The notes beneath the pieces are model-generated. The model saw only the letters and a list, made by a program, of their open reading frames with translations. It did not search any database and was not told the origin of the DNA. A program made the position numbers and the translations under genes. Below, one piece after another: positions 1 to 24,000 of a stretch of DNA of 24,000 nucleotides. Position 1 is the stretch's first letter, and the number at the start of each line of letters is the position of its first letter. Location: the NCBI GenBank assembly GCA_001782675.1, contig MFPJ01000020.1, positions 1 through 24,000 on the forward strand. Direction: 5' to 3'. Origin of the DNA: Candidatus Levybacteria bacterium RIFCSPLOWO2_12_FULL_39_17. Lineage in GTDB: Bacteria > Patescibacteriota > Microgenomatia > Levybacterales > GWA1-39-11.

Positions 1-331
1 AATCTTTTCGTAAGTCCCAGAGGCCAACAAGAAGAGAATCGGAGGGCGGAAGGTAAAACACATCGTCCTGAGAAAAGTGAAGATGCCATCCCTTGATTGC
101 TCCGGGAAGGAGTTTTGACCTGTTTATCTGCTTTATTTGAAATCCGGGGAGCGTTTCGATTTGCCCGTTTTCCATCCTGATGATTTCCGAGAAATCCCCG
201 TCCTCGGCAATAAAGTTCTCAATCGGAACAATTCTTACCTCTTCAATTGTGGGCTTTGCGGAATAATCCTGGACATAGATATTGCCGCGATTCTTTTCGT
301 CAATATCATCAAGAGTGAGATTATCCGGCAT
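1..331 (-). CDS. RmlC-like cupin sugar-nucleotide epimerase/isomerase, N-terminal part (gene runs off left edge)
   Basis: Hand translation of the minus strand from ATG (331-329) stays open to base 1 (110 codons: MPDNLTLDDIDEKNRGNIYVQDYSAKPTIEEVRIVPIENFIAEDGDFSEIIRMENGQIETLPGFQIKQINRSKLLPGAIKGWHLHFSQDDVFYLPPSDSLLVGLWDLRKD...). The segment DGDFSE...QIN.S...G.IKGWHLH..Q.D resembles the dTDP-4-dehydrorhamnose 3,5-epimerase cupin core. It is absent from the ORF track because it has no stop inside the window. Confidence 0.55.
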   Translation of the reverse strand, partial: MPDNLTLDDIDEKNRGNIYVQDYSAKPTIEEVRIVPIENFIAEDGDFSEIIRMENGQIETLPGFQIKQINRSKLLPGAIKGWHLHFSQDDVFYLPPSDSLLVGLWDLRKD

Positions 332-476
332 ATTGCTTAAATTATAGCAGAAAAGCTTTTTCAATAGCAAAACCCCAAATTATCAATTATTTAATTCATC
401 TAAAGGTTATGTAGATTGCGGAAGCATGATCTTTGTGGTAAAATTATTCAAATTCAAAGGAAAGGAAGTACTATGC

Positions 477-1574
477 ATGGCAATTTCAAACAATTCTTCA
501 AGTAAATCTTCTAAACCGGCTTCTTCGATGGCGGAGCTTATGAGTCGCAAAGCGGGAAACCTTCAAATCCTGCGCAAAGGACAACAAATAACCGGTACGA
601 TTAAAAAATTGACTCCCCGGGAAATCCTAATGGATATTGAGGCCAAAGGTGACGCCCTGGTAATTGAGTATGACCGGCAAAATCTGGAGAACTTACTCAC
701 TTTTTTAAAGGTTGGTGACCGGGTGAGCGCGACGGTTATTTCTCCCGAGAGCGAGGAAGGATTCCCGGTTCTTTCTTTGAGACGGACTCTTGACGATATA
801 ATCTTTGAAAGACTTGAGGAGTTAAGCAAAAAAGAAGAGGCATTTGAAGTGGAGGTTGTTGAAAGCACCCGGGGAGGATATTTTGCCCTAACATCTCAGG
901 GGATTAAAGGATTTCTTCCAAGTTCCCAAGTGTCAGGTGGAGAGAATTTAGCGGGACGGAAAATACAGGTTAAAATTCTTGAGTTTGATAGAGCGAGAAA
1001 GCGGATAGTTTTTTCTCAAAAAGCATTAAATTTTGTAATGAATCCAGCTACACTTCGCGAGTTTGTAAAACCGGGGGAAACAGTTGAAGGAGAAATATTA
1101 AGTGTCGCCCCTTATGGGGTTTTTGTTTCAATATCAAAAAACGGATCAGGCGATGGGAAAGCGGCCGAGGGATTTATTCATATCTCGGAAGTTTCCTACC
1201 AGAGAGTTGAAAATTTACCCCAAAAATATAAGTCCGGAGAAAAAATTAAGGCGCAGGTCATTGATGTTGATTCCGCAAGCAGAAGAGTTAATCTTTCAAT
1301 AAAGAGAACAGAAAAAGATGCCTTTGAAAACGCAAAAGAAAAGTATAAGCCGGAGCAAAAAATAAAAGGCAAAGTCCTCGATGTTAAGACTCGCGGAGTG
1401 ACTTTTGAGCTTGAATCCGGCATAAACGGGTTTATCTCCAGCTCCAAAATCCCTCAGGGACAAACTTACAATCCGGGCGATACAGTGGAGGCGGAGATCG
1501 TCTCGATAGACGAGAAGAGAAGGGTGGTTATTCTTTCACCGGTTCTAAAAGCTGTACCGATAGGATATCGTTAG
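477..1574 (+). CDS. S1 RNA-binding domain protein with four S1/OB repeats (ribosomal protein S1-like)
   Basis: ORF 426..1574. The in-frame ATG at 477 follows a purine-rich GGAAAGGAAG (459-468), so 477 is the preferred start. Four S1-type repeats are visible (GQQITGTIKKL..., FEVEVVESTRGGYFAL..., GETVEGEILSVAPYGVFVSI..., EQKIKGKVLDVKTRGVTFEL...). Confidence 0.85.
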   Translation: MAISNNSSSKSSKPASSMAELMSRKAGNLQILRKGQQITGTIKKLTPREILMDIEAKGDALVIEYDRQNLENLLTFLKVGDRVSATVISPESEEGFPVLSLRRTLDDIIFERLEELSKKEEAFEVEVVESTRGGYFALTSQGIKGFLPSSQVSGGENLAGRKIQVKILEFDRARKRIVFSQKALNFVMNPATLREFVKPGETVEGEILSVAPYGVFVSISKNGSGDGKAAEGFIHISEVSYQRVENLPQKYKSGEKIKAQVIDVDSASRRVNLSIKRTEKDAFENAKEKYKPEQKIKGKVLDVKTRGVTFELESGINGFISSSKIPQGQTYNPGDTVEAEIVSIDEKRRVVILSPVLKAVPIGYR

Positions 1575-1643
1575 TTAAAAGTTCAAACTTTGAATTTTGA
1601 ATTGTAATTTTGAACTTTTAATTTTTAACCTTGAATTTATCCT
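1575..1643. repeat. A/T-rich heptad word module (ttgaaYttttaa family) immediately upstream of radA
   Basis: Sequence aaaagttcaaactttgaattttgaattgtaattttgaacttttaatttttaaccttgaatttatcct, with ~7-nt periodicity. The gene start has no SD. Confidence 0.85.
1597..1624 (+). promoter_or_regulatory. Candidate promoter upstream of radA (TTGAAT-16-TAATTT) inside the A/T heptad module
   Basis: TTGAAT 1597-1602 and TAATTT 1619-1624. The -35 and spacer lie in a 19-mer that recurs, inverted, upstream of the glycosyltransferase gene. Confidence 0.3.
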
Positions 1644-3017
1644 ATGGCAGTAAAGACAGCTTTCATTTGTTCAAATTGCGGGTATGAGTCAGGGAAATGG
1701 TACGGGAGGTGTCCTGATTGTTCCTCATGGAATACCTTGCAGGAAGTCATAGTTCAAAAAATCTCAAAAAACGCTAATATCATTGATTTAGGCACATCGG
1801 CCGCGCCGCTTAGAATTTCAGAAGTCAAAACTTCAAATTTCCGCAGAATTTCAACCGGCTTTTTGGAATTTGACAGGGTTTTGGGCGGCAGGGACGAATC
1901 ATGCGGAATCGTTCCCGGCTCGGTCATACTCCTTTCGGGAGATCCGGGAGTTGGAAAATCAACCCTGATTTTAGAGGTGGCACTTAATATTGCGGGTAGC
2001 AGTTGGCGGTTGGCAGGTAGAAATTTAAAAAACCAAGAGCCAAAACCTAAACGCCAAGTTTTATACATCACCGGTGAGGAGTCTGAAAACCAGATAAAAT
2101 TGCGCGCCGAGCGCATCGGTAAAAATAAAGATATGGAAAATTTATTTATATTTTCAACCGGAGACATTGATCTTGCAATCGCGTCCTGCGAGAAGATCGC
2201 GCCGGATATTGTAATTGTTGATTCAATTCAAACTATGTCAAGTCAAAGTTTTCCGGGTTTTGCCGGATCTCTTCCTCAAGTAAGACATGCCACTTCCCGT
2301 TTAGTTTCATACGCCAAGAAAAAGGGGACGCCGATTTTTATTGTCGGTCATGTGACAAAGGAAGGCGTAGTAGCCGGCCCCATGCTTCTTTCCCATATGG
2401 TTGATTGTGTGCTTTATTTTGAAGGGGAAAACCTGACCGGCACCAGGATTTTGCGGGCTTTTAAAAATAGATTCGGAGATACATCCGAGGTTGGAATATT
2501 CAACATGGAAGAAAACGGTTTTTCAGAAGTTGACACTTCCAAGTTTTTTATGGATCAGGGCAATCTGAAAGTCCCCGGAAGCTGCCTTACCGTACTCATG
2601 GAAGGGGCAAGGCCCATAATTGTTGAAATACAGGGTTTGGTTGTCCCTTCAAACCTTTCATTTCCAAGAAGGGTTTCAAACGGTTTTTCTTCGAGCCGAC
2701 TTGAGCTTCTTCTTGCGGTCATTCAAAAGCATTTAAAATTGCCCTTTGAGCGAATTGATGTTTTCTTAAATGTTGTTGGAGGTTTAAGAATTACTGAAAC
2801 CGCCGCGGACCTTGCGGTTTGCATGGCATGTATATCTTCCTTTAAAAACAAACCTTTAGGCTCAATAATCGCTGTGGGTGAAGTAGGCTTGCTTGGCGAG
2901 ATCAAAGATGTTTTAAATCTTAAATTGAGATTGAAAGAGGCAAAAAAATTGGGTTTTAAGAGAATCATAAGTAATGAAAACTATAAGTTTTTAAATGATA
3001 TAATTAGGGCGATATGA
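1644..3017 (+). CDS. radA: DNA repair protein RadA/Sms
   Basis: N-terminal zinc finger CSNCGYESGKWYGRCPDCSSW, Walker A GDPGVGKST, YITGEES, KNRFG motif (AFKNRFGDT) and a Lon-protease-like C-terminal domain. It carries an extra ~16-21 aa segment after Walker A (see findings). Confidence 0.95.
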   Translation: MAVKTAFICSNCGYESGKWYGRCPDCSSWNTLQEVIVQKISKNANIIDLGTSAAPLRISEVKTSNFRRISTGFLEFDRVLGGRDESCGIVPGSVILLSGDPGVGKSTLILEVALNIAGSSWRLAGRNLKNQEPKPKRQVLYITGEESENQIKLRAERIGKNKDMENLFIFSTGDIDLAIASCEKIAPDIVIVDSIQTMSSQSFPGFAGSLPQVRHATSRLVSYAKKKGTPIFIVGHVTKEGVVAGPMLLSHMVDCVLYFEGENLTGTRILRAFKNRFGDTSEVGIFNMEENGFSEVDTSKFFMDQGNLKVPGSCLTVLMEGARPIIVEIQGLVVPSNLSFPRRVSNGFSSSRLELLLAVIQKHLKLPFERIDVFLNVVGGLRITETAADLAVCMACISSFKNKPLGSIIAVGEVGLLGEIKDVLNLKLRLKEAKKLGFKRIISNENYKFLNDIIRAI

Positions 3018-3805
3018 ATTATAAAATCAAAAATAAGGGTTCAGGGCAGGCGCGGCCGGGACGGGCAGGCGCGGCCGCTCATCTTTTGATGGAAAATATT
3101 ATGCTTCCGCGCCGGGTGATCACTCAAATTGCGGATGAAGTCGGAAAAGTCGTTAGCAAGAGCCTCTCGGTCGGCAGGAAAAGAGGTAAAAAAAAGAATA
3201 AACAAATTGAAAATCCTGTCTTTCTTGATACCTCGGCAATCATAGACATGAGAGTTTTTGATCTGGCCAAAATCGGAGCATTTTATGGTACTTTTATGCT
3301 TTTGGAAGGCGTGCTTTCGGAACTGAAAAATATTGCCGACTCAAAAGACGGTATTAAAAAGGATAGGGGAAGGAAGGCGCTTGATGCCCTTGAAGCCTTT
3401 AGGAAGGCAAAGGGTGTTAAGGTGAGGATTATGGCAGATTACGGGGAAAAATCGGTTGACGAAGACATAATAGACATGGCCCGAAAAAATAAGGGAAGAA
3501 TAATAACTTGCGACTATAATCTTTCAAAAAAAGCAAGGATTTCGGGTGTGCCGGCAATTGATCTTTATGAGATGACAAATATTCTCAAAACTACGGCTCT
3601 TCCCGGAGAGGAATTTTGGGTCAAAATCATTCAATCCGGAAAGGGAGAAGGGCAGGGTGTTGGATATTTGCCGGATGGGACAATGCTGGTTGTTGAACGG
3701 GGAAAAGAATATGTAGGGAAAACCATTCAGGTAAAGGTATCCCGCATTATTCAGACAGATGCCGGAAAAATTCTCTTCTCGAAAATTAAAACTCCTGACA
3801 ACTGA
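3014..3805 (+). CDS. PIN + TRAM domain protein (YacL-like putative RNase)
   Basis: PIN core FLDTSAIIDMRV...TCDYNLSKKARISGVPAIDLYEM, followed by a TRAM-like C-terminus GEEFWVKIIQSGKGEGQGVGYLPDGTMLVVERGKEYVGKTIQVKVSRIIQTDAGKILFSK. Adjacency to radA matches the common radA-yacL neighbourhood. The ORF start 3014 overlaps the radA stop (ATGA). ATG 3089 or 3101 may be the true start, because 3044-3087 looks like a GC-rich hairpin plus T-run. Confidence 0.85.
   Translation: MNYKIKNKGSGQARPGRAGAAAHLLMENIMLPRRVITQIADEVGKVVSKSLSVGRKRGKKKNKQIENPVFLDTSAIIDMRVFDLAKIGAFYGTFMLLEGVLSELKNIADSKDGIKKDRGRKALDALEAFRKAKGVKVRIMADYGEKSVDEDIIDMARKNKGRIITCDYNLSKKARISGVPAIDLYEMTNILKTTALPGEEFWVKIIQSGKGEGQGVGYLPDGTMLVVERGKEYVGKTIQVKVSRIIQTDAGKILFSKIKTPDN
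3044..3077. repeat. GC-rich 15-mer gggcaggcgcggccg repeated twice (19-nt period)
   Basis: Copies at 3044-3058 and 3063-3077 in otherwise AT-rich DNA. The second copy extends into a GCGGCCGC palindrome (3071-3078). Confidence 0.9.
3052..3087 (+). terminator. Possible GC-rich terminator after radA (GCGGCCG...CGGCCGC then TCATCTTTTG)
   Basis: A 7-bp all-GC stem at 3052-3058/3072-3078 lies within a tandem 15-mer, and a T-rich tract follows. It conflicts with the 3014 start of the PIN/TRAM ORF. Confidence 0.3.
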
Positions 3806-3850
3806 CAATCGATATTCATGCTTGACTATGTAATACAAATGTAATACAAT

Positions 3851-4141
3851 ATGACCAGAATCAAAGTCAAGAAATTAATTTGGGATGAATATAATCGAGA
3901 ACATATCAAAAGACATGAAGTTAGCGTTAAAGAGGTAGAAGAGATTAGGAAAAATTACTTAGCTCATAAAAAAGGCAAAAAGGGAAGATATTTAATGATT
4001 GGAAGAAGCGGCTCGAGGATTTTATCTGTAGTAATTAACAGAAAAGAAACAGGAATTTATTATCCGGTAACTGCATATGATGCAGATAAGCCCGAAAGGA
4101 GAATCCTTTATGAAAAAGAAAGCAAACAAAAAGAAATTTAA
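3851..4141 (+). CDS. brnT: BrnT-family (DUF497) toxin
   Basis: 96 aa. KKLIWDEYNREHIKRHEVSVKEVEE plus a C-terminal TAYDADKPERRILY match the BrnT/DUF497 pattern (WD..K...KH...ISAR.A...ER..Y). An overlapping antitoxin-like gene follows. Confidence 0.8.
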   Translation: MTRIKVKKLIWDEYNREHIKRHEVSVKEVEEIRKNYLAHKKGKKGRYLMIGRSGSRILSVVINRKETGIYYPVTAYDADKPERRILYEKESKQKEI

Positions 4142-4400
4142 ATTTCCCGATTTCGATAAAATGACCTACGCGCAGGAGGCTAAATGGTGGGATACTCATC
4201 CTTTTTCCGAATATTGGGATGAGTTGGAAGATGTTGATATTGTATTCGAATTACATAAACCAAAAACTGAGACAATTGTAGTTCGTCTTCAGAAAAACCT
4301 AAAGGATAGACTTGAGAAGCTTGCTTCAGCAAAAGGCTTGAATGTTTCCACTCTTGCACGAATGTGGATCGCCGAAAAACTCCGAACAAACAAAGCCTAG
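4110..4400 (+). CDS. brnA: BrnA-like antitoxin (ribbon-helix-helix C-terminus)
   Basis: ORF 4077..4400. ATG 4110 follows AAAGGAGA (4095-4102). The sequence EAKWWDTHPFSEYWDELEDV then IVVRLQKNLKDRLEKLASAKGLNVSTLARMWIAEKL is typical of BrnA/CopG-type antitoxins. It overlaps the brnT 3' end by 32 nt. Confidence 0.75.
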   Translation: MKKKANKKKFKFPDFDKMTYAQEAKWWDTHPFSEYWDELEDVDIVFELHKPKTETIVVRLQKNLKDRLEKLASAKGLNVSTLARMWIAEKLRTNKA

Positions 4401-4705
4401 AAGTTTTTATCTATTAGATTTTTATATTCTTCGCGAGGAATCACAAGCCTCTTATAATTGCAGTATAACAAGTCTTTGTCTAGGAAATAATCAAATTCGT
4501 GAAAATTTGCGGCGTAAATGCCACTTTTTTCACGACTTGTGACCTAAAAGGGAAAAGGAGGCCGTTAAGTGATCCGTCGTAGAACGAATTAAGAAGAACT
4601 TCTGGACTCAAAAGGAGTAAGAATGCCTGCCCAACACTCTTACTCCATCTCAACCCAGAAAAACAACGGGGCCTGCATCTAAAAAAGATTTTAAAGCTAG
4701 TTATT

Positions 4706-4727
4706 AAAGCATAAAAAATGCTTTTTT
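4706..4727 (+). terminator. Intrinsic terminator-like hairpin (AAAGCAT-aaaaa-ATGCTTT followed by a T-run)
   Basis: 7-bp stem at 4706-4712/4718-4724, with the T-run extending to 4727. Confidence 0.45.
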
Positions 4728-4766
4728 AACCGCCTAAATTGCTTTTTTTAGCTTCGTCAATTTTTC

Positions 4767-4795
4767 TTGACAAAGCAATTCGGTTCTGCTAATTT
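4767..4795 (+). promoter_or_regulatory. Sigma70-like promoter (TTGACA-17-TAATTT) in the gene-poor gap
   Basis: TTGACA 4767-4772, a 17-nt spacer, then TAATTT 4790-4795. It points at two hairpins, the second being terminator-like (4847-4911). Confidence 0.35.
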
Positions 4796-4846
4796 CTATT
4801 GTCAAGAGCCTAGTCTTTTCCTGCCTAAAGACTAAAGCTTACTTTA

Positions 4847-4911
4847 AAAGAGCATTGCTTTTCGTACTTAAGGATTTATTTACACAGTAGCGAAAGCGAT
4901 GCTCTTTTTTT
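4847..4911 (+). terminator. Long intrinsic terminator-like hairpin (17 bp including one G-U pair, plus one bulged base) followed by a T-run
   Basis: Arms 4847-4864 and 4891-4907 were paired by hand. The T-run extends to 4911. Confidence 0.5.
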
Positions 4912-5338
4912 AAAAGTTCTTAGCCTTGTCCTGCCTGTGAGCAGACCTTGCTTCAATCTAACAGCCTAAAGCATAAAGACAGGTATGCTTAGGCCGCGAT
5001 CGACCAGCTTTTTAATCTGGTCCCTGCCTAACTTTTCTATAGAGTCTTGATAAAAATCTGTCAAGCCTTTCTTTGACCTTTTTTCTTGCTTCCTGAAAAA
5101 ATTAAGAAACTTCATGATTACTAAAATAGTATAGCATATTTTGTCAAGTCCTGCAAACCTATAGCATTTCAAAGCCCAAAATTGTCTAAGCCTAGAGTAT
5201 TTATAGATGCACTTTAGCCCGTGTTTTCAATCTATTTAGATACTTAATAAATAAATGTGAATAACTTTGGGAAAACTTAATTTGACTCTTGACAAACGAA
5301 AAAAAATTATTCAATGTTGCCATTCAAACCATTTGCGC

Positions 5339-8300
5339 TTACTTGATACTTCTGATACTTGTGATACCTTTGATACCTCCAATGACGCCGAATAGTCCGA
5401 GAAGAGCAAATCCGGCATACTCCAGGTATTGAGGAAGGAAGACGATTATTATCTTTGATCTTTGATTTTTGATTTTTGATTTTTCGATGAGCCAGCCGTT
5501 TGCCCACCCGTTAACTTCAACATGCTCTTTAATTTCATTCCCAAACCAAAAGGGAAAAGCAGAATTCAAAAAACTTTTAACTTTTAACTTTGAACTTTGA
5601 ACTGAATAGGCTCTCCACCCCGGATCATAGCTCTGGGAAAGGATAAAAGTAGTGGGATGCTCTGAATTTGAAAGGGAAACTTGATAAAAACTTTCCTGAG
5701 GATGATTTACAGATTCAATTTTTGCCCCTTCTGTTTCAGTTTTAACAAAAGGCTTGGCAGAATCAATGCCAATTCCCGTTATAAAGTTAAATGGGATTGG
5801 ATATATTTCCAAGCCCGAAAGCCTATTTGAAACAGTTTGTTTGCCGATTGAGATATTGTCAAAATGAAAAGAATATCCTCTTCCGTTTTCCTCCATTGGA
5901 GGTAACACATAAAATGATACTTCTTCGGCAGATTTTTGGTTTTTTGCCCGAGCTAAGTAAGTATCAATTGGTGCATACCACTGGTCTTCATTTAACACCC
6001 AAAAGTGAAAAGGCCTGCCCGAGAAATTTTTGCTTTTGACAAATATCGCATAAGCCTCATCATGCAAAATAGAGGAGGAGTAAAACGAAGCGCAAATACT
6101 TGAATTGTTTGAGGTAAGCAAAACAAGGCCATTTGAAGTATCGCTTGTATTTTTGCCACTTCTCCAGAAATCACAATCTTTAATGTTAAGCTCTTCTATA
6201 GAAGCTTTATAAGAAATATAATCATCATCTATTTTTGGGACAACTATTGAAAGGCGGTGTTTGCCAAGAGAAACCGGGACCATTACTTCCCCTCTATAAA
6301 GGTTGTCAAAAATTTGAGCCTTGATTTCCTGCGTTTTTGAAATTCCCTGCCCTGAAAGTACCACAAAGTTGTCCTCGAGTCCTGTTAAAAAGCTTGCTCC
6401 TTTCCTTTGCCTTTCATTTTCGGCTTCTTTGTCTATCTTTAAGTTCGATACTCCATTTATATTTAAGCTTACGGGGTATTTTGTACCTTTGGGCAGTATA
6501 AATAGGGGGAAATCAAAAGCTTCCTCCCACATTTTTTGCCTGTCAAGAAATACTCCCGGGGTTTTAATTGCTGCTGAAATGACAGTATTTCCGTCATTAT
6601 CAAGTATGGTTGATATTTCAAAAGCAATACTTTTTTGGGACTTAAAGAAAGAAGGTATTTTTAAGAAAGAGTCTTTTTTGACTTCAATATCTCCTGAAAC
6701 CTCAATAAAATCTTTTTGGTTTTCCAGGGTAAATTCCTTCTCCTTTTCTGTCTTGAGTGAAAAAAGGGAACCGAAGGGGTACATTTGACAACTGACATCT
6801 GACACTTCGACTCCGCTCAGTGCAGGCAATTGACATTTGACAGAAACATAATTCCCGAATGTTGAATAGGCAAGATCACTGCTTTTCCAGAAAGGGGAAT
6901 CAATTTGGGGAAGTTGGCCTTTTGTATAAATAAAAGAATTTACTTTATCCTTTGTTTCAAGTTTATATATTTTTATATTCCCGAATTGGGCAACACCCTG
7001 AATGTTTGGAATTTTTGAAAGTAACTCCTCAGTCTCAGCATAAAATAGTGATTTGGGTGAATTAGGGTAGATTATATTTTTGTCAAGAAGAATAAAAGAA
7101 ATTTGGTATTTGTTAAAAATATCTTGAAGAGCTTTTGGGTTTCTTGAATAGAGGGCGGAGGAGAGTTCATAATAATAGTTTTCGGAAGTTTGGGACCAAA
7201 CATCAAAGGCCCTGTCCAGGATAGGCTGTTTTATTCCATACCACAAGAAGCCCGAACCCCCATATCCCCATCTGTAAAAATTCCACCCCCAAAAGGTAGG
7301 CTGGGGGAGGTTTGCGATTCTTGTATTTTGGTCCTGTTTTTTAAAGAACTCAAAGGTATCAAAGTATTCTTTTGGAATATTAATCCGAGACTTGTCATAA
7401 AAAAGATGGCCTTGGAAGGCGGGGAGAGCAATCAGGAAAATAATAGCAATAATTACAACAGACGGTAGAAAATAGATAATAGAGGATAGTTTTTTGAAAA
7501 TAGATAATAGAGGATAGTTGAGTTTTCGATCTTCTATCTTCAAACTTCTACCACCATCTCCTATTTTCCATATTCTATCGTCAAGGAATTTCAATATTAT
7601 TGAAATTCCAAGAGCGAGCATCACTGAATAGGAGAGGGCTGCAAGTATTGAAAATTTGGTAAAGGGAAAGCGGAATACCTGTTCGAATAATGGGATTTTG
7701 CGAAAAATCTCATCAATAAAAGAAAAAGGAAAAGTGTTTGTTGCAAGCATAGTGAAAGAGAAGAGGAACAAAGCTGCAAAAGCAGCTTTGAATTTCCAAT
7801 TTCCCCCTGCCTCGCCAAGCGAAGCGGGGCGGGCAATTTCCAATTTCCAATTCAAAATTACAGAGAAAAATCCCAAGAGCATTATTCCAAAAAGCATTAA
7901 GCCTGCCAGGACAATATAAGGGTTTGAGAAGTGGTTGCGCCAAGGGGCAAGCATATAATCAAAATCACCGTTAAGATTGGGATCAACATTGTTAAACCAA
8001 AATCCCTTAAGGAGCATTGTGTCAACAAAACCTCCAAACTCCTTATTCTGCAAAACAACATTTTCAGTTGCCATCTGGTTAATCTTGGCATCAAAAACTA
8101 CCTGAGCATTAGTCAGAGTAAAAAATAGGAAAGGAAGTAACCAAAAGGCATTTAAGATAAAAGTTATAAGAAGGACCTTGATACTTGCCGGGTATTGTCG
8201 GGTTCTTATTCCAACATTAAAAAGGACAATTAACAGGGCAGAAATATAGACAATAAAAACTGTCGGTACTTGTCCCTGAGGAATAGCAAGAATATTGACT

Positions 8301-8857
8301 ATTATGAAAAATATTAAAGAACGAGGACTTTGTTTTTTAATAAAACAAAGGGCGGACAATAGCAGCCAGGGGAGGGCGGCAAAATGAGTGATGAAAGGTT
8401 CAAATGGAACATAAAAATTTTGAATAGTCCCAAGATTAAGGGTATAAAAAATTCCCGCAACCAGAGCGGGAATTTTAGTATTCCGTATTCTGTATTCCGT
8501 ATTCTGTATTCTATTTAGGATATAGCTTGAGAGGAAATAAGTTCCTATTCCTCCTAAGAAAAGTGTTAAGAAAACAAAGAAGGGTCTTAGAAGATTGAGC
8601 GGTAGAATCAGGGAAGCAAACAAAAGAATGAGTTGATGGACAATGTCCGCGGCATGCCCGTTTCCCGGAGCAAGCCCCAAACCTTGATACTCTTGCCACC
8701 CTGAGAAAATAGAACGGCCAATGTTGGTTTTGAAATCAAACTCAGGCAAAAGGTTATCCCATCCAACAAGAAACTTATCCGGAGAAAAATTATTAATTAG
8801 AAGAAGCAGGAAGATAAAAGAAATTACAAGAAGAGGCAGTGCGTGTTTTTTCATCAT
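5339..8857 (-). CDS. Very large polytopic envelope protein: many N-terminal TM helices plus a large extracytoplasmic C-terminal domain. Possibly a GT-C-like (AftD/YfhO-like) glycosyltransferase; family not confirmed.
   Basis: 1172-aa ORF. The start ATG overlaps the stop of the upstream glycosyltransferase (ATGA, 8854-8857). Hydrophobic helices run through the first ~480 aa, and a final TM lies near the C-terminus. The function call rests only on architecture and neighbourhood. Confidence 0.8.
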   Translation of the reverse strand: MMKKHALPLLVISFIFLLLLINNFSPDKFLVGWDNLLPEFDFKTNIGRSIFSGWQEYQGLGLAPGNGHAADIVHQLILLFASLILPLNLLRPFFVFLTLFLGGIGTYFLSSYILNRIQNTEYRIRNTKIPALVAGIFYTLNLGTIQNFYVPFEPFITHFAALPWLLLSALCFIKKQSPRSLIFFIIVNILAIPQGQVPTVFIVYISALLIVLFNVGIRTRQYPASIKVLLITFILNAFWLLPFLFFTLTNAQVVFDAKINQMATENVVLQNKEFGGFVDTMLLKGFWFNNVDPNLNGDFDYMLAPWRNHFSNPYIVLAGLMLFGIMLLGFFSVILNWKLEIARPASLGEAGGNWKFKAAFAALFLFSFTMLATNTFPFSFIDEIFRKIPLFEQVFRFPFTKFSILAALSYSVMLALGISIILKFLDDRIWKIGDGGRSLKIEDRKLNYPLLSIFKKLSSIIYFLPSVVIIAIIFLIALPAFQGHLFYDKSRINIPKEYFDTFEFFKKQDQNTRIANLPQPTFWGWNFYRWGYGGSGFLWYGIKQPILDRAFDVWSQTSENYYYELSSALYSRNPKALQDIFNKYQISFILLDKNIIYPNSPKSLFYAETEELLSKIPNIQGVAQFGNIKIYKLETKDKVNSFIYTKGQLPQIDSPFWKSSDLAYSTFGNYVSVKCQLPALSGVEVSDVSCQMYPFGSLFSLKTEKEKEFTLENQKDFIEVSGDIEVKKDSFLKIPSFFKSQKSIAFEISTILDNDGNTVISAAIKTPGVFLDRQKMWEEAFDFPLFILPKGTKYPVSLNINGVSNLKIDKEAENERQRKGASFLTGLEDNFVVLSGQGISKTQEIKAQIFDNLYRGEVMVPVSLGKHRLSIVVPKIDDDYISYKASIEELNIKDCDFWRSGKNTSDTSNGLVLLTSNNSSICASFYSSSILHDEAYAIFVKSKNFSGRPFHFWVLNEDQWYAPIDTYLARAKNQKSAEEVSFYVLPPMEENGRGYSFHFDNISIGKQTVSNRLSGLEIYPIPFNFITGIGIDSAKPFVKTETEGAKIESVNHPQESFYQVSLSNSEHPTTFILSQSYDPGWRAYSVQSSKLKVKSFLNSAFPFWFGNEIKEHVEVNGWANGWLIEKSKIKNQRSKIIIVFLPQYLEYAGFALLGLFGVIGGIKGITSIRSIK
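5342..5377. repeat. 9-nt tandem repeat x4 (cttgatact tctgatact tgtgatacc tttgatacc) at the 3' end of the 1172-aa CDS
   Basis: tgatac recurs at 5344, 5353, 5362 and 5371. It encodes the C-terminal ...IKGITSIRSIK. Confidence 0.9.
5453..5488. repeat. 7-nt tandem repeat x5 (ctttgat ctttgat ttttgat ttttgat ttttcgat) inside the CDS
   Basis: Read directly from the sequence. It encodes ...EKSKIKNQRSKIII... Confidence 0.9.
5574..5601. repeat. 7-nt tandem repeat x4 (cttttaa cttttaa ctttgaa ctttgaa) inside the CDS
   Basis: It uses the same words as the intergenic A/T heptad modules. It encodes ...SSKLKVKSF... Confidence 0.9.
6784..6843. repeat. tgaca-word block (tgacaactgacatctgaca ... caattgacatttgaca) with a GC-rich core, inside the CDS
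   Basis: The 19-mer at 6786-6804 is identical to 18028-18046. It encodes ...VKCQLPALSGVEVSDVSCQ... Confidence 0.9.
7468..7519. repeat. 24-nt unit gaaaatagataatagaggatagtt duplicated with a 4-nt spacer (28-nt period) inside the CDS
   Basis: Copies at 7468-7491 and 7496-7519. The two copies are read in different frames (NYPLLSIF / KLSSIIYF). Confidence 0.9.
7791..7853. repeat. aatttcc heptad words (x2 on each side) flanking a 30-nt GC-rich core, inside the CDS
   Basis: aatttccaatttcc occurs at 7791-7804 and 7835-7848. The core ccctgcctcgccaagcgaagcggggcgggc is at 7805-7834. It encodes ...NWKLEIARPASLGEAGGNWKFK... Confidence 0.9.
8478..8512. repeat. 7-nt tandem repeat x5 (gtattcc gtattct gtattcc gtattct gtattct) inside the CDS
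   Basis: Read directly from the sequence. It encodes ...NRIQNTEYRIRNTKI... in a loop between TM helices. Confidence 0.9.
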
Positions 8858-10566
8858 ACATATATGCGGTAATTTAATATTGGTATAAAAAAGAACCTTT
8901 TTGTTTTGACAGGTTCGGTTGTTAACACTTTATCATAAGATGCCGCAAGTTTCTTAAAGGACCTTTTATTAGCAAGAAGAGTGCTTAATTCCTTAAGTTT
9001 TTTGTATTGTCTTCTTTCAAGTGATAGTCTTATTTTCTTGATAAGGCTTTTTTGGTTAAGCCGGAACAGAAGGTCTTTTTTTGTTAGGCCTATTTTTTTT
9101 ATTGATTCTTCTATATCCCGGCTATGCAGAATGTCTCCTAAAGCTTCAGAGAGAAGGAATGGTTTGTTAAAAGCAAGCGCAAAAGACAATGGACCGGAGG
9201 ATGAGATAAAAGCTCTATATGGTAGAACAACTAAATCGGAAGCGCTAAAGTAGAGAGGTATATCCTTTTCTTCCACGAAGCCTGTAAATTTTACATTGGA
9301 AGGTGCTTTTTTCATCATGTTTTGTATTGTAGTTATAAATTTTTTGTAGTGGGGCTTTTTTTCTTGAGTAAAACTTGGCCCCCCGGCAATAATAAGTTTT
9401 ATCTTTTTCCCATTGAGCCTTTTTTTCCCAATGAATGTCCTTATAAGGAAGTCAACTCCTTTATACCAGGTTAGGTAACCAAAATAGAGAATTATTATTT
9501 CGTCCTCAATACCCAATAACTTTCTTGCCGCGCGTTTTTTAAGATTATGCATTTGAACTTTCGGAACTCCATGAGGAACAAAATGCACTTTCTCAGGCCT
9601 GACAATTGTTGAAATCCGTTCTCTTAAGTCTTCCTCAAGTACTACAATATTCTTTGCGGGATATGAGAGTAACCTGTAATAAAGCATAAGAGCAGGATTA
9701 AATATATATGAAAGAATTTTTCTGGAGGAGATTCCTATATGCCCCCCCAGTTTATTCAGGTCAAGAACAACCTGATGGACAACAATAGTTACATCTTTTC
9801 TTAAAAAGTAAAGAGACCAGACCAGTGGCAGGATTGCAAGAGTTGCTTTGGTGTCTCCAAAAGATGCAAATTCAAATTCAATAAGCACTTTACGCGTCAC
9901 ATTAAATAATCTTATTTTTTTAAAAAGGTCAAAATATGAAAAAGGGTTATTTCTCCTAAAACAACGCACAACAAGTATTCCGTTTTCTTCATAAACTTCC
10001 TCTTTATCAAGTACCATTGTTAAAACTATAATTTTTTTGAATTTTTGTATTTTGGAAAGCGAGGAAATTGTGTTTTTTGTAAAAGATGCCACTGCACAAA
10101 CCCCATTGCTGTAGGTTTCTTGTTTCTTTGGGTAACTTGAAATAACCAAAAGGGATTCCGGTTTGTTGTAATTTTTTATTAATTTTTCAATATTTTCCTC
10201 TTGGGCTAAGCTATTTTTGTTTGGAACTTTCTTTATTTTTAATTTATTCAATTCCTGTTTTAAATTTGAGAGGTCTTTATTTAAAAGAATAGTGTAGTGA
10301 GATTTGGAAGCTTTTAAACCTTCAAGGAAAACTTTTTTTGCCGGAAGTTTGGTTTTATAGCTAATTATCGAAATATTTATGTTCCCATTTTCCCGGGCAA
10401 AATCCGCAAGCTTTAAAAAAGTTTTGTCAGTTGATCCGTTATCAACAAATATTACTTCGGAAAGCCCAAGTCCACGGGGTAATTCCACCTCTTTCAAGGC
10501 TTCGAATATTTTCTTAAGTCTTTTTTTCTCGTTGTGAACGGGAATGATGAAACTTATGCTTCGCAT
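8854..10566 (-). CDS. Bifunctional glycosyltransferase: N-terminal GT2 fused to C-terminal GT4 (group 1)
   Basis: The track ORF starts at TTG 10575; the ATG at 10566 gives MRSISFIIPVHNEKK...VIFVDNGSTDKT (GT2 signature). The C-terminal half has ILYFGYLTWYKGVDFLIRTF...LIIAGGPS...FTGFVEEKDIPLYFSASDLVVLPYR (GT4/GT1 fold). Confidence 0.9.
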   Translation of the reverse strand: MRSISFIIPVHNEKKRLKKIFEALKEVELPRGLGLSEVIFVDNGSTDKTFLKLADFARENGNINISIISYKTKLPAKKVFLEGLKASKSHYTILLNKDLSNLKQELNKLKIKKVPNKNSLAQEENIEKLIKNYNKPESLLVISSYPKKQETYSNGVCAVASFTKNTISSLSKIQKFKKIIVLTMVLDKEEVYEENGILVVRCFRRNNPFSYFDLFKKIRLFNVTRKVLIEFEFASFGDTKATLAILPLVWSLYFLRKDVTIVVHQVVLDLNKLGGHIGISSRKILSYIFNPALMLYYRLLSYPAKNIVVLEEDLRERISTIVRPEKVHFVPHGVPKVQMHNLKKRAARKLLGIEDEIIILYFGYLTWYKGVDFLIRTFIGKKRLNGKKIKLIIAGGPSFTQEKKPHYKKFITTIQNMMKKAPSNVKFTGFVEEKDIPLYFSASDLVVLPYRAFISSSGPLSFALAFNKPFLLSEALGDILHSRDIEESIKKIGLTKKDLLFRLNQKSLIKKIRLSLERRQYKKLKELSTLLANKRSFKKLAASYDKVLTTEPVKTKRFFFIPILNYRIYV

Positions 10567-10575
10567 ATAAATCAA

Positions 10576-10668
10576 AAATTAAAAGTTAAAAATTCAAAAT
10601 TACAATTCAAAGTTCAAAATTTTAAATTTTAAACTGCAACTTTTAACTTTGTACTTTGAACTTTTAAC
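10576..10668. repeat. A/T-rich heptad word module upstream of the GT2-GT4 gene (inverted relative to the radA copy)
   Basis: It contains ttcaaaattacaattcaaa (10593-10611), the exact reverse complement of 1596-1614. Confidence 0.85.
10583..10610 (-). promoter_or_regulatory. Candidate promoter upstream of the GT2-GT4 gene (TTGAAT-16-TAACTT)
   Basis: On the minus strand: TTGAAT (10610-10605) and TAACTT (10588-10583). It shares the 19-mer tttgaattgtaattttgaa with the radA upstream region. Confidence 0.3.
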
Positions 10669-10709
10669 TACTCTTAAGACCACCAGTTTGACTGTTGGGC
10701 TTAAGAGTA
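10669..10709. other. Hairpin with a perfect 10-bp stem (tactcttaag / cttaagagta) and a 21-nt loop
   Basis: Arms at 10669-10678 and 10700-10709 are exact reverse complements. It lies between the glycosyltransferase upstream A/T module and the left inverted-repeat arm. Neither side has a U-tract. Confidence 0.7.
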
Positions 10710-10722
10710 AAGGTATACAGGA
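10709..10722. repeat. Left arm of a 14-bp perfect inverted repeat bracketing the GC-rich block (aaaggtatacagga)
   Basis: It is the reverse complement of 14016-14029 (tcctgtataccttt) and sits at the AT-to-GC composition transition. A 10-bp-stem hairpin (10669-10709) abuts it. Confidence 0.6.
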
Positions 10723-10877
10723 TGGGTAGAAGTTGTTCGCGTGAAGCGAACGGATCGTCGATTGACGAAACTTCCACTCCACACGAGCGTACTTTACTCC
10801 TCTGAGCCAAATCGTTCACGATCATCTTTTGCCTCGCATGCAATACGCAAGGTTTGGATGTTCGATTCACGATCGAT

Positions 10878-11036
10878 TCAGGCTAATAGGCGAATGGAGA
10901 GGTAAATGAGGAAGAAAAGGGCTCCTATGCCACCTCCCAGAACCCACTCTATGAGCGTCCTTATAGTTCCTAGCTCTTTGGCTATATGCCTGAGCAATTC
11001 CTGCTCGGTCATTTCCTCGACCTTCTTCCTGGTCAT
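10878..11036 (-). CDS. Island gene 7: 52-aa C-terminally TM-anchored protein (MTRKKVEEMTEQELLRHIAKELGTIRTLIEWVLGGGIGALFFLIYLSIRLLA)
   Basis: ATG at 11036 is preceded by AGGAGGAG (11043-11050). One C-terminal hydrophobic helix. The longer track ORF 10878..11372 overlaps the upstream gene and has no better start. Confidence 0.55.
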   Translation of the reverse strand: MTRKKVEEMTEQELLRHIAKELGTIRTLIEWVLGGGIGALFFLIYLSIRLLA

Positions 11037-11208
11037 TATTGTCTCCTCCTTTGAGAGACTTGGTTCGAACCTTGACGATATTTTCCCAACGGGATGTGCC
11101 GAATGGCGCGTCCCCGAAGGGAAGGAGTGATCCCGACAAATCGGGATTAGTTCAAGTTTCCGACTCGAACCGTCAACGCTCCCTTGTAATGAGCTGGAAG
11201 GAGGGCTG

Positions 11209-11865
11209 TTACGGCGCCGCCATGACCTCGCACGGATGCGTCTGGCCATCATCCCACTTAGGAATAGCCATTTTGGCCTGCAGCTTCTGTGCGTTTTCCC
11301 GCGTGCCCGGCTCGTTCCAGACGGTTGCGCCTTGGACTCCCATGGGTACGACGAACGCAAAGCACTGGGCATTCTTGCCCGGCTTCGTGTCGAAGTATCC
11401 TTCTGCGAGGGAGCCCTTAGGGTTCAGGAGGATCGAGAACGGTTCTTCCCGGAGATGCCATCCGCCAGGATCAGCAGTCGGTTCCCAACGAGAGGCATCG
11501 CCCCCGAAGAGAGATGCTGCTTCCTGCGCCGTCTTTGGAAAAGCGGCCGTTGCTTGCGTGCCGGTGGTGGTCGTCGTGGTCGTCCCTTGCCTAGGAGCTT
11601 GGGTTGGCGCCGGGGCCCGTGTGGTCGCCGGAGCCGGGCTGGGCGTGGGCTGAGCTACCCGGTTGCAGTCGCTCAAGTTTTGAACCTGGCGGCCGTCCTG
11701 GCAGACATAAGTTATGCCCTTGCCACTGTTGTCCTCGCCAACTTCCCAGATGGGATAACCTAGGGCAAAGCCCGGCCAGACAAAGAGCAGGACAACGACG
11801 AATGTCACTGCTGCAGGGAGCCATTGACTCCACCGGAAACCTTGGGGTTGAGCTTGCTGTGCCAC
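11209..11865 (-). CDS. Island gene 6: 218-aa signal-anchored/secreted protein with a Pro/Thr/Ala-rich linker and a C-terminal domain of unknown family
   Basis: GTG start 11865 lies 6 nt after AAGGAGG (11872-11878). N-terminal TM WLPAAVTFVVVLLFVWPGFALG, linker PTPSPAPATTRAPAPTQAPRQGTTTTTTTGTQ. GC-rich codon usage. Confidence 0.7.
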   Translation of the reverse strand: MAQQAQPQGFRWSQWLPAAVTFVVVLLFVWPGFALGYPIWEVGEDNSGKGITYVCQDGRQVQNLSDCNRVAQPTPSPAPATTRAPAPTQAPRQGTTTTTTTGTQATAAFPKTAQEAASLFGGDASRWEPTADPGGWHLREEPFSILLNPKGSLAEGYFDTKPGKNAQCFAFVVPMGVQGATVWNEPGTRENAQKLQAKMAIPKWDDGQTHPCEVMAAP

Positions 11866-11928
11866 CTTTTGCCTCCTTTAGACTGAACTGAACTCTCATC
11901 CGATGAATCGGAGGGCAGGCTGTCCGAG

Positions 11929-12016
11929 TTTGCCGCCGATTTTACCCCGCACAAAGCAAGGAATTTTTATTACGGCGCGCTATTCAGTTTGCGTGTCAGG
12001 TCCATGTCATGTGCGT
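11929..12016. repeat. 88-bp perfect direct repeat, copy B (between island genes 5 and 6)
   Basis: Base-for-base identical to 13111-13198 (tttgccgccgattttaccccgcacaaagcaaggaatttttattacggcgcgctattcagtttgcgtgtcaggtccatgtcatgtgcgt). The flanking bases differ on both sides. Confidence 0.95.
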
Positions 12017-12029
12017 TTTCCTTCTTTAC

Positions 12030-12581
12030 TCACCTTCTTGTTGTTGTCTCCACCAGGATAGGGGCAGCTTCCAACCGTAGTGGCTGGTCGCTTGAGAAAA
12101 ACAGTACACCTGGCGAAAGCGAGATCATCGCGTTCGTGGCGTAGTCGAAGAAGAAGAATCCGCAGTTAGCGGATGCACCTGCGCCACCGTAGTAGATACC
12201 ATCGAGGGATGGGGCAGTTAGTACCACCTTGCCGTTAGTCGTGCTGTCTACCACCTCGGTCGAGGACAGGAAGTTGCACGTGCTGATCGGCACCGTCTTG
12301 GTCACGTAGTAGCCAACGACGTTGCCATTTTGGCCTAAGATGTAAGTATACCACGGATGGTTGATCAGGTCTTCACGCTCAGTGAACTCCACTAGGGCCT
12401 TGCGGAGCGGGAAGTTCTGTGGTTGGGGCAGAGGCGCAATGGCTTCGGCGTTGGCGAAGACCTCTGTTCGTGCCTTTATGCTCGCCTCACGCTGCTGTGT
12501 GGGGGTCGGCTTGGGGCCGCAGGCAAAGCTCCCAAGAGCCAGCCCAAGTAGAGCAAGTGCTATAATTACCTGCTTCCACAT
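12030..12581 (-). CDS. Island gene 5: 183-aa putative lipoprotein
   Basis: ATG 12581 lies 9 nt after AAGGAGG (12591-12597). Signal peptide MWKQVIIALALLGLALGSFAC with a lipobox-like cysteine. It overlaps the upstream gene by 16 nt (12566-12581). Confidence 0.75.
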   Translation of the reverse strand: MWKQVIIALALLGLALGSFACGPKPTPTQQREASIKARTEVFANAEAIAPLPQPQNFPLRKALVEFTEREDLINHPWYTYILGQNGNVVGYYVTKTVPISTCNFLSSTEVVDSTTNGKVVLTAPSLDGIYYGGAGASANCGFFFFDYATNAMISLSPGVLFFSSDQPLRLEAAPILVETTTRR

Positions 12582-13087
12582 GACGTTTTACCTCCTTCCG
12601 GATAACCATTGTCAGGAATTTGGAATGGTAGGTCGTTGTCTCGGAACTGTCCTATCGTGTAGTCCTTTCTGGCGTCGCCGTTGTACTTGGCGATTGCCTG
12701 TCCATGAGCTGATTGGACACCGGCTATGTTTTGGTTGATGCGGGCACGATCTGCTGTGGTCTCAGCCGTCTTCAGTTGCTCGAATGAGGCGTCCAGACTT
12801 TTCTCGAGGCCTTGGATTCCTGCGCACTGGTTGAAGAATGTCTGGTAGGCGCTGATGCGGAACTCGGCAGATTGGATCTGCTTACGTGCTTCACCGCGGC
12901 CAAATATATCAGCCGTACCAACTCCGAACGCCCACAGACCGATTGAGATGGAACCGGCCAGGACTATCAGCAAGATGAGCAGTCCCCAGCCTTTGAACAT
13001 CCAGCCGATCACATCGCCCATGCCTGGATCTCTATATGGGTTGCTCACTGACTTGTTCCCCCTTCTAGGGTCTCTCCACATTCTCAC
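12566..13087 (-). CDS. Island gene 4: 173-aa type II membrane protein (one N-terminal TM, then a probably helical ectodomain)
   Basis: ORF 12566..13087. The start is ambiguous: GTG 13087, ATG 13081, GTG 13048 (9 nt after AGAAGGGGG, 13058-13066) or ATG 13021. TM helix WGLLILLIVLAGSISIGLWAF. The ectodomain is rich in A/Q/E/K (EARKQIQSAEFRISAYQTFFNQ...EQLKTAETTADRARINQNIAG). Confidence 0.7.
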   Translation of the reverse strand: MRMWRDPRRGNKSVSNPYRDPGMGDVIGWMFKGWGLLILLIVLAGSISIGLWAFGVGTADIFGRGEARKQIQSAEFRISAYQTFFNQCAGIQGLEKSLDASFEQLKTAETTADRARINQNIAGVQSAHGQAIAKYNGDARKDYTIGQFRDNDLPFQIPDNGYPEGGKTSCGSR

Positions 13088-13110
13088 GTGAAGGCTAATG
13101 CCTGCCGATA

Positions 13111-13198
13111 TTTGCCGCCGATTTTACCCCGCACAAAGCAAGGAATTTTTATTACGGCGCGCTATTCAGTTTGCGTGTCAGGTCCATGTCATGTGCGT
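13111..13198. repeat. 88-bp perfect direct repeat, copy A (between island genes 3 and 4)
   Basis: Identical to 11929-12016. Spacing is 1182 bp. In gene (minus) orientation both copies begin with the mini-ORF ATG ACA TGG ACC TGA. Confidence 0.95.
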
Positions 13199-13205
13199 CC
13201 TCCTC

Positions 13206-13385
13206 CTAATGTATGTCAGTTCGTCTTGTGCCTGGCTTAGGGTGATGGCGACCTCGCTTCTTAGATCTTGGAAAATAGCCCGGACGCCACTCGCGTTTTT
13301 CTTGACGACCGTCTTTTCCTGGTTTTATCCTGGGATCCCTATTATAACGAATTCGACGTGACTTATTTCTTTTGTTAGTAGCCAT
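13206..13385 (-). CDS. Island gene 3: 59-aa extremely basic protein (MATNKRNKSRRIRYNRDPRIKPGKDGRQEKREWRPGYFPRSKKRGRHHPKPGTRRTDIH)
   Basis: Hand-translated; below the ORF-track length cutoff. ATG 13385 lies 4 nt after AAGGAGG (13390-13396). Stop TAG at 13208-13206. Confidence 0.5.
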   Translation of the reverse strand: MATNKRNKSRRIRYNRDPRIKPGKDGRQEKREWRPGYFPRSKKRGRHHPKPGTRRTDIH

Positions 13386-13426
13386 TCTGCCTCCTTGCGG
13401 GTTCTCCGATTATTCGGTTGTCCCAG

Positions 13427-13600
13427 TTACGTCCCAAGAAAGATAGCCGTGATCGTACCTCCTATCATCATCAACAAGATGATGGCCTGTAACCATCGCT
13501 CATTGCTTCCTATGGTAGTCACCATTCCCCTCCTTCGCCTAGGCTTGAACTGTCTCCTGGGTACTGCCATGGTTCGGGTCCGCCTGAATGACCTTTTCAT
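13427..13600 (-). CDS. Island gene 2: 57-aa protein with an Arg-rich N-terminus and one C-terminal TM helix
   Basis: Track ORF 13427..13612. ATG 13600 follows GGAGG (13606-13610) and overlaps the upstream stop (ATGA, 13597-13600), which suggests translational coupling. Sequence: MKRSFRRTRTMAVPRRQFKPRRRRGMVTTIGSNERWLQAIILLMMIGGTITAIFLGT. Confidence 0.55.
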   Translation of the reverse strand: MKRSFRRTRTMAVPRRQFKPRRRRGMVTTIGSNERWLQAIILLMMIGGTITAIFLGT

Positions 13601-13752
13601 CCTTTCCTCCATATATTAAAACTCAGATTCCCAAAGACCGCGAATCCTATTCCTACCAGAAGCGTGGTGTCTCTCCCTCCACTATAAGATATAACTATCC
13701 CCAAACCAAAGAGAAAAATACCGAGGTAGCTCAAGAGTTGCCACATATACAT
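13597..13752 (-). CDS. Island gene 1: 51-aa protein with two predicted TM helices (MYMWQLLSYLGIFLFGLGIVISYSGGRDTTLLVGIGFAVFGNLSFNIWRKG)
   Basis: Hand-translated; below the ORF-track cutoff. ATG 13752 follows AGGAGGAG (13756-13763). The stop TGA overlaps the next gene's ATG. Confidence 0.55.
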   Translation of the reverse strand: MYMWQLLSYLGIFLFGLGIVISYSGGRDTTLLVGIGFAVFGNLSFNIWRKG

Positions 13753-13875
13753 TTTCTCCTCCTATATATTTGAATATCTCTCGACAAGTGTCGGAGATCG
13801 CGCACCGTGCGCAGTTTCATCCCACGGTACGCGGTACCCGACACCTGAAGTAGAACCGCTTTTAGAGCGGTTAAT

Positions 13876-13913
13876 CCCACATTAACTTCCACGATCGTGA
13901 AGGTTTGTGTGGG
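13876..13913. repeat. 38-nt hairpin element, copy 1 (cccacattaacttccacgatcgtgaaggtttgtgtggg)
   Basis: Outer stem CCCACA/TGTGGG and palindromic core CCACGATCGTG. It matches copy 3 at 30 of 38 positions, with a compensatory C-G to T-A change in the outer stem. It lies ~125 nt upstream of island gene 1. Confidence 0.8.
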
Positions 13914-14015
13914 TTTTGCCTATTTAATTAAAAATTTATCCGTTTTTCGTCCTTTTCAGCCAGAGGCTGATCCGCCTTTGGCGGAAAAAAGCAGGACTAC
14001 GCAAACGAATAATTT

Positions 14016-14029
14016 TCCTGTATACCTTT
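14016..14029. repeat. Right arm of the 14-bp perfect inverted repeat (tcctgtataccttt)
   Basis: It is the reverse complement of 10709-10722 and sits at the GC-to-AT transition on the right side of the block. Confidence 0.6.
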
Positions 14030-14199
14030 TGTTAAAGAACAACCTAGCAACTAGATACTAGATAATAGCTACTAGTCATGCTTTTAGACTTGAGCTAGCC
14101 CTATGTCTATCGCTAGGAAAATTTCCTTCCTTAAGGTTATACATGTCATCGCGAAACAAAGATTCTTTGCTTCGCTCAGAATGACAATCACCTTTTAAG

Positions 14200-14265
14200 G
14201 TCGGGGAGAGTGGTTTCAGTGTTGTTTTGAATTGGGGCGGTTAGGGGTGTTTGGGGTTTTGGTGG
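14200..14265 (-). terminator. C-rich, G-poor (rut-like) tract on the minus-strand transcript downstream of the surface-protein gene; candidate Rho-dependent terminator
   Basis: The plus strand here has only 3 C in ~66 nt and four GGGG runs (14203, 14234, 14244, 14253). The minus-strand RNA would read CCACCAAAACCCCAAACACCCCUAACCGCCCCAAU... Confidence 0.35.
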
Positions 14266-14305
14266 ATTTATTAGCCTGAAACTGCTTTCTCCTGCCTCAA
14301 GGAGC

Positions 14306-14324
14306 AATCCCGCAAAGCGGGATT
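14306..14324. other. 19-nt palindrome AATCCCGCAAAGCGGGATT overlapping the surface-protein stop codon, followed by a second hairpin at 14289-14304
   Basis: Dyad of two perfectly complementary 8-nt arms around AAA. The adjacent hairpin CTCCT-gcctca-AGGAG is at 14289-14304. Confidence 0.6.
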
Positions 14325-15009
14325 AGCTTGCTTTTCTTCTAAGATAGATTCCTGCAAGTCCCGTAGGAATAAGCGCGACAAGACCTAAAAGTTCAGGACC
14401 CGTAGATGGAATTTGACTAACGGTTGGTTTCTGAAAAATCTGAGGAGTAGGAACCGCGACTATTCCTCTTTCAATACAAACCTGAGCATTATCTTCGGCT
14501 GTCGAACCATCCGGAGCCGTGGCTCTTACATTATTAACAGCACAAGCTATTGCCTGGTTTTGGGGCAAGCCTGCCGCGTCTGCCGCTTTGGCAGTTATAA
14601 CAAATTCCATTTTTTGCCCACGGTTTATCTTGCCGACCACAAAGCTTATTTGTTTGGCTCCGACACTGGCATTGCCCACTCCGGCAACAAAAGAAAGCTG
14701 ATCCGGAAAGGTATCTACAACATTAAGGTTTGTAATATCAGTAGTTCCCGTATTTTCGATCACAATTTTGAAATTTACATTCTGTCCGGGAGAAAGCCTT
14801 AGGTCATTAAGAGTCATATTTTCAAAAAACTCTCCGCCTTTTGTTAGTCTTTGTACCAGTTTATTTATGGTGAATTTAACTTGTTGAGGTGGACAAACTT
14901 CCCCGCCGCCGTAAATTATTTGACACTGACTTTGCCCTGCCGCACTGACAATCGGCGCGGCAACCAAAGGCGCGATTAAAAGACCAAAGAGAACAAATAA
15001 TTTTCTCAT
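14323..15009 (-). CDS. Cell-surface protein with a DUF11-like repeat domain and a C-terminal sortase-type sorting signal
   Basis: Track ORF 14323..15036. ATG 15009 gives the signal peptide MRKLFVLFGLLIAPLVAAPIVSA. The DUF11-like core is LSPGQNVNFKIVIENTGTTDITNLNVVDTFPDQLSFV. The C-terminus IPSTGPE + LLGLVALIPTGLAGIYL + RRKAS has the layout LPXTG-like motif, TM helix, basic tail. Confidence 0.85.
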   Translation of the reverse strand: MRKLFVLFGLLIAPLVAAPIVSAAGQSQCQIIYGGGEVCPPQQVKFTINKLVQRLTKGGEFFENMTLNDLRLSPGQNVNFKIVIENTGTTDITNLNVVDTFPDQLSFVAGVGNASVGAKQISFVVGKINRGQKMEFVITAKAADAAGLPQNQAIACAVNNVRATAPDGSTAEDNAQVCIERGIVAVPTPQIFQKPTVSQIPSTGPELLGLVALIPTGLAGIYLRRKAS

Positions 15010-15084
15010 AAATATATTTTTTTTAATTATTACCATTATTTTCTATCTTTTTAATTAAAGAAAAGTAAGATAATGGTAATATAA

Positions 15085-15103
15085 ATTCCGATTTAATCGG
15101 AAT
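15085..15103. promoter_or_regulatory. 19-nt palindrome ATTCCGATTTAATCGGAAT (CCGAT-N3-ATCGG family)
   Basis: Dyad of two perfectly complementary 9-nt arms around a central base. It lies in the 5' leader of the surface-protein gene, downstream of its putative -10. Confidence 0.55.
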
Positions 15104-15121
15104 AAATTAGCAATTTGGGCG

Positions 15122-15150
15122 ATTCTAACATAAACTAAAATACTTGTCAA
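15122..15150 (-). promoter_or_regulatory. Sigma70-like promoter for the surface-protein gene (TTGACA-17-TAGAAT)
   Basis: On the minus strand: TTGACA (15150-15145), a 17-nt spacer, then TAGAAT (15127-15122). It lies ~110 nt upstream of ATG 15009. Confidence 0.5.
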
Positions 15151-15212
15151 GCCTATAGTTCAGAAGCAAAATAAAATATGAAATATTAAATATAAAATAT
15201 TCCTTATTTTTG

Positions 15213-15231
15213 AATCCGATTAAATCGGATT
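15213..15231. promoter_or_regulatory. 19-nt palindrome AATCCGATTAAATCGGATT (CCGAT-N3-ATCGG family)
   Basis: Dyad of two perfectly complementary 9-nt arms around a central base, in the divergent intergenic region. Confidence 0.55.
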
Positions 15232-15372
15232 TGATTTTTATATTTGATCTTTTATTTTACTTTTAATCATATTGCTTTATAGTTAAGGATAGTATGATTG
15301 GGGGAAATAGGTAAATGGCTATATGGTTGAATGGTTTTAACCATTTGCGCTTCGGTTTCGGTTTCTCTCTTG

Positions 15373-15391
15373 ACCCCGATAAAATCGGGGT
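15373..15391. promoter_or_regulatory. 19-nt palindrome ACCCCGATAAAATCGGGGT (CCGAT-N3-ATCGG family)
   Basis: Dyad of two perfectly complementary 8-nt arms around AAA. Its last base is the first T of the putative rho -35 TTGACA. Confidence 0.55.
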
Positions 15392-15419
15392 TGACAAAGG
15401 AAGCAAAAGATGGTTAAAT
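15391..15419 (+). promoter_or_regulatory. Sigma70-like promoter upstream of rho (TTGACA-17-TTAAAT)
   Basis: TTGACA 15391-15396, a 17-nt spacer, then TTAAAT 15414-15419, giving a ~105-nt leader. The -10 is embedded in the palindrome ATGGTTAAATAACCAT (15410-15425). Confidence 0.45.
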
Positions 15420-15470
15420 AACCATGCTTCGGAATTCTTTCCTGTTTACGCAAGCAATTTCTCACGAATA

Positions 15471-15529
15471 TAGTTTTAATTTAGACTTTGAATTTTTAAC
15501 TTTGAATTTTTAACTTTTAACTTTCTATC
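15471..15529. repeat. A/T-rich heptad word module immediately upstream of rho
   Basis: Sequence tagttttaatttagactttgaatttttaactttgaatttttaacttttaactttctatc, followed directly by ATG 15530. Confidence 0.85.
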
Positions 15530-16816
15530 ATGCCTACAAAAAAGACCATAAAAGAAACTACGGTTGAAGAAATTATGCCTCAAGATGAAGCAGTTAAAGT
15601 ATCTGGGTCTGAACCGGCGCCTTCAAAGTACAGGCGCGCCGACTCCCGGGATTTTTCAAGGGATTATTCGGATGCCAGGCAGGACATGCCTGTTTCCGGC
15701 CCGCAAGAAAATACCGTGCCTGTTTCAGGGATTCTTGACATTCAGCATGAAGGGCATGGCTTTTTGCGCCCTAAATTCAGGGCTTCCGAGCGTGATATCT
15801 ACATTTCCGCTTCCCAAATAAGAAGATTTTGGCTTCGGCCCGGTGATTTTGTTGAGGGAATTGGTAGGCCGCCCAAAGACAACGAACGCTATTTTGGCCT
15901 CCTGAAAATTGAAAAGGTCAACGGAGAAGATCCTGAGAGCTCAATTAAACGGCTTCATTTTGATGATTTAACGCCTATTTATCCAAAAGAACAGATAAGG
16001 CTTGCGACAGGCAAACTACCTTTCTCAACACGGATAATTGACCTTATCTCACCAATAGGATTCGGGCAAAGAGGCATGATAGTTTCCCCCCCAAAGGCCG
16101 GAAAAACCACGATCATGAAGAATATAGCGGAAGGAATTTCAAGTAATTATCCAAAAGTTCACCTTATGGCAGTGTTAATTGGGGAGAGGCCCGAAGAGGT
16201 TACAGACATAAGCCGTTCGGTCAAAGGTGAGGTTGTAGCCTCGAATTTCGATGAATCCCCGGAGACCCAAACAACAATAGCCGAGATTGCCATGGAGCGC
16301 GCCAAGCGCTTAGTTGAGCGTGGCGTGAATGTAGTAATTCTTCTTGATTCAATCACGAGGCTTGCTCGTGCGTATAATCTTTCAATTGACCCCTCCGGCC
16401 GTACGCTCACCGGCGGATTTGATCCGGCAGCCTTATATCCTGCCAAAAAGTTCTTTGGCGCGGCCAGGAATTGTGAAGAGGGCGGCTCGCTCACGGTTAT
16501 TGGTACGGCCTTGGTTGATACGGGCTCCCGAATGGATGATCTTATCTTTGAAGAGTTCAAGGGGACGGGGAACATGGAGGTTCATCTGGACCGCAAGCTG
16601 GCTGATCGGCGAATATACCCGTCAATCAATGCTGAACGATCAGGCACAAGGGCAGAGGAGCTTTTATTTGATGATGAAACCCTAAAGAAGGTTGTGACTT
16701 TGAGAAGAATGCTCGATGTTTTAGGTCCGGACGAGAGGACAGAGGTTTTAATAGAGCGCCTCTCCAAAACCGAAGATAATCAAAAATTCCTCGCAACTTT
16801 TGGAAAGGGAGAATAA
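15530..16816 (+). CDS. rho: Transcription termination factor Rho
   Basis: GHGFLR RNA-binding region, Walker A PPKAGKT, then MAVLIGERPEEVTD and LLDSITRLARAYN. Full-length Rho architecture with an N-terminal extension. Confidence 0.95.
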   Translation: MPTKKTIKETTVEEIMPQDEAVKVSGSEPAPSKYRRADSRDFSRDYSDARQDMPVSGPQENTVPVSGILDIQHEGHGFLRPKFRASERDIYISASQIRRFWLRPGDFVEGIGRPPKDNERYFGLLKIEKVNGEDPESSIKRLHFDDLTPIYPKEQIRLATGKLPFSTRIIDLISPIGFGQRGMIVSPPKAGKTTIMKNIAEGISSNYPKVHLMAVLIGERPEEVTDISRSVKGEVVASNFDESPETQTTIAEIAMERAKRLVERGVNVVILLDSITRLARAYNLSIDPSGRTLTGGFDPAALYPAKKFFGAARNCEEGGSLTVIGTALVDTGSRMDDLIFEEFKGTGNMEVHLDRKLADRRIYPSINAERSGTRAEELLFDDETLKKVVTLRRMLDVLGPDERTEVLIERLSKTEDNQKFLATFGKGE

Positions 16817-16875
16817 ACCTGTTTGCTTTTGCTTCCCTTTTTTGGTAATCTACTACTTACTCCCTTTTCGGTTTT

Positions 16876-18012
16876 ATGAAAAAATTTCTGCCCGAACTGA
16901 GTCTTATGCTGTCAAAACTCACCGATCCCGACTTTTATAATTTGACGATCTCCGAATTCAGGCATTTTGTTTCTTTTCTGAAGATCTACTTTAAAGACAA
17001 AATCTTAATTTTCTCCGAAGGCTTTGAAGGGTCAAAAAATACCATGGTCAGAAGCGTTTTGATTAAGCGTGGGAAAAGAAACAGGCTTTTTCTTCACCTT
17101 GCCGCCATGGCTGTTTTGACAGCCGGCGCGATTGTTTCTCCCTTTATTTCAGACGCCAATTTTTTTGGAGAAAATCAAAACCTAACCTTTGCGCAAGGTA
17201 CAGATTCTTCAATCGCGACAGTCGATGTATTTAATACGGAAACAAGTGAAAAACCGAGGGACAAGATTATTACCTATCGGGTTCAGAATGGAGATACAAT
17301 CTCAACAATTGCTAAAAGATTCGGAATCTCGGAAGAAACGGTTAAATGGGCAAATGACTTGAGAAGCGACTCAATTACGGCAGGGGATGAGCTTGAAATA
17401 CTTCCTGTCACGGGAATGGCGCATAAGGTGATCCGTGGCGACACTGTTTATTCAATTGCCAAAAAATACGGGGCCCAAGCCCAGGCCATAGCTGATTTTC
17501 CCTTTAACGATTTCGCAAATCCCCAGACATTTTCCCTTGTTGAAGGCCAAATTTTGATTGTTCCCGAAGGAGTCAAGCCTGAAGAGGCGCCAAAAATCGT
17601 GAGAAGACAGTATATTGCATCAGGACCGGCTACCATTTTCTCCGGAGGGTTTACATGGCCGGTTAGAGGAACCATTAATCAAAGTTTCTCCTGGTACCAT
17701 AAAGCCCTGGACATTGGGGCGGAGCTTGGATCGCCGGTTATTGCAGGCCAATCAGGCGTAGCGTCTGAAGTCTTTAATGGGGGATGGAACGGCGGGTACG
17801 GAACGCATGTCATAATCTCCGGTGACAACGGCTATTCAACTCTATACGCGCACATGTCCGCAACGAATGTTGCGCCGGGTGATCCTGTGGTTGCCGGAAA
17901 AACCGTTATTGGATGGGTTGGTTTAACAGGAAGAACAACCGGTCCTCATCTTCACTGGGAGGTGCGCGGAGGCGCGCCGGGCTTTCTTAATCCTCTAACG
18001 GTAGTTCAGTAA
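16876..18012 (+). CDS. LysM-domain M23 family peptidoglycan endopeptidase
   Basis: N-terminal TM helix and two LysM repeats (YRVQNGDTISTIAKRFGIS..., HKVIRGDTVYSIAKKYGAQ...). M23 core HKALDIG...GGYGTHVII...YSTLYAHMS...GLTGRTTGPHLHWEV. Confidence 0.9.
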   Translation: MKKFLPELSLMLSKLTDPDFYNLTISEFRHFVSFLKIYFKDKILIFSEGFEGSKNTMVRSVLIKRGKRNRLFLHLAAMAVLTAGAIVSPFISDANFFGENQNLTFAQGTDSSIATVDVFNTETSEKPRDKIITYRVQNGDTISTIAKRFGISEETVKWANDLRSDSITAGDELEILPVTGMAHKVIRGDTVYSIAKKYGAQAQAIADFPFNDFANPQTFSLVEGQILIVPEGVKPEEAPKIVRRQYIASGPATIFSGGFTWPVRGTINQSFSWYHKALDIGAELGSPVIAGQSGVASEVFNGGWNGGYGTHVIISGDNGYSTLYAHMSATNVAPGDPVVAGKTVIGWVGLTGRTTGPHLHWEVRGGAPGFLNPLTVVQ

Positions 18013-18021
18013 GGTACAGTT

Positions 18022-18073
18022 GACCACTGACAACTGACATCTGACATCTGACTTTTGGTCAGTTGTCAATGGT
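18022..18073. terminator. Hairpin between convergent genes (16-position stem, 15 bp plus one C-A mismatch) built from tgaca/tgtca words
   Basis: 18023-18038 (accactgacaactgac) pairs with 18058-18073 (gtcagttgtcaatggt), with a 19-nt loop. It lies between the M23 stop (18012) and the ligase-like stop (18080). There is no clear U-tract. Confidence 0.5.
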
Positions 18074-18079
18074 TAGTTG

Positions 18080-20194
18080 TCAGTTGTTACTATTCGCTGA
18101 TCCTGTGGCTTGGTTTGTTTGCGGAGGAGGGGATATTTTAATTTGAGGTTTAATTGGAGGAATGTTTGTTGACGGAGAGGAGATTGATAAAGGAGTCTGT
18201 TCTGTTTCAGATTCAACTTTTTTGGCTGTTTTTTTAATTTCACCTATTTTTGCCTCAAGCGCCTTTATTTCCCCCTCAATTTTTTCAAGATTTTGCTTGT
18301 CCCCAGATGACAATTGTCTGACTATCTGATAATTAAGCAGGGCTTCTTCAAGCGCACCTTTCTCCTCCAAAACATGGCCCAAGTTATAATAAGCATTCGC
18401 GAAATCGCGCTTGAGATTTACAGCCACCTGAAACTGGTTCTGAGCCGGATCATACTGCTTCATCTGATAGTAAATGCCTCCAAGCTGGATATAAAGCAGC
18501 GGGTTATAAGGGTCAAGAGCAATTGCCTGGTTTTGCGAAGCAACCGCGAACTGCTCGGCATTCTGTCCAACATTAATCAGGGCCCGATATATCTGGGAAA
18601 GATTCTGCCAGTTTAAAGATGTTTGAGGGGAAAGAATTACAGCAGACCGGCCGCTGCCTATGCTTTGCTGAAGAAGCGCCAGGAAGTTTTGCTGTAGCTG
18701 AGTATTTTGGTTTTGGTCTTTCAAATTTTGAGCAAGCGAATTGGCAAGAGCAAGATTCATCTGGGAGAAAATTCTGTGATAGTCGCTTCTATAAGGAAAA
18801 TCCGAAATTGCGCGGGTCTGAAGATCATATGTCTTTTGAGCATTATTTAAAGATGCCTGGCGCAAAGATTCGGCAAACTTGATGTCAGATGAGGTGAACC
18901 TCAGAACCCAGAATCCAAAAAACCCTGTAAAAATAGCCACAAAAAGAATCACAACCGCGGGCAAAATTGGACTTTCTGCTCCGGCTTCACTATGGGAACC
19001 CTCCGACAACGCCTCAAATGAAAATAGTCCCTTTTTTGAGGCAACAAGTGTGAGCACTACATCATAAACTCTTTTATCTTCGCTTATATTAAGGTAAGAG
19101 ACATAAATTGCAAGAAGAATGAACAACTCAACTACTGCAATATATGCGAAAGGAAGAAGGAAGGATAATGCGAAAGATGCTATGGCAGCAGCAAAAAGAG
19201 GGTTTCGGGGCGCTCTCGTCTTAAAAAGAGAAACCAGAATAAAAATAAAAGAGAGTGCTCCAAGAATTCCTACTGTAGCAATCAATTCAAGGAAATATGA
19301 AGAGGAAAATGAAAAGGTCAGATTCCAGATGTTTTGCTCAAGATTAAAAGATGGTGGTTTGAATCGTGTAAAATCCACGAGATATGTCCCGTAACCTGAG
19401 CCAAAAAGAAGGGAAACTATAAATCTTTGGGCTTCCTGGCTTATCGCGGCAGCCGCGGTTTGAAAGCCATATATATAAGGAAGAACAATCGGCTTATTTG
19501 GCAAAGCTATGATTTGATAAGCAATGAGAATAAGCCCGGCCAAAATCGTTACTCCGGAAAGCAATTGGACAAAGAAGCCAAAATCGGTTTTTAAATCTTG
19601 CCCGAATTTTACTCTTGGGAATCCTATCTTTTGCAAAAGGTAGAAGAGGGATATGACAAAAACCGGAATTAAAAAAATAAGCTGTTGAGTAATTGACCCA
19701 AAGGTATTGAAAAATTGATTTTGGAGGCTCGCAAAAGGGAGAAAGTAGAATTTGAAGTAATAAGCAATTGTAACAATAGAGGAGAGGGCGGCGCCCAGAA
19801 CAAAAGCGGACAAGACAATTGAGAAAGATTTTCTCTCACGAATATTATTTACAAGTGATAAGAAAAAAAGAACTGCAAAAAATACAGGCACTACTTGAAT
19901 CAAAGCGTCAAACCTGTTTTTGGATAAAATTGATGAAACCAGAATGGTTATTGCAAAAACAGCAATTGGCAAGTTGAGAGGACTTGCATTTAGGATAATT
20001 TTTCTTGCTAAAAGAACTTTTACTCCCCAGAGAATTATTAAAATAAGTGTTGCCCCAATTATTAAAAGCTGTTTTGGAATAATGAAAAAGTCTGTTGTGT
20101 TGAGAAGAAAAAATAAGGGAAGAAAAAATAAAGTGAGAGAAATAATAAATGTTGAGATAGTGTCAATGTAGGAAACAGTGTCTTTCTCGAGCAT
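18080..20194 (-). CDS. O-antigen ligase (Wzy_C)-like polytopic membrane protein with a C-terminal TPR domain
   Basis: 704 aa with more than 10 TM helices, including the Wzy_C-like segment SSSYFLELIATVGILGALSFIF. The C-terminal TPR repeats include AIALDPYNPLLYIQLGGIYYQMKQYDPAQNQFQVAVNLKRDFANAYYNLGHVLEEKGALEEAL. Confidence 0.85.
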   Translation of the reverse strand: MLEKDTVSYIDTISTFIISLTLFFLPLFFLLNTTDFFIIPKQLLIIGATLILIILWGVKVLLARKIILNASPLNLPIAVFAITILVSSILSKNRFDALIQVVPVFFAVLFFLSLVNNIRERKSFSIVLSAFVLGAALSSIVTIAYYFKFYFLPFASLQNQFFNTFGSITQQLIFLIPVFVISLFYLLQKIGFPRVKFGQDLKTDFGFFVQLLSGVTILAGLILIAYQIIALPNKPIVLPYIYGFQTAAAAISQEAQRFIVSLLFGSGYGTYLVDFTRFKPPSFNLEQNIWNLTFSFSSSYFLELIATVGILGALSFIFILVSLFKTRAPRNPLFAAAIASFALSFLLPFAYIAVVELFILLAIYVSYLNISEDKRVYDVVLTLVASKKGLFSFEALSEGSHSEAGAESPILPAVVILFVAIFTGFFGFWVLRFTSSDIKFAESLRQASLNNAQKTYDLQTRAISDFPYRSDYHRIFSQMNLALANSLAQNLKDQNQNTQLQQNFLALLQQSIGSGRSAVILSPQTSLNWQNLSQIYRALINVGQNAEQFAVASQNQAIALDPYNPLLYIQLGGIYYQMKQYDPAQNQFQVAVNLKRDFANAYYNLGHVLEEKGALEEALLNYQIVRQLSSGDKQNLEKIEGEIKALEAKIGEIKKTAKKVESETEQTPLSISSPSTNIPPIKPQIKISPPPQTNQATGSANSNN

Positions 20195-20244
20195 AACATG
20201 TCTACTTTAAGCAATACGAAATATAATGTCAAGTATAAAATTTA

Positions 20245-20284
20245 ACATTACATAAAACTCCACGATCGTGGACTTTAATGTAAT
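20245..20284. repeat. Hairpin element, copy 2 (acattacataaaactccacgatcgtggactttaatgtaat)
   Basis: Core TCCACGATCGTGGA (20259-20272) and outer stem ATTACAT/ATGTAAT. It lies 24-63 nt upstream of the PaaX-like start codon. Confidence 0.75.
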
Positions 20285-20307
20285 TTTATGGTACCGTTTA
20301 AATAAGT

Positions 20308-20820
20308 ATGAAGGTTAGAAAGGGAAGTTTAGGTTACTGGGTCCTTCTGTCTTTAGAGGGGATGGTTGAAGGTCTTGAGGCTTTTTCGTATTCTGGCCAG
20401 ATGAGATCTATGCTTAATTTGCCTTCTAATGCGAAGCAATCCTCATTGGCGCAAGCAATTAGAAGACTAAGAAGAAATGGGCTTATTGAGCAGGAGATGG
20501 ATGAGCAGGGAAAAACAATTTTAAAACTTAGCGAGCTAGGCAAAGATTTTCTGGGGAGAAAAGAGGCTTGGGACGGTAGGTATAGAATTATCATATGGGA
20601 CATTCCGGAAAAGAAAAGAAGGATTAGGGATCTTTTTAGGAGGCGACTTAGGGATTGGGGGTTTAAGTCTTGGCAGAGAAGTGTTTGGGTGTCTAAGCAA
20701 AATGTGACAGATAAGCTTCGTAAGTTAATAAAAGATTTGGATATTGAAAGTTGGGTAGCAGTTATTGAATCTGACGATTCATCTTTGTCCTACATAAACT
20801 TCCACGATCGTGGAAAATAG
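20308..20820 (+). CDS. PaaX-like (winged-helix plus Cas2/VapD-like fold) putative transcriptional regulator
   Basis: 170 aa. The N-terminal region is wHTH-like (SSLAQAIRRLRRNGLIEQ). WDGRYRIIIWDIPEKKRRIRDLFRRRLRDWGFKSWQRSVWVS matches the PaaX-family central motif. The call is by pattern recognition only. Confidence 0.7.
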   Translation: MKVRKGSLGYWVLLSLEGMVEGLEAFSYSGQMRSMLNLPSNAKQSSLAQAIRRLRRNGLIEQEMDEQGKTILKLSELGKDFLGRKEAWDGRYRIIIWDIPEKKRRIRDLFRRRLRDWGFKSWQRSVWVSKQNVTDKLRKLIKDLDIESWVAVIESDDSSLSYINFHDRGK

Positions 20821-20826
20821 TGTAGG
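20789..20826. repeat. 38-nt hairpin element, copy 3 (cctacataaacttccacgatcgtggaaaatagtgtagg)
   Basis: A 16-nt perfect palindrome TTCCACGATCGTGGAA (20800-20815) with outer stem CCTACA/TGTAGG. It overlaps the PaaX-like stop codon and lies ~26 nt upstream of the pilin-gene -35. Confidence 0.8.
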
Positions 20827-20851
20827 GGTTGCATTCAAGAATGATATATCA

Positions 20852-20879
20852 TTGACAGCAAGAGACGAATTTATATATT
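20852..20879 (+). promoter_or_regulatory. Sigma70-like promoter of the pilin-like gene (TTGACA-16-TATATT)
   Basis: TTGACA 20852-20857 and TATATT 20874-20879. The ATG at 20888 lies only 8 nt after the -10, implying a leaderless or near-leaderless mRNA. No SD is present. Confidence 0.45.
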
Positions 20880-20887
20880 CTCAAACT

Positions 20888-21691
20888 ATGTCTCCACAAA
20901 AAATTCGACATTTAGAAACTCAACCCAATGCTGGGTTTACTCTTGTTGAGCTTGTTGTGTCAATTGCAATTTTTGCGGTTTTTGTTTTCGCGGTTACCCT
21001 CTCTTTTAATCCAAAATGGCAGCTTGATAAGGCACGGGATAGTCAGAGGAAGCAAGACTTAACGCAAATAAGAAGCGCTCTTGATTCATATTACAACGAC
21101 TTTAACTGTTATCCGGCATCAGTTCCTTTTGGACAAGAGTGGAGTTCGGGCAATGTTATCTATATGAAAAAAGTCCCCCAGGATCCCGAGTGTCCACGCA
21201 CAGGATACTGTTATATTTATCAGACGGAAGAGACAGTTTCCTGCCCTCAATGGAATATTTTATATACCCATTTGGTCAGACCAACAAAGCAATTATGTAT
21301 TGCTCGGGAGTCTTGTCTTACCCGCAATCCTCCTGTTCGTATTTCAATGAGTACAAAGTATAATTTTTGCATTTTATCAGGAGATATAGATTGCGAGTAT
21401 CTGCGGGATAATCCATTCCCCACACCAATAGTTCCTACTTCAACCCCGGTTCCCCCAACCTCGACTCCCGCTCCTACCTCAACCCCCGGGCCAACTCCTA
21501 CTCCCGGCGGACCAACGCCTACACCCGGAAATCCCTGTGGTCCCGGCGATCCAAATTCGCCTTATGCCTGCAGTACGGGGAATTGCAATACCTTCAGAGA
21601 CAGACAGCCCGAGTGCACATGGAACGGCGGACCAACGCAATGCTACTGTACTTCAAATTGTGACGGGGTGGATTGCTCAGACGCCCCCTAG
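20888..21691 (+). CDS. Type IV pilin-like protein (prepilin N-terminal cleavage/methylation motif) with a Pro/Thr linker and Cys-rich C-terminal module
   Basis: The track ORF starts at GTG 20810. ATG 20888 gives the leader MSPQKIRHLETQPNAG followed by FTLVELVVSIAIFAVFVFAV (class III signal G|FTLVE). The linker is PTSTPVPPTSTPAPTSTPGPTPTPGGPTPTPG. The C-terminal ~50 aa contain 8 Cys. Confidence 0.8.
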   Translation: MSPQKIRHLETQPNAGFTLVELVVSIAIFAVFVFAVTLSFNPKWQLDKARDSQRKQDLTQIRSALDSYYNDFNCYPASVPFGQEWSSGNVIYMKKVPQDPECPRTGYCYIYQTEETVSCPQWNILYTHLVRPTKQLCIARESCLTRNPPVRISMSTKYNFCILSGDIDCEYLRDNPFPTPIVPTSTPVPPTSTPAPTSTPGPTPTPGGPTPTPGNPCGPGDPNSPYACSTGNCNTFRDRQPECTWNGGPTQCYCTSNCDGVDCSDAP

Positions 21692-21784
21692 TCTCGCCAA
21701 CGGCAGGGGTACCCCTTGCCTACTCTTGACATTTTTTTGGATTTATTTCTTAATTAAAGTTAGAGCAGCAATTTTCTTAGGAAT

Positions 21785-22381
21785 GTGAGTAAGAAGAAGA
21801 TTAAAAGAAAGAAAATGACAGTTCAGGGAGTTAAAGATTTTATTATTAGAAATCAAACCGCTTTTATTATTGCCGGTGCTTCTGCCGTTATTGTCGTTCT
21901 TGTTTTGGGGATAGCGTTGATTGCCGTTAAGGAAAAAAGCATAGCTTGGCCTCGGATTACCGTCCAAAACAATACTCCCGCCGGGAGCGTGCCAAGCAGT
22001 ATTCCAACTCCCTCGCCCACTCCCACCCCTACGCCAGTTCCTCTGGCTCAGGGTCCGCAAACCTACTCAATAAGCCAAAAAGATGCAACGCCGGTTATGT
22101 ACGAAGTGTGGTTTTCAACCATTGATCCCAAGAAGGGAATGCAAAAAGTAAATCTTAAAGTTCGAGATAAGGCAGGGAACGTTACAGAGGCGGTCACAAT
22201 TATTAAAACAGATAATAAAGCGGAGGAACATCCCCTGTCTCTTTCCTCGGGAACCAATAAAGACGGGGCATGGATGGGGGAATGGAGCGTTAATGACTCG
22301 TACAACTTTAACTTTATGATTACCTTTCAGGCAAAAGACGATAAAGGTAATGAGTCTTCCGTTGATCTTACGGTAAGATGA
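21785..22381 (+). CDS. Membrane-anchored protein with a PT linker and a beta-rich (Ig-like?) ectodomain
   Basis: GTG 21785 (alternative ATG 21815). Basic N-terminus, TM helix FIIAGASAVIVVLVLGIALIAV, linker PTPSPTPTPTPVP, and a ~110-aa C-terminal domain of unknown family. Confidence 0.7.
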   Translation: MSKKKIKRKKMTVQGVKDFIIRNQTAFIIAGASAVIVVLVLGIALIAVKEKSIAWPRITVQNNTPAGSVPSSIPTPSPTPTPTPVPLAQGPQTYSISQKDATPVMYEVWFSTIDPKKGMQKVNLKVRDKAGNVTEAVTIIKTDNKAEEHPLSLSSGTNKDGAWMGEWSVNDSYNFNFMITFQAKDDKGNESSVDLTVR

Positions 22382-22385
22382 GCGC

Positions 22386-23861
22386 ATGAGAAATAAAAGG
22401 TTGTTATTAGTTATTAGTTTTTTTCTATTTACTATTTTCTATTTACTATTTACCGGGGATAAAGCCTATGCCGCGGCTTGTTCTAGCATTCCGGCCGGAG
22501 GAGATTACACTGTTTCATCCTCGTGTAACTTCTCAGGAACCGTAGATGGAGTGGATAACGGAAATCTCACAATAAATAATGGCACTACATTGACAATAAA
22601 TGCCGGTCAAACCGTTGTTTGGAATTCCGGCAAGAGTATTACGGTAAATGGTTCTATCATTATTAACTCAACGGGACAGCTAAAAAAAACCAATTTATGG
22701 ATGACAGATGCCGATTCAGATAACTATCCCGCCTCAACTACCCAAGTTGCTCAAGATAACGCACCGGCAAATGGGAGGAGACGAAACCTGATGAGCTCAG
22801 TAAGCTCTACCGACTGCAACGACAGCGATTCCACCTTGCAGCCTACCAGAACCTACTATACCGACGCCGACGCCGACGGTTACGGCGCAAGCGCTGGCTC
22901 GGAATGCCAAACCATTTCCACCTGGGGCAACAGCGCCTGCACAACAGCCGGTTCCGCTTATGCCAAAAATTCCGCAAGCACCTGTCGCCTAATTAGCGTT
23001 AGCGGCACCGACTGCGACGACACAAGGAATAATGTTTGGCTAACCTACAACGGTGTAGCTTTAGATGCAGATCAAGATGGTTATATTGCAAGCGGCAGTG
23101 AGCAATGGTGCGTGGGTAACTCTACTACGGTGAGCGGCAGAACTTATTATATGGATTACACCGGAATCTACAGGGGTTTGGTATATGGCCAGCAGCTTGG
23201 CTCAAGCGACTGTCTGGATTCTGATGGCACAAAATATCAGAACCTGACTGGCTACGCTTTTAGTTCGTGCGCCTTTGGCGCGTCCCAGCAGGTATGTTCC
23301 GGCTCTTCCTTGCCTAGCGGCTATTCGGCTAGAAACTATCTGTATGCCTTCTCCACCAGCACAACATATACTGGAAATTTAGGCGGAGTTACTGGGGCTG
23401 ACAGCAAGTGTCAGGCGCGGGCAAACGCCGCTGGCCTTGGCGGCACGTATACAGCCTGGATCTCACAATCAGCCACTACGGAGCCAAGGGATAGGGGCTT
23501 ATCAGCATGCGCCAGTGCTGGCGCTGGCAGCGCTGAATGGAGAGAAACAGACGGTACAACCGTAACAGTAAACAACTGGGCCGACTTAACGGATGGCAGC
23601 ATAGATAACTCCATCAATAGGAATGAAAATGGTAGCGCCGATTGTGGTTCCACATATGTGTGGACGTGCACTACATCGGGAGGGATTCTACATCAATATT
23701 GCTCGGAGACTCCAATTTGGGATTGCACGAATTGGTCATCTGCGGTTTCGTCAAACCAAGGTATGACTGGTCAGTGCACATCCGCCACCTATTGGACTGA
23801 TTTGGGGGAACTAACATGCGATCCTACCCTGCACTTATATTGCTTTCAAAGTGGGATTTAA
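22386..23861 (+). CDS. Secreted Cys-rich protein: beta-helix-like N-terminal region, three MopE-like D-x-D-x-DGY...DC-x-D repeats, and a C-terminal endostatin/DUF1554-like (C-type-lectin-fold) domain
   Basis: Signal peptide ...FTGDKAYA|AA. Repeats DADSDNY...TDCNDSD, DADADGY...TDCDDTR and DADQDGY...SDCLDSD. The C-terminal TYTGNLGGVTGADSKCQARANAAGLGGTYTAWIS...YVWTCT...CTNW...LHLYCF parallels the collagen XVIII endostatin / bacterial DUF1554 signature. Confidence 0.85.
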   Translation: MRNKRLLLVISFFLFTIFYLLFTGDKAYAAACSSIPAGGDYTVSSSCNFSGTVDGVDNGNLTINNGTTLTINAGQTVVWNSGKSITVNGSIIINSTGQLKKTNLWMTDADSDNYPASTTQVAQDNAPANGRRRNLMSSVSSTDCNDSDSTLQPTRTYYTDADADGYGASAGSECQTISTWGNSACTTAGSAYAKNSASTCRLISVSGTDCDDTRNNVWLTYNGVALDADQDGYIASGSEQWCVGNSTTVSGRTYYMDYTGIYRGLVYGQQLGSSDCLDSDGTKYQNLTGYAFSSCAFGASQQVCSGSSLPSGYSARNYLYAFSTSTTYTGNLGGVTGADSKCQARANAAGLGGTYTAWISQSATTEPRDRGLSACASAGAGSAEWRETDGTTVTVNNWADLTDGSIDNSINRNENGSADCGSTYVWTCTTSGGILHQYCSETPIWDCTNWSSAVSSNQGMTGQCTSATYWTDLGELTCDPTLHLYCFQSGI

Positions 23862-24000
23862 GCCGAAAAGTTATGGGCGAGCCATTGCCCAAAGGTTGAC
23901 CATCGGTTGGTAGATTTAAGATTTAAGCCGTCCGCTTTCCCTTCCAGAATAAAGTGTTTTATTCTGTCTAGCTCTTTTGCATAATCAATGTGGTCTAAAA
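23858..24000 (-). CDS. Hypothetical protein, C-terminal 46 codons (gene enters from right edge)
   Basis: The minus-strand frame is open from base 23998 to stop TAA (23860-23858): LDHIDYAKELDRIKHFILEGKADGLNLKSTNRWSTFGQWLAHNFSA. It is convergent with the 491-aa gene and overlaps it by 4 nt. No family recognised. Confidence 0.3.
   Translation of the reverse strand, partial: LDHIDYAKELDRIKHFILEGKADGLNLKSTNRWSTFGQWLAHNFSA

Follow-up and report, generated by a model that had tools for sequence, protein, structure and literature searches.

A probably composite, horizontally derived island of envelope-type genes between inverted repeats in a Levybacteria genome

We analysed a 24,000-nucleotide stretch (the window) of contig MFPJ01000020.1 from Candidatus Levybacteria bacterium RIFCSPLOWO2_12_FULL_39_17 (GCA_001782675.1), in which a block of seven minus-strand ORFs lies between a gene for a sortase-signal CLIPPER-domain surface protein and a glycosyltransferase (GT) operon (Table 1). 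All seven ORFs reported by the first-pass annotation of this DNA are present in the ORF listing. Its statements on translation signals and gene overlaps were likewise borne out: a Shine-Dalgarno (SD) motif (AGGAGG or GGAGG) stands 5–10 nt upstream of six of the seven ORFs and upstream of none of the 12 flanking genes, the 173- and 183-aa genes overlap by 16 nt, and the start codon of the 57-aa ORF (ATG at 13600, with GGAGG 5 nt upstream) overlaps the stop codon of the 51-aa ORF in an ATGA, as read from the sequence. A perfect 14-nt inverted repeat marks the exact ends of the block, and its 12-nt core, as an exact 12-mer, was found at cassette boundaries alone when the window and ~600 kb of fetched loci were searched. 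The downstream repeat precedes the GT gene by 134 nt, and the hairpin that abuts it could act as a terminator or belong to the host intergenic region. The block recurs with identical junctions in at least 24 contigs that were assembled independently (from ENA, JGI and the two NCBI MAGs GCA_000996545.1 and GCA_001782605.1), with 0–3 differences over 9 kb among population contigs produced by different assemblers and projects.

Table 1. Features of the repeat-bounded block and its edges (positions in the window).
Feature	Positions	Strand	Description
Downstream hairpin	10669–10709		19-bp arms; abuts outer side of downstream repeat
Downstream terminal inverted repeat	10709–10722	-	Coding strand reads TCCTGTATACCTTT; at sharp composition switch
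52-aa ORF	10878–11036	-	C-terminal hydrophobic helix; AGGAGGAG upstream
218-aa signal-anchored protein, core cassette gene	11209–11865	-	Pro/Thr linker, then conserved ~110-aa C-terminal domain
Direct repeat copy B, 97 nt	11929–12025	-	Starts right after lipoprotein stop, ends 64 nt before 218-aa gene
183-aa predicted lipoprotein, second gene of pair	12030–12581	-	16-nt overlap (12566–12581) with 173-aa gene
173-aa protein, first gene of pair	12566–13087	-	N-terminal membrane anchor, then extracytoplasmic three-helix bundle
Direct repeat copy A, 97 nt	13111–13207	-	Starts at 59-aa ORF stop, ends 24 nt before 173-aa ORF
59-aa Arg/Lys-rich ORF	13206–13385	-	Putative coding status; AAGGAGG upstream
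57-aa ORF	13427–13600	-	Arg-rich N-terminus and C-terminal hydrophobic helix; GGAGG at 13606–13610
51-aa ORF	13597–13752	-	Apparent two-helix membrane peptide; AGGAGGAG 5 nt upstream
Cassette leader	13753–14015	-	Untranslated; strongly structured by MFE z-scores
Conserved leader RNA motif	13782–13856	-	Outer stem and inner hairpin; GAAAC-containing loop
Upstream terminal inverted repeat	14016–14029	-	Minus (coding) strand reads AAAGGTATACAGGA; 12-nt core AAGGTATACAGG

The G+C counts first given for three 60-nt lines (17, 36 and 45) were exact on recount. The repeat-bounded block (10709–14029) has a GC content of 0.526 against 0.404 for the remainder of the window; in 500-nt windows the values are 0.49–0.62 across ~10,750–13,500 and 0.31–0.39 in the adjoining flanks, and tetranucleotide distance is maximal over the block (0.44–0.46 against a background of 0.15–0.22). 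Composition, non-coding parts included, changes at the repeats. The change had been described as abrupt, which holds at the GT-proximal end (10709), where GC steps from 0.17–0.37 to 0.48 at the downstream repeat, but not at the other end, where it is gradual. GC is only ~0.37–0.46 across 13,400–14,029, so that the GC-rich core comprises ~10.7–13.5 kb. GC3 follows a similar division, with 0.59–0.66 in the 52-, 218- (0.65), 183-, 173- and 61-aa ORFs against 0.31–0.48 in host genes, and host-like values in the 51-aa (0.44) and 59-aa (0.33) ORFs; the GC content of the leader is near host level.

In two other deeply diverged species the 12-nt core bounds GC-rich cassettes of 1.1–1.3 kb at the same locus (positions 7664 and 8758 of locus L050/L051, 1531 and 2827 of L053/L054), and the core is also present in locus L037. 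The upstream core has an exact counterpart at the corresponding place in L050/L051 and one with two mismatches in L053; CCTGTATACCTT of the downstream repeat does not vary between the window, L037/L051 and L053, although the sequence around it has diverged. Both L051 and L053 have a hairpin of different sequence at the position of the one at 10669–10709. The cassettes of these two loci carry only a homologue of the 218-aa gene (218 family) and a leader RNA shared with the window. MFE z-scores of the leader against dinucleotide shuffles are -3.8 (13930–14040) and -3.6 (13800–13930), and no ORF with an SD motif was found in it. Its conserved motif aligns with positions 7722–7796 of L051 and 1562–1634 of L053, and RNAalifold gives 25 pairs, eight of them with compensatory changes. 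Matches to a covariance model of the motif (R1) were confined to the three repeat-bearing cassettes; in Rfam, the stretch gave a sub-threshold match to cold-seep-1 RF03089 (22.8 bits with a gathering threshold of 125.8, E 0.38).

The 218 family is small and CPR-restricted (56 clusters at 50% identity), and W127-E128, G135-W136-H137, E140 and D159-T-K-P-G163 are invariant among 15 close homologues. A 218-family gene lies in this neighbourhood in five other species. The order CLIPPER gene, 218-family gene, GT gene is found in L039/40, L051 and L053; in L038 the 218-family gene follows the CLIPPER gene at a contig end, and in L037 the 218-family and GT genes alone are visible. GC3 of the core gene is 0.56–0.65 in the three repeat-bearing species and 0.68 in L055, a partial contig that showed no repeat, against 0.21–0.32 in the repeat-less orthologues of L039 and L038 (flanking genes 0.24–0.45). 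At synonymous sites, divergence of the cassette genes between the three species has reached saturation (pS 0.70–0.85), and a single ancient cassette insertion should therefore have ameliorated; the cassettes may have been acquired more than once or may be maintained at high GC. Finding the block in place in every relative had been named as an argument against recent acquisition; the cassette core does occur at this locus in some relatives, but others have a repeat-less, host-like orthologue.

The pair formed by the 173- and 183-aa genes is absent from the cassettes of the relatives and lies between two direct repeats that are 97% identical, which points to a nested insertion. Copy A of the 97-nt repeat has no significant fold, homology of the repeat to the leaders of the relatives was not supported by MAFFT, and some assemblies (such as L007) break at copy B. 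The 173-aa protein (79 homologues; 160–173 aa across gene callers, the start being ambiguous) was modelled by AlphaFold2 with a pLDDT of 87 and helices at residues 23–71, 74–107 and 111–139, and Cys88 and Cys170 are kept in 68 of 71 sequences of its family. The 183-aa lipoprotein (251 homologues; pLDDT 84) has a folded beta domain, a lipobox-type Cys that is kept in 82 of 83 sequences with A, S or G at position -1, and further conserved Cys residues (C102, C140). An extracytoplasmic location of the pair is supported by the lipobox Cys, the other conserved Cys residues and the N-terminal anchor helix. At every locus with both genes the 183 homologue adjoins the 173 homologue, and a gene overlap of 13–25 nt is kept in all homologous pairs inspected.

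The adjacent and overlapping pair was found in phage contigs, with SSB, RNR, PD-(D/E)XK, QueC or SNF2 genes as neighbours, and also in the cultured jumbo phages XaC1, SCTP-2, Eowyn and KpHz_2 and in GC-rich phages; in phages it has the phage's own GC content (0.40–0.64). Matches of the 173-aa protein by tblastn were in jumbo phages and actinophages, and weak lipoprotein matches accompany the anchor protein in the latter (Auxilium gp70, adjacent; Zuko gp47, non-adjacent). At least six CPR lineages have the pair; in five genomes it forms a ~1.1-kb islet with GC 0.08–0.18 above background, and the GC rise of the Wildermuthbacteria copy is slight. CPR and phage copies are interleaved, and the Woykebacteria copy is 76% identical to phage copy L057, 73% to that of Nealsonbacteria and only 47% to that of the window. 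In one population (GCA_000996545.1) the lipoprotein gene is frameshifted.

Among the small ORFs, the 51-aa (a 90% cluster, on 49 contigs), 59-aa and 52-aa ORFs (the last on 56 contigs) are singleton clusters, and the 57-aa ORF as called is missing from the protein collection. No relatives of these four were found in IMG/VR, and the 52-aa ORF is absent from the L051 and L053 cassettes. The block proteins had no hits in Pfam, NCBIfam, PADLOC or PHROG, and no fold match was found in the PDB. The earlier description of all seven genes as orphans does not hold: none matches a curated family, yet numerous homologues exist for three of them. Their description as envelope proteins is backed by sequence features only. 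Scans with Pfam, NCBIfam and PHROG agreed with the first reading in that the block has no integrase, transposase or RT.

We favour, with moderate confidence, a reading that builds on the observed anatomy, synteny, composition, phage-CPR distribution and conserved gene overlap: the block would be a composite island of horizontally derived envelope genes, made up of three layers. The first layer would be a transposase-less cassette with a 12–14-nt terminal inverted repeat, a structured leader RNA and an SD-led 218-family gene, fixed in a Microgenomates CPR clade at the site between the CLIPPER-domain gene and the GT operon, where other relatives have a repeat-less orthologue of host composition. 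As a second layer, the cassette would have expanded here from ~1.1 to 3.3 kb by uptake of a phage-borne two-gene module, encoding the N-anchored helical-bundle protein and the translationally coupled lipoprotein, between leader and core gene, and this module would now be bracketed by the 97-nt duplication. The third layer would consist of the three mini-ORFs upstream of the pair and the one downstream of the core gene. The idea of a horizontally acquired cassette is thereby retained in spirit, but not as one recent unit, since the cassette occurs at the same locus in diverged species and the pair is nested in it. Both products of the pair probably act as a complex on the outward-facing side of the membrane, and the pair is probably kept in CPR genomes for envelope protection against phage, possibly by superinfection exclusion or by masking of receptors. 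A joint role with the neighbouring surface protein is probable for the 218-family protein. The inverted repeats probably serve as the ends on which a recombinase or transposase encoded elsewhere acts. No recombinase, transposase or integrase gene was found in the 24-kb window or in the flanks of the related loci, and no target-site duplication is evident. Mobility of the cassette stays putative, as no second genomic copy or alternative site was seen.

Alternatively, the locus could be native and vertically inherited since the common ancestor, with its GC-richness and repeats kept by selection on RNA/DNA structure or expression level and only the pair inserted. This would agree with the same place and orientation in four species, with a synonymous saturation that the cassette gene shares with the flanking rho, GT and CLIPPER genes, and with the conservation of the leader RNA and 12-nt repeats amid diverged sequence, which indicates constraint. 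We nevertheless consider it unlikely, because the composition shift covers non-coding parts and ends at the repeats, the repeat-less orthologues have host-like GC3, the pairwise identities are incongruent (the cassette and CLIPPER genes place the window nearest L051, the GT gene nearest L053), and no mechanism is known to hold a 1-kb segment 25–30 points above genomic GC3. One recent transfer of the whole 3.3-kb block as a single seven-gene cassette, the main reading of the first-pass annotation, has in its favour the common orientation, SD motifs and GC-richness of the genes and the single inverted-repeat pair that bounds them all. It is decidedly improbable given that the repeats, leader RNA and 218-family gene are common to two or three deeply diverged species and the other six ORFs are not, that the 173/183 pair has a separate distribution and its own bracketing repeats, and that composition is uneven inside the block, with the 51- and 59-aa ORFs and the leader near host GC.

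A remnant phage lysis cassette would have the small peptides as holin and antiholin, the 173/183 pair as overlapped i-spanin and o-spanin and the 218-aa protein as a signal-anchored endolysin. Small hydrophobic ORFs are indeed present, LysM domains occur in a few 218-family members, and the type-II anchored helical protein and lipoprotein with overlapping genes resemble overlapped spanins (P2 LysB/LysC, lambda Rz/Rz1 class). However, CPR bacteria and actinophage hosts have no classical outer membrane, and the pair occurs in the former and at least its anchor protein in actinophages, so that, unlike for spanins, the hosts include monoderms. The pair also lies outside lysis cassettes, in DNA-metabolism/early regions of phages and not beside holins or endolysins, and its large, folded lipoprotein is three times as big as a usual o-spanin. 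No member of the 218 family was found in 50,697 phage records, the family matches no hydrolase family or solved structure, and in relatives its gene is chromosomal and coupled to the surface-protein gene. We therefore regard a lysis function as very unlikely. An invertible segment, with the repeats as invertase crossover sites for phase variation of surface proteins, would suit two identical inverted sites around surface-protein genes between two surface-biogenesis operons, but is highly improbable with a single orientation in all of the at least 24 population contigs and all four species, no invertase gene nearby and sites of just 12–14 nt. The metagenomic chimera that had been proposed, a GC-rich foreign fragment mis-joined into an AT-rich CPR contig, is refuted, despite the abrupt shifts in composition and SD usage and the breaks of some assemblies (L007, L013) within the block at the 97-nt repeats, by the recurrence of both junctions across assemblers and projects and by homologous GC-rich cassettes, likewise repeat-bounded, that occupy this locus in other species from unrelated samples.

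The layered island proposed here has parallels in several known systems. In mobile insertion cassettes (MICs), such as MIC231 of Bacillus cereus and the TnXax1-type MICs of Xanthomonas, passenger genes lie between IS-type inverted repeats without a transposase and are mobilised in trans (PMC4337579). The cassette is like MICs in its short terminal inverted repeats, one or few passenger genes, lack of a transposase, foreign composition and exported or surface cargo. It differs from them in that neither a target-site duplication nor a cognate IS was found, in its presence at one locus in several deeply diverged species with no second copy or alternative site seen, in its conserved structured leader RNA, and in the repeat-less orthologue of its passenger gene at the same locus in other relatives. 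As in xenologous displacement in situ and genomic islands, a gene with foreign composition stands where relatives have a homologue of native composition, and GC, GC3 and translation signals of the block are atypical; unlike in these, the incoming unit is delimited by inverted repeats and has a leader of its own, several synonymously saturated lineages share the same foreign-looking state, and there is no tRNA or integrase.

Like phage morons and exclusion proteins, the pair is phage-borne, probably early-expressed and made up of a membrane-anchored protein and a lipoprotein, and it is found as isolated chromosomal modules outside any prophage. Llp of T5 and Imm/Sp of T4 are exclusion proteins. 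The Ltp lipoprotein of Streptococcus phage TP-J34 is a further envelope protein that mediates superinfection exclusion (PMC3952083). The pair has no sequence or fold similarity to Ltp, Llp or Imm/Sp, and unlike known exclusion proteins it is an obligately paired, overlapping two-gene unit that is far more conserved and has wider hosts (Gammaproteobacteria phages, actinophages and CPR). Exclusion proteins known so far tend to evolve fast and to be specific to their hosts, and the 45–60% identity of the pair across very different hosts counts against phage exclusion.

The GC-rich, minus-strand block was recovered largely as the first-pass annotation had described it. All seven ORFs (51, 57, 59, 173, 183, 218, and 52 aa) and both reported gene overlaps are present, the per-line counts of 17, 36, and 45 G+C were exact on recount, and the proposed block ends lie within 40 and 17 nt of a pair of inverted repeats. 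The abrupt change in composition is evident in 500-nt windows (GC 0.49–0.62 at ~10,750–13,500 vs. 0.31–0.39 adjacent) and in tetranucleotide distance, which, measured against the remainder of the window, is maximal over the block (0.44–0.46 vs. 0.15–0.22). GC3 is 0.59–0.66 in five block ORFs, as compared with 0.31–0.48 in flanking genes. The GC-rich core is shorter than the block, because the side next to the surface-protein gene (13,400–14,029) has a GC content of merely ~0.37–0.46. SD motifs (AGGAGG or GGAGG, 5–10 nt before the start) precede six of the seven block ORFs and none of 12 flanking genes. The four putative mini-ORFs (51, 57, 59, and 52 aa) all carry such motifs, and searches of the fetched loci, IMG/VR, and their own 90% identity clusters uncovered no relatives. 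The other three ORFs (173, 183, and 218 aa) do have relatives, and the description of all seven as orphan genes was thus too broad.

The suggestion that the block is an assembly chimera is contradicted by at least 24 contigs carrying both junctions and the whole arrangement, identified by exact-sequence look-up of the 183-aa and 237-aa proteins and derived from ENA MEGAHIT assemblies, four JGI metagenomes, and the NCBI MAGs GCA_000996545.1 and GCA_001782605.1. A sharp switch in GC content and SD usage in a MAG is not necessarily a binning or assembly error. Outside the block, the window and the population contigs differ by 0–3 bases over 9 kb; these contigs are essentially clonal and therefore provide no information on selection. 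The host is a Microgenomates CPR bacterium, labeled Woesebacteria or Levybacteria depending on the MAG deposition. In one MAG only (GCA_000996545.1), a 23-nt insertion in a TTC-repeat region at ~12163 of the window shifts the frame of the 183-aa lipoprotein gene, leaving 159 aa; this may be an error of sequencing or assembly, or else the onset of gene decay.

Positions of features in the window and in related contigs
Sequence	Position	Strand	Feature
Window	3851-4400	+	BrnT-type toxin and CopG-type antitoxin genes
Window	4612-4661 and 4742-4911		Conserved non-coding stretch
Window	10579-10667		AT-rich imperfect palindrome, 44-nt arms, 77% complementary
Window	10709-14029	-	Block (cassette)
Window	10709-10722		Inverted repeat, GT side, AAAGGTATACAGGA, perfect 14 nt
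Window	11209-11865	-	218-aa core gene
Window	11929-12025		97-nt direct repeat
Window	12030-12581	-	183-aa predicted lipoprotein gene
Window	12566-13087	-	173-aa N-anchored protein gene
Window	13111-13207		97-nt direct repeat
Window	13782-13856	-	Leader motif
Window	14016-14029		Inverted repeat, surface-protein side, TCCTGTATACCTTT, perfect 14 nt
Window	14323-15036	-	237-aa CLIPPER-domain surface-protein gene
L055 (relative, partial contig)	1593-2661		GC-rich region upstream of 218-family gene
L049 (OZ246414.1, MAG)	5492-6469		173/183 pair
L022 (phage contig)	15260-16513		173/183 pair
L057 (phage contig)	6089-6820		173/183 pair

By our own estimate, a repeat pair such as the one that bounds the block is expected by chance 0.07 times in 6 kb. 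The exact 12-nt core of the repeat (AAGGTATACAGG, as an inverted pair) occurs nowhere else in the window, and in ~600 kb of fetched loci it was found at cassette ends only, in the same locus every time; it is kept at the cassette ends of the relatives L051 and L053. Among known kinds of element, the outer unit of the block is closest to the mobile insertion cassette (MIC), in which passenger genes lie between IS-type repeats without a transposase (PMC4337579). The block likewise has passenger genes between terminal inverted repeats and lacks an internal transposase; consistent with the earlier report that it contains neither integrase nor transposase, none of its ORFs had a transposase or integrase match in Pfam, NCBIfam, or PHROG. 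Unlike in a MIC, a target-site duplication is missing: neither in the window nor in L051 or L053 does a direct repeat adjoin the inverted repeats. The repeat contains the palindromic GTATAC and could alternatively be read as a 6-bp duplication, but no unoccupied AGGTATACCT site was found in the repeat-less relatives. A MIC would further be expected to share its repeats with a cognate IS or to occur in copies at several sites; in the fetched loci, the 12-nt core marked this one locus. No recombinase or transposase was detected in the window or in the flanks of related loci, and all contigs and loci examined had the cassette at the same site and in the same orientation. A classical genomic island or prophage would share the atypical composition, but integrase and phage structural genes are absent (Pfam, PHROG) and searches for tRNA and tmRNA genes found none in the window. 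A blastn comparison of the block with phage and plasmid collections gave no DNA match, and promoter and terminator consensus scans were uninformative. An AT-rich imperfect palindrome lies between the cassette and the GT start codon, and related AT-rich repeats occur near 15,480. A fixed-site, repeat-bounded cassette beside surface-protein and glycosylation genes could mark an undescribed recombination system.

A conserved C-terminal domain of ~110 aa places the 218-aa protein in a small family, which comprises 56 clusters at 50% identity and is absent from GenBank phages. As in the window, the 218-family gene is located between a CLIPPER-domain surface-protein gene and a glycosyltransferase (GT) operon in the relatives L039/L040, L050/L051, and L053/L054, whereas it follows the CLIPPER gene at a contig end in L038 and precedes the GT gene in L037. 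Species with this locus are deeply diverged, with protein identities of 47–64% (GT) and 34–51% (CLIPPER) and saturated synonymous sites. Loci with and without the inverted repeat differ in composition and in the start of the gene, which in L039 overlaps the CLIPPER stop.

Comparison of 218-family loci with and without the 12-nt inverted repeat
Feature	L051, L053, and window	L039 and L038
12-nt inverted repeat	brackets gene	absent
GC3 of 218-family gene	0.56-0.65	0.21-0.32 (host-like)
GC3 of flanking genes	0.24-0.45	host-typical
Non-coding parts	GC-elevated	unelevated
Structured leader motif	present	absent
Start of 218-family gene	behind own leader	at CLIPPER stop or 67 nt past it

For the leader motif, RNAalifold predicted 25 pairs, eight of them with compensatory changes, and a covariance model of the motif matched repeat-bearing cassettes only. 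At the gathering threshold, Rfam had no match in the whole window. Compared with cold-seep-1 RNA (Rfam RF03089), the motif scored 22.8 bits (gathering threshold 125.8, E 0.38), two large model segments were for the most part not covered (only 12 of 22 and 4 of 45 positions), and the junction sequence ACUUCnGGUGnCGGG is all that the two share. The motif may be a distant relative of cold-seep-1, or the match may be due to chance.

The partial contig L055 has a 218-family gene with a GC3 of 0.68 and no visible repeat; the GC-rich region upstream contains other small membrane-protein ORFs (64, 98, and 118 aa). As this set differs from that of the window, small hydrophobic ORFs seem to accumulate on the upstream side of the core gene. 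In five species in which the upstream gene is visible, the 218-family gene comes after a CLIPPER gene. The CLIPPER-domain protein of the window ends with IPSTGPE, a hydrophobic helix, and RRK, i.e., a sortase-type sorting signal. This adjacent surface protein probably has the 218-family protein as its partner.

The block had been proposed to be a horizontally acquired seven-gene cassette. Horizontal acquisition is broadly supported, but acquisition as one recent unit is improbable: the block is probably composite, since the repeat-bounded units of L051 and L053 measure merely 1.1–1.3 kb and hold the 218-family gene alone. Missing in the relatives is a stretch of ~1.8 kb between the leader motif and the 218-aa gene, which in the window holds three mini-ORFs and the pair. 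Two 97-nt direct repeats (97% identical) flank the pair and are interpreted as the footprint of a nested insertion or a duplication. Homology of the 97-nt repeat to the leaders of the relatives was not supported by MAFFT.

We found 251 homologues of the 183-aa lipoprotein (50–68% identity) and 79 of the 173-aa anchor protein, and the two genes are adjacent with a 13–25-nt overlap in every locus with context. Phage contigs encode the pair next to SSB, DnaJ, ribonucleotide reductase, a PD-(D/E)XK nuclease, QueC, and a SNF2 helicase; further neighbors in phages are an exonuclease, ThyX, and a possible sliding-clamp protein (weak Pfam match). Among cultured phages, the jumbo phages Xanthomonas XaC1, Salicola SCTP-2, Klebsiella Eowyn, and Serratia KpHz_2/KpGz_1 have the pair, and Streptomyces and Arthrobacter phages have the anchor protein; weak lipoprotein matches are Auxilium gp70 (adjacent gene) and Zuko gp47 (non-adjacent). 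Because cultured jumbo phages and actinophages carry homologues, the function of the pair is experimentally testable. When 185,579 species-representative genomes were scanned with a two-peptide pattern, the lipoprotein was recovered in five, four of which are named CPR and the fifth being a 915-kb MAG labeled Gammaproteobacteria; Wildermuthbacteria and the window organism are two additional CPR lineages with the pair. The GC content of the pair in phages is that of the phage itself (0.40–0.64). In five CPR genomes, the pair forms a ~1.1-kb islet between housekeeping genes with a GC content 0.08–0.18 over background, while in Wildermuthbacteria it is only slightly raised. The copy in Woykebacteria shares 76% identity with that of viral contig L057 and 73% with that of Nealsonbacteria, as against only 47% with the window copy. 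Based on this distribution, the islet GC, and the interleaved identities, sequence comparison indicates repeated exchange of the pair between phages and CPR genomes. The pair would thus be a widespread envelope module of two wholly unannotated proteins, passed between phages and six or more CPR lineages. A free circular element of ~3 kb was rejected, as the short pair-bearing contigs are phage genome fragments (SSB, DnaJ, and DUF5131 neighbors).

The 915-kb MAG (L049) is the sole non-CPR-labeled genome with the pair. The chromosome of this MAG has the size expected of CPR bacteria, the pair stands out as a GC island (0.57 vs. 0.44), and the lipoprotein gene is split over two reading frames; the Gammaproteobacteria label may be wrong. 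In the phage contigs L022 and L057, genes for 7-deazaguanine (queuosine-type) synthesis, namely QueC, PTPS/QueD, and a radical-SAM gene, lie no more than a few kb from the pair; this proximity may be fortuitous or may reflect a recurrent module.

A Cys at about position 22, preceded by A, S, or G, is present in 82 of 83 lipoprotein sequences; other conserved Cys residues are C102 and C140 in the lipoprotein and C88 and C170 in the anchor protein. Confident AlphaFold2 models show an anchored three-helix bundle for the 173-aa protein (pLDDT 87) and N-terminal helices followed by a small beta domain for the lipoprotein (pLDDT 84). Foldseek searches of the PDB returned only generic helical bundles for the former (Skp, syntaxin Habc; E > 0.1) and no match for the latter, and BFVD returned nothing but an unnamed homologue. 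Pfam, PHROGs, NCBIfam, and PADLOC had no match to any of the seven proteins or to whole family alignments, and PDB profile searches with the three families retrieved only a non-significant bulb-type lectin (E 0.46). A LemA-like fold of the 173-aa protein had no support from Pfam or Foldseek. Each product that has homologues is predicted to lie on the outer face of the membrane.

Among possible functions of the pair, phage exclusion or protection at the envelope fits best with a phage context of early or DNA-metabolism regions and not lysis cassettes and with the retention of the pair as a lone module in reduced CPR genomes, although we propose it only tentatively. Its resemblance to phage morons and superinfection-exclusion proteins is one of lifestyle only; unlike an Ltp-type exclusion lipoprotein, it showed no homology to Ltp or to described exclusion or defence proteins (Pfam, PHROG, PADLOC; PDB fold). 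A two-component spanin is similar in combining a type-II membrane protein with a helical domain and a lipoprotein encoded by overlapping genes (AlphaFold2, lipobox Cys, 13–25-nt overlap). This lysis reading fails on gene context, as the phage neighbors are DNA-metabolism genes and not a holin/endolysin lysis cassette, and on host envelope type, as spanins imply an outer-membrane host but the pair is chromosomal in CPR bacteria and the anchor protein occurs in phages of Streptomyces and Arthrobacter, all of which are monoderm.

The cassette genes of the three repeat-bearing species are saturated at synonymous sites (pS 0.70–0.85), with GC3 still high in all. Related cassettes may have come into this slot several times from a GC-rich pool, or else something keeps the segment GC-rich. 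Pairwise identities are mildly incongruent, with the window nearest to L051 by cassette and CLIPPER genes and nearest to L053 by GT, which is too weak to decide between repeated entry and GC maintenance. A GC3 of 25–30 points over the genome despite synonymous saturation bears on the recognition and dating of foreign DNA in metagenome-assembled genomes. Speculatively, and in our view rather improbably as a whole, repeats, leader RNA, and GC-rich body could constitute an undescribed site-specific, transposase-less CPR cassette that repeatedly (re)occupies one slot beside surface-protein genes. It would serve as a landing pad for foreign envelope genes, including the pair swapped with phages of bacteria that have a higher GC content (possibly those infecting the host bacteria of the CPR cells), and over evolutionary time its foreign composition would be renewed or actively maintained and not ameliorate. 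CPR bacteria have tiny genomes with few recognizable mobile elements, and to our knowledge little has been reported on their phages and defences.

Elsewhere in the window, BrnT-type toxin and CopG-type antitoxin genes, as marked by Pfam on identical contigs, are located between radA-linked genes and a large membrane-protein gene. The non-coding stretch at 4612–4661 and 4742–4911 has 81–90% identity to the deeply diverged relatives L037 and L039, while neighboring genes have only 65–71%. With a promoter-like TTGACA...TAATTT site and a hairpin that precedes a T-run, it is a candidate conserved small RNA without an Rfam family.
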